From an uncultured Spirochaetales bacterium (GTDB taxonomy: Bacteria > Myxococcota_A > UBA9160 > JAFDET01), in assembly GCA_964442285.1 (NCBI GenBank), contig CAYTZH010000005.1, forward strand, positions 9,563 through 73,562: 64,000 nt of DNA, read 5' to 3'. This document shows, in pieces, positions 1 through 64,000 of the stretch. A program made the translations under genes and the position numbers. Position 1 is the first letter of the stretch; the number at the start of each line of letters is the position of its first letter. A model generated the notes under the pieces. The model was not told the origin of the DNA. It saw nothing but the letters and a program-made list of their open reading frames with translations, and made no database searches.

Positions 1-1
1 T

Positions 2-781
2 CTGGGGGGCGAGAAGTCGGTGCCCCTCGAGGGGCTGATCGAGGAGGAGAACCCCCAGCTCGGCTGGCGCTCCATCCGCCTCCTGCTCTCCCACGCGCGG
101 GACTTCCGGGCCCAGCTCCGCGCCATCCTGCGGGCGAGCGCCTTCGGCGACGTCCGCATCCTGCTGCCCATGGTGTCGTCGATGGAGGAGCTGCGGCAGG
201 CGAAGCGCCTGGTCGAGCAGTCGAAGGAGGAGCTCGACAAGCGCGGCGTTCCCTTCGATCCGGAGATCCCGGTGGGCATCATGATCGAGGTGCCCGCGGC
301 GGCCCTGGTGGCGGACGCCCTGGCGACCGAGTGCGACTTCTTCTCCGTGGGCACCAACGATCTCACCCAGTACACCCTCGCCTGCGACCGCGGCAACGAG
401 CGCGTGGCGCACCTGTACGAGCCGCTGCATCCGGCCGTGCTGGTGCTCATCGACCGCGCGGTGCGCGCGGCGCGGCGCGCGGACATCCCCCTCTCGGTCT
501 GCGGGGAGATGGCGGGCAATCCGCTCGCCGCCCCGCTCCTGGTGGGCCTCGGCGTGACCGAGCTCTCGGCGGCGCCGAGCGTGGTGCCGGCCATCAAGGA
601 GGTGGTCCGGGCGCTCGACGCCGGCGTCGTCGCCGAGGACGCCCGCCGCGCCCTGGAGCAGCCGGGCGCGCGGGAGGTGCAGGCGATCTCGGCGGGGCGG
701 CTGCGCTCCTACGGGCTGCTCGAGCACCCCGACCTGGGAGCCTGGCTGCGGGCGTTGCTGGAGCGCGCCGGCCTGGGCTGA
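2..781 (+). CDS. PEP-protein phosphotransferase (PTS enzyme I, PtsI/PtsP), C-terminal part; 5' end lies outside the window
   Basis: LGGEK, EENPQLGWRSIR, MIEVPAA, FFSVGTNDLTQY and SVCGEMAG motifs of the PEP-utilising C-terminal domain; frame open from base 2. Confidence 0.93.
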   Translation: MGGEKSVPLEGLIEEENPQLGWRSIRLLLSHARDFRAQLRAILRASAFGDVRILLPMVSSMEELRQAKRLVEQSKEELDKRGVPFDPEIPVGIMIEVPAAALVADALATECDFFSVGTNDLTQYTLACDRGNERVAHLYEPLHPAVLVLIDRAVRAARRADIPLSVCGEMAGNPLAAPLLVGLGVTELSAAPSVVPAIKEVVRALDAGVVAEDARRALEQPGAREVQAISAGRLRSYGLLEHPDLGAWLRALLERAGLG

Positions 782-857
782 GCCCCGCAAGCCGGCCTGG
801 CCGAGGCCGCGCCGGCCGGGGCAGGTCTATCTCCCGTCGACACTCCGGCCTTCCCCC

Positions 858-886
858 CTCGGACGGACCGCGGCGCCGGCCGATGC
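858..886 (+). promoter_or_regulatory. Putative sigma28-like promoter (CTCGGA-N15-GCCGATGC)
   Basis: GCCGAT -10-like element; same upstream hexamer and 15-nt spacing as the element at 14092-14120. Confidence 0.35.
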
Positions 887-894
887 ACCCGATC

Positions 895-1983
895 ATGAGC
901 GGTCTCTCCCAGCCGGGGAGCGGCGCCCTCGCGGGTCGGCGCCTGCTGGTGGTCTACCTGCCGAACGACGCGTGTGCCCCCGAGTCGCTGCTCGAGCCGC
1001 TCCTGCTCGCCTGCTTCCGCGCGGCCGACACCTGCCGCGTGGCGGCCGCCGCCGAGAGCCGCGCGCTGCGCGCCCTGGCCCGCGAGGACCGGGACGCGGT
1101 GCGGACGCCCGGCGACGAGTCGCCGCCGCTGCGGCCGCGGCTTGTCGAGGTGGCGCCGCGCATGGGCTACGTGGAGCAGCGCATCCTCGAGGATCGCTTC
1201 CTCGCGCAGCTGCCCCTCCCGGGACGCGAGCGCTCGGGCGTCGGCACCTTCCACTGGGACCGCCTCCAGTGGTGCCTGCTGCCGCGCGACCTGGCTCCCT
1301 TCGTCGCGAGCCTTCCGTGGAAGGAGGCCGACACCCTGGTGCTCCTGGGCGGCGCGGCGGACGATCCCCTGGGCGGTCAGTGCCTCGCAGCGGCCCGCGC
1401 CCGCGGGCTGCAGGTGGTCGGCCTGGTGCCCGGGTTCGTGCTCGGTCGCTACGCGCCCTTCTGGATCCACGGCTGCGACGCCGTGGGCGTCGCCGACGCC
1501 GATGCGGCGGAGGCCCTGGCCGAGGCGGGCGCGGGGCCGCGGGTCTGGGTCGAGCCCGGGCTGGCGCCGGACCTGGCCCTGGCGCCCCTGGCGCTCACGC
1601 CGGCCGAGCCCCGGGTGCTGCACCTGGAGCTGCGGATGCGCACGTCGATCGCGCTGGTGAAGCGCACCCTGCAGGACTGGCTCCCCGGGGTGCGCGACCG
1701 GGTGGCCGGACTCTGCTTCCACCACGACGGTCCCTATCTCGAAAACCTCCGCGAGCACTTCGGCACGAGCTGGGCCCAGGTGCCGGTCGCCCACGACGCC
1801 GCGCCCCTGCTCGAACGGGCGAGGCGCGGCGGCGCCGACGTGCTGGCCTTCGAGCCCTGGTCCGCCGTCTACACCGGAGGGCTCCCGTCCGGCACGCGGG
1901 TGGGCGTCCTCGGCGCCGAGGTACGGGCCTGCCTGGGGCGGGTGCCGGCGCGGCTCGCGCCCCACCTGCTGGAGGTCGCGTGA
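895..1983 (+). CDS. Hypothetical protein, possibly a degenerate GT-B/glycan-associated protein (alternative start 883)
   Basis: Natural-looking composition downstream of ATG 883/895; stop overlaps a GTG (GTGA); lies at the head of the glycan locus. Confidence 0.55.
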   Translation: MSGLSQPGSGALAGRRLLVVYLPNDACAPESLLEPLLLACFRAADTCRVAAAAESRALRALAREDRDAVRTPGDESPPLRPRLVEVAPRMGYVEQRILEDRFLAQLPLPGRERSGVGTFHWDRLQWCLLPRDLAPFVASLPWKEADTLVLLGGAADDPLGGQCLAAARARGLQVVGLVPGFVLGRYAPFWIHGCDAVGVADADAAEALAEAGAGPRVWVEPGLAPDLALAPLALTPAEPRVLHLELRMRTSIALVKRTLQDWLPGVRDRVAGLCFHHDGPYLENLREHFGTSWAQVPVAHDAAPLLERARRGGADVLAFEPWSAVYTGGLPSGTRVGVLGAEVRACLGRVPARLAPHLLEVA

Positions 1984-2008
1984 AGACCGCCGCGGAGGTC
2001 GCGTGAAG
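1971..2008 (+). repeat. 15-bp direct repeat GGAGGTCGCGTGAAG (1971-1985, 1994-2008), each copy containing RBS + GTG/TGA overlap
   Basis: Read directly from the sequence; creates the 8-codon ORF VKTAAEVA at 1980-2006. Confidence 0.9.
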
Positions 2009-3256
2009 GTCCTCGTCGTCACCAGCCTGCGCCACCACCTGGGCAAGATGCGCTCGGTGCTGGAGGAGCTCCGCGAGCGGGGCTGCGAGATCCAGCTGGT
2101 CACCGCCCAGAACAGCGTCTGGCTGCCCGGCGGCGACTTCGAGGCGGCGCTGCGCGGCTGCGGCTTCTGCTACCGGCGCCTGGCCGAGCTGCGATTGCAT
2201 CCCGAGTTCCACGCCCGCCTGCGCCCGCGTCTGCGGGCCCTGGCGGCGGGCCTGGCCGAGCGCTTCGGCAGCGGCGAGCGGCCGCCCGGCTACACCTCCG
2301 ACGCGGATCTCGGCTACTCGCTTCTGGAGAGCGTGGAGGACCACGTCCTCTTCCAGCTGCTCTTCGAGGAGGAGCGTCCCGACGCGGCCCTGGCCCTGCA
2401 CGAGAACGGCTTCTGGTCGCGCAACTTCGCCGTGGTCTGCGCCGAGCAGGGGGTGCCCTTCTTCACCTTCCAGGAGGGCCCCTCCTACGACATCTTCACG
2501 CCCACGCTGCTCTCGGAGTACGGCTACTACGCCGATCGCACCTTCCTGTGGGGCGAGTCGGAGCGCCGCCGGCTGCTCGGGGCCGGCGTGCGCGACGAGC
2601 AGCTGCGGGTGGTCGGGCCGGCCTATCTCGATGCATTGGTGGCCTCGCGGCCCAGCCGCGCCGAGGCCCGCGCGAAGCTGGGTCTCGAGATCCCGGACGG
2701 CGCGGGCCTCGTGGTCTTCGCCCCGGCCAACCCCGGAAACGTTCCCGTCTCGCGGACGTTCCACGAGGCGCTGCTCCGCTTCGTCGCGTCGCGGCCCGCG
2801 CTGCACCTGTGCCTCAAGTGGTGGCCCGGGGGGCGCTTCCCCGTGATGGAGACGCTCGACGAGCGCAGCCGCGACGTCCTGGGCCCCCGCTACGCGAGCT
2901 TCTGGAAGGAGAGCGCCTACGACGTGCTCTTCGCCGCCGACTGCGTGATCGGCCACGCCTCGACCCTCGCCGGGGAGGCCGTGGCCCTGGGCGTGCCGTT
3001 CCTGGAGCTGGCCTGGGAGGGCAGCGAGACCGATCCCATCGCCGGGCTCTCCCGCCACGCCGGCGCCGAGAAGCTCACCGGGCCGGCAGACCTGCCCCGG
3101 GTGGAGGAGTACGCCCGCGGACGCGTCCCGGTCCTGGTGCAGGCCTACACCCGCGCGTATCGGCTCGACTTCTTCGACGGGATTCGCGGCGACTCCACCC
3201 GTCGCACCTGCGACGAGATCCTGGGCCTGCTCGCGGCCCGGCGGGACGCCGCTTAG
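2003..3256 (+). CDS. GT-B fold capsule/surface polysaccharide protein (CDP-glycerol glycerophosphotransferase / sialyltransferase-like)
   Basis: PDAALALHE, GVPFFTFQEG, ADRTFLWGE, VVGPAYLD and ADCVIGHASTLAGEAVALGVP resemble conserved segments of this family. Confidence 0.65.
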   Translation: MKVLVVTSLRHHLGKMRSVLEELRERGCEIQLVTAQNSVWLPGGDFEAALRGCGFCYRRLAELRLHPEFHARLRPRLRALAAGLAERFGSGERPPGYTSDADLGYSLLESVEDHVLFQLLFEEERPDAALALHENGFWSRNFAVVCAEQGVPFFTFQEGPSYDIFTPTLLSEYGYYADRTFLWGESERRRLLGAGVRDEQLRVVGPAYLDALVASRPSRAEARAKLGLEIPDGAGLVVFAPANPGNVPVSRTFHEALLRFVASRPALHLCLKWWPGGRFPVMETLDERSRDVLGPRYASFWKESAYDVLFAADCVIGHASTLAGEAVALGVPFLELAWEGSETDPIAGLSRHAGAEKLTGPADLPRVEEYARGRVPVLVQAYTRAYRLDFFDGIRGDSTRRTCDEILGLLAARRDAA

Positions 3257-3258
3257 CC

Positions 3259-4302
3259 TCAGCGCAGCGGAAGCGCGGGCTCGACGGAAACGGGCCGCCG
3301 CGGTGTCCGCTTGCGAGCGGCCGCCGAACGGCGCCGGGGAGCCTCCGCGGCGAGCTCGGCCCGGCGGTACTCGATCATGCGCCGCAGCCCCTCGTCGAGG
3401 CCGATCCGCGGCGACCAGTCCACCGCGTCGCCGATGCGTTCGATGGCGGGCACCCGCCGCGGGATGTCCTCGTAGCTGTCCCCGATGGCCTCGAGGTGGT
3501 TCTCGTACTCGATCTGGTTCGGCGAGGCCCCGGTGAGCTCGATCACCCGGTGGGCCAGGTCGCGGATCGTCACCTCTCGGGGGTCGCCCACGTTGTAGCT
3601 GGCGTTGTGGGCTTCGGGGACGTCCAGCAGGCGCACGAACGCGTCGACCACGTCGTCGATGTAGGTGAAGCAGCGGGTCTGGGAGCCGTCGCCGTGGACC
3701 ACCAGGGGATCGCCACGCAGGGCGGCGTCCACGAAGGCATCCACCACCCGGTGCCGGAGTCGGGGGCCGTAGGCGTTGAAGACCCGGCCGATGACGTAGT
3801 CCAGCTGGCCCTCGAGCTGACAAGCCTTGATGTAGTGCTCGACCGCGGCCTTGCTCGTGCTGTAGCACCAGCGGTTCACGTCGACGCTACCGAGTACGCG
3901 GTCGTCGTCCTCCCGGAACGGCACGCCCTCGCTGCGGCCGTAGATCTCCGAGGTGGACGTGAAGAGGAAGAGCTTGTCGGTCCAGCGGATCATCTCGACG
4001 ATCTCGAGCGCGGCGAGAAGCGTCACGTCCATCACCTTGCGCGGCCGGCGGGCGCACTCCGCGGGATTCACCACCGCGGCGAGGTGCGCCACGCAGTCCA
4101 CCCGATCCACGAGCCGCTGCAGGATCGGCCGGTTGCGGATCGTGTCGACCACCATGTGGAAGCGGTCGTAATCGCGGAGGACGCGCGTGAACGGCGTCTC
4201 CGAGAGATCCAGGACCCAGACCTCGCGTCCGGCTTCGAGGAGGCGGTGGGCGAGGTGGCTTCCGATGAAGCCCATCCCGCCCGTGATCAGCACGCGATCC
4301 AT
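3259..4302 (-). CDS. NAD-dependent epimerase/dehydratase (UDP-glucuronate decarboxylase/ArnA-like extended SDR)
   Basis: ITGGMGFIGSH, TSTSEIYG, RWCYSTSK (YxxxK), FNAYGPR, GDGSQTRCFTYIDD. Confidence 0.92.
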   Translation of the reverse strand: MDRVLITGGMGFIGSHLAHRLLEAGREVWVLDLSETPFTRVLRDYDRFHMVVDTIRNRPILQRLVDRVDCVAHLAAVVNPAECARRPRKVMDVTLLAALEIVEMIRWTDKLFLFTSTSEIYGRSEGVPFREDDDRVLGSVDVNRWCYSTSKAAVEHYIKACQLEGQLDYVIGRVFNAYGPRLRHRVVDAFVDAALRGDPLVVHGDGSQTRCFTYIDDVVDAFVRLLDVPEAHNASYNVGDPREVTIRDLAHRVIELTGASPNQIEYENHLEAIGDSYEDIPRRVPAIERIGDAVDWSPRIGLDEGLRRMIEYRRAELAAEAPRRRSAAARKRTPRRPVSVEPALPLR

Positions 4303-4353
4303 GGGGCTCTCCGCTCCGCACCGCTCGTGAGTTGCGGCTTCGCTGCGTTCCGC

Positions 4354-4367
4354 TGAAGCTCATCGGA
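4354..4367 (-). promoter_or_regulatory. 14-bp element TCCGATGAGCTTCA upstream of the epimerase gene, identical to 14086-14099
   Basis: Exact match seen in the sequence; contains a sigma28-like CCGAT core. Confidence 0.55.
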
Positions 4368-4482
4368 ATCCGTGTCCGGTACACGACCGGGGAACACCCC
4401 AGACGATCCGCGAAAGGCGCCCGTGTGCCGTCTCCGGGGAAGACCCCTCCTGGCCGTCGGCGCCGCGGGTACCCTCTGCCCG

Positions 4483-4983
4483 ATGCCCGCGCCGTCGCTC
4501 GCCGTCGTCCGCCAGGAGGCCACGCCCGACGCCGTGCGCCGCTACCTGGAGCTGGCCGCGACGGTGTTCCGGGCGCTGCCCGCCTCCCGACTCGAGGCCA
4601 ACGCCGCGGCGTTCGCGCCGGGAACGCGGATCCACGCGGCGGTGGACCCACGGGGCTGGCGGGGCTGCCTGGTGGTCCAGCCGCGCGCGCTGGGCTCGCT
4701 GCAGGTGGGAGGCGTCTCCGGCGTGTGCGTCCACCCGGAGTCCCGTGGCGGGGGTATCGGCGCGCGGCTCCTGCTGGACGCCGTGGCCGCGACCCGCGCG
4801 CGCTATCCGGCCCTCTGGCTCTGGACGCGCATCCCCGGCTTCTTCGGCCGCTTCGGCTTCCGGGATGCGGCGTCCCTGTTCGAGGCGGATCCCGCCGGCT
4901 CGTCGCCCATGCTGCTCTATCACGAGCCCGAGGCACGGGTGCGGGCGCGGCTTCGGCCGCCCCTCCCGCGCCGCTACTTCTGA
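4483..4983 (+). CDS. GNAT family N-acyltransferase
   Basis: GVCVHPESRGGGIGARLL (motif A) and FFGRFGF (motif B); TACCCT 7 nt upstream of the ATG. Confidence 0.85.
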   Translation: MPAPSLAVVRQEATPDAVRRYLELAATVFRALPASRLEANAAAFAPGTRIHAAVDPRGWRGCLVVQPRALGSLQVGGVSGVCVHPESRGGGIGARLLLDAVAATRARYPALWLWTRIPGFFGRFGFRDAASLFEADPAGSSPMLLYHEPEARVRARLRPPLPRRYF

Positions 4984-5711
4984 GGCGCGGTCCGCACCAG
5001 CCGCCGCACGAGCTCGAAGGCCTCCGCGGCCGCGCAGCCGGCCTGGCCGCCCCAGTGGGCGGCCAGGCGCGAGATCCCCTCGAGCGACCGGGGATGGGGC
5101 GGCTCCCGGACCTCACTGGTGTAGGCTTCGAAGGCACGGAGCTTGCGCTCCAGCCCCGCCCCGACGTCGACGAAGACGGCCGGCTGGAAGGGCCGGCCCA
5201 GCTGTCCGCCGTCGGCGTCGCTGCCGGGGATGGCGAAGGCGAGGATCTCCTCGACCGGGCTGGCGGCGCCGGGCCGGAAGAGGGTGAGCGCCACCTGGCC
5301 CGCGATCCGGTGGTCGAGGTTCAGATCGGCCTGGCTGTGGGTATACACCACGCGAGGTCGGATGCCCGCCAGCGCCGCCTCGGCCCGCCGCAGGATCTCG
5401 AGCAGCGGCCGCTCGTCGAGGCGCTGATCGGGCAGGCCCAGGAAGTGGACCGCGTGTACGCCCAGGCGCTCTGCGGCGCGGCGCGCCATCTCGCGCCGCG
5501 CCGCGGCCACGGCCACGGCGCCCTCGCGGCGGTCGCCGTCGGCCGACGTCTCCCCGTCGGCCAGGAGCAGCACGTGCACCGTGTCCCGGGGATGTCGCAC
5601 GGCCAGGGTGCCGCCGCAGCCCAGCACCTCGTCGTCCGGGTGCGCGGCGACGACGAGCACGTCGCTCGGGACGGGGAGCACGTCGCTCGGGACGGGGAGC
5701 ACGTCGCTCAC
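4974..5711 (-). CDS. PIG-L/LmbE family N-acetyl-sugar deacetylase
   Basis: AAHPDDEVLGCGG, YTHSQADLNLDH, AEAFE; GTG start overlaps the upstream stop (GTGA). Confidence 0.92.
   Translation of the reverse strand: MSDVLPVPSDVLPVPSDVLVVAAHPDDEVLGCGGTLAVRHPRDTVHVLLLADGETSADGDRREGAVAVAAARREMARRAAERLGVHAVHFLGLPDQRLDERPLLEILRRAEAALAGIRPRVVYTHSQADLNLDHRIAGQVALTLFRPGAASPVEEILAFAIPGSDADGGQLGRPFQPAVFVDVGAGLERKLRAFEAYTSEVREPPHPRSLEGISRLAAHWGGQAGCAAAEAFELVRRLVRTAPQK
5655..5709. repeat. 21-bp tandem repeat x2.6 (GAGCACGTCGCTCGGGACGGG) encoding SDVLPVP at the deacetylase N-terminus
   Basis: Read directly from the sequence. Confidence 0.95.
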
Positions 5712-6787
5712 GATGCCGCTCCGTCGGCGCGGTCGCTCCAGGCCGGCTCGACGTCCCCTGCGGAGCCCGGGTGGGCCGTCGGCAGCGCCCGGACCAGGGC
5801 GTCGGCGATGCGGGCCGCGCCGCGACCGTCGACGGCCCGCGGCCCGGCCCGGGCCAGGGCCTGCCGGGCGGTCCGGTCGGCCGCCAGCGCCGCCACCGCC
5901 CGGGCGGCGGCGCCGGGCGAGAGCGCGCCGATGCGGCCCAGGAAGCGCGCGGCCCCGGTGTCGGCGGCGAACGCCTGGCCCAGGGCATCCTGGTGGGCCA
6001 CGATGCTGACCAGGAGCGCGGGGGTGCCGAGGGCCGCGAGCTCGAAGCGGGCGAAGCCGCTGGCGGAGAGGGCCAGGTCCGCCGTCCGCATCCAGCGGGC
6101 CGCGTCGCGGCGGCCCTCCACCAGCACCACCCGGGGGCCCGCCTCGCGCACGCGGTCGGCGAGCGCCTCGCCGCGGTCGAAGCCCGCGAGGATCCGGGTC
6201 TCGAGCGGGAGCGACGCGGCCTCCCGGGCGAAGTCGGCGAGCCACCCTTCGGCCTCCGGCGCCAGCGCGCCGCCCAGCATCACCAGCAGCCGGCGAGCCG
6301 CCGGCGCCACGGCGCGGGGGCGTCCGGCCTCCGGCGGATCGAGCACGGCGTAGCGGGGACCCCGCAGCCAGCGGGCCCCGTCTCCGGCCGCCGTGTCCAG
6401 TCCGGCGGGACACACCACCAGGTCGGCGCCCGGCTGGGGGGCTCCCAGATCGCTGAACACGCACAGCAGCGGCGCGCGGGCCCGGTAGAGCGCGCGCCGG
6501 GCGGGCTCGAGCGCGATCTCGTCCACGACGATGGCGTCGGGGCGGAGCGCCTCGAGCCAGCGGACCTCCGCCTCCCGGGCCCACGGCGTCTCCACGGCGC
6601 GCCAGCCCGGATGCCAGCGGCCCACGCCGCCGGCCAGCTGACGCACCCCGGCGTCGCCCTCCGCCAGCAGCGTCACCTCGGCGACGCCGTCCAGGATCCG
6701 GGCCAGCCGGTCGCAGCGCACCAGGTGTCCCCAGCCGTAGCGACGACCGCCCCGGGCCCGCAGCAGGATGCGCGGCCGCTCGCTCAT
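5708..6787 (-). CDS. PseG/SpsG-like UDP-diacetamido-sugar hydrolase (GT28-like fold)
   Basis: GGRRYGWGHLVRC, LRGPRYAVL, LLVMLGG, ADLALSASG, ELAALGTP, VDGRGAARIA. Confidence 0.85.
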   Translation of the reverse strand: MSERPRILLRARGGRRYGWGHLVRCDRLARILDGVAEVTLLAEGDAGVRQLAGGVGRWHPGWRAVETPWAREAEVRWLEALRPDAIVVDEIALEPARRALYRARAPLLCVFSDLGAPQPGADLVVCPAGLDTAAGDGARWLRGPRYAVLDPPEAGRPRAVAPAARRLLVMLGGALAPEAEGWLADFAREAASLPLETRILAGFDRGEALADRVREAGPRVVLVEGRRDAARWMRTADLALSASGFARFELAALGTPALLVSIVAHQDALGQAFAADTGAARFLGRIGALSPGAAARAVAALAADRTARQALARAGPRAVDGRGAARIADALVRALPTAHPGSAGDVEPAWSDRADGAAS

Positions 6788-7995
6788 CGGTCCAGCCAGC
6801 CGAGCCCGCGGAGGCCCTCGGCGATCACCCGGGCGTGGAAGTCCGCGCCCGCCGGCGACGGGTAGGCGTAGCGCGGGTGCAGGTAGTGGTCCGTGGTGTC
6901 GACGGCGCGGTCGCGGGCGTAGGCGTAGCTGTCGAAGAACGGGATGCCCAGGTCCCGCGTGAGCCTCCGCAGGTGGCGGCGCTCCGGGATCTCGTCGTAC
7001 GCGAAGCCCAGGGGATGCCGGATCCGCCAGCGCGTGTCGACCGCGGGCGCATTGTAGAAGCCCAGCTGGCAGGAGACCGCGAAGCGGGCACCCGCGCTGC
7101 GCACCGCCTCGTTCCAGGCGCGCAGCAGGGCACCCACGACCCGCCACTGGAACGGGCACGCCTCCTCGGCGGTGCGATGCTCCAGGTCCTTGATCTCGGC
7201 GCGGTCGCGCAGCCGGCGCAGGCGGGTCGGTCCCAGCCACCAGTCCTCGAGGGCGCAGGCCAGGTGGCTGTGGTCGCGCAGGTGCTGCCAGGCCCCGCTC
7301 GGGGCGTCGGCGCCCGGCAGCCGGACCAGGTCGGGCGCGCCGTCCGGCCGCTGTCCGCGCAGATAGATCAGGTCGTTCCGGTGGCGGGCCGGCGCCGCCC
7401 GATGTCGTCGCAGCCGGCCGTCCGGGTCGACGCCGTAGACCGGCTGGTGCAGCCCCACCGGCTTGCCCGACTCGTGGAGCGTGATGGCGCGCCGCGGATG
7501 GTTGAGGTTGAAATGGTAGACCACCACGTCGGCGCCCCAGGCCGCGAGGTCCTCGCGGTACCAGTCGTAGAGCTGGCCGGTGGCGTAGTGGCGCGCCGCC
7601 GCGTTCTGCACCTGGACCGCCGCGCCCCGGAGCGCCCGGGTCCGGGTCTCCAGGCGCGCGGCCACGGTCTCGCCCGCCCTGAGCTCCCAGCCCACCGCCG
7701 TGCTGCCCCCGAAGACCTGGATCCGCAGGGTGCCCGGCGGGCGGGGGCCCTCCGGTGGCCGTCGGTCGTGGAGGCCCCAGGCGTCGAAGCGGACCGGGTT
7801 CGGCCGCTCCAGGTAGCGGTGGTGGAAGGCGAAGCGGGCCCCGGGCCGCGACCGGAAGCCCCGCGTGGCGTGGGGCTCCATCACCGAGGCCTCGTCGAAG
7901 GCGTCGCGCCAGAGGCGGTGGGGATGCCGGCGGCGGAGCCAGGCCTCGGCCGCCACCGCCGCCGCCGCGCCCGCGGCCACACCCTCGGCGATCAT
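6784..7995 (-). CDS. Membrane-anchored SGNH/GDSL-like protein with atypical block V
   Basis: N-terminal hydrophobic segment ending AEAWLR; RIQVFGGST (block I); block V reads YAYP instead of DxHP. Confidence 0.75.
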   Translation of the reverse strand: MIAEGVAAGAAAAVAAEAWLRRRHPHRLWRDAFDEASVMEPHATRGFRSRPGARFAFHHRYLERPNPVRFDAWGLHDRRPPEGPRPPGTLRIQVFGGSTAVGWELRAGETVAARLETRTRALRGAAVQVQNAAARHYATGQLYDWYREDLAAWGADVVVYHFNLNHPRRAITLHESGKPVGLHQPVYGVDPDGRLRRHRAAPARHRNDLIYLRGQRPDGAPDLVRLPGADAPSGAWQHLRDHSHLACALEDWWLGPTRLRRLRDRAEIKDLEHRTAEEACPFQWRVVGALLRAWNEAVRSAGARFAVSCQLGFYNAPAVDTRWRIRHPLGFAYDEIPERRHLRRLTRDLGIPFFDSYAYARDRAVDTTDHYLHPRYAYPSPAGADFHARVIAEGLRGLGWLDR

Positions 7996-9836
7996 CCCTC
8001 GGCGTTCCCCGGTCGCCGCGCGATGAGCGCCCCGCCCAGCCACAGCGCGTCGAGGCGCGACCGCGCGAAGGTGCGGTAGGCCTCGTCGGCGGTGCTCACC
8101 ATGGGCTCGCCGTGCAGGTTGAAGGAGGTGTTGAGCAGGCCGCCGATGCCCGTTCTCCGCTCGAAGGCCTCGAGCAGGTGCTGGTAGCCGGGGTTCGCGC
8201 CCGGCTCGAGCACCTGGGCCCGCACGCTGCCGTCGGCGGGATGGGTGGCCTCGGCGATCTCCCGGCGGCGCTCCGGCCGGCTGTCGAAGCATACGGTCAT
8301 GAAGGGGGCGTGGGGCGGTGCCTCGACGTCCAGGTAGTCCAGGGCCCGGCGCGCCAGGATCGTCGGCGCGAAGGGCATCCAGAAGTCCCGGTACTTGATC
8401 TGGTGGTTGATCTTGTCGACGGTGCCCGGCCGGCCGGGGTGGGCCAGGATCGAGCGGTTGCCGAGGGAGCGCTGGCCGAACTCGCCCCGACCGTCGACCC
8501 GTGCGACCACCTCGCCGCGGGCGAGTCGCGCCGCGACGCTCTCGGCGTCGACGCCGGGCTGGACGGCGTGGCCGTCCCGCGCCGCCTGCTCGAGCACCCG
8601 CGCCACGTCCGACGCGCGCAGGTCGGCGCCCAGGTAGGCATGGGACAGCGCCGGGATGCGGCCCGGATCCCGCCCGTCGGCCCGGAAGCGCGCCTCCGTG
8701 AGGCCGTAGCAGGCGCCGAGGGTGTTGCTCTCGTCGCCCGGCGACAGGGGGACGAAGAGCTCCTCCACGCCCGGCAGACCGCGGAGCTGCAGGTTCGCCT
8801 TGGTGTTCATGGCGACGCCGCCGCCGTAGGCGACCCGACGCCGACCCGTGTGCGCCACGACGCTGGCGAGCCACTCGGCCAGCCGCTCCTCCACGAGCCG
8901 CTGCAGCGCGCCGGCGACGCCGTCGAAGCGCTGGCCCACCAGGCGATCGCGGAAGCTCCAGAAGAGATCCCGGGGGCGTTCGGCGTACTCGACGGCCAGG
9001 CCGTTCTGCGCCAGGCGGAACACCGGCTCGAACACGGCGTAGGCGCGCTCCACCTCGCGCGGGTTGGCGTGGGGCGCCAGCCCCATGAGCTTGTACTCGT
9101 GGTGGTAGGGCTTCATGCCCAGGGCGAGGGTGATCCACTGGTAGAGGCGGCCCAGGTCGCAGCTGGCGCTCCCGGCGACCACCTCCAGCCCGCGCGGCCC
9201 CGGCAGCGACACCGCCTGGTTGTAGAGGCCGCCGTCGCCCTCGCAGTGCACGACCACCACGTCGTCGCCCCGCAGCGGGCCCGAGTAGTAGGCGTGGTGG
9301 TGGTGGCAGAGGTAGTGGGGCAGGAAGCGGACGCGGTCGGCGGGGATGCCGAGGCCGTCGGCGACCGCGCGGCGGCGGCACTCGTTGAAGGCCTTCGAGA
9401 CCAGTCCGGCCTCCGCATCCATGTCGAGCCCGTCGAGTGCGTAGTGGTGGCCCGGCGCCACCCGGTCCCAGCCGCCCAGCACCTCGAAGAAGCTGCCGGG
9501 ATCGCGGCCCTCCAGGAGCCGCGGTCGCCAGTAGCGCTCGTTCTCGTCGACCCAGTCGGCGATCTCGAAGAGCGCGGGACGCTTGAAGAGGATGTTGGCG
9601 ATGCCCGACGGAGGGAAGGCCTCGTTGACCATACCGACCTCGTCCACCTCCTCGGGGGCGATGCCCGCCGCCTCCAGGCAGAAGCGCGCGGCGTGGAGCG
9701 GGAAGCCGACGTCGTTCTTCAGCCCCGTGAAGCGCTCCTCGTGGCTGGCCGCCACCACCTCGCCGTCGACGCTGAGCGCCGCCGAGGCCATGTGCACCTC
9801 GTAGAGCCCGAGGGCGACGAAGGCGCCGTCCTTCAC
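7992..9836 (-). CDS. Carbamoyltransferase (NodU/CmcH family)
   Basis: HEERFTGLKN, EYKLMGLAP, GGVAMNTKAN, EFGQRSLGNRSILA, KYRDFWMPFAP, LLNTSFNLHGEP. Confidence 0.95.
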   Translation of the reverse strand: MKDGAFVALGLYEVHMASAALSVDGEVVAASHEERFTGLKNDVGFPLHAARFCLEAAGIAPEEVDEVGMVNEAFPPSGIANILFKRPALFEIADWVDENERYWRPRLLEGRDPGSFFEVLGGWDRVAPGHHYALDGLDMDAEAGLVSKAFNECRRRAVADGLGIPADRVRFLPHYLCHHHHAYYSGPLRGDDVVVVHCEGDGGLYNQAVSLPGPRGLEVVAGSASCDLGRLYQWITLALGMKPYHHEYKLMGLAPHANPREVERAYAVFEPVFRLAQNGLAVEYAERPRDLFWSFRDRLVGQRFDGVAGALQRLVEERLAEWLASVVAHTGRRRVAYGGGVAMNTKANLQLRGLPGVEELFVPLSPGDESNTLGACYGLTEARFRADGRDPGRIPALSHAYLGADLRASDVARVLEQAARDGHAVQPGVDAESVAARLARGEVVARVDGRGEFGQRSLGNRSILAHPGRPGTVDKINHQIKYRDFWMPFAPTILARRALDYLDVEAPPHAPFMTVCFDSRPERRREIAEATHPADGSVRAQVLEPGANPGYQHLLEAFERRTGIGGLLNTSFNLHGEPMVSTADEAYRTFARSRLDALWLGGALIARRPGNAEG

Positions 9837-10945
9837 GGCCGGGCCTCCGCTCGGTCGTCGACCGGGCGTGCGGCGGGCGGCTCGGCCGGCTCGTAGCGGA
9901 CGAACATGTCCCAGGACAGGGGCTCGTCCTCGCCCACGTCGCGTACCGCCCGCGCCCCGATCACGACATCGGCGAGCTCGGTGGGAATGCCGGTGCCCGG
10001 CCGCTTCACGGCGATCATGTCGGCCCGGACGCGCTCCCCGCGCCGGATGGCGCGGGCGGCGCACAGACTGCGCCGGCCGATGCGCTTCATCGGCTGCTCC
10101 GCCGCGGTGCAGGTCTTGAAGGGGCTTCCCAGCATGGCCTCGATGGCGTCGCGCGCCTCCACCAGCTCGCGCAGCTGCGTCGGCGTGAGCGAGAAGTGGT
10201 GGTCGGGGCCGGGCAGGGTCTGGTCCACGGTGAAGTGCTTCTCCACCAGGTTGGCGCCCACGGCCAGGGCCACCCGGGTGACCTCGTTCCCGGGCGTGTG
10301 GTCCGAGAAGCCCACGGGACAGCCGAAGGTGCGCTTCAGGGTCTCGATCACCCGCAGGTTGCAGTCGGCGGCGTCGGTCGGGTAGTTCGAGACGCAGTGG
10401 AGCAGGATCACCCGTTCGCTGCCGCCCAGGGCCTCGAGCGCCTTCTCGATATCACCGAGGCTCGACATGCCGGTGGACAGGATCACGGGCCGACCCGTCT
10501 CGGCCACCCTCCGGAGCAGCGGGAAGTGGGTCATCTCGAAGGAGGCGATCTTGTAGGCCGGGACGCCCGCCCGCTCCAGCAGGTCCACGTCGCCCAGGCC
10601 GAAGGGCGTGGACAGGAACGGGATCCCGACCTCCCGGCAGTGCTCGACGATCCGCGGCTGCAGCGCGTACGGGAGCTCCGTCCGGGCGATCAGGTCGTAC
10701 ATGGTGGCATCGGCCCCGGCGCCCATCTTCTCGCGGAAGTGCTCCATCATGGGCGTGTGCTTCGAGTACAGCTCGTCCGCGGTGTAGGTCTGGAACTTCA
10801 CCGCGTCGGCCCGGGCCGCGGCGGCCACGTCGACCAGCTGCAGCGCCAGGTCGAGCCGCTGGTTGTGGTTGCAGCCCGCCTCGGCCAGCACGAAGCAGGG
10901 GTGGCCGTCGCCGACCGGACGCTCGCCGATCATCACCGGCTGCAT
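9833..10945 (-). CDS. neuB: N-acetylneuraminate/pseudaminate/legionaminate synthase family (NeuB/PseI/SpsE) with SAF domain
   Basis: AEAGCNHN, AVKFQTY, STPF, KIASFE, LHCVSNYP, GFSDHT, EKHFT, GPDH, C-terminal RRSL..KRPGTG. Confidence 0.95.
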   Translation of the reverse strand: MQPVMIGERPVGDGHPCFVLAEAGCNHNQRLDLALQLVDVAAAARADAVKFQTYTADELYSKHTPMMEHFREKMGAGADATMYDLIARTELPYALQPRIVEHCREVGIPFLSTPFGLGDVDLLERAGVPAYKIASFEMTHFPLLRRVAETGRPVILSTGMSSLGDIEKALEALGGSERVILLHCVSNYPTDAADCNLRVIETLKRTFGCPVGFSDHTPGNEVTRVALAVGANLVEKHFTVDQTLPGPDHHFSLTPTQLRELVEARDAIEAMLGSPFKTCTAAEQPMKRIGRRSLCAARAIRRGERVRADMIAVKRPGTGIPTELADVVIGARAVRDVGEDEPLSWDMFVRYEPAEPPAARPVDDRAEARP

Positions 10946-11667
10946 GGGTGTACCTCCTCGAGTTCGGGTGAGACCGCGTCCCAGGCGGCGATCGTGTCGG
11001 CCAGGGAGGTCGATCCCTCGGGCAGGCGGGCGTAGAGGGCCCGCATGCGCCGGAAGTCCGCCGCCGTGTCCACCGAGATCCGCACGTCGGGACGGTCGAG
11101 ACCCGGGGGCGCCGGCGGCACGCCGAGGCGGAACGCCGTCGGACGCTCGGTCGCGTACAGGAAGACGTGCTCGCGGTAGCGGGCCGGGCCGTCTTCGGTC
11201 GCCGCGTCGATGCGCTCCAGGCAGGCCCGGGATCCCACCTCGGCGCCGGCGCCGAAGGGGAGGCGACACGACGGCAGGAAGCTCGAGCACACGTCGAGCC
11301 GGCGCGCCGCGCGCTCGCGGATGCCCAGCTCCACGGTCCGGGGATCCAGCGCCGGGTTGTCGGCACACACCCGCACCAGCACGTCCGCCGACTCGCGCCG
11401 CATCACGCCGAGCAGGCGGCCGAGCACGTCGTGCTCGCTGCCCCGGTGCAGGCGCCAGCCGCGGCGCGCGGCGAGTGCGGCGATGGCGTCGTCTCGCGGG
11501 CGGTCGGAGGTGGCGAGCCAGATCGCGTCGAGGCCGCGGCAGCGCTCGAGGCGCCGCCACACGTGCACCAGGGCCGGCTCGCCGCGCAGGGTGCGCAGGA
11601 CCTTGCCGGGCAGCCGGGTCGAGCCCATGCGGGCCTGCACCACGCCGATCGTGCGCGCCGCCGCCAT
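10933..11667 (-). CDS. spsF: SpsF-type acylneuraminate cytidylyltransferase family protein
   Basis: QARMGSTRLPGKVL, GSEHDVLGR, VRVCADNP, REHV, ISVDTAADF. Confidence 0.93.
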   Translation of the reverse strand: MAAARTIGVVQARMGSTRLPGKVLRTLRGEPALVHVWRRLERCRGLDAIWLATSDRPRDDAIAALAARRGWRLHRGSEHDVLGRLLGVMRRESADVLVRVCADNPALDPRTVELGIRERAARRLDVCSSFLPSCRLPFGAGAEVGSRACLERIDAATEDGPARYREHVFLYATERPTAFRLGVPPAPPGLDRPDVRISVDTAADFRRMRALYARLPEGSTSLADTIAAWDAVSPELEEVHPCSR

Positions 11668-12434
11668 CAGGGCCGCGCCTCGGCCGCGGGCGGGTGCGCC
11701 GATCCCGTGGAGACCCGGGCGCGCCAGGCCGGATCCCGCCCCGCCCGCAAGAGCGACCGGGCTCCCTCGCCGTGCCAGAAGAGCGCATCCAGGGCGCACA
11801 GGTGCGACACGAACGCTCGCTCGCCCGTGGAGTAGGTGGGATGCCGGTAGTCCTGGAACACGAAGCCGATGCCCCGCCGCCAGAAACGGGCCGGCTGGAT
11901 GTAGGGGCGGGAGCCCTCGTTGGCCAGGTAGACGTCGGCGTCCACGGCCTCGCAGATCGCCGCCAGGCGCTCGTCGCGGCGTCCGGGAACCCCGAGGCTC
12001 GACGCGAGCACGAGGTTGTCGGCCACGCCGAAGGCCTCGGCGAGGAAGCGGATCGAGGCCAGATTGAGGTCGACCAGGCGCTGCCACGGTCGGGCGAGCA
12101 GGGCTTCGACCCGCGGATACCAGCGGGCGAAGGCCGGCGCCTCGGCGTAGGCCGCCCGCAGCTGGGCGCACGCCCGCGCCGCCCACGGCGCGCCAGCGTC
12201 GATCTCCACCTCGCAGAGGGGCGTGTCCCGGGCGCAGCGCCGGACCGGCACGCGCAGCCACGCCCAGCCCTCGGCCGACTGGCTGGCGACGCGGTTGCGG
12301 TTCATCCACTCCCGCCGCACGTACTGGGCGTCGTCGAGCATCACGAACGCGTCCGCTCGATCGGCCATCTCGAGGTAGCCGAGCCAGGGCAGGAAGTTGG
12401 GCTGGCAGGCCGCGACGACCCGGAGCTCGCCCAC
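11667..12434 (-). CDS. WbqC family protein
   Basis: QPNFLPWLGY, DDAQY, WMNRNR, Y..APAF, LCALDALF. Confidence 0.92.
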   Translation of the reverse strand: MGELRVVAACQPNFLPWLGYLEMADRADAFVMLDDAQYVRREWMNRNRVASQSAEGWAWLRVPVRRCARDTPLCEVEIDAGAPWAARACAQLRAAYAEAPAFARWYPRVEALLARPWQRLVDLNLASIRFLAEAFGVADNLVLASSLGVPGRRDERLAAICEAVDADVYLANEGSRPYIQPARFWRRGIGFVFQDYRHPTYSTGERAFVSHLCALDALFWHGEGARSLLRAGRDPAWRARVSTGSAHPPAAEARP

Positions 12435-12443
12435 GTCGGCACC

Positions 12444-14069
12444 TCACGGGGTGGGCGGCCCGGCCGGGGCCGGAAGCCGCGTGCGTCGGCCGCGTGCGCG
12501 GCCGAGCTGTCCCACCACCTTCTCGTATCCCATCTCCCACGGCGTCGTCTTCCAGTCCTCGCAGGAGAAGCAGAGCGAGCCGCAGTCGATGCGGTCGTTG
12601 AGGTGCTGCAGGCGGTGGTCGCGGTAGAAGGCGCTCTGCCAGGCCTCCGCGATGGTCGTCTCCGAGAGGTGTCGGTAGATCGACTCGCCCTTCCAGTCGA
12701 TGGGGCAGGCCTTCAGGCTGCCATCGAAGTTGACCACCACCCGGCGGAACCAGTGGGGGCAGGGCCAGCGGCGCGACGGGCGCGTCGCGTTGCTCACCTC
12801 CACCGTGTTGACGTTGGAGGTGAGCTCGCGCACCAGCACCTTGTCGACGCGTCCCTCCCAGTGGGCCACGAAGGCGTCGCGCTCGGCGCGGTTGGCCTCC
12901 TGCTCCACGAAGCTCACCATCACCCGCAGTGGGGCGGCGAGGGCGTCGCGGGCGTCCAGCAGGTGCTGCACCGAGGCCTGGGTGCGGTCGTAGTCGAGCC
13001 CCACCCGGATCCGCTCGAAGGTCTCGCGGTGGAGGGCGTCGAGGGAGACGTCGACCATGAACAGGCCGGCCCGCACCAGGCGCTCGGCCTTCTCCCGGGT
13101 GAGGAGCGAGCCGTTGGTGGTGAGGGCCACGGGGCCCACGTCCGCCGCCACGGCGTACTCGACCATGTCGAACAGATGCCGGTGGATCAGCGGCTCGCCG
13201 TCGGCGGTGATGCGGACGAGCTGGAGGCGTCGCCCCCGACATTCGTCGATGGCCTTGCGGAAGATCGCGAAGTCCAGGTGCCCCGGGCGGTGGTCGTTGT
13301 CGGCGTAGAGGGTGGACTGGGGGCAGTGGACGCACTTGGCGTTGCATTTGTTGGTGATGTCGAACATCAGGTAGTTCGGGAACTCGCCTCCCTCGGGCGT
13401 CTCGAAGCCCCAGGCCGCCGGCATGCGTCGCTCGTCGGTGCGCGGTGCGGCCGCCTCCGGGGCGTAGCGGGGCAGGGCGCGGGTGCCGGCGGCGGCGAGG
13501 CGGAGCAGCGTGCGGGCCGGCGTCCCGACGAAGGGGGCGAGGGGCTCGGCATAGCGCAGGTCCAGGGTCGCGGCCTCGGCGCCGGTCCAGGGCGTCTCGT
13601 CGTGGTGGATGCGGAAGCGACCGGGATGCGACCGGACGAAGGCGAAGTGCGCCTCCGGCGTGCGGGCTCCGCTCTCGCGGAGACTCCGCGGCCGGAAGGT
13701 CCGCACGCCCAGGCCCACGGGCAGCCGGCAGTGCTCCCACTGGGTGAAGTAGTCGACCTCGGGGCCGCGCTTCCGGGCCGTCTCCACGCATTCGGGGAGG
13801 AGGAACACCTGGCGCCCGTCGATCCAGCACAGGACGGCGTCGTCGGGCACCCCGTGGGCCCGCAGGGCCTCGCGCAGGTCGCCGTGGGCCCGGCCGGGCG
13901 TGCCGGGCCAGTGTCGGCCCCGGGCGTCGAAGAGGATCAGGCCCTCGGCGGGAAGGATCGCCAGGCGCTCCCAGAAGCCGGAGCGCTCCCAGACGGGGGC
14001 CAGTTCGGGCCCGGTTTCGCCGAGGTCCACGAGCAGGTACACGGGTTCCGCTCCTCCGTCGAGCTGCAT
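12444..14069 (-). CDS. Radical SAM/SPASM protein with N-terminal degenerate cytidylyltransferase-like domain
   Basis: CNAKCVHC (CxxxCxxC), DGEPLIH, TTNGSLL, SPASM-like CPHW..ACP..CFSC; N-terminal region resembles neighbouring SpsF (CRLPxGxG). Confidence 0.9.
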   Translation of the reverse strand: MQLDGGAEPVYLLVDLGETGPELAPVWERSGFWERLAILPAEGLILFDARGRHWPGTPGRAHGDLREALRAHGVPDDAVLCWIDGRQVFLLPECVETARKRGPEVDYFTQWEHCRLPVGLGVRTFRPRSLRESGARTPEAHFAFVRSHPGRFRIHHDETPWTGAEAATLDLRYAEPLAPFVGTPARTLLRLAAAGTRALPRYAPEAAAPRTDERRMPAAWGFETPEGGEFPNYLMFDITNKCNAKCVHCPQSTLYADNDHRPGHLDFAIFRKAIDECRGRRLQLVRITADGEPLIHRHLFDMVEYAVAADVGPVALTTNGSLLTREKAERLVRAGLFMVDVSLDALHRETFERIRVGLDYDRTQASVQHLLDARDALAAPLRVMVSFVEQEANRAERDAFVAHWEGRVDKVLVRELTSNVNTVEVSNATRPSRRWPCPHWFRRVVVNFDGSLKACPIDWKGESIYRHLSETTIAEAWQSAFYRDHRLQHLNDRIDCGSLCFSCEDWKTTPWEMGYEKVVGQLGRARGRRTRLPAPAGPPTP

Positions 14070-14085
14070 GCGGGTTGCGCGCTCG

Positions 14086-14120
14086 TGAAGCTCATCGGAG
14101 GCAGGGCGACCCGGCCCGAG
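14086..14120 (-). promoter_or_regulatory. Putative promoter CTCGGG-N15-TCCGATGAGCTTCA at the head of the NulO operon
   Basis: 14-mer identical to 4354-4367; sigma28-like core and spacing. Confidence 0.5.
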
Positions 14121-14142
14121 GGGTGAACCCCCGAGCCGGCGC

Positions 14143-14841
14143 TCAGGGGTTCCGGGGATCCGGGGAGATGTCGACGACCAGACCGCTGTGGTCGGCGCCG
14201 AGGTCCACGGTGCGGACGGCGTCCACCTGGAGACCGGCGACGAAGGCGTGATCGATCCGGAGCAGCCTCGGCGCATCGGGCCCGGGCCCCCAGGTCGGCT
14301 CCGGGCGTCGCCCTTCGCGCCGGGCCACCTGCGCCGCGGCGTCGTCCAGGCGCCGCGCGATCTGGCGGTAGACGCCAAAGAGCGGGGTGGCGTTGAGGTC
14401 CCCCACCAGCAGGCGGCGCGCGTCGGGGCTGGCGTCGAGGTAGGCCAGGAGCGCGCGGAGCATGGCGCGCCGGATCCGGTTCTTGGTCCAGTAGGGCCAG
14501 ACGTGGGCGCCCATGATGTGGACGCCGAGGATCTCCACCGGACTCCGCAGCTCGGGCCAGTCGACCGGCTCGAGCACGGCGGCGTGGGCGTCGCGGTAGG
14601 ACAGGCTCACCCGGGCCAGGCGCGCGGGCCGACGCAGCGCGATGCCCGCCCCGTTGAAGTCGGTCGCCGGCTCGAGGCGGCCGTGGGGCAGGAGCGCCTC
14701 CAGGGCGCACGCCTGGGCGGGGGCCAGCTCCTGGGCGGCCACCACGTCGACCTCGAGGCGCTCGACGACCTCCGCCAGCCCGGCCGGATCGGCCTTGCCG
14801 TTCCAGACGTTTGCGGTGAGTACGCGGATGCGACCGCCCAC
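14143..14841 (-). CDS. Endonuclease/exonuclease/phosphatase family protein (start uncertain)
   Basis: VLTANV, DVVAAQEL, VGDLNATP, RIDHAF, ADHSGLVV. Confidence 0.88.
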   Translation of the reverse strand: MGGRIRVLTANVWNGKADPAGLAEVVERLEVDVVAAQELAPAQACALEALLPHGRLEPATDFNGAGIALRRPARLARVSLSYRDAHAAVLEPVDWPELRSPVEILGVHIMGAHVWPYWTKNRIRRAMLRALLAYLDASPDARRLLVGDLNATPLFGVYRQIARRLDDAAAQVARREGRRPEPTWGPGPDAPRLLRIDHAFVAGLQVDAVRTVDLGADHSGLVVDISPDPRNP

Positions 14842-15044
14842 GCTGCGCCCCTCCCGGCCCCGCTCGTCTTCGGCACGCGCCGGGCTCGGCCGTAGCGGCC
14901 GCACGGTAGCCGGATCCCCCCAGGGCAGCACCCGCGGCCAGCCGACCCATCCGGTCGACCCCGGGCTCCCCGTGTGGTACTCGTCCTGCCACCTGGAGTC
15001 GCCCCACCGGGTCCATAATCACCTTTGACGATGAGGGTTTTGTC

Positions 15045-15920
15045 GTGGCCGCGGCCGCCGTGCAGAGTCTGCGCAGCTACGCCTCGCTCACCAAGCCGCG
15101 GGTGCTGCTGCTGGTGATCTTCAGCGGGGTGCCGGTGCTGGCGATGGCCGCCGGCGGCTGGCCCTCGCCGGCCTTCTGCGTTGCGGTGCTGCTCGGCATC
15201 ACCCTCGCGGCCGGCGCGGCCAACACCTTCAACTGCTACGTGGAGCGCGAGCGGGACGCCCTCATGGCGCGCACGCGGAGCCGACCGCTCCCGGCCTCCC
15301 AGCTCGCCCCGGGCCGGGCCCTCGCCTTCGGCTGGCTGCTCTCGGCGGTCTCCACGGCGCTCCTGTGGGCCGTGGGCGGGCCGGTCGCCGCCGCCCTGGG
15401 CGTGGCGAGCATCCTCTTCTACGTCTTCGTCTACACGGTCTGGCTCAAGCCCCGGTCCACCTGGAACGCCGTGGTGGGCGGCGCGGCCGGCGCCGCGGCG
15501 CCCCTCATCGCGGATGCCGCCGTCCACGGCAGCGTGACCGCCGCCGGCTGGCTGCTCTTCGCCATCGTCTTCTTCTGGCAGCCGCCCCACGTGTGGGCCA
15601 TCGCGCTCTTCCGCAAGCGCGACTACGCGGCCGCGGGCATTCCCATGCTCCCGAACGCCATCGGCGACGGCCCCACCCGCGCCACCATGCTGCTCTGCAC
15701 CCTCGCCCTGGTCCCGGTCACCCTGGCGCCGGTCGGCCTCGGCCTGCTGGGCGGTGTCTACCTGGCCGTCGCGCTCGTGCTCAATGCCTGGTTCGTCTGG
15801 CACGGGGTCCGGCTGCTGCGGGAGTCGACCCCCGGCGCGGCCCGCCGCGTCTTCCAGGTGTCGATGCTCTACCTGTTCGCGCTCCTCGGCGCGATGATCC
15901 TCGACCGCCTGCTCGCCTAG
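15045..15920 (+). CDS. cyoE: Protoheme IX farnesyltransferase (heme o synthase)
   Basis: [44 protein letters not shown]. Confidence 0.96.
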
Positions 15921-18511
15921 CCGACGACGTTCACCAGCCGCCCCGGCACCACGATCACCTTCTTCGGATCCCGTCCCTGCAGATGGCGCTGCACGCCCTC
16001 GGTGGCCAGGGCGGCGGCCTCGATCGAGGCCCGGTCCGCGTCGGTCGCGATCTGGATCTCGTCGCGCTTCTTGCCGTTCACCTGGACCACCAGGCTCACC
16101 GTCGCCTCCGCGAGCAGGGACGCATCGGCCTCCGGCCATTCGGCCAGGGCCACGCTCTCCGTGTGGCCGAGCGCGCGCCACAGCTCCTCGGCCATGTGCG
16201 GCCCCAGGGGCGAGAGCATGCGCACCAGGGCGTCCGCGCAGACCCGGGGCAGCGGGCTCCCGACGTCCCGCACCAGCACCATCAGCTTCGAGATGGCCGT
16301 GTTGAAGCCCAGGGCCTCCATGTCCTCGGTGACGCCCGCCACGGTGCGCGCCAGGAGCTTGCGCTGCTCGAGCGAGGCCTCCTCGGCCAGGGGCTCCTCG
16401 GCCACCGCCCGCCACACCCGCTGCAGAAAGCGGTAGACCCCCGGGATGCCCTCCGTGGACCAGGGGGCGCCCTTGTCGAGGGGGCCCATGAACATCTCGT
16501 ACAGGCGCAGGGCGTCGGCGCCGTACTCCGCCACCACGTGGTCCGGGTTCTCGACGTTGCCCCGGCTCTTGGACATACGCTCGATGACCTCTTCGAGCAC
16601 CAGGTCCTGCTCGCTGGGGTGGAGCGGCGTGCCGTCCTCCCAGCGCACGTCCCGGTGGTGGATCCAGCGCGCCTTCACCTCGGCGCCGGTGGCCACCGCC
16701 ACCGCCTTCTCGCCCTCCACCCGGACCGCCGATGACGGGAAGCAGCGCGGGAGGACGTCCGGATCGTCGGCGACGTTGTCGTCGTAGTAGCGGTAGCTGT
16801 GGCCGAGGATCTGGCCGGGGTTGAGCAGGCGCTGGAACGGCTCCGGCGTGTGCACCGCGCCGATGTCGTAGAGCACCTTGTGCCAGAAGCGGGCGTAGAG
16901 GAGGTGCAGCACGGCGTGCTCCGCGCCCCCCACGTAGAGGTCCACCGGCATCCAGTAGCGCTCGGCTTCGGGCGCGCAGAAGGCCCCGTCGTTGCCCGGG
17001 TCGCAGAAGCGCAGGTAGTACCAGCAGCTCCCGGCCCAGTTGGGCATGGTGTTGATGTCGCGGCGGGCGGGCGCGCCCGTGTCCGGGTCCGTGGTGTGGA
17101 TCCAGTCCGAGGCCGACTCCAGGGGCGAGCGGCCGCCGTCGCGGGGGGCGTAGTCGTCGAGCTCGGGCAGGGTGACCGGGAGCTGGTCCTCCGCCACCAG
17201 CTTCACGCCCCCGTCCTCCAGGTGCAGCAGGGGGAAGGGCTCGCCCCAGTAGCGCTGGCGGCTGAACAGCCAGTCGCGCAGCTTGTAGGTGACCTCCCGC
17301 GCGCCGTGGCCCTCCGCCTCCAGCCAGTCGATCATGCGGGTCTTGGCCTCCGGCGTCGCGAGCCCGTCGAGGAAGTCGGAGTTCGCGGCCACGCCCGGCT
17401 CCGCGAAGGCGGCCCGGCCGACGTCGCCGCCCGCCACCACCTCGACGATGGGGAGGTCGAAGGTGCGGGCGAACTCCCAGTCGCGCTCGTCGTGGCCGGG
17501 GACGGCCATGATCGCGCCGGTCCCGTAGCTGGCGAGCACGTAGTCCGCGATCCAGACGGGGATCTCCCCGCCCCCCGCCGGATTGCGCGCGCGGGCGCCG
17601 GTGTCCACCCCCGTCTTGCTGGTGTCGGCGATCCGCGACCGCTCGCTCTTGCGGGCGGCGGCCTCCCGGTACGCGTCCACGGCGCCGCGCTGGGCGTCGG
17701 TCGTGATGGCCTCCACGAGCGGGTGCTCCGGGGCCAGCACCATGTAGGTGGCGCCGAACAGCGTGTCGGGCCGCGTGGTGAAGACCTCGATCACCGCGTC
17801 GCTCCCCACCACCGGGAAGCGCACCCGGGCGCCCTCGCTGCGGCCGATCCACTCGCGCTGCTGCTTCTTGATGGACTCGGGCCAGTCGAGCGGCTCCAGG
17901 TCGGACAGCAGGCGTTCGGCGTAGGCGGTGATCCGCAGCATCCACTGGCGCATGGGGACGCGCACGACCGGGTGGCCGCCGCGCTCGCTCCGGCCGTCGA
18001 TCACCTCCTCGTTGGAGAGCACCGTGCCCAGGTCGGGGCACCAGTTCACCGCCACCTCCGCCTCGTAGGCGAGGCCCCGCTCGTAGAGGCGGGTGAAGAT
18101 CCACTGGGTCCACTTCACGTAGCGGGGATCCGTGGTGTCGATCTCCCGCTCCCAGTCGTAGTCCATGCCCAGCGACTGGAGCTGGCGCCGGAAGGTGCCG
18201 ATGTTCTTCCGGGTGGTCAGCCGCGGGTGGGTTCCGGTCTGGATGGCGTACTGCTCGGCCGGCAGCCCGAAGGCGTCCCAGCCCATGGGATGGAGCACGT
18301 TGAACCCGCGCATGCGCTTGTAGCGCGAGAGCACGTCGGTGGCGATGTAGCCCTTGGGGTGACCCACGTGGAGCCCCTCGCCCGAGGGGTAGGGGAACAT
18401 GTCCAGCACGTAGAACTTGGGCCGCGACGGGTCGATCTCGGCCCGGAACGTGCCTTGCTCGCGCCAGTAGGTCTGCCAGCGGGGCTCGATCGCTTTCGGG
18501 TCGTAGGCCAT
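15917..18511 (-). CDS. leuS: Leucine--tRNA ligase
   Basis: [14 protein letters not shown] (HIGH), [27 protein letters not shown] (KMSKS), C-terminal VPGRLVNVV. Confidence 0.98.
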
Positions 18512-18534
18512 CGGGCCGGTAGGGTGCCGGCCGC

Positions 18535-18597
18535 GCACCGGGTCCGCCAGGGGCGGCACCGGGTCCGCCAGGGGCGGCACCGGGTCTGCCGGGGGCG
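18535..18597. repeat. 21-bp tandem repeat x3 (GCACCGGGTCCGCCAGGGGCG) in the leuS/ppsR divergent intergenic region
   Basis: Two exact copies plus a third with 2 mismatches. Confidence 0.95.
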
Positions 18598-18615
18598 TCT
18601 GGTAGGCTCGGGGGC

Positions 18616-19428
18616 GTGTCGGGCACCCGTCCCGAGATCTTCGTCGTGTCGGATGGCACCGGGGAGACCGCGGCTGCGGTGGTCCGGGCGGTGATGGCCC
18701 AGTTCCGCTCCGCCTGGCGGCTGCGGACCTTCACCGAGGTCCGCAGCGTGGCCCAGGCGGAGCGGGTGGTGGCGCTGGCGGCCGCCTCCGGGGCCATCGT
18801 GGTCTTCACCCTGGTCAACGAGAAGGTGGCCGGCGCGCTCCTGGAACGGGCCGCGGAGCACGGGCTGCCCACCGTGGATCTGCTCGGGCCCGTGATCGCC
18901 CGGGTGGCCGAGCACATGCAGACCGAGCCCCGGGCCGAGCCCGGGCTCCTGCACGGCTTCTCCAGCGAGTACTTCCAGCGGGTGGAGGCCGTGGAGTTCG
19001 CCGTGCGCCACGACGACGGGGCCAACCTCCACACCCTGTTCCGGGCCGACCTGGTGCTTGCGGGCGTGTCCCGGACCTCGAAGACGCCCCTGTCCATGTA
19101 CCTGGCCCAGCGCGGCCTGCGCACGGGCAACGTGCCCCTGCTGTCCGGCATCGAGCCGCCGCGGGAGCTCCTGGACCTGGATCCGGCCAAGGTGATCGGG
19201 CTGACGGTCCACCGCAGCACGCTCGTCGACGTGCGTCGGGCGCGGGCCCGGGCGCTGGGCGCCTCGCCGTCGTCGACCTACGCCGATCCCGACATGGTCT
19301 ACGAGGAGCTGCGCCACGCCCGCCGGCTCTTCCGCGAGCGCGGCTGGCGGGTCGTCGACATCACGGGCCGGGCCGTCGAGGAGAACGCCGCCCGCATCCT
19401 CGATCTGCTCGAGCGCCCCCGGAGCTAG
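18616..19428 (+). CDS. ppsR: PEP synthase/pyruvate phosphate dikinase regulatory kinase-pyrophosphorylase (DUF299)
   Basis: [48 protein letters not shown]. Confidence 0.95.
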
Positions 19429-22400
19429 GCCTCGGCTTCGCGCTCTCGCTGGGCCTTCAGCGCCTCCTTCTGCTCGTCCGTGAGCAGGGCCCGGGCGAAG
19501 TTCGGCTGGATGATCGAGTAGAAGGCCGGCACGATCGTGATCGCGCCGATCATGTTGATCACCATCAGGATGACCAGCAGCTGGGCCATCTCCGCCTGGA
19601 AGCGCAGGCTCGAGGCCGCCCAGGTGAAGATGCCGCCCACGATCGTGGTGGCCGTGAAGGTCACCGCCATGCCCGTCGTGCGCACGGCCCGGCGGATGGC
19701 CTCGTCGATGTCGCCGCCCGTCTCGGCCACCTCCTGGCGGATTCGGTCGACGATGTAGATCGCGTAGTCCACCCCGATGCCCACGCCCACGGACTGCACC
19801 GGCAGCGTGTTCACGTTCAGGCCGACGCCCTTCACCGCCATGTAGGCCAGGGAGATCATGGTGGCGGTGGCCAGCTGGATCACGATGATGGTCCCGCTCC
19901 ACAGCGACCCGTAGGTCAGGGCCTGGAGCACGTAGATCACCAGCAGGATCAGGGAGATGTTGGCCACGTGGCCGCGCTCCACCTCGTCGTTGATGGCGGC
20001 CAGCACGCCCATGGAGCCCCCGGCCATCACGTACTGCATGCCGCGGGTCCAGGAGCTGGTGAGCTGGTACGAGGGCTCGCCGTCCACGGCCTTCAGGTCG
20101 TGGACGATCAGGTCCTTGGTGCTGACCGCGATGGCCCGCACGCCGAGCTCCTCGTCGGCCCACCACTCGTCCACGTCGCTCACCTCCCAATCGGCGAGCG
20201 TCTCGGGCCACGGGAAGTAGCGGTCCTCGGGCCAGTCGTAGAGGGTCTCTTCGAAGTCGGCGATGGCGCCTTCGCGGAACTCCTCGATCCAGTCCGGGAG
20301 GCCGTCTTCGGTGACCCGCTTCACGTCCTTGGACTGGTAGACGCCGTTGTCGCGCACCCGGACCTTGAGCGTGTGCTCGCGCGGGCCCGTGCCGAGCCAG
20401 GTGAGCGGCGGCATCTCCAGCACCGGCCCGATCATGTAGTAGAGGGCGTCCGCCAGGCCCTCCCGGTCGAAGAGGCCGGCGCCTGCGGCCACCTGGTTCT
20501 TCTCCAGTCGGACGGTCACCTCGCCCAGGGGATGGCGATCGATGAACTCCTCGGCGGTGACCACCGCCCGGCGGATGGTCTCGCCCTTGTGGTCCGGGTA
20601 GAAGAACGAGATGTTGGCGTCCTTGCCGTCGTCGGTCATGAACGGCCGCAGGAACCCGGGCGGTCCATTCGTCTGGAGCTGGAAGATGATGCCCCGCACC
20701 GTCGCGGGGTCGCCCGGGACGAAGTGCCACTTCGGGTCGCCGTAGTGGTTCATCTGCCAGGATCCACGGATGAAGGGCACCAGGGACACCGACGCGCCCA
20801 GGTTGGTGTGCACGAACATGAAGCGCTCGAACTCCTCCATGCTGTGGATGGGCTGGGCGTCGGCACTGGCGTTGGAGCGGTCGCCGTTGGCGTACACCAC
20901 CATCGAGTCCACCCCGCCGAAGCGGTCGGCGATCTCCGCGGTGGCGACGTTGAATTCGTGGTCTGGCCAGAGCAGGAACGAGCCCGGGTTCGATTCCCCG
21001 ATCGTGGAGCGGGTGAAGACCAGGTAGAGGGAGCCGGCCAGAAGCAGCACCGACACCGCGGCCACGGCGTACTTGCCCACGGCGTTCGTGCAGAAGTTCC
21101 CCACCGACCGCAGCAGGCGGACCATGAAGCCCGGCGTGTAGTGCTCGGGCTCGTGCGGCGGGGGCAGGTAGCAGATCATCACCGGGTGGAGGATCTCCAC
21201 GGTGAACAGGATCGTCGCCACCCAGAAGGCGCCGAAGATGGCCAGGTCGCGCATCTGCTGGATCGACGTGCTGAGGATCACCAGCAGGCCGAGGAAGTCG
21301 GTGACGATGCCCAGGGTGCCGGGGACGATCAGCTCGCCCATGGCCACCGTGGCAGCCTCGATCTTGGAGCGCTCTTCGTCGCCGTCGAAGCGCTCCATCA
21401 TGATTTCGTAGTCTTCGAAGAAGCGTTCGGCCATCTGCACCGTGTGCGAGACGGCGCGGGCGGTGATGATCATCGGGATCACCAGCACCAGTGGGTCGAA
21501 GGTGATCCCCGCCCAGCCGGTGAAGCCGAGGCCCCAGAGCGCCGTGGCGATGGCCGCGATGAAGGGGATCAGCACGCCGTGGAGCCGCCGGAAGTAGGCG
21601 AGCAGCAGGCCGAAGGTGACGACCACCGTGAGGATCACGAACAGCGAGATCTCGAAGGCGTGCTTGAGCAGCCAGCCCACGTGGACGGGGCCGCCCGAGA
21701 CGAAGAGCTGCAGGTCACAGCCTGGGGGCCAGGAGCGGTTCGAGGACGAGCCCACGAAGAGGCGCTTCATCGACTGGGCCAGGCTGCCCGCGCCGCGGAC
21801 CAGGAAGTTGGCGTCCTGGGCCGGGCGGCAGGCCGGGTCCTCGAACTCCTGCTTGATGTCCGTCACGTGGTTGAAGACGGCGGTGTAGACCTCCCGGCTC
21901 GACAGCCGGTCCGTCACGAAGCCGGCGGCGATGAGCGCTCCCTGCTCGTCGCGCGAGACCAGCCGGCCGAAGATGAACGGCGGGTTCTGGCGCACCAGCT
22001 CGCGCAGGGAGTCGGCCTCCTCCTGCGTCTCCGGCGGGCCGCCCTTCATGAGCACGTCGGAGGTGATCGAGCCGTCGGGCTCGATCTGGATCACCCGCGT
22101 CGAGCCATGCGCGATCGACTGGATCTGGTAGTGGTTGACCGGGTAGGGGGGATAGGTCTGGTCGAGGATCTTGTTGATCTCGACGGGCTCGAGCTCGCGC
22201 TCCTCCAGCTCGAAGCGCAGCTCCTCCCGCGCGTCGGTCTGGCTGTCGTAGCCGAGGCCGTCCAGCCGCTTGGTGATGGCGTCGATCTTCTGGAGGATCT
22301 CCGGCGTGAAGATCGTGCCCTCCTTCACCACGACCGCGATCACCACCAGGGCCGAGGTGCCGAACTGGGCGGCGAACTTGTCCTGGGCGGCGATGAAGGG

Positions 22401-22619
22401 ATGGTCCGGCCAGAGCGCGCGCTCACTGGCGTCCAGGCGCACCTTCGGCCCCGGGAGCTCGAGCCCCAGGGGAGTCGTGATGGCGTTCATCGTCGGGTAC
22501 AAGAAGAAGAGCGTCGTGAGGATCAGGAAGCTGGCCACCCAGCCCCGGTGCTTCACGACCCAGCGTGCGAATTTCAGTGTCGCGGTCTCGCGGGTGTGGT
22601 GACTCGGAATGTCCGCCAT
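19425..22619 (-). CDS. RND superfamily / MMPL-type exporter with large extracytoplasmic insertions
   Basis: Two repeats of TM + periplasmic domain + 5 TM; ARAVSHTVQ, GVGIGVDYAIY, LRFQAEM. Confidence 0.9.
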   Translation of the reverse strand: MADIPSHHTRETATLKFARWVVKHRGWVASFLILTTLFFLYPTMNAITTPLGLELPGPKVRLDASERALWPDHPFIAAQDKFAAQFGTSALVVIAVVVKEGTIFTPEILQKIDAITKRLDGLGYDSQTDAREELRFELEERELEPVEINKILDQTYPPYPVNHYQIQSIAHGSTRVIQIEPDGSITSDVLMKGGPPETQEEADSLRELVRQNPPFIFGRLVSRDEQGALIAAGFVTDRLSSREVYTAVFNHVTDIKQEFEDPACRPAQDANFLVRGAGSLAQSMKRLFVGSSSNRSWPPGCDLQLFVSGGPVHVGWLLKHAFEISLFVILTVVVTFGLLLAYFRRLHGVLIPFIAAIATALWGLGFTGWAGITFDPLVLVIPMIITARAVSHTVQMAERFFEDYEIMMERFDGDEERSKIEAATVAMGELIVPGTLGIVTDFLGLLVILSTSIQQMRDLAIFGAFWVATILFTVEILHPVMICYLPPPHEPEHYTPGFMVRLLRSVGNFCTNAVGKYAVAAVSVLLLAGSLYLVFTRSTIGESNPGSFLLWPDHEFNVATAEIADRFGGVDSMVVYANGDRSNASADAQPIHSMEEFERFMFVHTNLGASVSLVPFIRGSWQMNHYGDPKWHFVPGDPATVRGIIFQLQTNGPPGFLRPFMTDDGKDANISFFYPDHKGETIRRAVVTAEEFIDRHPLGEVTVRLEKNQVAAGAGLFDREGLADALYYMIGPVLEMPPLTWLGTGPREHTLKVRVRDNGVYQSKDVKRVTEDGLPDWIEEFREGAIADFEETLYDWPEDRYFPWPETLADWEVSDVDEWWADEELGVRAIAVSTKDLIVHDLKAVDGEPSYQLTSSWTRGMQYVMAGGSMGVLAAINDEVERGHVANISLILLVIYVLQALTYGSLWSGTIIVIQLATATMISLAYMAVKGVGLNVNTLPVQSVGVGIGVDYAIYIVDRIRQEVAETGGDIDEAIRRAVRTTGMAVTFTATTIVGGIFTWAASSLRFQAEMAQLLVILMVINMIGAITIVPAFYSIIQPNFARALLTDEQKEALKAQREREAEA

Positions 22620-22774
22620 GGCTCCTTCTCGCTCCCCCTGTCGTGACCCCCGCTGGGGTCCTTCGATCCCGGTGCGCGAAACGGAGAGACAACGGACCCG
22701 CGAGGTGGAACACCCCGGCGTCCGAACGCTTTCCCCTCGAGCAACGCCGCCGCCCAGCCCGGCGGCAACCCGGC

Positions 22775-22803
22775 ACGTTATTTGGGTGACGTCTCGGGGT
22801 CAA
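22775..22803 (-). promoter_or_regulatory. Sigma70 promoter TTGACC-N17-TAACGT for the RND/MMPL gene
   Basis: Near-consensus hexamers with 17-nt spacer in an AT-richer patch. Confidence 0.7.
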
Positions 22804-22928
22804 GCGGATGCCGCAAGCGGCGTTCCGGCGTTCTCCCGAGCGACGCCCCGGGCGGCATCCAGCCCGATCCGCGCCGGGGTTCGACACCCGGGGGGAGCCC
22901 TCCGTTTCGGAGATCGCGGCGGCGCGCC

Positions 22929-23948
22929 GTGACGGGTCGCCCCCGTGTCTACGCCACGCGGCGCTTCCCCGGGGCCGCCTTCGAGGGCCTCGCCGAGCGG
23001 GTGGCCCTGGAGGTCTGCGAACGCGTCGGGGGCCCGGAGCGGGCCGAGCTGCGGGCCCGCGCCCGCGAGGCCGATGGGCTGCTCTGCGCGCTCACCGATG
23101 CGATCGATGCCGAGGTCATGGGGGAATCGCCCCGGCTTCGGGTCGTCTCCAGCTGCTCGGTCGGCGTCGATCATGTGGACCTGGCCGCTGCCACGGCCCG
23201 GGGTCTCCCGGTCGGGAACACCCCCGGCGTGCTCACCGAGACGACCGCGGACCTGGCCTTCGCTCTCCTGCTCGCCGCCGCCCGGCGGATTCCCGAGGCC
23301 GACCGCTTCGTGCGGGACGGGTCGTGGACGCCGGAGCGGCGCTGGGAGCCGGACCTGCTGCTGGGCCGGGATCTGCAGGGTGCGGTGCTGGGTCTGGTGG
23401 GTCTCGGGCCCATCGGGCGCGCGGTCGCCCGCCGCGCCCGCGGCTTCGGGATGCGCGTGCTGGGCTGGTCCCGGAGCGCCCACCCGGAGGCCCGGGCCGA
23501 CGGCGTGGAGCCGGTGGGGCTGGCCGAGCTCCTGGCCGCTTCGGACTTCGTGAGCCTCCACGTGGCCCTCGCCCCCGAGACCCGCCACCTCATCGGTGCC
23601 GAGGCCCTGGCCCGCATGAAGGACACGGCCGTGCTGGTCAACACGGCCCGTGGCGAGGTGGTGGACCAGGCGGCGCTGGTGTCGGCCCTGGCGGCGGGCC
23701 GTCTCGGCGGCGCCGCGCTGGACGTGTTCGAGGCGGAGCCGCTGCCGCCGGGGAGCCCCCTGCTCGGGCTTCCGAACGTCGTTCTCGCGCCCCACATCGG
23801 GAGTGCCAGCGTCGCCACCCGTCGGCGGATGGCGGACCTGGCCGTGGAGAACCTGTTGGCCGGGCTCGAGGGCCGGCGACTTCCCCACTGCGCCAACCCC
23901 GACGTCTACGCCGGTGCCCCGGCCCGCCCCGACCCCTTCGGCGCCTAG
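22929..23948 (+). CDS. D-glycerate dehydrogenase / glyoxylate reductase
   Basis: SVGVDHVD, NTPGVLTETTADLAF, GLGPIG, NTARGEVVD, LDVFEAEP, PHIGSAS. Confidence 0.93.
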   Translation: MTGRPRVYATRRFPGAAFEGLAERVALEVCERVGGPERAELRARAREADGLLCALTDAIDAEVMGESPRLRVVSSCSVGVDHVDLAAATARGLPVGNTPGVLTETTADLAFALLLAAARRIPEADRFVRDGSWTPERRWEPDLLLGRDLQGAVLGLVGLGPIGRAVARRARGFGMRVLGWSRSAHPEARADGVEPVGLAELLAASDFVSLHVALAPETRHLIGAEALARMKDTAVLVNTARGEVVDQAALVSALAAGRLGGAALDVFEAEPLPPGSPLLGLPNVVLAPHIGSASVATRRRMADLAVENLLAGLEGRRLPHCANPDVYAGAPARPDPFGA

Positions 23949-24418
23949 GCCCGACCCGGGTCCTCCCGCGCCGGGGCCCGCGCCGACCCCTCCGGCGCCC
24001 GCCGCGCGCGGCAGGCGGCGAGGAACTCGCCGGGCGCGACGATCCGGGCACCCCGGCGGCGCGCCCGCTCGGCCAGGCGCCGGTCCGCCGTCACCAGCCG
24101 GATCGCGCCGGGATCCACCGCCGACCGCACCTGCGTCAGCAGCCAGGCGTCGGCGGACGGGGCGAAGACCGTGCGCACGCCCGTCTCGTCCTCGGGCGCC
24201 TCGGGGGCCGGGTGGGGGCCGTCGAAGACCACGAAGACCCGGGTCCGCGGGTCTTCGCCGGCGCAGAAGGCGCGGGCCTCGTCCAGGAGCTCGGCGCGGC
24301 GCGCCCCGCTCCACCAGTCGTCCCGATCCCGGCCCCGGAGCAGGCCCACCTGGATCGCGTTGAAGCCGTCCACCAGCCAGGTCTCCGGGGACCGCTCCTC
24401 GGGGGCGCAGGGCGACAT
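23945..24418 (-). CDS. YacP-like NYN domain RNase (alternative upstream start 24613)
   Basis: LVDGFN, VVFDG, SADAW, VTADRRL acidic NYN motifs. Confidence 0.82.
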   Translation of the reverse strand: MSPCAPEERSPETWLVDGFNAIQVGLLRGRDRDDWWSGARRAELLDEARAFCAGEDPRTRVFVVFDGPHPAPEAPEDETGVRTVFAPSADAWLLTQVRSAVDPGAIRLVTADRRLAERARRRGARIVAPGEFLAACRARRAPEGSARAPAREDPGRA

Positions 24419-24526
24419 CGAAGCGGGAGCATAGGCCGCCGGCGCGTCTGCGAGGGGTGGGGGCAGGAGCAGGCGCGGGCCCGCCCCGAGGGCCAGGCCC
24501 AGGAGGGCGAAGCCCCCCAGTACGCC

Positions 24527-24595
24527 CAGGCTCTGGGCCGCGCCCAGGACCGGTCCGCGCAGGCTCTGGGCCGCGCCCAGGACCGGTCCGCGCAG
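24527..24595. repeat. 33-bp tandem repeat x2 (CAGGCTCTGGGCCGCGCCCAGGACCGGTCCGCG)
   Basis: Two exact copies read from the sequence. Confidence 0.95.
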
Positions 24596-24741
24596 CTGCG
24601 AGATCGACGGCATCGGTTCGCCTCCCGTGTTGCGCCGCCAGGATCCCGGGGCGGTGTGACAGCGCCGGTCACGTGGGAGCCGGGGTTCCGCCGGCGGGAG
24701 GCCGTTGCGGCCGGCGCGCCCCTGACCTACCCCGACGGGCG

Positions 24742-25608
24742 ATGAGCCCGCCGCTCCGGGTCGGTCTGGTCCAACGGGCCTGCTCCGACGACCTCGACGC
24801 CAATCTCGCCCGCGCCCTGGAGGGGGTGGCGGACGCCGCCGGACGCGGCGCCACGCTCGTCTGCCTGCAGGAGCTCTTCCGCTCCCGCTACTTCTGCCAG
24901 CGCGAGGACGCTGCCCTCTTCGACCTGGCCGAGCCGGTCCCCGGCCCGACCACCGAGGCCCTCGCCAAGGCGGCGGCCGCCCACGGCGTGGCCCTGGTGG
25001 GCTCGGTCTTCGAGCGACGCGCCGAGGGCGTCTACCACAACACCGCCGTGGTGCTCGACAGCGACGGCCGACTCGCGGGTGTGTACCGCAAGATGCACAT
25101 CCCGGACGATCCGCTCTACTACGAGAAGTTCTACTTCACCCCGGGCGACCTGGGCTTCCTGGCCATTCCCACCCGTCCGGCCCGGGTCGGTCCGCTCGTG
25201 TGCTGGGACCAGTGGTTTCCCGAGGCCGCGCGCCTGACGGCCCTCGCCGGGGCCCAGGTCCTCGTCTACCCCACGGCCATCGGCTGGCAGTTCGACGAGG
25301 GCGACGCGGTCGACGCCGCCCAGCACGACGCCTGGGAGACCGCCCAGCGGGCCCATGCCATCGCCAACGGGGTCTTCGTCGTCGCCGTGAACCGGGTCGG
25401 GCCCGAGGGCGACATCCGCTTCTGGGGGCAGTCCTTCGTGGCCGATCCCTTCGGCCGGGTGCTCGAGCGCGCCCCGGCCGACGCCGAGGCGGTGCTCGTG
25501 GTGGAGTGCGATCTCGCCGCCATCGAGCGGGTGCGCCGCGACTGGCCCTTCCTGCGCGACCGCCGCATCGACGCCTACGCCGAGCTGACCCGACGCCTGC
25601 GTGACTGA
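24742..25608 (+). CDS. aguB: N-carbamoylputrescine amidase-like carbon-nitrogen hydrolase
   Basis: LQELF, YRKMHIPDDPLYYEKFYF, VCWDQWFPE, WPFLRDRR; adjacent to agmatine deiminase. Confidence 0.9.
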   Translation: MSPPLRVGLVQRACSDDLDANLARALEGVADAAGRGATLVCLQELFRSRYFCQREDAALFDLAEPVPGPTTEALAKAAAAHGVALVGSVFERRAEGVYHNTAVVLDSDGRLAGVYRKMHIPDDPLYYEKFYFTPGDLGFLAIPTRPARVGPLVCWDQWFPEAARLTALAGAQVLVYPTAIGWQFDEGDAVDAAQHDAWETAQRAHAIANGVFVVAVNRVGPEGDIRFWGQSFVADPFGRVLERAPADAEAVLVVECDLAAIERVRRDWPFLRDRRIDAYAELTRRLRD

Positions 25609-26695
25609 GCCGTCGTCCCCCGGCGTCTTTGCGCCCGAGTCGTCGTCGCCGGCCGCGCGGGGCTACCGCTGGCCGGCCGAGTGGGAGCCCCACGCCGCCA
25701 CCTGGCTCACCTGGCCCCACAACCCCGACACCTGGCCGGCGCCCCATCGCGCCGGCGCCGAGCGGGCCTTCGTGGAGATGGTGCGCGCGCTCCAGGGCCG
25801 CGAGACGGTCTGCGTCCTGGTCGCCGACGAGCCCCGCGAGGCCGCGGTCCGCGCGCGCCTGCGCGCCGAGGGCGTGGACCCGGACGCGGGCGTCCGCTTC
25901 CACGCCATCCCCACCGACGACGGCTGGATGCGCGACTGCGGCCCGATCTTCGTCTGCCGCGAGCGGGAGCCCCGGCTGCTGGCGCTGGACTTCCCCTTCG
26001 ATGCCTGGGGCGGCAAGTATCCGCCCTGGGACCGCGACGCGGCCGTGCCCGGCGCCGTCGCCGCCGCCCTCGGACTGCCGCGGGCGCGCGCGGCCCTGGT
26101 GCTCGAGGGCGGAGCCATCGACGGCGACGGCGAGGGCAGCGTGCTCACCACCGAGTCGTGCCTGCTCCATCCCAACCGGGGCCCCGGACGCACCCGGGAG
26201 GCCCTCGAGGCGCTGCTGGCGGAGTCCCTGGGCGCGCGGGCCGTCCTCTGGCTCGGCGACGGAATCGCCGGAGACGACACCGACGGCCACGTGGACGACT
26301 TCGCCCGCTTCGTGGCGCCGGGGGTCGTGGTGGCCGCCTCGGAGCCCGACCCCGGCGACGCCAACCACGCCCCGCTGGCGGAGAACCTCCGGCGCCTGCG
26401 GTCCCTGCGGGACGCGCGGGGTCGCCGGCTGACGGTGGTCGAGCTGCCCATGCCCGCGCCGCGGTTCGCGGACGGCCGCCGACTGCCCGCCAGCCACGCC
26501 AACTTCTACCTGGCCAATGCCGTCGTCTTGCTGCCGACGTTCGGGGGGCCCAGCGACGCCCGGGCCGCCGCGGTTCTGCGGGAGCTGCTCCCGGACCGGG
26601 CGGTGGTCCCCATCCGCTGCGAGAACCTGGTGGTCGGCCTCGGGGCGCTGCACTGCGTCACCCAGCAGCAGCCCGCCGGCCCGGCTCCCGCCTGA
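25601..26695 (+). CDS. aguA: Agmatine deiminase family protein
   Basis: PAEWEPH, WMRDCGP, LEGGAID, DDTDGHVD, GALHCVTQQQP. Confidence 0.95.
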   Translation: MTEPSSPGVFAPESSSPAARGYRWPAEWEPHAATWLTWPHNPDTWPAPHRAGAERAFVEMVRALQGRETVCVLVADEPREAAVRARLRAEGVDPDAGVRFHAIPTDDGWMRDCGPIFVCREREPRLLALDFPFDAWGGKYPPWDRDAAVPGAVAAALGLPRARAALVLEGGAIDGDGEGSVLTTESCLLHPNRGPGRTREALEALLAESLGARAVLWLGDGIAGDDTDGHVDDFARFVAPGVVVAASEPDPGDANHAPLAENLRRLRSLRDARGRRLTVVELPMPAPRFADGRRLPASHANFYLANAVVLLPTFGGPSDARAAAVLRELLPDRAVVPIRCENLVVGLGALHCVTQQQPAGPAPA

Positions 26696-26742
26696 TCCGG
26701 GTCCGACCGGTGTGGAATCCCACCCGCGGACTACTGAACGGG

Positions 26743-26751
26743 TGGTAGAAT
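26743..26751 (+). promoter_or_regulatory. Extended -10 promoter TGgTAGAAT
   Basis: Near-consensus TGnTAnnnT about 40 nt upstream of ATG 26791. Confidence 0.55.
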
Positions 26752-26790
26752 GCGCCGTCCCTGGCCCCTGAGCTCGAACGAGGATCTCCC

Positions 26791-29304
26791 ATGCTTCCCG
26801 CCTCCCCGCCCTCTCCCACTCCCTTCGCCCAGCGCCGGCCGCGCCGCCTGGGCGTGACCCTGCTCTGCTGCCTGCTCGCCGGCAGCCTGGCCTTGGACTG
26901 CGAGGAGGAGGCGGACTTCTTCGGGTTCACGCTGCCCATCGCCGAGCAGCTCTCCCTCGCCGGCGACGTGCCGGTGCAACTGGGCCTTCCGCTGGGATCG
27001 GACCCGGGAAGCCTCCGGGTCGAGCTCGACGGCGTCGACGTGACCGCGGCCTTCAGCGTCGTCGAGCGCAAGGCGGCGGCGACGCTGCCCGGCGTCGGCC
27101 CCGGCGTCCACGAGCTGCTGGCCAGCGTCGATCCGCCGCCGGGCAGCCTGGCCCTCTCGCAGGTGGCGGACGTGCGCTTCGAGACCGTCGAGCTCGAGGA
27201 CCCGGACGCCTGCGAGGTGCTGAACCAGGCCCACTGCCTGCTGCCCTACCCCTCGTCGCGCTTCCTGGAGACCGAGCAGGAGACGCCCACCGGTCGGCGG
27301 ATCGCCTTTCCCCCGGATGGGATGCCGAGCCAGCTGGTCATCAGCCGCGGGCAGCGCGAGAAGCTGCCGGTGGCGCCCTTCGCCGAGCGCGACGGCTTCG
27401 CGCCCACCGCCCACGTGCTGGTGAGCTTCCCCCAGGGTGTCGATCTCGAGGCCTCGGGGGCGGCGCGCCTGCTGCCCGACACCCGCTCGACGGACCTCAC
27501 CTCGCTCTCGGATGCGAGCCCCACGCTCCTGATCGATGCCGAGACCGGCGAGCGCATCCTGCACTGGCTCGAGAACGACGCCCGACCCCCGGCGGATCCG
27601 TCCCGGGCGCTCCTCTTCCTGCGGCCGGCCCGGGCGCTGAAGGACGACGGCCACTACATCGTGGCCTTCCGCAACCTGATCGCGCCCGACGGCCAGCCCG
27701 TCGAGGCCGAGCCGGCCTTCGCCGCCCTCCGCGACCGCCGCGCGACCGACATTCCCGCCATCCAGGAGCGCCGCGGACGCATGGAGTGGATCCTGGGCCT
27801 GCTCGAGGAGAACGGCGTGGAGCGCAGCGAGCTGGTGCTGGCGTTCGAGTTCCACACGGCGAGCGCGGAGAACCTGACGGGCCAGATGGTCTCCATGCGC
27901 GACCAGGCCTTCCGCTGGCTGGCCGCGCAGGAGGAGCAGACCTTCAGCGTCCAGAGCAGCGAGGAGTTCGACTGCACGCAGCCGGACCAGTTCGTCTGGA
28001 AGAACGTGCGCGGCACCTACCAGGTGCCGCTCTTCCTCACCGCGGATCCGGAGACCGATCCCCTCTCGGCGGGAGTGCTCCGGACCGACGCCGAGGACGG
28101 CTTCACCCCCGTCTGGAGCGAGCTCACGAACCCGGAGTTCGGGATCACCATCCCGTGCGACGCCCTGGATCCCGCCAACACCAACGTGCACCCGCTGGTC
28201 GTCGGCCACGGGCTCTTCGGCAACGGGCCCTCCTCGGCCATCAGCATCGGCTCCCTGGTGGGCGAGGCCGCCGAGGAGTTCGGCCTGGGGGCGAGCCGCT
28301 TCATCGGCGGGGGCACCCACTGGCGCGGCCTCTCCCGCCCGGACTTCGCGGATCCCACCTCGGGGATGCCCAGCTTCATCGTGAACACGATCGCGTTCGA
28401 GCTCGCCAACTTCCCCGCGCTGGCCGCCCGCCTGCGCCAGGGACAGCTGAACCAGCTCGTCCTCGGGACCATGATGAAGCAGGGCCTGTTCAACCGGGAC
28501 CCCGCCTTCCAGGCGCCCGCGGGCCACGGCGTCTTCCCGGCCGATCGCGAGATGTACTACGTGGGCATCAGCCTCGGCGGCATCATGGGTCTCATGCACG
28601 TGGCCCTCTCGCCGGACCTGGCGGCGGCCAACCTGGACGTGGGCTCCTTCGGCTTCTTCTTCCTGCTCCAGCGCGCCACGCCCTTCCAGATCTTCCAGAC
28701 GCTCCTCGATCTCACGGTGGACACGGATCCCACCGTCCAGGGCCTGGGGCTCTCGCTGCTCGGGGAGGTCTGGCAGCTGGGCGAATCGGCGGCGTTCGCC
28801 AACCACATCCACGGCCCGGGCCGGCTGCCCGACACCGGCGACCCCAAGCTGCTCGTGAGCATGGCCTGGCTCGACCAGCAGGTGACCAACCAGGGCACCG
28901 AGATCACGGCCCGGACCCTGGGTCTGCCCTCGCTCGAGGGCTCGTTCCTCCCGGGGCTGCCGGAGATCCCGGACGTGCCCGGTCCGCTGGACTCGGCCTT
29001 CGTCGTCTACTCGACAGGCACCCTGGACCCGACGGACCCGGCCCAGGCCGCCATCATCCCGCCCCTGGCCAACCTCTCGTCGCAGATCAACCGCTGCGAC
29101 CCCCACGGCCAGCGCGTCCAGATCCCCGCCTCGCTGCTCCAGCTCCAGGAGCTCTTCCAGCCGGGCGGCCGGATCCTGAACTTCTGCGACGGGACCTGCG
29201 ACGCGGATCCGGGGGCGGTGGCCACGGGGCCGGCGGGCAATGTCTTCGCCCTCGAGCGACCCGGCGGCAGCTTCGAGCCGTGTGATCCCTTCCCCGCGCC
29301 CTAG
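26791..29304 (+). CDS. Secreted/lipoprotein alpha/beta-hydrolase (lipase-like) with Ig-like N-terminal region
   Basis: Signal-like N-terminus; GHGLFG oxyanion-like motif; YVGISLGG nucleophile elbow; D(QQV) and CDPH candidate triad residues. Confidence 0.72.
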   Translation: MLPASPPSPTPFAQRRPRRLGVTLLCCLLAGSLALDCEEEADFFGFTLPIAEQLSLAGDVPVQLGLPLGSDPGSLRVELDGVDVTAAFSVVERKAAATLPGVGPGVHELLASVDPPPGSLALSQVADVRFETVELEDPDACEVLNQAHCLLPYPSSRFLETEQETPTGRRIAFPPDGMPSQLVISRGQREKLPVAPFAERDGFAPTAHVLVSFPQGVDLEASGAARLLPDTRSTDLTSLSDASPTLLIDAETGERILHWLENDARPPADPSRALLFLRPARALKDDGHYIVAFRNLIAPDGQPVEAEPAFAALRDRRATDIPAIQERRGRMEWILGLLEENGVERSELVLAFEFHTASAENLTGQMVSMRDQAFRWLAAQEEQTFSVQSSEEFDCTQPDQFVWKNVRGTYQVPLFLTADPETDPLSAGVLRTDAEDGFTPVWSELTNPEFGITIPCDALDPANTNVHPLVVGHGLFGNGPSSAISIGSLVGEAAEEFGLGASRFIGGGTHWRGLSRPDFADPTSGMPSFIVNTIAFELANFPALAARLRQGQLNQLVLGTMMKQGLFNRDPAFQAPAGHGVFPADREMYYVGISLGGIMGLMHVALSPDLAAANLDVGSFGFFFLLQRATPFQIFQTLLDLTVDTDPTVQGLGLSLLGEVWQLGESAAFANHIHGPGRLPDTGDPKLLVSMAWLDQQVTNQGTEITARTLGLPSLEGSFLPGLPEIPDVPGPLDSAFVVYSTGTLDPTDPAQAAIIPPLANLSSQINRCDPHGQRVQIPASLLQLQELFQPGGRILNFCDGTCDADPGAVATGPAGNVFALERPGGSFEPCDPFPAP

Positions 29305-29410
29305 TCCGGGTCCGCCAGCGGACAGGCGGCGGGAGTCGGAGCGGCCTTCGCCGCCTGCCCGTCCGACGCCGATTTGCTAATCCCTACGGCGCGTCCCCGA
29401 AGGAGAGAGC

Positions 29411-31132
29411 GTGGAAGTCATCCAGCACGACGTCCTCGTCGTCGGCGGCGGGGCGGCGGGAATCCGGGCCGCGATCGCGGCGGTCGAGGCCGACCCCAAC
29501 ATCTCCGTCGCCATGATCTCGAAGGTCTACCCCATGCGCAGCCACACCGTGTCCGCCGAGGGCGGGGCGGCGGCGGTCGCCCGGGACGACGACAACCTCG
29601 AGATGCACGGCTACGACACCGTCAAGGGCTCCGATTTCCTCGGCGACCAGCACGTGATCCAGTTCTTCGTGGAGGACGCTCCCAAGGAGCTCATCCGCAT
29701 GGACCACTGGGGCTGTCCCTGGAGCCGCAACGACGACGGCACCGTCGCCACCCGCGCCTTCGGCGGCATGACCACCAAGCGCACCTGGTTCGCGGCCGAC
29801 AAGGTCGGCTTCCACATGCTCCACACGCTGTTCCAGACCTCCATGAAGTACGACCGCATCGTCCGCTACGACGAGCAGTTCGTGTCGAAGCTGCTGGTGC
29901 AGGACGGCGCGGTCCGCGGCGTGGTGTCCCTGGACGTGCGCGACGGGATCGTGCGGGTCTTCCAGGGTCGGGCGGTGATCCTGGCGACCGGCGGCGCCGG
30001 CCAGGTCTTCCCCTTCACGACCAACGGCAACATCAAGACCGGCGACGGCATGGCGCTCGCCTACCGCATCGGTGTGCCGCTGAAGGACCAGGAGTTCGTC
30101 CAGTACCACCCCACCGGCCTGCCCCGCACCGGCATCCTGATCACCGAGGCCGCGCGGGGCGAGGGCGGTCACCTCAAGAACAGCCAGGGCGAGCGCTTCC
30201 TGGTGGAGTACGACTACGGCGTCGGCACCAAGGCGGAGCTCGGCCCCCGGGACATGATCTCGCGCGCCATCGTCCAGGAGATCCAGGCGGGGCGAGGCAT
30301 CAAGGGCAACTACGGCGAATTCGTGCACCTGGACCTCACCCACCTGGGCGAGGCCAAGATCAACAAGCGGCTGCCCTTCGTGCGCGAGCTGGCGAAGACC
30401 TACATCGGTGTCGACCCGGTGCACGAGCCCATCCCGATCCGCCCGGTGGTGCACTACATGATGGGCGGCGTCGACACGAACATCGACGGCGCGACCGACG
30501 TGCCGGGGCTCTACGCCGCCGGCGAGGTAGCGTGCGTGTCGCTCAACGGCGCCAACCGCTTGGGCTCCAATTCGCTCACCGAGTGCCTGGTGTTCGGCGC
30601 GCGCGCGGGCCGCTGCGCGGTGGCCTTCGTCCGCGGTGCGTCCGCCGGCGACGAGGCCGACCTGCGGCGCCAGGCCGAGGAGGAGGCGGCGCGCATCGAC
30701 GCCCTCCGCGGCCGGCGCGGCAACGGCGAGAAGCTCTCGTCCCTGCGGGCCGAGATGAAGAACGCCATGGAGGAGGGCTGCGGCGTCTACCGCGAGGGTC
30801 CCTCCATGGAAGCGGCCTGTGCCACCCTCCAGGAGCTGAAGAGCCGCTTCGCCGACGTGGGCCTCGACGACAACAGCAAGGTGTTCAACACCGAGATCAT
30901 CGCCGCCCTCGAGCTCGAGAACATGCTCGAGGTGGCCCAGACCGTGGCCGAGTCGGCGGCCCAGCGCGCCGAGTCCCGCGGTGCCCACACCCGCAAGGAC
31001 AACCCCACCCGCGACGACGCCAACTGGCTGCACCACACGCTCTGCCATCGGGATCCGGCCGGCGGCCGTCCGCGCATCGACAAGAAGCCCGTCACCCTGG
31101 GCGTCTGGCAGCCGGAGGAGCGGAAGTACTGA
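29411..31132 (+). CDS. frdA: Fumarate reductase flavoprotein subunit
   Basis: GGGAAG, RSHTVSAEGG (covalent FAD His), QYHPTG, HYMMGG, GANRLGSNSL, ESRGAH. Confidence 0.95.
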   Translation: MEVIQHDVLVVGGGAAGIRAAIAAVEADPNISVAMISKVYPMRSHTVSAEGGAAAVARDDDNLEMHGYDTVKGSDFLGDQHVIQFFVEDAPKELIRMDHWGCPWSRNDDGTVATRAFGGMTTKRTWFAADKVGFHMLHTLFQTSMKYDRIVRYDEQFVSKLLVQDGAVRGVVSLDVRDGIVRVFQGRAVILATGGAGQVFPFTTNGNIKTGDGMALAYRIGVPLKDQEFVQYHPTGLPRTGILITEAARGEGGHLKNSQGERFLVEYDYGVGTKAELGPRDMISRAIVQEIQAGRGIKGNYGEFVHLDLTHLGEAKINKRLPFVRELAKTYIGVDPVHEPIPIRPVVHYMMGGVDTNIDGATDVPGLYAAGEVACVSLNGANRLGSNSLTECLVFGARAGRCAVAFVRGASAGDEADLRRQAEEEAARIDALRGRRGNGEKLSSLRAEMKNAMEEGCGVYREGPSMEAACATLQELKSRFADVGLDDNSKVFNTEIIAALELENMLEVAQTVAESAAQRAESRGAHTRKDNPTRDDANWLHHTLCHRDPAGGRPRIDKKPVTLGVWQPEERKY

Positions 31133-31881
31133 TGAGCGAGGGCCTGCAGAAGAAGACGTTCGTCGTGACCCGGTTCGATCCGGACGTCGACGAAGTGCCC
31201 AAGACCCAGAGCTACGAGATCCCGGTCCGTCCCGACTGGAAGGTGCTCGACGCGCTGAACTACATCAAGGACGAGGTGGATCCCACCCTCTCCCACCGCT
31301 GGTCGTGCCGCATGGCCGTCTGCGGCAGCTGCGGGATGATGGTGGACGGGGAGCCCAAGCTCACCTGCAAGGACAGCCTCGACAACTACGGCGACACCGT
31401 CGAGGTGGCGCCGCTCGCCAACTTCCCGGTGGTGCGCGACCTGGTGGTGGAGCTCGAGGGCTTCATGGAGCGCTTCCAGGCGGTGAAGCCCTGGATCGTG
31501 CGCGCCAAGGAGCGCGCGGTGGAGGAGGGCACCCACCGGCAGTCGCCCCAGGAGCTCGAGGACTTCCGGCAGTTCAGCATGTGCATCAACTGCATGCTCT
31601 GCTACTCGGCGTGCCCGGTGGTGGGCAACGATCCCCACTTCCTGGGGCCGGCCGCCATCGCCCTCGGCCACCGCTACAACCTGGACACCCGCGACGAGGG
31701 CGCCGACGAGCGCAACCGGGTGTTCCTCGAAGAGGGCGGAGTCTTCTCCTGCTCCTACGCCAACGAGTGCAGCGAGGTCTGCCCGAAGAACGTGGATCCC
31801 GCGGCGGCGGTCCAGCAGTCCAAGGCGCTCTCGCTCGTCGAGTGGGCGAAGGGGCTGGTGCTCCCGCGAGGAGGCGAGTAG
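31132..31881 (+). CDS. frdB: Fumarate reductase iron-sulfur subunit
   Basis: CRMAVCGSC..C, CINCMLCYSACP, CSYANECSEVCP. Confidence 0.95.
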   Translation: MSEGLQKKTFVVTRFDPDVDEVPKTQSYEIPVRPDWKVLDALNYIKDEVDPTLSHRWSCRMAVCGSCGMMVDGEPKLTCKDSLDNYGDTVEVAPLANFPVVRDLVVELEGFMERFQAVKPWIVRAKERAVEEGTHRQSPQELEDFRQFSMCINCMLCYSACPVVGNDPHFLGPAAIALGHRYNLDTRDEGADERNRVFLEEGGVFSCSYANECSEVCPKNVDPAAAVQQSKALSLVEWAKGLVLPRGGE

Positions 31882-32324
31882 TGGCGCGCACGGCCCATCC
31901 GCAGTCCATGCAGCCGTCGACGCCGGGTCGCACGCGCACGGCGGCGGCGCGCATGCCCCACAAGTTCCCCTCGGCTGGACGCTACCTGTCCTACACCCTG
32001 TTCGGCGTCACCTCCTTCTTCTACCTGGCCGTGAGCCTGATGGTGCTGCGGGCGGCCTGGGCGCTGGGCGACGGCCGGGCGGCCTGGGAGGCGATGCTCG
32101 CGGACTTCGCCAACCCGATCTACCTGGGCTTCCACGCCCTGACGCTGCTGGTGTTCGTCTGGGCCGGCTGGCGCTTCCTGATCGTGCTGGCCGCCAAGGC
32201 CAACCCGCCGAAGATCGGGCCCCTGCGGCGGCCGCCCCTGGCGGTCTTCCCGCCGCTGTTCGGCGCGCTCTGGCTGGGCGCCACGGTCGTCGCCGTGGTC
32301 GTGCTCTGGGGGATCTTCCCGTGA
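31881..32324 (+). CDS. frdC: Fumarate reductase membrane anchor subunit C-like
   Basis: Three hydrophobic helices; position after frdB. Confidence 0.75.
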   Translation: MARTAHPQSMQPSTPGRTRTAAARMPHKFPSAGRYLSYTLFGVTSFFYLAVSLMVLRAAWALGDGRAAWEAMLADFANPIYLGFHALTLLVFVWAGWRFLIVLAAKANPPKIGPLRRPPLAVFPPLFGALWLGATVVAVVVLWGIFP

Positions 32325-32674
32325 AGGGCTTCGTCGCGCGCATCGAGCCGGGAATCTGGATGCTCTTCGGTGCCGGCTTCTTCGTCGGCTCGCTGCTCGT
32401 CCCGGCCTGGCTGCTGGTGGTGGGGGTCGCGGCGCCGCTCGGCTGGACCGACGGCCTGGCCTGGGAGCGGGCCTACGCGCTGGCCTCGAATCCCCTGGGA
32501 CGGCTGGTGATCCTGGCGCTGATCGTGTTCCCGCTCTGGAACGCCGCCAACCACCTGCGCCACTTCCTGATCGACCTGGGCGGCTACGATCGCGACGGCG
32601 CCATGGCGCCGCTGATCTACGCCGCCGCCGCCGTCCTGTCGGTCGTGGCCGTCGTGGCCGTCGTCCGCATCTAG
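32321..32674 (+). CDS. frdD: Fumarate reductase membrane anchor subunit D
   Basis: EPGIWMLFGAG and PLWNAANHLRHFLIDL, resembling FrdD; three TM helices. Confidence 0.85.
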   Translation: MKGFVARIEPGIWMLFGAGFFVGSLLVPAWLLVVGVAAPLGWTDGLAWERAYALASNPLGRLVILALIVFPLWNAANHLRHFLIDLGGYDRDGAMAPLIYAAAAVLSVVAVVAVVRI

Positions 32675-33618
32675 CGGATGATGATCGAGGGCTGCTGGGG
32701 CGGGCTCGTCGGGCCGCCGCCGCTGCCGAGGCAGCCGATCCGCTTCTCGGACACCACCAGGTGGTCGCGATAGCGGACGTTCTGCTGGGGGGAGCCCCCG
32801 TTCCAGTAGTTCTCGAGGGTGATGGCGTTGAAGCCGTAGTCACCCCAGGTCTCGACCCAGTTCAGCCCCTGGAGCCGGGCCTGGGCCTGGCCGTCCACCC
32901 AGAACTCGAACTCGCCGTCGCTCTGGCCCGGCGTGTTGAGCTTGGCGCGGGCCTCGATGCAGAACCAGCGGTCCACGCTCTGGGGTCCGAAGATCGAGGT
33001 GCTCCCCTGGGTGCTGCCGGTCCAGCCCGCGTCGATGGCGTTGTTGCCCCCCAGCCAGCGCAGGTTGGCGAAGTCGTTGTACTGGGTGGTGGCGAGCTTG
33101 CCATCGTTGCCGATGCCGCTCACGGGGTCGAGCACCAGGTGCGACTTTCCCCCCGGCCAGAGGTGGGCGAGGGCCGCCTGGGCCCAGCTCCCGCTGGCAA
33201 AGACGTAGATCGACGAGAGCTTGTAGGGGTTGCCGCTCCAGCCGGGCCCCGTGCGGATGTACTCGCGCCAGTAGATCTCGCGGAACTGCCGGCCCGCGTG
33301 GCTCTGGGGCGGGTAGAAGCCGGGGGGCGTCGTTCCGAAGGTCCGGGTCATCCAGCCGGCCCCCACCTGGCCCGACTTGTAGGTCACCCGCATGGCATGG
33401 CCGCCGCCGACGCCCTCGCCGGCCACGCGGACGAAGCTGCCGCCGGCCTGGTTGTGCTCCACCCAGCGGGAGGAGACCGGCGACGGGTCCTCGTAGTCCT
33501 CGCAGAACAGGACCGCCGGGTCGGGCGAGGGGCCCCCCGGGCAGCCCGGCTCCGCTGCGGTCGCCGGCGGGCCGGCGAACAGGACACTCAGGGCGACGAG
33601 GGCAGTCCGGAATCTCAT
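32671..33618 (-). CDS. Secreted protein, polysaccharide-lyase/concanavalin-like beta-sandwich, with Gly/Pro C-terminal tail
   Basis: GGAGG RBS; signal peptide; FCEDYE, IYWREY, RWFCIEA, NTPGQSDGEFEFWVDG, YRDHLVVS; ends GGGPTSPPQQPSIIIR. Confidence 0.8.
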   Translation of the reverse strand: MRFRTALVALSVLFAGPPATAAEPGCPGGPSPDPAVLFCEDYEDPSPVSSRWVEHNQAGGSFVRVAGEGVGGGHAMRVTYKSGQVGAGWMTRTFGTTPPGFYPPQSHAGRQFREIYWREYIRTGPGWSGNPYKLSSIYVFASGSWAQAALAHLWPGGKSHLVLDPVSGIGNDGKLATTQYNDFANLRWLGGNNAIDAGWTGSTQGSTSIFGPQSVDRWFCIEARAKLNTPGQSDGEFEFWVDGQAQARLQGLNWVETWGDYGFNAITLENYWNGGSPQQNVRYRDHLVVSEKRIGCLGSGGGPTSPPQQPSIIIR

Positions 33619-33638
33619 GGCGACCTCCTCCGGGGCTC

Positions 33639-33679
33639 CTATCGGCTGGAACCCGGTCCTGGCTGTAAGCGCGATCACG
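33639..33679 (-). promoter_or_regulatory. CRP-like box (CGTGA-N6-TTACA, 33664-33679) plus sigma28-like -10 GCCGATAG (33639-33646)
   Basis: 8/10 match to TGTGA-N6-TCACA, in about the class II position relative to the -10. Confidence 0.5.
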
Positions 33680-34910
33680 TTTTCCGACCCCGATCCAGGG
33701 CCTCGGCGTAGGCGGCCTCGAGCTGCCGGCCCACCACGGGCCAGGCGAAGCGCTCCGCCACGAAGGCCCGGCCCCGGGCCGCCAGGGCCGCCGCGGTCCC
33801 CGGATCGTCGCCGAGCCGCCGGATCTGGCGGACGAACTCGGCCGGGGTCTCGGCGGCCAGGTAGTGGGCCTCCTCCGCCAGCTCGAGCCCCTCCACCGCG
33901 AGCCGGGTGGCGACCAGGGGGCGGCCGGCCGCCAGCGCATCGAGGACCTTGAGCCGGGTCCCGCCGCCGTCCCGGATGGGACAGACGTAGACGGCGGCCC
34001 GGTGCAGGTGCGGACGCACGTCGTCGACGAAGCCCGGCGCGGAGATCCGGCGGTCCCGCTCGGCGGCCGCCAGCAGCTCCGGCGCCGGATCCGCGCCGAC
34101 GACCTCGAGATCCCAGCCCGGGTCGGCCGCGGCGAGGGCCGGCCAGATTTCCGCCACCAGGAAGCGCACGGCCTCGCGGTTCGGGTACCAGCTCATGCCC
34201 CCGGCGAAGATCAGCCGCCGGGCGGGGGGGGCGGCGGATGCGGGCGGGCGGAAGAAGTCGAGATCGACGCCGTTGGGCACGACGGCCAGGGCCACGTCGC
34301 CCACCGCCGCGCGCAGGCGGTCGCCGTCGAGGGAGGAGACCACCAGGTTCGCGGCGGCCGCGGGGCAGGCCCGGGCCTCCAGCCGCGCCAGCTTGCGGGC
34401 CTCCAGGGCGAACACGCCGCGCAGGGGTGAGCGGCCGGCGGTGGCGGCCCGGCGGGCCATCATGTGGGACTCCACGTTGTGATGGTTCAGGGCGATCGGC
34501 ACGCCGCGGAAGGCCGCGGCGTAGGGGTGCAGGCCGAGGGTGTCCACGTGGACCAGATCGAAGTCGCCCCCGGCGGCGAGCGCGCGGGCCCGGTCGGCGA
34601 AGGCGCGGCTGCGCAGCCAGTTGACATCGTAGGGCGTGGAGCGCAGCAGCCCGCGGGCCACCATCGAGGCCCAGCGCCAGCGCGAGGCGTCGGCGGGGAT
34701 GGGGTGGACCTCCACCGATGCGCAGAACGTGCGCAGCTCCGCGCGGGCGGCCTCGACGTCGTCGGGCGTCGGCAGCACGGCGCGCTGGTTGAGGGCCAGC
34801 AGCTGGACCTCGTGGCGCGCGGCGGCCTCCCGCAGGAGGTGGTAGGACCGCTGCAGCACGCCCCCGCGCGGCGGCCACGGCACCAGGTGCGAGAGCCACA
34901 GAAGCCGCAT
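33675..34910 (-). CDS. Glycosyltransferase family 4
   Basis: PWPPRGG, HHNVES, VPNGVD, GGTRLKVLDALAAG. Confidence 0.93.
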   Translation of the reverse strand: MRLLWLSHLVPWPPRGGVLQRSYHLLREAAARHEVQLLALNQRAVLPTPDDVEAARAELRTFCASVEVHPIPADASRWRWASMVARGLLRSTPYDVNWLRSRAFADRARALAAGGDFDLVHVDTLGLHPYAAAFRGVPIALNHHNVESHMMARRAATAGRSPLRGVFALEARKLARLEARACPAAAANLVVSSLDGDRLRAAVGDVALAVVPNGVDLDFFRPPASAAPPARRLIFAGGMSWYPNREAVRFLVAEIWPALAAADPGWDLEVVGADPAPELLAAAERDRRISAPGFVDDVRPHLHRAAVYVCPIRDGGGTRLKVLDALAAGRPLVATRLAVEGLELAEEAHYLAAETPAEFVRQIRRLGDDPGTAAALAARGRAFVAERFAWPVVGRQLEAAYAEALDRGRKT

Positions 34911-34999
34911 GGCGGCGAAGCCTACCGCAGGCCGGGGCGTTCGCGGCCTTGTCCCGGGCAGGCGCGCTGGGTACGCTCCTCCCCTCCCCGGAGGCTTTC

Positions 35000-36091
35000 G
35001 TGGCGCTCCTGCGCGGATCCCGAGAGATCACGCTTCGCCTCCTCCTGGTCGCCGCATCGGGACTCGCCGTCCTGCTCGTCGGGGAGGCCGTCTGCCGCGC
35101 CTTCTTTCCGGACGAGCGGCTCCGCTACGCGCCGGACGACGCGGCCCTCTACATCATGCGGCCCAACCAGAGGGGCGTGCTGCAGCTCGCGAACGGGCGC
35201 CCCACGCCGCCGGTCCACATCAACAGCCTGGGCTTCCGGGGCGGAGAGCCGCCGCCCGATCCTGCGCGGCGCCTGCTCGTCCTCGGCGACTCCTTCGCCT
35301 TCGGCCAGGGCGTGGCGGAGGACGAGACGCTCGTGGCGCGTCTCGACCGCGCCCTCGGCGCCGAGTTGGCGGCCGTGAACGGGTCCCAGCCCGGCTACGG
35401 CCTGTTCCAGATGCGGGCGACCCTCGACCGCGTCGGGCCGTCGCTCCGGCCCGAGCACGTGGTGGTGATACTCTGGCAGGGAGACCTGCTCCGCCAGCCG
35501 CCGAGCGACGAGGAGCGCGCCCGCGTGCACCGGGCCAGCCGCCTCTTCGACCTGGTGAAGACGAGCGTCTTCGTCACCCACGTCTACCGCCGCTTCGAGC
35601 GCCTCGTGGCCAGCCACGGCGTGTACCTGCTCGACCTGCGGGTGGGCGAGCTGGAGGTGCCGGCTCCCGACGATCCCGAGCGGGTGGTGCGGGCCTACCT
35701 CCAGGGCTGGGAGGCCGACCGGCCCCGGCTGGCGGGCCTGGTGGAGCGCGCCCGGAGCCTCGGGGCGGGCACGAGCGTCGTCCTCTGGACCCGGGAGGGC
35801 TACGCCGGCCCCGGCGAGGCCGGGCTCGCCGGACGGCTCGAGGCGGAGCTCGCGGCGTTCGCCCGAGATCGAGACGTTTCCGTGACGTCCCTGCGTCGCG
35901 TCCTCGGCGCGCACCCGCGCGGCGCTCTGCTGATCCCGGGTGACGGCCACCCGACCGCCTTCGCCCACTGCCTGGTGGCGCAGCACGTGCTCGGGGCGCT
36001 GGCGTCGCACGGGTATGCTGCGGTCGAGCCCATCCGGTGTTCGCCGGGCCCCGAGGGGTCCGCGTCGACGGGAAACGCCGGGTCACGCTGA
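35000..36091 (+). CDS. Membrane-anchored SGNH/GDSL hydrolase family protein
   Basis: GGAGG RBS; TM anchor; INSLGFRG, LGDSFAFG, NGSQPGYG, DGHPTAFAH. Confidence 0.88.
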   Translation: MALLRGSREITLRLLLVAASGLAVLLVGEAVCRAFFPDERLRYAPDDAALYIMRPNQRGVLQLANGRPTPPVHINSLGFRGGEPPPDPARRLLVLGDSFAFGQGVAEDETLVARLDRALGAELAAVNGSQPGYGLFQMRATLDRVGPSLRPEHVVVILWQGDLLRQPPSDEERARVHRASRLFDLVKTSVFVTHVYRRFERLVASHGVYLLDLRVGELEVPAPDDPERVVRAYLQGWEADRPRLAGLVERARSLGAGTSVVLWTREGYAGPGEAGLAGRLEAELAAFARDRDVSVTSLRRVLGAHPRGALLIPGDGHPTAFAHCLVAQHVLGALASHGYAAVEPIRCSPGPEGSASTGNAGSR

Positions 36092-36114
36092 CGCCGCCCG
36101 ACGAAGGGCGGTAC

Positions 36115-36180
36115 GGTGAGGTCCGTCACATCCGATCCGGCCGAGTTGAACGATCAAGGTCGTCGGGCGCACGCCGAACC
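36115..36180 (+). promoter_or_regulatory. CRP-like box GGTGA-N6-TCACA (36115-36130) plus sigma28-like promoter TCAA-N15-GCCGAACC (36154-36180)
   Basis: 9/10 CRP match; sigma28 spacing exactly 15 nt. Confidence 0.6.
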
Positions 36181-36265
36181 GGCGAGGGCAGCCCGTCCCG
36201 ACCACCCGGGGTGGAGTGGGGGAGAAGGAGAGGGTCACCCGATGGAGAACTCGAGAGCGTCTCGC

Positions 36266-37297
36266 ATGAAGGAGCTCCGCAAGGCAGGTCTGCTGGTCGC
36301 GCTCATCGCCGTCGCGATGGGGGCCGGGACCGCGCAGGCCCAGGAGCAGCGGTGCAGCGACCTCGGAGCCGACTGCTTCTGCTCCGAGCCCATGAACACG
36401 AACCAGTACAAGGTGTACCCGGGGAACTCGGGGTTCTTCGGACTGAACGAGCCCAACTCGAAGCGCTGCCCGGGTCAGGTCGGCAACGACGGCTACATCT
36501 TCTACGACGGCCGCGGCGACCCGAGCAAGTCGAACAACAAGATCCATCCGGTCTCTGCGGCCGGCCTCGACCTGCCGCCCGAGGTCCAGTGGGTGTGGCG
36601 GAACACGTCCAGGAGCGGCGTATCCAACGCCACGACCCACTTCGACGTCATGCGGGACTCCAGCATCAAGAAGGTGTGCTGGCGCTACTACGTCCGGTAC
36701 TCCAACGACTACGTGGGCGACGAGACGCCGAGCTGCAACGCCAACAAGGCCCACCAGGCGGCGTTCAAGGGTGGCGGTCCGCTGCTCCACGCGGACAACA
36801 TGGATCACGTGGGCTCCAACTCGCAGCCGAAGATCCGCATGGACTTCTTCGACCGCGGCAACGGGCACCGGGTGTTCCTGCTCTCGGGCAACGGCTCCCT
36901 GCGCGAGTCGGACTGCTCCAACGAGTGGTGTCGCGTGGAGACCTGCATGGACGGCAACTTCGACAGCGGCACGGACTACTACGTCTGGAGCGAGTGGGCC
37001 GGCGTGGCCTCGGGCAAGACCTACACCTTCCCGCGCCAGTACGTGGGCAACAACCGCGACGGCGGGGGCATGACCGGCACCCAGATCAACATGTACCGCC
37101 AGAGCGACGGCTCGCCGGGCTGCCTCGGCCACAAGTGGATCTCCCACCTGATGGAGGCCCGCTTCGGCCATCGCGACCCGTCGGTCACGATCGGTCCCGC
37201 CTGCGAGATGGAGGGGACCTGCGGCGGTCAGGCCGGCGGCGGCGGCGGGGGCGGTGGCGCGCTGCCGCCTCCGGCGCGGCCCGAGCTGCTGCCCTAG
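36266..37297 (+). CDS. Secreted Cys-rich beta-sandwich protein with Gly/Pro C-terminal tail (alternative start 36242)
   Basis: Signal peptide ending AQA; FCSEPM, VCWRYY, EWCRVET, WISHLM; ends GGGGGGGALPPPARPELLP. Confidence 0.82.
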   Translation: MKELRKAGLLVALIAVAMGAGTAQAQEQRCSDLGADCFCSEPMNTNQYKVYPGNSGFFGLNEPNSKRCPGQVGNDGYIFYDGRGDPSKSNNKIHPVSAAGLDLPPEVQWVWRNTSRSGVSNATTHFDVMRDSSIKKVCWRYYVRYSNDYVGDETPSCNANKAHQAAFKGGGPLLHADNMDHVGSNSQPKIRMDFFDRGNGHRVFLLSGNGSLRESDCSNEWCRVETCMDGNFDSGTDYYVWSEWAGVASGKTYTFPRQYVGNNRDGGGMTGTQINMYRQSDGSPGCLGHKWISHLMEARFGHRDPSVTIGPACEMEGTCGGQAGGGGGGGGALPPPARPELLP

Positions 37298-37304
37298 GGC
37301 CGGC

Positions 37305-38813
37305 TCAGGGGCTCGACTCGATCGGGGCGTCCGTGCTGCGCGGACGCCCCGATCTGCTTCGGGGCTCGCCCTCCGGGTCGGGCTCCCCGGCCCGGCCGGG
37401 CAGGCGTTCGTGGAAGAGGGCAAGGGTCTGGCTCTTGGCGCCGTAGTGCAGGGGATAGAGATCCACCAGCCGGGTGCGCTCGCGCAGGTGCTCGAGGAGG
37501 CGGGGGTCGTAGCCGGGGAGCAGGGACGGGGTCCAGTAGATCGCGTACCAGACGCCGCCGGTGTCCTCGTCCCAGGCGTCGGGCGCTCCCGCCCGCTCCT
37601 GGAAGCGCTCGCGGAGCCAGTCGTTGTCCTTCTCGCCCAGGTAGTAGACGGCCGCGTCGCCGTCGGCCGCCACGAGCACCTCGTCGGGTCGGCGCTCGGC
37701 GGCCACCCGCTGGGTCAGCTCGTGCCAGCGGGGCTTGAGGCCGTTCCAGAACAGGTAGTAGTGGGCGAGGTCGTTGGCGGCAGCGACGAAGAAGGCGGCG
37801 ACCAGGGTCGCCAGGGCCCAGCGTCCGACGGCGTCCTGGGCGGAGCCGAGGAGCCGGTCGCAGGCCACGCCGGCGAGGGCGGCGACGGCCAGCAGCGAGG
37901 TCAGACAGTACGCGCCGGAGGCGATCGTGAACTGGGCGGCCGCCACCACCAGGACCGCCGGCACGGCGCCGAACAGCAGCAGGAGCGGGGCCAGGGCGCT
38001 GCGCTCGCGCGCGAGGTAGAGGGCCCCGCCCAGGGCGGGCAGGGCGAGATAGGGCGGCACGTAGAAGGCCAGGCTGCCCGCCACGTTCCAGGGCGGGTTC
38101 CAGGCCGTCTTGTACTCGAGCAGGTAGCGCCCCACCGAGAGGTACACGGGCGCGTACAGGAGCAGCGGCACGCCGACGGCGATCGCGGCGACGAGGGCAC
38201 GCCGGAAGGCGGGGGCGGCGGCGCCCTCGGGCCCGCGCAGCGCGGCCGCGCCGGCCCCGACCGCGAACAGGCCGAGCGCGCCGCCGTAGAAGCCCGAGGA
38301 CGAGTGGGTGAAGAGCGCCGCCAGGAGGGGGAGGGAGAGCCAGACCAGGCCGACACGTCGTCCCTCGCGGAACCAGAGGCAGAAGCCGTGGAGCGCCAGC
38401 AGCAGGAGCAGCGTCTGCAGGGCGAAGTGGCGCGCGTTCTGGGACCAGTACACGTGCCAGAAGGAGAGGGCGAGCAGGACCGCGGCGAACCGCGCCGGGC
38501 GCTCGCCGAGCCAGCGCCGGGACAGCAGATAGAAGAGCCCGACGGTTGCCACTCCGAACGCGAACGACGGCAGACGGGCCGCCACGATGTCCACCCCGAG
38601 CCAGCGCGTGGTCCCGCCCGTGACCCAGAAGTTCAGCGGGGCCGTGCGGTACATGGGCCCCTCGCGGAACTCGCCCGAGGCGCTCACCCAGAGGGTCTGG
38701 ACCTCGTCGGTCCACACGTCCCAGGATTCGAGCCCGATCCAGCGGAGGAGCGCCGCGCCGGCGGTCAGGATCGCGAGGAAGGAGAGGGAGGCCCGGTGGT
38801 CCGGGGCGGTCAC
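37305..38813 (-). CDS. Polytopic GT-C glycosyltransferase (GT39/PMT_2/ArnT-like)
   Basis: WTDEVQT, APLNF, ARLPS, HVYWSQNARHFAL; many TM helices. Confidence 0.88.
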   Translation of the reverse strand: MTAPDHRASLSFLAILTAGAALLRWIGLESWDVWTDEVQTLWVSASGEFREGPMYRTAPLNFWVTGGTTRWLGVDIVAARLPSFAFGVATVGLFYLLSRRWLGERPARFAAVLLALSFWHVYWSQNARHFALQTLLLLLALHGFCLWFREGRRVGLVWLSLPLLAALFTHSSSGFYGGALGLFAVGAGAAALRGPEGAAAPAFRRALVAAIAVGVPLLLYAPVYLSVGRYLLEYKTAWNPPWNVAGSLAFYVPPYLALPALGGALYLARERSALAPLLLLFGAVPAVLVVAAAQFTIASGAYCLTSLLAVAALAGVACDRLLGSAQDAVGRWALATLVAAFFVAAANDLAHYYLFWNGLKPRWHELTQRVAAERRPDEVLVAADGDAAVYYLGEKDNDWLRERFQERAGAPDAWDEDTGGVWYAIYWTPSLLPGYDPRLLEHLRERTRLVDLYPLHYGAKSQTLALFHERLPGRAGEPDPEGEPRSRSGRPRSTDAPIESSP

Positions 38814-39517
38814 CGCCAGCCTCGCCAGCGCCACCACCACAGGCGGACGAGGTCCCGGACGACCTGCCAGGGGACGCCCGCGGCCACGAGCTTGCTCTCC
38901 CGCCGGCTGATGGTCTGCACCGGCACCTCGCACACGCGGCCGCCGCCGTCCTGCAGGCGCAGCAGCACCTCCGTATCCCACAGCCAGCCGGTGCTGCGCA
39001 CGTGGGGGACGATCCGACGGATCACCTCGCCGCGGAAGATCTTGAGGCCCGCCTGGTGGTCGCTCACCTGGGAGCGGAAGAGCACGCGAACGCCCGCGTT
39101 GTAGAGGCCCGTCACCAGCCGCCGCAGGGGAGGGCGGCTGCGCATGGTCTCCGGGGCCAGGTTCTTCGAGGCGACCACGGCCTGGAACTCCGGCCCGAGG
39201 GCCTCCACCAGCTGCGATACGTAGGCGGGCTCGATCTCGAGGTCGGCGTCCAGGAAGCCGGCGAGCTCACCCCGGGTCTCCTCCAGGGCCGCCGAGAGGA
39301 TGGCGCCCTTGCCCGCGTGGGGCCGCGAGACGACGCGCACGCGGGGAAGCTCCAGGGAGCGAACCCGAGCCGCGGTGCCGTCGCTGGAGCCGTCGTCGCC
39401 CACGAGGATCTCGTAGTCGGCGCCGAAGCGGGTGGCGAGTACGCCGTCGACGGCACGCACCGACGACTCGATCAGCTCCGCTTCGTTCCAGGCGGGCAGC
39501 ACCAGGGAGAGCTTCAC
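38810..39517 (-). CDS. GT2 polyprenol-phosphate glycosyltransferase (DPM/DPG synthase-like)
   Basis: LPAWNE, DDGSSDGT, GKGA, FLDADL, DHQAGLK, WDTEVL. Confidence 0.92.
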   Translation of the reverse strand: MKLSLVLPAWNEAELIESSVRAVDGVLATRFGADYEILVGDDGSSDGTAARVRSLELPRVRVVSRPHAGKGAILSAALEETRGELAGFLDADLEIEPAYVSQLVEALGPEFQAVVASKNLAPETMRSRPPLRRLVTGLYNAGVRVLFRSQVSDHQAGLKIFRGEVIRRIVPHVRSTGWLWDTEVLLRLQDGGGRVCEVPVQTISRRESKLVAAGVPWQVVRDLVRLWWWRWRGWR

Positions 39518-40452
39518 GCGCGGGCTTCCTGGCCCTCGAGACGGACGAGCGCGAGCTGGCAGCCGTAGCCGAACAGGATCAGGGGGAGGGTGATGAAGAC
39601 CCGAAAGAAGAGCGGTCCCGCGCCGGCGGCGACCGCTCCGTCGAGCAGGCGCGAGAGCTCGAGCATGCTGACGTCGAAGGTGCCGAGGCCCACCGGGAGG
39701 AGCGAGAGCACACCGACCAGGTAGGGCCCGAAGAAGGTGGCGGCCACGGTCTTGAGGGGCACGTCGGCGAGACCGAGCCCCGCGTAGATGAGCTGCATCT
39801 GGATCAGGGGCACGAGCCAGAGTGCCAGGGAGACGAGCGAGGCCACCAGGATCACCCGAGGGCGCCGCAGGAGCCCGTGCACCTCCCACCAGGCCGTCTG
39901 GAGGCTCGTCACGTGGTTCGCCGCGAGCAGCCGCTGGAGCACGGCCTTCAGCGGGCGGGTCAGCAGGCCGTCGTAGCGGAGCACCAGGCCGTAGCCCAGG
40001 GCCACGGCCAGGGCGAGCCCGCCCGTCACCGCCCAGGACGCGACGCCCGACGTGAAGTGCACGATGCCGCTCAGGGCGGCGAGCAGCACCAGGATCACCA
40101 GGTCGACGATCTTCTCGAAGCCCACGGTGCCCACCGCCTCGCCGCTGTCTTCCCGGGCCTGGAGCCCCCGGGAGAGCTCTCCGGCGGTGCCGGGGGTGAC
40201 CAGGCCGAGGAAGAAGGAGGCGTTCACCAGCAGGTAGGCCCGGGCCAGGGGCGTCTTGTCGGCGCCGCGCACGAGCAGCCCCCGCCAGCGGGCGAGCTTC
40301 AGGAGCCCGGGGAGGAGGTTCAGGGCCACGATCGCCACGGCGTAGCCGGCGGGGAAGTGGGCCGCGCGCCGGGTGAGCTCGCTCGGGTCCAGGCGCACCG
40401 CGTAGACCGCGAGCAGGGCGGTCGCGATGGCGAGAATGGCGTAGCGGCGCAC
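39514..40452 (-). CDS. Lysylphosphatidylglycerol synthase TM domain / flippase-like (UPF0104) protein
   Basis: RWRGLL, TPGTAGELSR, EKIVD, PVGLGTFD, FR; multiple TM helices. Confidence 0.85.
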   Translation of the reverse strand: MRRYAILAIATALLAVYAVRLDPSELTRRAAHFPAGYAVAIVALNLLPGLLKLARWRGLLVRGADKTPLARAYLLVNASFFLGLVTPGTAGELSRGLQAREDSGEAVGTVGFEKIVDLVILVLLAALSGIVHFTSGVASWAVTGGLALAVALGYGLVLRYDGLLTRPLKAVLQRLLAANHVTSLQTAWWEVHGLLRRPRVILVASLVSLALWLVPLIQMQLIYAGLGLADVPLKTVAATFFGPYLVGVLSLLPVGLGTFDVSMLELSRLLDGAVAAGAGPLFFRVFITLPLILFGYGCQLALVRLEGQEARA

Positions 40453-40703
40453 GGTCGTGCCTCCTGCCTGCAGTCGCCCTGACCCCCGGGGATGCTCTTC
40501 GGCGAGGCCGCGCCGCAGCTTAGGGGGCTCGGCGTCCCGGGCAAGGCCGTCGCCCCCGCGCGTGCATTTCCTGCGTGTTCCTGGGAACTTGGGCGTCACC
40601 CGTCGGGTTGTGGGTGGCTCTCTACTATGGTTAGGTTACGCCCCGCTCCCGTCGGAGCGGTCCTCGCGGCAAACGCTCGGCAGCACCTGGCCTGGGGGCA
40701 CGG

Positions 40704-41813
40704 ATGGCGGAGAACGGGGCACCGGCCCGCGACGAGCCGCAGTTCGGATTCTGGAAGTCCGTGGTCTTCAGCCTGGTGCTGATGGGCGCGGTCCTCGGCA
40801 GCGCCGAGCTGGCGGTCCGCGGCTGGGCCTACTTCCTGCGCGACGACGCCGAGAAGTACGATCTCGAAACCGGCACCTTCGTGCTGGTCCCGGGCCGACA
40901 CCGCTCCGTCCAGGGTACGGTCGAGATCAACAGCGCCGGCTTCGTGGGGGACGAGCTGCGCCCCGACGGCCCGGACCTCTGGCGCATCGCTTCCGTGGGC
41001 GACTCCTGCACCTTCGGCGGCGGCAACGGACGCCATACCTATCCCGCGAAGCTGCAGGGCCTGCTCGACCAGCGCGCCGTCCCCGGCCGTCGTTACGGGG
41101 TCGTCAACGCCGGGATCTCGGGTCTCGACAGCGGCCTGGCCCTGCGCCGGCTGCGCACCCGGGTGGTGCCCCTCGAGCCGGACGTGGTCACCGTCTACAT
41201 CGGCTGGAACGACCTGATGAAGGTCGATCCGCTGGGCCAGGCGGCGGAGTCGTCGCTGGCGGGCGCGGCCCGGGCCCTGGACCAGCTCTGGCTGGTGAAG
41301 GGCATGCGCAAGCTGGCCTTCATGCACATCCGGCCGTACCTGCGGCCCCCGAAGGTCGGTCCCGAGAGCCGCTCCGGCCGCTTCGCCGACTTCCGGCCGC
41401 CGATCTACGAGGAGAACGTGCGCGCCATGGTGGCCGCGATCCGGGAGGCCGACGCCGCCCCGGTGCTCGTCACCCTGCCCGGGGTGGTGCGAATGGACAT
41501 GTCCGCCGCCGAGCTCCGGGCCGCGGGCGTCTTCTTTCCGTGGTACCCGTCGGCCTACGCGGTGGGCGACTTCCTCGACCTGGTGGCGGCCTACAACCGG
41601 ACCCTGACGCGGGTGGCGGCCGAGGAGGGCGTGCCGCTGGTGGACCTCGCGGCGCGCTTCGCCCAGCTGGACGACCCGCGCCCCTACTTCTGGGACACCA
41701 TGCACCTGAGCGAGCCCGGCATGGAGCTGGCGGCCGAGACGCTGCTCGCGGGCCTGGACCGGCACGCGCTCCTCGGCCCGGCCCGCTCGGCGCGGGCCGG
41801 GGCGGTCGAGTGA
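40704..41813 (+). CDS. Membrane-anchored SGNH/GDSL hydrolase family protein
   Basis: AELAVR anchor, INSAGF, VGDSCTFG, NAGISG, GWND, DTMHL. Confidence 0.9.
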   Translation: MAENGAPARDEPQFGFWKSVVFSLVLMGAVLGSAELAVRGWAYFLRDDAEKYDLETGTFVLVPGRHRSVQGTVEINSAGFVGDELRPDGPDLWRIASVGDSCTFGGGNGRHTYPAKLQGLLDQRAVPGRRYGVVNAGISGLDSGLALRRLRTRVVPLEPDVVTVYIGWNDLMKVDPLGQAAESSLAGAARALDQLWLVKGMRKLAFMHIRPYLRPPKVGPESRSGRFADFRPPIYEENVRAMVAAIREADAAPVLVTLPGVVRMDMSAAELRAAGVFFPWYPSAYAVGDFLDLVAAYNRTLTRVAAEEGVPLVDLAARFAQLDDPRPYFWDTMHLSEPGMELAAETLLAGLDRHALLGPARSARAGAVE

Positions 41814-43123
41814 CGGCGGGCACCTCCGCCGCGACGCGCAGCGAGCTGCTGCCGGCCGCTTTGTCGGAGCCGCGCCCCGAACGCTCCCCGAGCGGGCTCC
41901 TGTTCGCGCTGCTCATGGGCTTCTTCGTTCTCGAGTACGCCCGTCCGCCCGGCATCGTCCAGCTGCGCCTGCAGATGCTGTTCATCCTGGCCTTCCCGGT
42001 GCTCTGGCTCTTCCTCTCCGATCGCCACTGGTCGCGGAACCTGACGCTCCACGCCGGGGTCGTCCTCGCCTGCGCCTCGGGGGTCCTCTATGCCACCAAC
42101 ACCTTCTCCTCCTACATCGTGACGCGCGGGATGTACGGCCACCTGGTGGTCGCCCTGGCGATCACCACGGTCCTGGCGACCTGGCGCAACCTCACCCTGG
42201 GGCTGTGGATCTGGGTCACGATCATGGCCTACCAGGCGTTCTACGCGATCACCCACGGCGGCCGCGGCTCGGGCGGCTTCTTCGGCGACGAGAACGACCT
42301 GGCCCTGGGCTGCGCCTGCGCCTTCTCGATCACCTTCGTCGGCGTGCGGGCCTTCTCGGGCTGGCGGCGCCTGGCCTCCATGGGCCTCACGGCGCTCTAC
42401 GCCGTGGCCATCGTCATCAGCTTCTCCCGCGGCGGCTTCGTCGCCCTGGCCGCCACGGCCCTCTACTGCGTGTGGACCGGGCGCAACCGCGTGCGCAACC
42501 TGCTCTTCGGCGCCGTCGGCGCCGGCCTCTTCTTCCTGCTGATCCCGGCCGAGTACAAGGCCGAGCTCCAGACCATCTCCGACACCGACTCCGGCACCGC
42601 GGACATCCGCCAGTTCATGTGGACCGCGGCCTACAACATGTGGAGCGACTACCCGGTCCTCGGCGTCGGCGCCGGCAACAGCAACTGGCGCATCGGGGAG
42701 TACCAGCCGCGCACGGGTCGCTTCGATGCGCCCCAGTACACCGAGCGGGACTGGTCGAGCCAGTCCGTGCACTCCGCCTTCTTCCAGCTCCTGGCGGAGC
42801 TCGGTGTGGTGGGTGTGGTCCTGTTCGGCCTCCTGCTCTGGGGACACTTCCAGACGTTGCGCGTGCTGCGCCTGGGCGCGGCAGACGACCCAACCCTCAC
42901 CCCCGCCCAGCGCCGGGAGGTCGAGCTCTACGCGGTGGGCCTCGGCGGGGCGATGGTGGGCTTCCTGGCGGGGGGGCTGTTCCTGTCGGTGATCTACTAC
43001 CCCTACCCCTGGTACTTCTGCGCCATGTCGGCGGCCTTCGTGCGCGCGGTCGGGGGGATGCGCGCGTCGGCGCCCGCCCCGGAGGCCGATCCCGCGCTGC
43101 AGCCCGCGCCGGTGGCGGGCTAG
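41810..43123 (+). CDS. O-antigen ligase / O-glycosylation ligase (Wzy_C) family protein
   Basis: GDENDLA, SFSRGGF, R..MW..A..M..DYPVLGVGAGN, HSAFFQLLAELG. Confidence 0.9.
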   Translation: MTAGTSAATRSELLPAALSEPRPERSPSGLLFALLMGFFVLEYARPPGIVQLRLQMLFILAFPVLWLFLSDRHWSRNLTLHAGVVLACASGVLYATNTFSSYIVTRGMYGHLVVALAITTVLATWRNLTLGLWIWVTIMAYQAFYAITHGGRGSGGFFGDENDLALGCACAFSITFVGVRAFSGWRRLASMGLTALYAVAIVISFSRGGFVALAATALYCVWTGRNRVRNLLFGAVGAGLFFLLIPAEYKAELQTISDTDSGTADIRQFMWTAAYNMWSDYPVLGVGAGNSNWRIGEYQPRTGRFDAPQYTERDWSSQSVHSAFFQLLAELGVVGVVLFGLLLWGHFQTLRVLRLGAADDPTLTPAQRREVELYAVGLGGAMVGFLAGGLFLSVIYYPYPWYFCAMSAAFVRAVGGMRASAPAPEADPALQPAPVAG

Positions 43124-43134
43124 CGGAGCGCGCC

Positions 43135-44328
43135 ATGGCCGGACGGGTCCTCGACGGGGTGCGCATCCTCGACCTCACCCGGGTGGTTGCCGGTCCGTTC
43201 GCCACGGCCATCTTCGCCGACCTGGGCGCCGACGTGGTCAAGGTGGAGCGACCGGGCACCGGCGACGACTACCGCTACGGCCCGTCGCAGAAGGGACAGA
43301 CCTCGCTCTCGTTCCAGAACGTGAACCGGGGCAAGCGCTCCATCACCCTGGACGTGCGCAAGCCCGGGGGTCGCGACCTGCTGCTGCGGCTGGCCGGCGG
43401 CGCCGACGCCCTGGTGGAGAACTTCCGGGCCGGCTGGCTGGCGGAGCAGGGTCTCTCGCCGGCGGTGCTCCAGGCGGCGAACCCCGCCCTCGTGGTCGCC
43501 TCCCTCTCGGGCTTCGGCGGCACCGGGCCCCTGGCGGGCCGGGCCAGCTACGACATCGTGGCCCAGGCCACCGGGGGTCTCCTGGCCATGACCGGCGCGG
43601 CCGACGGCCCGCCCCTGCGCGCGGGCGGGGCCCTCGCCGACTTCGTCGGCGGCCTCTACCTCGGCCTCGGGGTGGTGGCGGCGCTGCTCGAGCGCCGGCG
43701 CACTGGCCGCGGGCGGGTCCTCGACCTCTCGAACCAGGACGCGATCTTCGCGGTGACCGACTCCTGGGCCACCATCGCCCAGGGCCTCGGGGTGCCCGCC
43801 GAGCGCTGCGGCAACCAGCATCCGTTCACCGCGCCCTACGACTGCCACGCCACCCGCGACGGCCACGTCGTGGTGGGCACCGCCAGCAACAAGCTGTTCC
43901 GTCGCCTCTGCGAGGCCCTGGGTCGGCCCGCGCTGGCGGAGGACCCGAAGTTCCGCAGCCACCGGGGCCGGGCGGCGAACCGCCTCGAGATCAATGGCAT
44001 CGTCTCCGCCTGGGCGGCCGAGCGCACCTGCGACGAGGTGCTGGCGGCCCTCGGGCCGCAGGGCGCGGACGTGCCCTGCGCCCGGGTGGCCGGTCCCGAC
44101 GAGCTGGTGCACGACCCCCAGCTCCTCGCCCGGGGCATGGTGGAGCGCCACGCCCATCCGGAGCTCGGCGAGGTCGTCTTCCACGGCAACCCGCTGCGCT
44201 TCGACGACGCGGAGCCCCGCGCCCGCCCCCTGGCCCCGTCCCTGGGCGAGCACAACCGCGAGGTGTACGCGGAGCTCGGCCTGGACGCCGCCGAGCTCGA
44301 ACGCCTCGCCGCCGCGGGCGTGATCTAG
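43135..44328 (+). CDS. Family III CoA-transferase (CaiB/BaiF)
   Basis: AGPFA, DLGADVVKVE, NRGKRSITLD, ENFR, YDIVAQA, APSLGEHN. Confidence 0.95.
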   Translation: MAGRVLDGVRILDLTRVVAGPFATAIFADLGADVVKVERPGTGDDYRYGPSQKGQTSLSFQNVNRGKRSITLDVRKPGGRDLLLRLAGGADALVENFRAGWLAEQGLSPAVLQAANPALVVASLSGFGGTGPLAGRASYDIVAQATGGLLAMTGAADGPPLRAGGALADFVGGLYLGLGVVAALLERRRTGRGRVLDLSNQDAIFAVTDSWATIAQGLGVPAERCGNQHPFTAPYDCHATRDGHVVVGTASNKLFRRLCEALGRPALAEDPKFRSHRGRAANRLEINGIVSAWAAERTCDEVLAALGPQGADVPCARVAGPDELVHDPQLLARGMVERHAHPELGEVVFHGNPLRFDDAEPRARPLAPSLGEHNREVYAELGLDAAELERLAAAGVI

Positions 44329-44370
44329 CCGGCCGACGGCGCCGGCGGCGATGGATCATCGACCACCCGA

Positions 44371-45129
44371 CTACCGGGCGTCGTGGAAGATGATCCCGAG
44401 CGTGAAGCGCCGACCGCGGCGCAGGCGGCTCACCCCGTGGCGGGTCGCCACCCGGTAGATCCCGCGCGCGCCGGAGACCGGTCGCTCGGCGTTGGGGAAG
44501 ATCACCGCCTGGCCGCGCCGAAGGGGCACCACCTCCGCCCGCGACTGCACGCGCGGGCGCTGCTCCACCAGCAGGAACTCACCGCCCGTGAAGTCGCGCC
44601 CCGGCTCCGAGAGCAGCACCGCCACCTGCATCGGGAAGGCGACCTCCCCGTAGCGGTCCTGGTGCAGGCAGTTGTAGCCGTCCTCCTCGTAGCGGAGCAG
44701 GAGGGGAGTCGGGCGCCGCTGGCCGGCCGCGGCGCACTCGGCGCGGAAGCGCGCCAGGCTCTCGGGATAGCTGCGCCGGCTCGCGAGGAGCTCTTCCCAC
44801 CGGTTGGCCACGGGGGCGAGGCGCGCGTAGAGCACCCGACGCAGCACGCCCACCTCCCGCGGCAGGGGCTCCGCGAAGTAGCGGTAGTGACCCCGGCCGA
44901 AGCGGTGCTGCTCCATGTCGACCGTGGCGCGGAAGCGCTCCTTCCGGTCCCAGAGGTCGATCAGTCGCCGACAGGCGTCCGGCTCCAGCAGCGGCGGCGT
45001 GACCGCGTGGCCGGATGCGGCGAGCTCGGCGCGCAGCTGGCTCCAGTCGAGGGCGGCCAGCCGGCCGCTCAGGCTTCCCTCCGGCGGCGGCGCGGCGTCC
45101 TTGCTGCCGGGCGGCGGCGCGTCGTTCAT
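44371..45129 (-). CDS. 2OG-Fe(II) oxygenase (DUF2086-like)
   Basis: YNCLHQD, FTGGEFLLVEQRPR, RHGVS, TLGIIFHDA. Confidence 0.9.
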   Translation of the reverse strand: MNDAPPPGSKDAAPPPEGSLSGRLAALDWSQLRAELAASGHAVTPPLLEPDACRRLIDLWDRKERFRATVDMEQHRFGRGHYRYFAEPLPREVGVLRRVLYARLAPVANRWEELLASRRSYPESLARFRAECAAAGQRRPTPLLLRYEEDGYNCLHQDRYGEVAFPMQVAVLLSEPGRDFTGGEFLLVEQRPRVQSRAEVVPLRRGQAVIFPNAERPVSGARGIYRVATRHGVSRLRRGRRFTLGIIFHDAR

Positions 45130-45214
45130 GCTGCCGGGAACGTATCACGCCGGACCGACGCCGAGGCCCCGCGGGCCGCTGCCCCGGGGCGAGCCGAGGC
45201 CCGGAGCGGGCTGC

Positions 45215-47592
<2,378 letters not shown>

Positions 47593-47625
47593 GGAACACC
47601 TCGCGGGGGCGCCGACGGGAACGTC

Positions 47626-47656
47626 GACCGATTCGTCAGTCAAAGTATACTCACGA
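47626..47656. promoter_or_regulatory. Overlapping imperfect palindromes GACCGA-TTCG-TCAGTC and TCGTCAGT-N8-ACTCACGA between the divergent ACAD pairs
   Basis: Dyad symmetry in an AT-richer divergent promoter; resembles TetR-family operators. Confidence 0.5.
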
Positions 47657-47707
47657 GGTTCGCGCCCGCCGAGGGGCTTCTGCCCCCGCCCAGACAGAGG
47701 TCGACCG

Positions 47708-48835
47708 ATGAACTTCGGATTCACGGAGGAGCAGGAGCTGCTGCGGAGCGAGGTCCGGAAGTACCTCGACGCCCACTGCGACCTCCAGGCCGTTCGCGCG
47801 CTCACCGAGGAGGGCGAGGGCTTCTCCCGGGAGCAGTGGAAGCAGATCGCCGAGCTCGGCTGGCTCGGTCTCACCATCCCCGAGGCCCATGGCGGGGCCG
47901 GCCTGGGCTGGGTGGACCTGGTGGTGCTCCTGGAGGAGACCGGGCGCTCGCTCTTCCCGTCCCCCCTGCTCTCCCACACCGTCGCCGCGGCGGCGCTCTG
48001 CGAGGCCGGCAGCGCCGCCCAGCAGGCGCGCTGGCTCCCGGCCCTGGCCGACGGCTCCACCATCGGCACCCTTGCGCTCCTCGAGGCCGACGGCCGCTGC
48101 GATGCCGAGGGCGTGCAGCTGGCCGCCACCCGCGAGGGCGACGGATGGCTGCTGCGCGGCGAGAAGACCTTCGTGCCCGACGCCGAGGTCGCGGCCCTGT
48201 TCGTGGTTCCCTTCCGCACGGGCCCCGCCGTGGATGCCCTGGCCCTGGCCGTGGTCGAGGCCGGAGCGCCCGGGCTCGGCGTCGACGGGCTGCCGGGCAT
48301 GGACCTCACCAAGCGCACCGGCCGCCTCCGCCTCGACGGCGTCCGCGTCGACGCGGACCGCGTCCTGGAGGCCGCCGGCGGGGCCGCGGCCGCCCTCGCG
48401 CGCATCGTCGACCGGGCCACCGCCGCCGTCACCGCCGAGAGCCTGGGCGCTGCCGACGGCGCCCTGCAGCTGACCGCCGCCTACGCCCGCGACCGGGTGC
48501 AGTTCGGCGCCCCCATCGGTCGCTACCAGGGCGTGAAGCATCCCCTGGCCGAGATGTACGTCGACGTGGAGTCCGCCAAGTCCCTCCTCTACTACGCTGC
48601 CTGGTGTCTGGAGGAGAGCCCGGAGGAGGCGCCGCGCTACGTCTCCATGGCGAAGGCCTACACCAGCGAGGCCTTCGCCCGTATCGGCATCGACGCCGTC
48701 CAGCTCCACGGCGCCGTCGGCTACACCTGGGAGTTCGACGCCCACCTCTACCTCAAGCGCTCCAAGTGGGCGCGACCGTTCTACGGCGACGCCGACTACC
48801 ACTACGACCGCGTCGCCTCGCTGGGAGCTCGCTAG
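47708..48835 (+). CDS. Acyl-CoA dehydrogenase family, partner subunit
   Basis: MNFGFTEEQ, RVQFGAPIGRYQGVKH, QLHGAVGYTWEFDAHLYLKR. Confidence 0.92.
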   Translation: MNFGFTEEQELLRSEVRKYLDAHCDLQAVRALTEEGEGFSREQWKQIAELGWLGLTIPEAHGGAGLGWVDLVVLLEETGRSLFPSPLLSHTVAAAALCEAGSAAQQARWLPALADGSTIGTLALLEADGRCDAEGVQLAATREGDGWLLRGEKTFVPDAEVAALFVVPFRTGPAVDALALAVVEAGAPGLGVDGLPGMDLTKRTGRLRLDGVRVDADRVLEAAGGAAAALARIVDRATAAVTAESLGAADGALQLTAAYARDRVQFGAPIGRYQGVKHPLAEMYVDVESAKSLLYYAAWCLEESPEEAPRYVSMAKAYTSEAFARIGIDAVQLHGAVGYTWEFDAHLYLKRSKWARPFYGDADYHYDRVASLGAR

Positions 48836-48837
48836 CC

Positions 48838-49995
48838 ATGGATTTCCGCCTGACTTCCGACGAGGAGGCCTTCCGGGACGAGGTCCGCGCCTTCCTCGAC
48901 GCGAACCTTCCGCCGCCCGATCGGCGGGACGCCGGCTTCGTGGCCGAGTGGCAGCGCAAGGTGCGCGAGAAGCGCTGGGTGGGCTTCTCCTGGCCCGCCG
49001 AGGTGGGCGGCGGCGGCGGCACGATCATGCAGCAGGCCATCCTCAAGGAGGAGATGGCCAAGCGCAAGGCGCCGCCCCTCGGCAGCTGCTTCATGGGGCT
49101 CCAGTGGGTGGGCCCGGCCATCATCGCCTACGGCACCGAGGCCCAGAAGCAGCGCTTCATCCCCGACATCCTCGACGGCAAGTACCAGTGGTGCACCGGC
49201 TACTCGGAGCCCGACCACGGCAGCGACCTCGCCGCGCTCCAGTGCAAGGGCGTGCGCGAGGGCGAGGAGTACGTGGTGAACGGCCAGAAGATCTGGACGT
49301 CGATCGCCATGTGGTCCAAGTGGATCATCCTGCTGGTGCGCACGTCCACGGATCCCGGGGACAAGCACGCCGGCATCACCTGCCTGATGGTGCCGATGGA
49401 CACGCCCGGCATCACCGTGCGGCCCATCAAGAACATGGCGGGCGGGGCGATGTTCGCCGAGGTCTTCTTCGACGACGTGCGGGTGCCGGTGGAAAACCGC
49501 CTGGGCAAGGAGGGCGAGGGCTGGAAGGTCACCATCACCGCGCTGGCCCACGAGCGCTCGGGCATCGCCGAGGTGGAGGGCCTGATGCGCTCGCTCGAGT
49601 CCCTGCGCGAGCTGGCGCGGGAGGCCCGCAAGAACGGCCGACCGGCCCTCGAGGACGACGGCGTGCGACGCCGCCTCGCGCGGATCGAGACCCGCATCCA
49701 GGCCATGCGCTTCAATGGGCTTCGCTTCCTCACCAAGCAGCTCAAGGGCGAGCCCCTGGGCAGCGAGACCTCGGTGAACAAGCTGCACCGTGCGTCGCTC
49801 GAGGTGGAGATCGGCGACCTGGCCGTCGAGCTCCAGGGCTGTGCGGGTCCGCTGGTCGAAGGCGACCCGGTGGCGGCCGGCGGCCGTTGGCAGCGCATGG
49901 CGCTCTCGTGGCCCGAGGTGGTGATCGGCGGTGGCACGCCGAACATCCAGAAGAACATCATCGCCGAGCGGCTGCTCGGCATGCCCAAGGATTGA
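48838..49995 (+). CDS. Acyl-CoA dehydrogenase family, catalytic subunit
   Basis: WCTGYSEPDHGSDLA, NGQKIWTS, LAHERS, IGGGTPNIQKNIIAER. Confidence 0.93.
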   Translation: MDFRLTSDEEAFRDEVRAFLDANLPPPDRRDAGFVAEWQRKVREKRWVGFSWPAEVGGGGGTIMQQAILKEEMAKRKAPPLGSCFMGLQWVGPAIIAYGTEAQKQRFIPDILDGKYQWCTGYSEPDHGSDLAALQCKGVREGEEYVVNGQKIWTSIAMWSKWIILLVRTSTDPGDKHAGITCLMVPMDTPGITVRPIKNMAGGAMFAEVFFDDVRVPVENRLGKEGEGWKVTITALAHERSGIAEVEGLMRSLESLRELAREARKNGRPALEDDGVRRRLARIETRIQAMRFNGLRFLTKQLKGEPLGSETSVNKLHRASLEVEIGDLAVELQGCAGPLVEGDPVAAGGRWQRMALSWPEVVIGGGTPNIQKNIIAERLLGMPKD

Positions 49996-50270
49996 TGGAT
50001 CGGCGCGCGCGCATCGAGTCCCAGCTGCGGGAGCGGCTCGGCGCCAAGCACGTCGAGGTCATCGACGAGAGCCATCGCCACGAGGGCCACCCGGGCGCCC
50101 GGGACGGCGGGGGCCATTTCCGGGCCCTGGTGGTGTCGACCCGCTTCGAGGGGCTCTCGCCGGTGGAGTCCCAGCGCCTGGTCTACGAGGCCCTCGACGA
50201 TCTCATGGGCAGCGAGATCCACGCCCTGTCCATCCGCGCCCTCACTCCGGATCGCTGGGAAGAGCGCTAG
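49995..50270 (+). CDS. bolA: BolA family protein
   Basis: DESHRHEGH, GHFRALVVSTRFEG, QRLVY, IHALSI. Confidence 0.93.
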   Translation: MDRRARIESQLRERLGAKHVEVIDESHRHEGHPGARDGGGHFRALVVSTRFEGLSPVESQRLVYEALDDLMGSEIHALSIRALTPDRWEER

Positions 50271-50311
50271 GCGGCAGGCCAGTCCCGCGCGGCCTCGGGG
50301 CGGGGCGCTGG

Positions 50312-51166
50312 CTAGCCGACGAAGCGGTGGAGCCAGTCGTCGAGGCGGACGCTGAAGCCGGCGGCGTTGCGGTGGCCGCCGCCGCCGTAGCTCGCGGCGA
50401 TCTTGGCCATGTCCGCGTCGCCGATGGAGTAGAGCGAGACGTCGACGCGCTCGCCGCACATCCGGTAGACGAGACCGCAGGGGGTCCCGTAGGCGGCGCG
50501 GCGGGCCAGCTCGTGGCCGATGGCGCTGCGCAGGGCGCGGGCGTTGACCGCCTCGATGCGCAGTCCGCCGAGGGTGACCGGATGCACGCCCTGCACGGCC
50601 CGCTCCACGTCCATGCGCTGGGCGCGCACGATCGGCGCGCCCTCCTCGGCGAGGGTCTCCACCGGCGTCACGGCGAGCTCGTCCCAGACCTCGAAGCGGT
50701 GGGGATGGGAGCCGATGGCGGCGTTGACCTCGGCGGAGGCGGGCAGCTTCCAGTTCCAGAGGTCCTGGTCCTCGACGTAGCGCAGCAGGTCCGGCGTCGG
50801 GGTGTCGGGGTGGAAGTGGCTCCAGGCGAGCACGGCGCCCGAGTGATCCAGGTCGAAGTGCACCACGTGGCCGTCGGCGACGAGCTGCTTGTGCAGCTCG
50901 GGCTCCGCGCGGAAGCGATCCAGGGAGGAGACGTGGTGGTCCAGCACGACCACCTGGGCCGCCGCCTCGCCGAGCTCGCGCAGCAGCGGGTTGGGCGGCG
51001 CGATGTCCACGAAGACCACCTGCCAGCCCACGAAGTCGCGGGCGCGGAGCCGGTCGTCGTGGCCTCGGGGGCGGTACTCGCCATCGTCGCCCCACGCTCG
51101 TCGGACCGCCCAGGCGGCGCCGAAGCCGTCGGGACAGCCGGCGTGAAACAGGCAGATGCGCTTCAT
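50312..51166 (-). CDS. DHH/DHHA1 phosphoesterase (nanoRNase-like)
   Basis: CPDG, VLDHH, YVEDQDLW, GGGGHRNAAGF. Confidence 0.9.
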   Translation of the reverse strand: MKRICLFHAGCPDGFGAAWAVRRAWGDDGEYRPRGHDDRLRARDFVGWQVVFVDIAPPNPLLRELGEAAAQVVVLDHHVSSLDRFRAEPELHKQLVADGHVVHFDLDHSGAVLAWSHFHPDTPTPDLLRYVEDQDLWNWKLPASAEVNAAIGSHPHRFEVWDELAVTPVETLAEEGAPIVRAQRMDVERAVQGVHPVTLGGLRIEAVNARALRSAIGHELARRAAYGTPCGLVYRMCGERVDVSLYSIGDADMAKIAASYGGGGHRNAAGFSVRLDDWLHRFVG

Positions 51167-51173
51167 CCCGGAA

Positions 51174-52766
51174 CTACTCTAGCGGATCGACGGACGGGGG
51201 CCGGTCGCGCACGCGCGCCTCGTCGTCGGCCAGCGAGCGCCCCGCCCGCCAGAGGCACGCGACGGCGATCCCGTTGGCTGCGAATCCCATGAGCATGGCC
51301 AGGCGGAGGTCGCCGAAGGCCACGCTGGCGCGGCCGATGCCGTAGGGTCCCAGGGCCAGACCGATGAAGGTGATCACCAGCAGGTAGGCGGCCGAGGCCG
51401 TCGCCCGCAGGCGCGGCGGCACCAGGTCCTGCACGGTGGCGGCGCCGCCCCCGATCCAGCCCGCGGCGAAGAGCCCCAGCGGGAAGTTCAGCAGGTAGGC
51501 GAGCACGACGCTGTCGGTGCTGAGGAAGGCGTAGCCGACGGGGAGCGGCAGGAGCGCCGCGGCCATGCCGAGTCGCAGGCGGCCGTCCACCCGCGCCAGC
51601 CTCCAGCGGTCGGCGATGACACCGCCCAGGATCACGCCGAGCCAGCCGGACGCGGCCGACGTCGCGCCCAGGATGGGGCCCGCCTGGCCCGGGTCGACGC
51701 CGTGCACCCGCATCAGGAAGGGCGGGGTCCAGAAGCCGATGCCGTAGCCGGTGAAGGCCAGGAAGGCGAAGCCGAGCGCGGCCCAGCGCAGCGACGGCGT
51801 GCGGAAGATGAGGTCGGCACCCTCCCGGTCGCGCAGGTGCAGGGACTGGGCCCAGGAGATCGCAGCGTAGAGCCCCGCGCCGAGCGACCACCACTGCGCG
51901 GTGTCGCCCGTGACGGCGGTCAGGCCGGCGGCAGCGAGGGCCACCGCGGCGGCGGCGACCAGGTTCCAGGTCAGCCCGCGGGTCCCGGCGCCTTCCCGCC
52001 ACAGGCTCCAGACCGTGAGCGGCGGCAGGACCGCGGCCAGCTCCCGCCCGAACTCGCGCAAGGGGCGCTCCGCCGGGGGGGCGACCACGCCGTCGGCCTG
52101 GCCCCGCACCGGCTCGCGCAGGCTCCGCACCCAGAGGGCCACCACGAGGCCCGGGAGTCCCACCACGAGGTAGGCAACCTGCCACCCGCGCAGCCCGAAG
52201 GGCGCGCCCTCGGGGTAGGCGCCGTTCCAGGCGTCGACGACCAGGCCGCCGATGCCCAGGCCGAGGCCCGCACCCAGGTAGATGCCGCTGGAGTAGATCG
52301 CCAGCACCGTGGCCCGGCGCGCCGGCGGGAACCAGTCGGAGAGCATCGAGAACGCGGCGGGGGTGGCGCTGGCCTCGCCGACGCCGACGCCGACCCGGGC
52401 CGACGCCAGCTGGCCGAAGCCGCGGGCGAGGCCCGAGAGCGCCGTCATGCCGCTCCAGACGGCCAGGCCGAGGGCGATCAGCGAACGCCGGCTCCACAGG
52501 TCCGCCAGTCGGCCCAGGGGGATGCCGAAGATCGCGTAGAAGACGGCGAACGCGGTGCCGTACAGGAAGCCGAGCTGGGCGTCGGACAGGCCCAGGTCCG
52601 CGCGGATGTCCTCGGCCAGGATCGAGATGATCTGGCGGTCCAGGAAGTTGAACACGTAGACGACGACCAGCACCGCCAGCGTGTAGCGCGCGTAGGCGCC
52701 GCCGATGGCGGGGGCGTCCGGGGATCCGGAGGCCGCGGTCGGGTCGACGCTGGGGCGCGCGGGCAT
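51174..52766 (-). CDS. MFS transporter (spinster-like)
   Basis: [33 protein letters not shown]. Confidence 0.92.
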
Positions 52767-52810
52767 CGCGCCCGCATTCTACGGTACCTTCCCGGCCCCA
52801 AGGAGTTCCG

Positions 52811-54496
52811 ATGCCGAGTCCGAAGCGCGATCTACCCCGTCCGCGAAGCCGCGAAGTCACCGAGGGACCGGCCCGCGCCCCGGCCCGGGCCATGCTGCGG
52901 GCCGTGGGCCTCACCGACGAGGACTTCGAGAAGCCCCAGGTGGGGGTCACGGCTGCCGCCAACGAGGTGACGCCCTGCAACATGAACCTCGCCGCCCAGG
53001 CCGACCTGGCCAAGGAGGGCGTGCGCGCGGCCGGCGCGGTGGGGCTGCGCTTCGACACGATCGCCGTCTCCGACGCCATCTCCATGGGGCACGAGGGCAT
53101 GCACGCCTCCCTGGTCTCCCGGGAGGTGATCGCGGACTCGGTGGAGCTCGTGGCCCAGGCCGAGCGCCTCGACGCCCTCGTCACCATCGCCGGCTGCGAC
53201 AAGAGCCTGCCGGGCATGCTGATGGCGGCGGCCCGCACCGACCTGCCTTCGATCTTCCTCTACGGCGGCTCCATCCTGCCCGGCTGCTTCCAGGGGCGCG
53301 ACGTCAACATCCAGGACGTGTTCGAGGCGGTGGGCGCCCACGCCGCCGGCAAGATGAGCGACGTCGACCTGGCCGAGCTGGAGCGCGCCGCGTGCCCCTC
53401 GACGGGCTCCTGCGCGGGCATGTTCACCGCTAACACCATGGCGGCCGTGAGCGAGGCCCTGGGCATGGCGCTGCCCGGGTCGGCGTCGGTCCCCAACCCC
53501 GATCCGCGCCGCAAGGCGCTGGCCCGCGAGGTGGGTGAGGCCTGCGTGGAGGCCTTGGCCCGGGACCTGCGGCCGCGGCGCATCCTCACCCGCGCGGCCT
53601 TCGAGAACGCCATCAGCCTGGTCATGGCGCTCGGCGGCTCCACCAACGCGGTGCTCCACCTGCTGGCCATCGCCCACGAGGCGAGGGTGGAGCTCGGTCT
53701 CGACGACTTCGACCGCATCAGCCGACGCACCCCCCACCTCTGCGACCTGCGCCCCTTCGGCAAGTACGTGATGACCGACCTCGACCGGATCGGCGGCGTC
53801 CCCGTCATCCTGCGCGAGCTGCTCGACCGCGACCTCGTGGACGGAGAGGCGTTGACGGTCACCGGGAAGCGGCTCGGGGAGACCCTGGAGGGAGTGGCCT
53901 TCCCGGTGGGCCAGGACGTGGTGCACCGGGCCGACGCGCCGCTCATGCCCGAGGGCGGCATCGTGGTGCTGCGGGGGAACCTCGCGCCCGAGGGCGCGGT
54001 GATGAAGACCGCCGGCGGCAACGTGCGTCGGATGGAGGGCCCGGCCCGGGTCTTCGACGGGGAGCAGGCGGCCTTCGACGCGGTCACCGCCGGCGCGATC
54101 CAGCCGGGCAGCGTGATCGTGATCCGCAACGAGGGCCCCGCCGGAGGGCCGGGGATGCGCGAGATGCTCGCGGTGACGGCTGCCGTGAAGGGGGCCGGTC
54201 TGGGCGCCGACGTGGCCCTCATCACCGACGGGCGCTTCTCCGGCGCCACCCACGGCTACATGGTGGCCCACGTGGCCCCCGAGGCGGTGCGCGACGGGCC
54301 GATCGCCGGGCTGCGGGACGGCGACCGCATCACGATCGACCCCGCCGAGCGTCGGCTCGAGGTGGCCCTGCCGGAGGTCGAGCTCGCGGAGCGCCGGCGC
54401 GGGCTCGAGCCGCCGCCTCCCCGCTTCGAGCGCGGGGCCATGGCCAAGTACGCCCGGCTGGTGGGAAGCGCCTCACGTGGCGCCGTCTGCGACTGA
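52811..54496 (+). CDS. ilvD: Dihydroxy-acid dehydratase
   Basis: [52 protein letters not shown]. Confidence 0.97.
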
Positions 54497-56096
54497 GGCC
54501 ACGGCCCGCGTCGTCTCGGCGCACGCGTGGCGTCCGCTCGCCGGCGCCCGTGATCCCGACGCGCTCCTGGCCCGCCTCGCCTCGCCCCGGTCGCCGGGTG
54601 CGCCCGGCGGCGGCCCCCCCGGCGCCCCCGGCACCTGGCTGCTGGAGAGCACCGCCCGGGACGAGCGCCGGGGCCGCTTCACCCTGCTCGGCGCCGATCC
54701 CTACCTGGTGCTCAGCGCCGACGCCCGGGCCCACCGGGTCGCCCTCGACGTGCGCCGCGATGCGCGACCGGACCTGGCTCCGGGCCGGCGTAGCCTGCGT
54801 GCCGAGGCCCTGGCGACGGCGCGCGCGCTGCTGCCGCCCCCGCCGCCCGACGACGTGCGCGTCCCGTTTCCGTTCGTCGGAGGCGCCGTCGGTGTGCTGG
54901 GCTACGAGCTCGCGGAGCAGCTCGCGCCGCTCGCGCCGCTGCGTCTGCCCGCGCGGGCCCCCGACGACCCGCCCGACCTGACGCTTCTCTACGTCGACTG
55001 GCTCGTCGCCCTCGAGGCGGCGACGGGCCGGGCCTGGGTGAGCGCGCTGGGCTTCGGCCGCACGGCGGCCGAGGCCCGCGGGCGCGCGCACGCGCTGGCC
55101 GAGCGGCAGGCCGCCGTCCTGGCGCCGCCGCCGGGGCGACTCCGGCGGACGCCACCGCCGGGCCGGCGCGGGTGGACGCCGCAGCCGGCGTCGTTCCCCG
55201 TGGCGCTTCCCGCCGTGGACGGGCCCGCGCCGTCGGCTCATCACGCCGCCGCCTACGAGGCGGCCGTCGCCTTCCTTCTCGAGCGGATCGGCCGCGGCGA
55301 CCTCTACCAGGCCTGTCTCACGGATCGGACCGACCGCGATTTCCGCGGCGACCCCTGGGACCTCTACCGAGCGCTCCGCGACGTGAACCCGGCGCCCTTC
55401 GCCGCCTTCCTCGCCCTGCCCCACACCACGGTGGTCTCGAGCTCGCCGGAGCGCTTCCTGCGGGTCGACCTCGACGGGCGCGTCGAGAGCCGGCCCATCA
55501 AGGGCACGCGGCCCCGCGGCGCGACGCCCCGCGCCGACGCCGAGGCGGCCCGGGCGCTGCGGACCTCGGCCAAGGACCGCGCCGAGAACCTGATGATCGT
55601 CGACCTGGTGCGCAACGACCTGGGCCGCGTCTGCGAGGTCGGCAGCGTGCGGGTGCCGGAGCTATTCGCCGTGGAGGCCTACGCGAGCGTCTTCCAGCTC
55701 GTCTCGACCATCGAGGGCGGGCTGGCGCCCGGTTGCGACGCCCTCGACGCGGTGGAGGCGGCCTTCCCGCCCGGCTCCATGACCGGCGCGCCCAAGCGCG
55801 CGGCGATGCAGCTGCTGGCCGGGCTGGAGCCGCGTCGCCGCGGTGTGTACTCGGGTGCGCTCGGGTGGTTCGACCTGCGGGGCAGCGCGGACCTATCCGT
55901 CGTGATCCGCACGCTGCTGGTGGTCGGCGACCAGGTTCGGCTGCACGCCGGCGGCGGGATCGTGGCGGATTCGGATCCCCGGGACGAGTACGCCGAGCGC
56001 TGGGACAAGCTCCGGGCGCTGGAGGCCGCCCTGGCGCGGGTTTCTCGCCGTCCGCCGGCGGACGACGCCGCGGGTGCCGGGCGGAGCGGGTCCTAG
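54477..56096 (+). CDS. pabB: Aminodeoxychorismate synthase component I / anthranilate synthase I family
   Basis: [15 protein letters not shown] (PabB-type), [27 protein letters not shown]. Confidence 0.85.
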
Positions 56097-56098
56097 CC

Positions 56099-56791
56099 GT
56101 GCGGATCCTCTACGTCGAAGACGACCCCAGCGCGCGCGAGTTCATCGAGAAGGGCCTGGCGGAGGCGGGCTTCCAGGTGGACGTCGCGGCCGACGGCGAC
56201 GCCGGGCTCGCCCGGGCCTCCTCCGTCGCGTACGACCTCCTGATCCTGGACGTCATGCTGCCCGGGCGCGACGGCATGCAGCTCCTCCGCGAGCTGCGCG
56301 AGGCCGCCGACGAGACGCCGGTGCTCTTCCTCTCGGCCCGGGGCGAGGCGAGCGACCGCATCCGCGGCCTCAACCTGGGGGCCGACGACTACCTCACCAA
56401 GCCCTTCGCCTTCGGGGAGCTGCTCGCCCGCATCCGGGCCATCGCGCGGCGCCGCCTGGGCGAGCCGGCCGACGGCCGCATCGAGGTGGAGGATCTCGTG
56501 CTCGACGTGCAGCGCCACACCGTCGAGCGTGGCGGTCGCGCCATCGACCTGACTCCCAAGGAGTTCCTGCTCCTCGAGTACCTGATCCGCAATGCAGGCC
56601 AGGTGGTGTCCCGGGCGATGATCACCGAGAAGGTCTGGGGCCACAGCTTCGAGAGCTACTCGAACCTGATCGACGTCCACATCAATCACCTGCGCAAGAA
56701 GATGGACCGGGGCTTCGACCCCAAGCTGCTCCACACGGTGAAGGGCGTCGGCTACTTCCTCGGCCGCCGCGAGCGGTCCGGAGGCGACTGA
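56099..56791 (+). CDS. OmpR/CusR-family response regulator
   Basis: VEDD, LDVMLP, GADDYLTKPF, LTPKEF, HTVKGVGY. Confidence 0.95.
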   Translation: MRILYVEDDPSAREFIEKGLAEAGFQVDVAADGDAGLARASSVAYDLLILDVMLPGRDGMQLLRELREAADETPVLFLSARGEASDRIRGLNLGADDYLTKPFAFGELLARIRAIARRRLGEPADGRIEVEDLVLDVQRHTVERGGRAIDLTPKEFLLLEYLIRNAGQVVSRAMITEKVWGHSFESYSNLIDVHINHLRKKMDRGFDPKLLHTVKGVGYFLGRRERSGGD

Positions 56792-58186
56792 GTGCGGCTG
56801 CGACCGCCCTCCATCGGGCTGCAGTGGGCGCTCCGCTACGCCCTGGCCACCCTGCTCGCCATCTCGCTCTTCTCCCTCTACGTGTACCGCCGGGTCGAGC
56901 GGCGCCTGGAGCGCGAGGCCGAGCTGGTCGCCTCCTACCCCGCCCGCAACGTCAGCGAGGCCGTGCGCCGCTACGGCGACGACCTCGGCCGCATGGAGGA
57001 GCTGATCGACCGCGAGGTCCGCGCTGCCGACCCCGATCTGCGACTCGGGATCCAGCTCTACGATGCCGAGGGCCGGCTGGTGGTGAGCCGCGGCGTGCTC
57101 GAGGAGGCGGATCTTCCCCTTCACCCGAGCGTCCGCGCCGGCCATCGCAACTGGGTGTTCTTCGAGGCCGATCTCCCCGGCAGCGCCCCGTACTATGTGG
57201 TGGCCACGGCGCCGGGCGACCACTTCCTCCAGGTCGCCATCTACGGGCGGACCTTCGCCCGCCACCTGGACTTCATCGCCGACGGATTCCTGCTCGGCCT
57301 GCCGGTGGCCCTCCTGCTCACGGTCGGACTCGGCTGGCTCCTGGCCCGGGGCAGCCTGCGGCCGATCGCGCGCATCACGGGCACCGCCCGGCGCATCGGG
57401 ACGTCGAGCCTGGACGCCGAGGTCCCGACCACCGGGTCCGGCGACGAGCTGGACCAGCTCGCGGTGACCCTGAACGACATGTTGTCGCGCATCCGCGAGA
57501 GCGTCGATCGCATGCGCCGCTTCGCCGGCGACGCCGCCCACGAGCTGCGGACGCCGCTGGCCGCCCTGCGCAGCCAGATCGAGGTGACCCTGGAGAAGGA
57601 GCGCACGCCCGAGGAGCACGCCCGGCTTCTCGAGCGGCTGCTGGAGGAGGTGGAGCGGCTCTCGACCGGGGTGGATGCGCTGCTGCGGCTGGCGCGGTCC
57701 GAGGCCGGCGTCCAGCCCGAGCGCCGCCAGGTGGTCGGCCTGCACGAGCTGGTGGAGACGGTGGTCGACTTCTTCGGGCCCCTGGCGGAGGAGCGCGGCC
57801 TCTCCCTCGAGCTCACCCGGGGCGCCGAGGGGAAGGTGGCGGGAGACCCGGCCTGGCTCCAGCAGCTGTTCGCCAACCTGCTGCACAACGCCATCAAGTT
57901 CACGCCGTCCGGCGGCTCCGTCCGGGTGGACGTGGGGGAGGACGTCGAGGGCGGGGGGCTCGTCGTGCAAGTGCGCGACACGGGGATCGGCATCCCCGCC
58001 GAGGAGCAGGGCCGGGTGTTCGAGCGCTTCCACAAGCTCGATGCCTCCCGCTCGGCCGAGGGGTTCGGCCTGGGGCTGTCCCTGGTGCGCGAGCTGGCGC
58101 GGGCCCACGGAGGCGACGTGGGCGTGGAGAGCGAGCCGGGGGAGGGCTCCACCTTCCGGGTCTGGCTGCCCCGAGCCGAGGACTGA
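56792..58186 (+). CDS. HAMP sensor histidine kinase (CusS-like)
   Basis: Two TM helices, HAMP, HELRTPL, NLLHNAIKF, DTGIGI, GLGLS. Confidence 0.95.
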   Translation: MRLRPPSIGLQWALRYALATLLAISLFSLYVYRRVERRLEREAELVASYPARNVSEAVRRYGDDLGRMEELIDREVRAADPDLRLGIQLYDAEGRLVVSRGVLEEADLPLHPSVRAGHRNWVFFEADLPGSAPYYVVATAPGDHFLQVAIYGRTFARHLDFIADGFLLGLPVALLLTVGLGWLLARGSLRPIARITGTARRIGTSSLDAEVPTTGSGDELDQLAVTLNDMLSRIRESVDRMRRFAGDAAHELRTPLAALRSQIEVTLEKERTPEEHARLLERLLEEVERLSTGVDALLRLARSEAGVQPERRQVVGLHELVETVVDFFGPLAEERGLSLELTRGAEGKVAGDPAWLQQLFANLLHNAIKFTPSGGSVRVDVGEDVEGGGLVVQVRDTGIGIPAEEQGRVFERFHKLDASRSAEGFGLGLSLVRELARAHGGDVGVESEPGEGSTFRVWLPRAED

Positions 58187-58198
58187 CGCCGTCGCGGC

Positions 58199-60430
58199 CT
58201 ACTTGGTCTCGAAGGCCCAGACGCCGTCCCAGTCTGCGGGCGGCTCGGCCCGGAGTCGGCCCACGCGTTCCAGCAGCAGGTCGCAGGCGCGGTCTTCGCC
58301 GCGCACGGCGCGCGCGTGGCGCAGGGCCGATTCCGCCGCCTCGAAGCGCCCTGCCCGGTACGCCTGCAGGCCCGCGGCGTAGGCCTCGAGCCAGTCCTTC
58401 TCGTCGCCCTCGGGACCCCGCCGACCCAGCAGCTCGCAGATCTCCACCGGCTCGTGGCGGCCCTTCACCCGGATGCAGTCCAGGGGCCGCACCAGGAATC
58501 CCTCGGGCAGCCGGTCCACCAGGTCCTGGCTGGCGATGATCTGGGCGCCGTACTGCTTGGTGATGCCCTCGAGGCGGGAGCAGAGGTTCACGCCGTCGCC
58601 GGAGACCGTGTAGTCGAAGCGCAGGGCGCTGCCCATCTTGCCCACGTTGACCTCGGCCGCGTGGATCCCGATCCCCACCTGGAGCCGGTCGGCTCCGGGC
58701 AGGTCGCCGCGGGTCTCGCGGATCCGGGCGATCGCCTCCTGCATCGCCAGGGCCGCCTCGGCCGCGTGGCGGGGATGGTCCTCCACCGGCAGGGGGGCGC
58801 CCCAGAACGCGACGATCGCGTCGCCGATGTACTTGTCGAGGGTGCCCCGGCTGGCGAAGAGGATCTCGGTCATCGGGGTGAGGTATTCGTTCAGGAGGCG
58901 GGTGGTGTTCTCGGGCCCGAGCTCCTCGGACAGGGTGGTGAAGCCGCGGATGTCGCTGAAGAGCAGGCTCAGGTCGCGGCGGCGTCCGCCCAGCACGAAC
59001 TCGTCCGGGTTGCGGATCATCTCGTCGACGACCACCGGCGGCACGAAGGTCGCGAAGGTGTTGCGGATCCAGCGGGCCTGGGCCTCCTCGCTGGCCAGCC
59101 GGGTCGCGGTCATGGCCACGTACATGGCGCCCACCGCGAGCATCGGGAAGGTCAGGTTCAGCATCAGCCCGTGCTCGATGAAGGCGTACACCGCGCCGCC
59201 CACCACGGCCGCCAGGAGCAGCACCGAGAAGACCAGGCCCGGGACCGCGCCCCGCAGCCGCGGCACGGCCACCCCGGTGAGGAGCCCGAGCGCCAGCACC
59301 AGGGCGAGCTCGGCGTACAGCAGCCCGTCTGAGCGGCGCAGCACATCGCCCGCCAGCATGTTGTCCAGGACCGTGGCGTGCACCTCGACCCCCGGCGCCA
59401 CGTTCGTGAACGGGCTCGCGTAGACGTCCTGGATGCCCACCTCGGTGGCGCCGATGATGGCGACGGCGCCCTCCACCGCGGCGGCGTCGAAGTCGCCCCG
59501 CAGCACGTCGACCGCCGAGAGCTGGCGGAACGTGCGCGGCGGCCCCCGGTAGTTCACGAGCACGCGCCCGCCCTCGTCGACCGGCACCAAGGCGTCGGCC
59601 ACGCGCAGACCCCGGACGAAGCCCTGGGTGTCCCAGATCAGTGCGGCCTTCTTGCCGATCACCAGCTCGTAGAGCGCGAGGGAGAGCGACTTGTAGAAGT
59701 CGTCGCCGCAGCGGGCGAGCAGCTGGGCCCGGCGGACCACGCCGTCGATGTCCGGGCGGGCGTTGAAGAAGCCCATGCGCCGGGTCGCGCGGGAGAAGCG
59801 CTCCAGGTTGGTCTCCACCGACGAGCAGCGCAGGAAGGGCGCCGGCTGCATCTCGGGCGGCACGCGGGTGACGACCCGCGACTTGCGCACGAGGGGCAGG
59901 GCCTCCGCCAGGGGGCGGTCGCTGCCCTCGCCCTCCACGCCCACGTCCTGGAGCGTGCGGAAGAAGTAGCCGAGCACGACCCGGTCCGAGTCGCGGATCG
60001 CGGCCTCAAGACGCGCGTCGGTGTCACTGCTGGCGATGACGGAGTCGAGGGCCGGCAGCACGCGGCGGGCCTCCCCGCCGGACGTCGTGAGGTCCGCCGC
60101 CGCCTCGCGCAGGACGGCCACCTCGGGCGGGGTCTCCGGCTCGCTGAAGACCACGTCGAAGCCGAGGGCCGCGACGCCGGCCTCGCTCAGGCGGTCGATC
60201 ACCCCGGCGAGGACGCTTCGCCGCCAGGGCCAGCGCCCCAGCTCATCGACGCTCCGGGCGTCGATGGCCACGATCAGGACCGGCGCGCGAGGGGCCTCGG
60301 CGCCTCGGACCCGGAACCGCCAGTCGTGGAGCTGGTACTCGACGCGCTCGAGGAGCTGGGGGCGCCAGGCGAAGAGCCCGGTCACGGCCGCCAGGACGGC
60401 TGCGCCGACCAGCCAGTGGAGCCGCTTCAC
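58199..60430 (-). CDS. CHASE2-domain class III adenylate cyclase with C-terminal TPR-like helix
   Basis: IDARS..GRWPW, GVEVHA, three TM helices, FSDIRGFT, DKYIGDA, DYTVSGDGVNLCSRLE, WDGV. Confidence 0.95.
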   Translation of the reverse strand: MKRLHWLVGAAVLAAVTGLFAWRPQLLERVEYQLHDWRFRVRGAEAPRAPVLIVAIDARSVDELGRWPWRRSVLAGVIDRLSEAGVAALGFDVVFSEPETPPEVAVLREAAADLTTSGGEARRVLPALDSVIASSDTDARLEAAIRDSDRVVLGYFFRTLQDVGVEGEGSDRPLAEALPLVRKSRVVTRVPPEMQPAPFLRCSSVETNLERFSRATRRMGFFNARPDIDGVVRRAQLLARCGDDFYKSLSLALYELVIGKKAALIWDTQGFVRGLRVADALVPVDEGGRVLVNYRGPPRTFRQLSAVDVLRGDFDAAAVEGAVAIIGATEVGIQDVYASPFTNVAPGVEVHATVLDNMLAGDVLRRSDGLLYAELALVLALGLLTGVAVPRLRGAVPGLVFSVLLLAAVVGGAVYAFIEHGLMLNLTFPMLAVGAMYVAMTATRLASEEAQARWIRNTFATFVPPVVVDEMIRNPDEFVLGGRRRDLSLLFSDIRGFTTLSEELGPENTTRLLNEYLTPMTEILFASRGTLDKYIGDAIVAFWGAPLPVEDHPRHAAEAALAMQEAIARIRETRGDLPGADRLQVGIGIHAAEVNVGKMGSALRFDYTVSGDGVNLCSRLEGITKQYGAQIIASQDLVDRLPEGFLVRPLDCIRVKGRHEPVEICELLGRRGPEGDEKDWLEAYAAGLQAYRAGRFEAAESALRHARAVRGEDRACDLLLERVGRLRAEPPADWDGVWAFETK

Positions 60431-60543
60431 GAGTCCTCCTCCGTGCTCGGAGCGTCGGCTGCGCGCGCCCGGAACGCAAGAGCCGCCCCCGGCTCAAGCC
60501 GGGAGCGGCTCCGCAGCGTCGCGTCGACAGACCCTCGGGCCGG

Positions 60544-61494
60544 TCAGTCCTGCGGGGTCACCGTGCCGGTGCCCACGCCCGGCAGCACCGGGTCCACCGG
60601 ACCGGTGCCCACGCCCGGCAGCGTCGGGGTCGGATCCATCGGCGGCGGGTCCATCGGCGGATCCATCATCGGCGGGTCCATCATCGGCGGATCCATCATG
60701 TCGTTGCCGGGGACGAACTCGCCCGGGTCGTCGATGACGATGTCGGGATCGATGTCCACGTTGATGTCGGGGCCCACCGGACCCGTGCCGACGCCGGGGA
60801 GCAGGGCGGTGCTGGAGCTCACCACCGTGGTCGTGGTCGAGGCCACGCGGCTGCGGGGCTGACCCACCGGGGTCAGGTCCGGCCGGATCTCCGCCGGCTC
60901 GGGGGAGGCCTTCGGCAGGATCTTGGTGCAGGTTCCGATGGCCGGCTCGTAGACGCCCGACACGTTCGGGTCGTTGCTCGCCACGTCCACCTCGCCCGCC
61001 AGCACACAGATGAAGGTGTAGATCTCACCGACGTCGTCGAGCACCCAGGCCACCCACTCGGTGCCCTTCACGCCGATCACCGCGGTGGGCGTGTGCATCT
61101 CGAGGCGGGTGGTGCCGCCGAAGGCCTGGCCCACCCGGGTCCGCACGTGACCCGACAGCAGGTTCACCCGGGAGGCCTGGCGGGTGGCGGCCGAGCCCAC
61201 GACCAGCTCGTCGACCTCGAGCTCGGTCTCCTCGTCCAGGGTGATCACCGTGTCGTCCACCAGCACCAGCTTGGCCAGGGAGTCACGGCCAGTCCGGACC
61301 ACGTCCCCCAGCTCGATCTCGCTGTCGCGGGTCGCCGCGCTCCAGGAGGCGGCGCCGCCGCTGCGGATCTCGACGTCGCCTTCGGTGACGGCCAGGAAGC
61401 CGACCGGCTCGGCGGCCGCGGCACCGGGCAGCAGGCAGAAGGCGGCGAGCGCGAGCGCGCTTGCCAGCCGGAGCTGCGTGTTGGAGAGATTCAT
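60544..61494 (-). CDS. Secreted FecR-domain protein with repetitive Pro/Met tail
   Basis: Signal peptide; GDVVRTG, TPTAVIGVKGTEW; tail MMDPP x3 and PGVGTG x3. Confidence 0.88.
   Translation of the reverse strand: MNLSNTQLRLASALALAAFCLLPGAAAAEPVGFLAVTEGDVEIRSGGAASWSAATRDSEIELGDVVRTGRDSLAKLVLVDDTVITLDEETELEVDELVVGSAATRQASRVNLLSGHVRTRVGQAFGGTTRLEMHTPTAVIGVKGTEWVAWVLDDVGEIYTFICVLAGEVDVASNDPNVSGVYEPAIGTCTKILPKASPEPAEIRPDLTPVGQPRSRVASTTTTVVSSSTALLPGVGTGPVGPDINVDIDPDIVIDDPGEFVPGNDMMDPPMMDPPMMDPPMDPPPMDPTPTLPGVGTGPVDPVLPGVGTGTVTPQD
60547..60800. repeat. Coding low-complexity repeats: 15-bp MMDPP units and LPGVGTG(P/T)V units
   Basis: Read directly from the sequence and its translation. Confidence 0.9.
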
Positions 61495-61536
61495 CCTCGT
61501 GTCCTCCCGAGGGCTTCTGGGTGTAGTGGTAGTCCC

Positions 61537-63270
61537 TCAGTACCTGTAAGTGACGAGAAAGTGGGCGATGTGGCGATCGAACTCGAAGAAATCCACGTTC
61601 GACTCCCAGTACGTGAACCGGTAGCCGAGCTCGGCGGTGACGTGCTCGACGATCGGGCGTCGCAGGACCAGCCGGTAGCGCTGGATGCGGTCCTCCCGGT
61701 CACCGGCCGAGAAATCGAAGAAGCTGCGGTCCTCGTGGTTGCGCCACTCGTAGCCCACCGAGGCCAGCACGAAGAGCTCCCAGGGCAGGGGCATGCCGGC
61801 CAGCAGCTCCAGCTCGTTGCCCTCGGCGTTGAACTCCGGCCCGTAGGGCCCGAGGAAGTTCGGGAGGGGGGCGAAGGCGGTCGGCGGGATGTCGGGATCG
61901 GGGATGATGCCGAAGAAGCCTCCGTTGCCGTCGAAGCCCGACGTGACCTGGTCGCCCTTGGTGTGCTCGAAGCGGTAGTTCCAGCGCAGCCGCGTGAAGC
62001 CCTGGCCGTAGCCTGTGAAGTCCGGCGGGAAGTAGTACTGCTCGAGCCCGGCCCGGAGGATGTGCCCGTCGCGCTCCAGCGAGTCGAAGGTCTGGGGCTG
62101 CTTGAAGTCCCGCACCTCGTAGCGCATGAACGGCCGGGTCAGGAGATCGGGGCGGAGCCGGATCCGGAAGCTGGGCTCCACGGCATGGGTGCGCCGGAAG
62201 TCCACGCTGTCGGTGGAGACGTACTCGAACGTGTAGCGGGCGTCGAAGCTGAGCCAGTCCGTCAGATCGAGCGCGCCCACGGCAAAGGCCCGGTTCACGA
62301 TCAGGTCGAAGGGTTCCTGGTTGATGTGCTTCGAGAAGTAGTGGTTGGTGCCGATCCGCAGCCGGGCCCGCTCGCCGTCGTAGACGTTGTAGTCGGCCCC
62401 CACCTCCAGGAAGAAGCGCGCGTCGTCCTCGCCCGAGATCGCGAGCAGCTCGTTCTCCTCGGCGCCGCCGAGGTTGACGTTGCTGTCGTAGGCCACGCCC
62501 AGGGTCGCGTACACGCTCCAGGGCCGCTCGCGGGTGCGTCCCGAGAGCTCGCGCCGACTGGCTCGCGCCACGGGTGAGCCGGGTGCGAGCTGCTCCACCT
62601 CGTTGAAGTAGGACTCGGCCCGGGCGCGGTCGCCCTGGGAGAGCGCGATGCGCCCGCGCCGATACGCGACCTGGGAGGCCAGCGAGGGATCCAGGCGCTC
62701 GGCATCGGCCAGGTGCCGCTCCGCGCCGGCCGTGTCGCCCAGCTCGATCAGGGTCGAGCCGAGGAACAGGTGGGCCACGGCGTTGTTCGGGTCGCGCTGC
62801 ACCGCCGACTCGAGCGCCGCGCGGGCGCCCTGGAAGTCGCGGTCGCTGTAGCGGGCCAGACCGAGCACCACGTCGTCGTCGGGAGAGGCGCGTCCCGTGG
62901 CCTGCAGCTGCTCCAGCAGGGCCGCGGCCTGGTCTGCGTCGCCGGCCGCGAGCAGGGCGCGCGCATAGGCCGCCTGGATGCTGGCATCGTTGCCGTAGCG
63001 GCTGTGGGCGTCGCCCAGGATCTGGATCGCTTCCTGGACCCGCCCCCGGCGCAGCGCGTGGGTCCCGCGCTCGAACTGGACGTCGGCATCGTGCTCCGAG
63101 GGCGTGGCCTCGAGACCGCTGCCCTGCGCACTGTTCTGCGCCAGGGCCGTTGCGGGCATCCCGAGCCCCAGTCCTGCCGCGGCCAGCCAGGCCGCGATGG
63201 GCACCGCTCGGCCCGCTCGAAGCGCCGGGCCGGCGCTGACCGCCTCGTACTTCCCCACTCGAAACCTCAC
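61537..63270 (-). CDS. Outer-membrane protein: N-terminal TPRs plus C-terminal beta-barrel
   Basis: Signal peptide; about 5 TPR-like helical pairs; GVAYDSNV; alternating aromatic strands; terminal FLVTYRY beta-signal. Confidence 0.85.
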   Translation of the reverse strand: MRFRVGKYEAVSAGPALRAGRAVPIAAWLAAAGLGLGMPATALAQNSAQGSGLEATPSEHDADVQFERGTHALRRGRVQEAIQILGDAHSRYGNDASIQAAYARALLAAGDADQAAALLEQLQATGRASPDDDVVLGLARYSDRDFQGARAALESAVQRDPNNAVAHLFLGSTLIELGDTAGAERHLADAERLDPSLASQVAYRRGRIALSQGDRARAESYFNEVEQLAPGSPVARASRRELSGRTRERPWSVYATLGVAYDSNVNLGGAEENELLAISGEDDARFFLEVGADYNVYDGERARLRIGTNHYFSKHINQEPFDLIVNRAFAVGALDLTDWLSFDARYTFEYVSTDSVDFRRTHAVEPSFRIRLRPDLLTRPFMRYEVRDFKQPQTFDSLERDGHILRAGLEQYYFPPDFTGYGQGFTRLRWNYRFEHTKGDQVTSGFDGNGGFFGIIPDPDIPPTAFAPLPNFLGPYGPEFNAEGNELELLAGMPLPWELFVLASVGYEWRNHEDRSFFDFSAGDREDRIQRYRLVLRRPIVEHVTAELGYRFTYWESNVDFFEFDRHIAHFLVTYRY

Positions 63271-63670
63271 GACGAACCTCCGTGCGCGTCGCTCGCCGAC
63301 CGCCTGCCGATCCCGATTCGAGCGCCAACCCGCCCGGCGTCGGAAGACCCCCGGGGCGGGCTCCGAATCCTACCACGGGTGGAAGCCGGAGGGCGTCGCC
63401 CGGCTTTCTCCGAGGCGCGAAGGATCTGGGAAGGACAGCTGCCCCGACCCTGCCGGACCGCTGCCGGCGCCTGACCTACGCGGGGTTCCCCGCGGGGTCC
63501 GGCCTGGGATCGCCCGCCCGACGCGGTCGTGTGCAGCGCCCGCGCGGAGAGGGCGCAGCTCCGTCGGCCCCCCGCTGGCCGGCGGGATTTTTTCGGGGCC
63601 CCCCTGCCACAAACCCGCAGCCGGCACCACTCACTCACGAGTCGCCACCCCCATGCGCGGAGGAACGTTG

Positions 63671-64000
63671 ATGAGGACTCGTTCGTCGTTGTTCAGGCTG
63701 TTGCTGGCCGTCCTGGTCGGTTCGTGGATCGGTGCGGGAACGGCCTCCGCCGTCAGCTTCCCCGCGGACGTGTACACCTTCCCCGTGACGGACGGGGTGG
63801 ACCTTCCGCTCGGCACCGTTCCCGGCGCGACCATGCTGATGCAGCTCAATCCCGGGGTGTCCGGTCCGCAGGACGTGCGGGTCGACATCCCCGCCGGCTT
63901 CCAGAACGTGCGCTTCGATCCGTCGAACTCGAACGTGATCCTGGCCGACCTGACCTTCGAGATCGAGTGGCTGGGCACCATCGACCTGCAGACGCCCGGC
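63671..64000 (+). CDS. Secreted protein, N-terminal fragment (runs off the window)
   Basis: GGAGG RBS; MRTRSSLFRLLLAVLVGSWIGAGTASA signal peptide; frame open to the end; absent from the ORF track because it has no stop. Confidence 0.75.
   Translation, partial: MRTRSSLFRLLLAVLVGSWIGAGTASAVSFPADVYTFPVTDGVDLPLGTVPGATMLMQLNPGVSGPQDVRVDIPAGFQNVRFDPSNSNVILADLTFEIEWLGTIDLQTPG

Follow-up and report, generated by a model that had tools for sequence, protein, structure and literature searches.

Two genes for predicted secreted proteins in the window (the whole stretch of 64,000 nucleotides that was analysed) share a promoter geometry in which a CRP-type palindrome, GTGA-N6-TCAC, is followed after 19–20 nucleotides by a sigma28-type −10, CCGAT. 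This composite element is real and is conserved throughout an order of uncultured Myxococcota, and it would appear to work in the manner of class II CRP promoters, its −10 however being of the sigma28 type. The reading that we favour, and consider probable, is that a dimer of the CRP family lies across the −35 position and would recruit RNA polymerase carrying a WhiG/FliA-type sigma28; we infer both that the element is activated and by which binder, ligand and sigma factor. The four strings on which the original prediction was built are all present, each at its predicted position, and the features of the two promoters are collected in Table 1.

Table 1. Promoter elements and genes at the two window promoters.
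Feature	Position	Strand	Remarks
CRP-type box A, CGTGA-TCGCGC-TTACA	33679-33664	−	its TGA doubles as the GT4 stop codon
sigma28-type −10 of promoter A, GCCGATAG	33646-33639	−	17 nt after the 16-nt box; TCAC-N19-CCGAT class
CRP-type box B, GGTGA-GGTCCG-TCACA	36115-36130	+	wholly intergenic
predicted box-paired −10 of promoter B, AACGATCA	36149-36156	+	18 nt after the 16-nt box; TCAC-N20 class
possible second, free-standing sigma28-type promoter, TCAAG...GCCGAACC (TCAA-N15-GCCGAACC)	36154-36180	+	minor 15-nt spacing class
gene A	32671..33618	−	315 aa; predicted signal peptide; proline tail; likely target
gene B	36266..37297	+	343 aa; alternative start 36242; predicted signal peptide; proline tail; likely target
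GT4 glycosyltransferase gene	33675..34910	−	stop codon falls inside box A

At gene B the first two letters of GCCGAT are degenerate in the box-paired −10, and the −10s of the homologues L031, L033 and L039 are similarly degenerate in the same register. This conserved register puts the −10 of gene B at AACGATCA, so that both window promoters are read as class II-like. For the promoter at 33618 the class II-like arrangement of the original prediction, with the box over the −35, fits the conserved spacing, while the class I arrangement that it gave to the promoter at 36266 is replaced by the same class II-like spacing as at 33618. The string AACGATCA had been overlooked in the original prediction. 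It had also carried the caveat that one half-site includes the stop codon of the GT4 gene, and the TGA of the 33679 half-site is indeed the stop of 33675-34910. Such an overlap was seen in four of 14 boxes, with three different types of upstream gene, and the other ten boxes are without it; overlap with a stop codon does not explain the box.

Homologues of genes A and B were gathered by protein search and not by their −10 sequence, and their upstream regions were scored for GTGA-N6-TCAC-N19/20-CCGAT with at most one mismatch in the 13 core letters. The composite is found in 13 of the 17 homologous upstream regions, both window genes being positive, and in 11 of 15 when the window's two are left aside, compared with 11 of 2564 upstream regions of the window's genome (G000; GC 73%) under the same criterion. 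L035, which has no upstream DNA, and L010 and L013, which are partial, distant matches, were excluded from the 15. Of twelve shifted spacings tried, each was found in 0–1 of the 17 homologous upstream regions. Among homologues read once the spacing had been fixed, five out of six have the composite. The composite-bearing homologues span five families and the spacers between their motifs diverge. For homologues of gene A outside the order the composite was absent, with one loose match in 70 upstream regions. Of the checks proposed with the original prediction, conservation in homologous promoters is borne out by the comparison above, and in the genome-wide scan a loose pairing of box and GCCGA[TA] occurs in 19 of the 2564 G000 upstream regions; set against these background counts, the pairing at the two window genes is more than chance.

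Across the order the exact pattern gives 546 matches, in 174 of 193 genomes, whereas shifted spacings give 105 matches at N25/26 and 84 at N29/30. The spacing-specific excess is therefore five-fold, with about 100 of the 546 matches to be taken as background, many of them in coding sequence, and with the counts overstating independence as the genomes counted are kin. Shifted spacings were chosen as the control because TAG words are rare at 73% GC, making a reversed pattern, which gave counts near zero, uninformative. The sister order (seven genomes) has 13 matches, and the rest of the phylum (202 genomes) has 148, mostly coding-looking, so that outside the class the pattern is at background level. 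The pairing of a CRP box with a sigma28-type −10, as originally predicted, is kept both in the homologous promoters and order-wide. From 150 listed matches 131 were examined, and 108 of these are intergenic, a share that could fall to 108 of 150; among the 19 passed over, most were repeated matches with a coding look, duplicates or sites already seen. In the 108 intergenic sites the overlap with the −35 is at a fixed distance to the −10, N20 in 73 and N19 in 35. Intergenic location on its own fails as a discriminator, as 10 of 20 control sites are intergenic against 21 of 30 real sites; 18 of the 30 real sites face a gene, compared with five of the 20 controls. Within G000 alone the excess is modest, with 10 sites at N19/20 against 0–4 at most gaps and seven at N29, and one of the ten is better read as sigma70-type. 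The GTGA/TCAC core of the box is conserved, with the outer T and A weakly preferred.

The −10 of the composite is shared with a class of free-standing promoters, TCAAG-N15-GCCGAT. In G000, 66 of 1243 upstream CCGA[TA] sites have TCAA 16 nt ahead of NCCGA[TA] and 14 have it 15 nt ahead, with other gaps giving 0–5, and the approximately 80 promoters of this class have the consensus CTCAAG-N15-GCCGAT. Their −35 is TCAAG, mostly one base further away than the 15-nt spacing. By reading, many of them stand ahead of genes for response regulators, PilZ, FHA, TPR and membrane proteins. A TAAAG −35 at the 15-nt spacing is absent at the composite, where the box occupies its place. Since the box would take the place of the TCAAG −35, the composite promoters should be weak until an activator is bound.

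In support of the predicted pairing, G000 encodes one FliA (at G000:C30:60963-61730; 280 bits on TIGR02479) and five proteins with cNMP and Crp-HTH domains. The solved structure nearest to this FliA is WhiG, and its identity is 83–93% across 19 genomes. FliA is found in 169 of the 193 genomes of the order and in 96 of 101 good genomes, compared with 40 of the 101 for flagellin. No match to FlgM (PF04316) was found in G000, and both of its flagellin genes have TGGCA-N6-TTGCA upstream, which we take to be the sigma54 consensus; a fliD-like gene has a TCAA promoter. With FliA so much more widespread than flagellin, FlgM unmatched and the flagellin genes of sigma54 type, the FliA of the order appears largely uncoupled from the flagellum, and the flagellar sigma28/FlgM circuit was not recognised in G000. 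In standing apart from flagella it resembles WhiG of Streptomyces, a non-flagellar sigma28. WhiG differs in being held by the anti-sigma factor RsiG together with c-di-GMP, and class II activation by CRP is absent from the literature searched.

The same box is also seen at sigma70-type promoters. G000 has 57 perfect boxes in upstream regions, and in 11 of them YAnnnT follows TCAC at a distance of exactly 22 nt, with other gaps giving about 0.6 each, and the −10 A lies 24 nt after TCAC in these sites and in the N20 CCGAT sites alike; this A is matched to a −41.5 class II promoter through the position that we assume for the sigma70 −10 hexamer. From this spacing the box seems to behave as an activator site. 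The N20 sites show an excess of T at the −7 position of sigma70 promoters (27 of 73, compared with 12 of 107), and hence a subset of these may be sigma70 or dual promoters.

The likely activator is a CRP of 220 residues encoded at G000:C10:91652-92314, whose nearest solved structures are CRP/FNR-family regulators. Its recognition helix, RETVTR, is invariant in 23 of 23 orthologues. The G, E, R and S residues, presumably those that bind the phosphate, are kept in 21–23 of the 23, whereas the T/N of the C-helix, which we take to specify the base, is kept in just eight, and the protein is probably cyclic-nucleotide-responsive. Its operon holds genes for polysaccharide export and precursors and, after these, genes for a PAS kinase, a response regulator and a TPR protein, most of these names being assigned by reading the sequences. 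The same CRP would also serve the sigma70 promoters at the same spacing. An orthologue is present in 150 of 193 genomes, and its presence matches that of the composite imperfectly: genus g40 is without the orthologue and has seven matches in seven genomes, and family f7 has it in two of 17 genomes yet has 44 composite matches in the 17. The three f7 genomes checked all have a CRP 37–41% identical to the candidate with the helix RETxTR. Two other CRPs, with a RESVN helix, could also bind such boxes.

In the original prediction the signal was plausibly to come from the CHASE2 cyclase at 58.2-60.4 kb. This cyclase looks intact, keeping the residues that we take to be catalytic and of ATP type. 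It is one of 11 class III cyclases in G000 and lies 22 kb away, and no motif was found upstream of its operon; a feed from this particular enzyme is not supported. No linkage of cyclase and CRP genes was seen here.

A related view of gene B, which we rate as unlikely, is that it uses the TCAA-N15-GCCGAACC promoter, with the box in a class I-like position and the nearby cyclase supplying the nucleotide. The TCAAG...GCCGAA promoter does belong to a real class, boxes stand upstream of TCAA promoters in 90 matches across the order, the homologues L003 and L004 have free-standing promoters, and the cyclase looks intact as described. Against this, the overall spacing of 62 nt that the class I reading calls for at 36266 occurs once among those 90 box-plus-TCAA matches, seven of ten gene B homologues pass the strict criterion for the class II composite, and the position of the cyclase among 11, remote and with an operon without the motif, speaks against its role. 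That the elements are chance matches in a genome of 73% GC, aided by the stop codon, is highly improbable; the four overlaps among 14 sites and the background share of the order-wide matches speak for it, but the conservation against diverged spacers and the five-fold excess at one spacing speak against it.

The favoured class II sigma28 reading has also to be set against a conventional class II CRP promoter of sigma70 in which the −10 has become GATnnT by drift, with sigma28 acting nowhere or at some sites only. The common distance of 24 nt to the −10 A and the enrichment of T at −7 in the N20 sites fit such a promoter, but the T is missing in 46 of 73 N20 and 26 of 35 N19 sites. Of the 13 distinct homologous sites all retain C-G ahead of the −10 A and two have the −7 T, the free-standing TCAAG class has an identical −10, and the sigma70-type sites of G000 show C or T, and not G, at −12. 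We see little probability in this drifted sigma70 promoter. It is quite improbable, too, that the box is an operator, with a dimer of the CRP family or of another kind blocking the −35 and so repressing sigma28 promoters. The box does overlap the −35 position, but the N20 sites are without a TCAAG consensus under or after it, leaving little to repress, and a spacing window of 2 bp is kept, which is not expected of repressor sites. That E. coli CRP fails to activate sigma28 when placed at a class II site would be consistent with an operator, but the constructs in the accessible part of that study are 2–3 bp off the spacing found here (PMC2859248).

Control of sigma28 promoters is generally believed to act mainly on the sigma factor. 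In the best-studied case of an activator, in E. coli, the accessible text of PMC2859248 has CRP activating sigma28 only at aer and trg, two of eight promoters, from an unusual site at −49.5, and failing to do so from the class II position, −41.5, or from −44.5; the elements of sigma28 are placed there 2–3 bp closer than those of sigma70. Counted in aer numbering, −49.5, −41.5 and −44.5 correspond to TCAC-N30, N22 and N25 to CCGA. N19/20 is then equivalent to −38.5/−39.5, one helical turn below −49.5 and outside the positions tried in the accessible text of PMC2859248. As described in that text, aer and trg likewise combine a CRP-type palindrome with a GCCGA-type −10 for a FliA-family sigma factor, but there CRP lies above an intact TAAAG −35 at TCAC-N30-CCGA and the targets are chemoreceptors, whereas here the box overlaps the −35 at N19/20 and the targets are mostly exported proteins. 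An element of this kind, at −49.5 above an intact −35, was at background level across the order (the 84 matches at N29/30), and the composite is not of the aer/trg type. In sigma70 class II CRP promoters the site is centred at −41.5 and overlaps the −35 (PMC2859248, accessible text). These share with the composite the distance from TCAC to the −10 A, and G000 has such promoters, but their −10 is TAnnnT and not the sigma28-type CCGAT. Clr of Sinorhizobium meliloti, according to the accessible text of PMC5498481, is similar in that the genome has CHASE2 cyclases and a CRP-family protein controls functions of the surface and of polysaccharides, and differs in a box resembling TGTT-N8-AACA, with no link to sigma28 described in that text. 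A Clr/CHASE2 system was not recognised here, the box being different and the CHASE2 cyclase one of several and unlinked to the CRP gene. The composite element is not described in the literature searched, in which subscription papers mostly fall outside coverage.

We give an even chance to a broader interpretation, in which, in this class of Myxococcota, a sigma28 released from the flagellum has become a global sigma factor for surface and signalling functions, and the cNMP-CRP of the polysaccharide operon switches on an exported sub-regulon of it from true class II sites, substituting for the −35 and using the same spacing at sigma70 promoters; the failure in E. coli would then reflect a misplacement by 2–3 bp and not a rule. 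The hundreds of natural promoters with class II geometry against a sigma28 −10 offer an exact spacing for E. coli, and the composite points to a sigma28 working without flagella. In an uncultured order it also outlines a regulon whose exported proteins are largely unannotated.

The likely output is secreted carbohydrate-binding or -cleaving proteins, lipoproteins and envelope proteins. Among the 150 listed matches, 93 examined sites have a gene within 400 nt downstream, and a signal peptide was called in 68 of these 93 genes compared with 711 of 2517 background genes (28%), or, using called starts only, in 49 of 93 compared with 624 of 2517; behind the free-standing sigma28 promoters the figure is 24 of 79. 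Gene calls and signal peptides come from simple in-house scripts, the latter by a crude hydrophobicity rule. The proposal of a surface-protein regulon is borne out to the extent that the composite marks genes for exported proteins, whereas the proline tail does not mark the regulon. A loose tail pattern matches six of the 93 downstream proteins, and the tail was rejected as its definition. The composite is also mostly absent from the PEP-CTERM-like genes of G000, with one or two weak matches in 31.

The locus around genes A and B is one for polysaccharides and also has GT4, GT2, SGNH and O-antigen-ligase-like genes. Gene A has a weak match to polysaccharide lyase 14 (PF21294, E 1e-4, below the cut-off), and its family gave no match to the sequences of solved structures. 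Gene B is predicted to have a jelly-roll, lectin/lyase-like fold, although the model is of low confidence (pLDDT 43) and fold matches to this family model indicate a jelly roll and nothing finer. Each gene points weakly to a jelly roll of the polysaccharide-lyase-14 type. Compared directly they give a BLASTP E value of 0.18 and a profile–profile (hhalign) probability of 38%, over the N-terminus only, and their paralogy would be remote at best.

The 93 target proteins fall into 56 clusters, and of 50 representatives searched against Pfam 26 were without a match. Those matched include PKD/Ig proteins, GH44, alginate lyase, OmpA, T2SS protein C, SLT and thioredoxin, with PilZ, TPR, DUF928 and cNMP-binding proteins also present, and several G000 members of the target families have the composite too. 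A cNMP-binding domain was found in the representative of four targets that are small and related to one another. A loose connection with cNMP signalling is also seen in two genomes, where a cyclase gene and a DUF928 gene flank the composite.

Among the targets of the composite site, a CRP-type box followed by a sigma28-type -10, the commonest is a predicted lipoprotein family of about 140-180 aa, which accounts for 8 of the 93 downstream genes collected across the order and has no Pfam match. At two loci a composite also has a class III cyclase gene on one side and a DUF928 gene on the other; in the source genome, G000, the genes of the same pair overlap (C1:162623-165267) and there is no composite. 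The FliA gene of G000 is WhiG-like and is positioned outside the flagellar cluster, and within the order FliA is retained in genomes where flagellin is absent. About 80 or more sigma28-type TCAAG-N15-GCCGAT promoters are found in G000.

The likely activator of the composite, the CRP on contig C10, is encoded within an operon for polysaccharide export that is similar to the clusters of PEP-CTERM systems. Its gene is flanked there by a manC-like gene and by genes for a PAS kinase, a response regulator and a TPR protein, and most of 30 loci show this neighbourhood again. The tandem box pair on contig C33 of G000 adjoins a second CRP gene (C33:9192), which suggests a further CRP paralogue with its own predicted sites. 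Four perfect boxes at sigma70-type promoters precede one tssB-like (type VI secretion), two hcp-like and one bactofilin-like gene, names that are our own reading of the sequences. Given the tssB- and hcp-like genes, type VI secretion in G000 may be under the control of the same kind of CRP.

Coordinates of the features (G000 unless stated)
Feature	Position	Locus
Predicted lipoprotein family	C27:11901-12332; C7:87832-88194	
Predicted lipoprotein family, further loci		L136, L147, L149, L152, L161, L165, L169, L174
Composite between cyclase and DUF928 genes	1992-2045	L204
Same	1969-2035	L229
WhiG-like FliA gene	C30:60963-61730	L315
Polysaccharide-export operon with CRP gene	C10:78779-97584	L269
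Tandem GTGAA-N4-TTCAC-type boxes between divergent genes	C33:7810-7958; C41:39677-39843	
Perfect box, sigma70-type -10, class II spacing	C2:171170; C45:14732; C51:28163; C31:8590	
Short C-terminal tail, gene A	window 32671-32700	
Short C-terminal tail, gene B	window 37270-37297	

The predicted secreted proteins of genes A and B share with most homologues within the order a P-x-x-P-x-hydrophobic tail, possibly a sorting or binding signal, that is missing from 73 homologues outside it. Converging on gene A is a four-gene succinate dehydrogenase/fumarate reductase-like operon (window 29411-32674), whose synteny is kept in another genome, G002.
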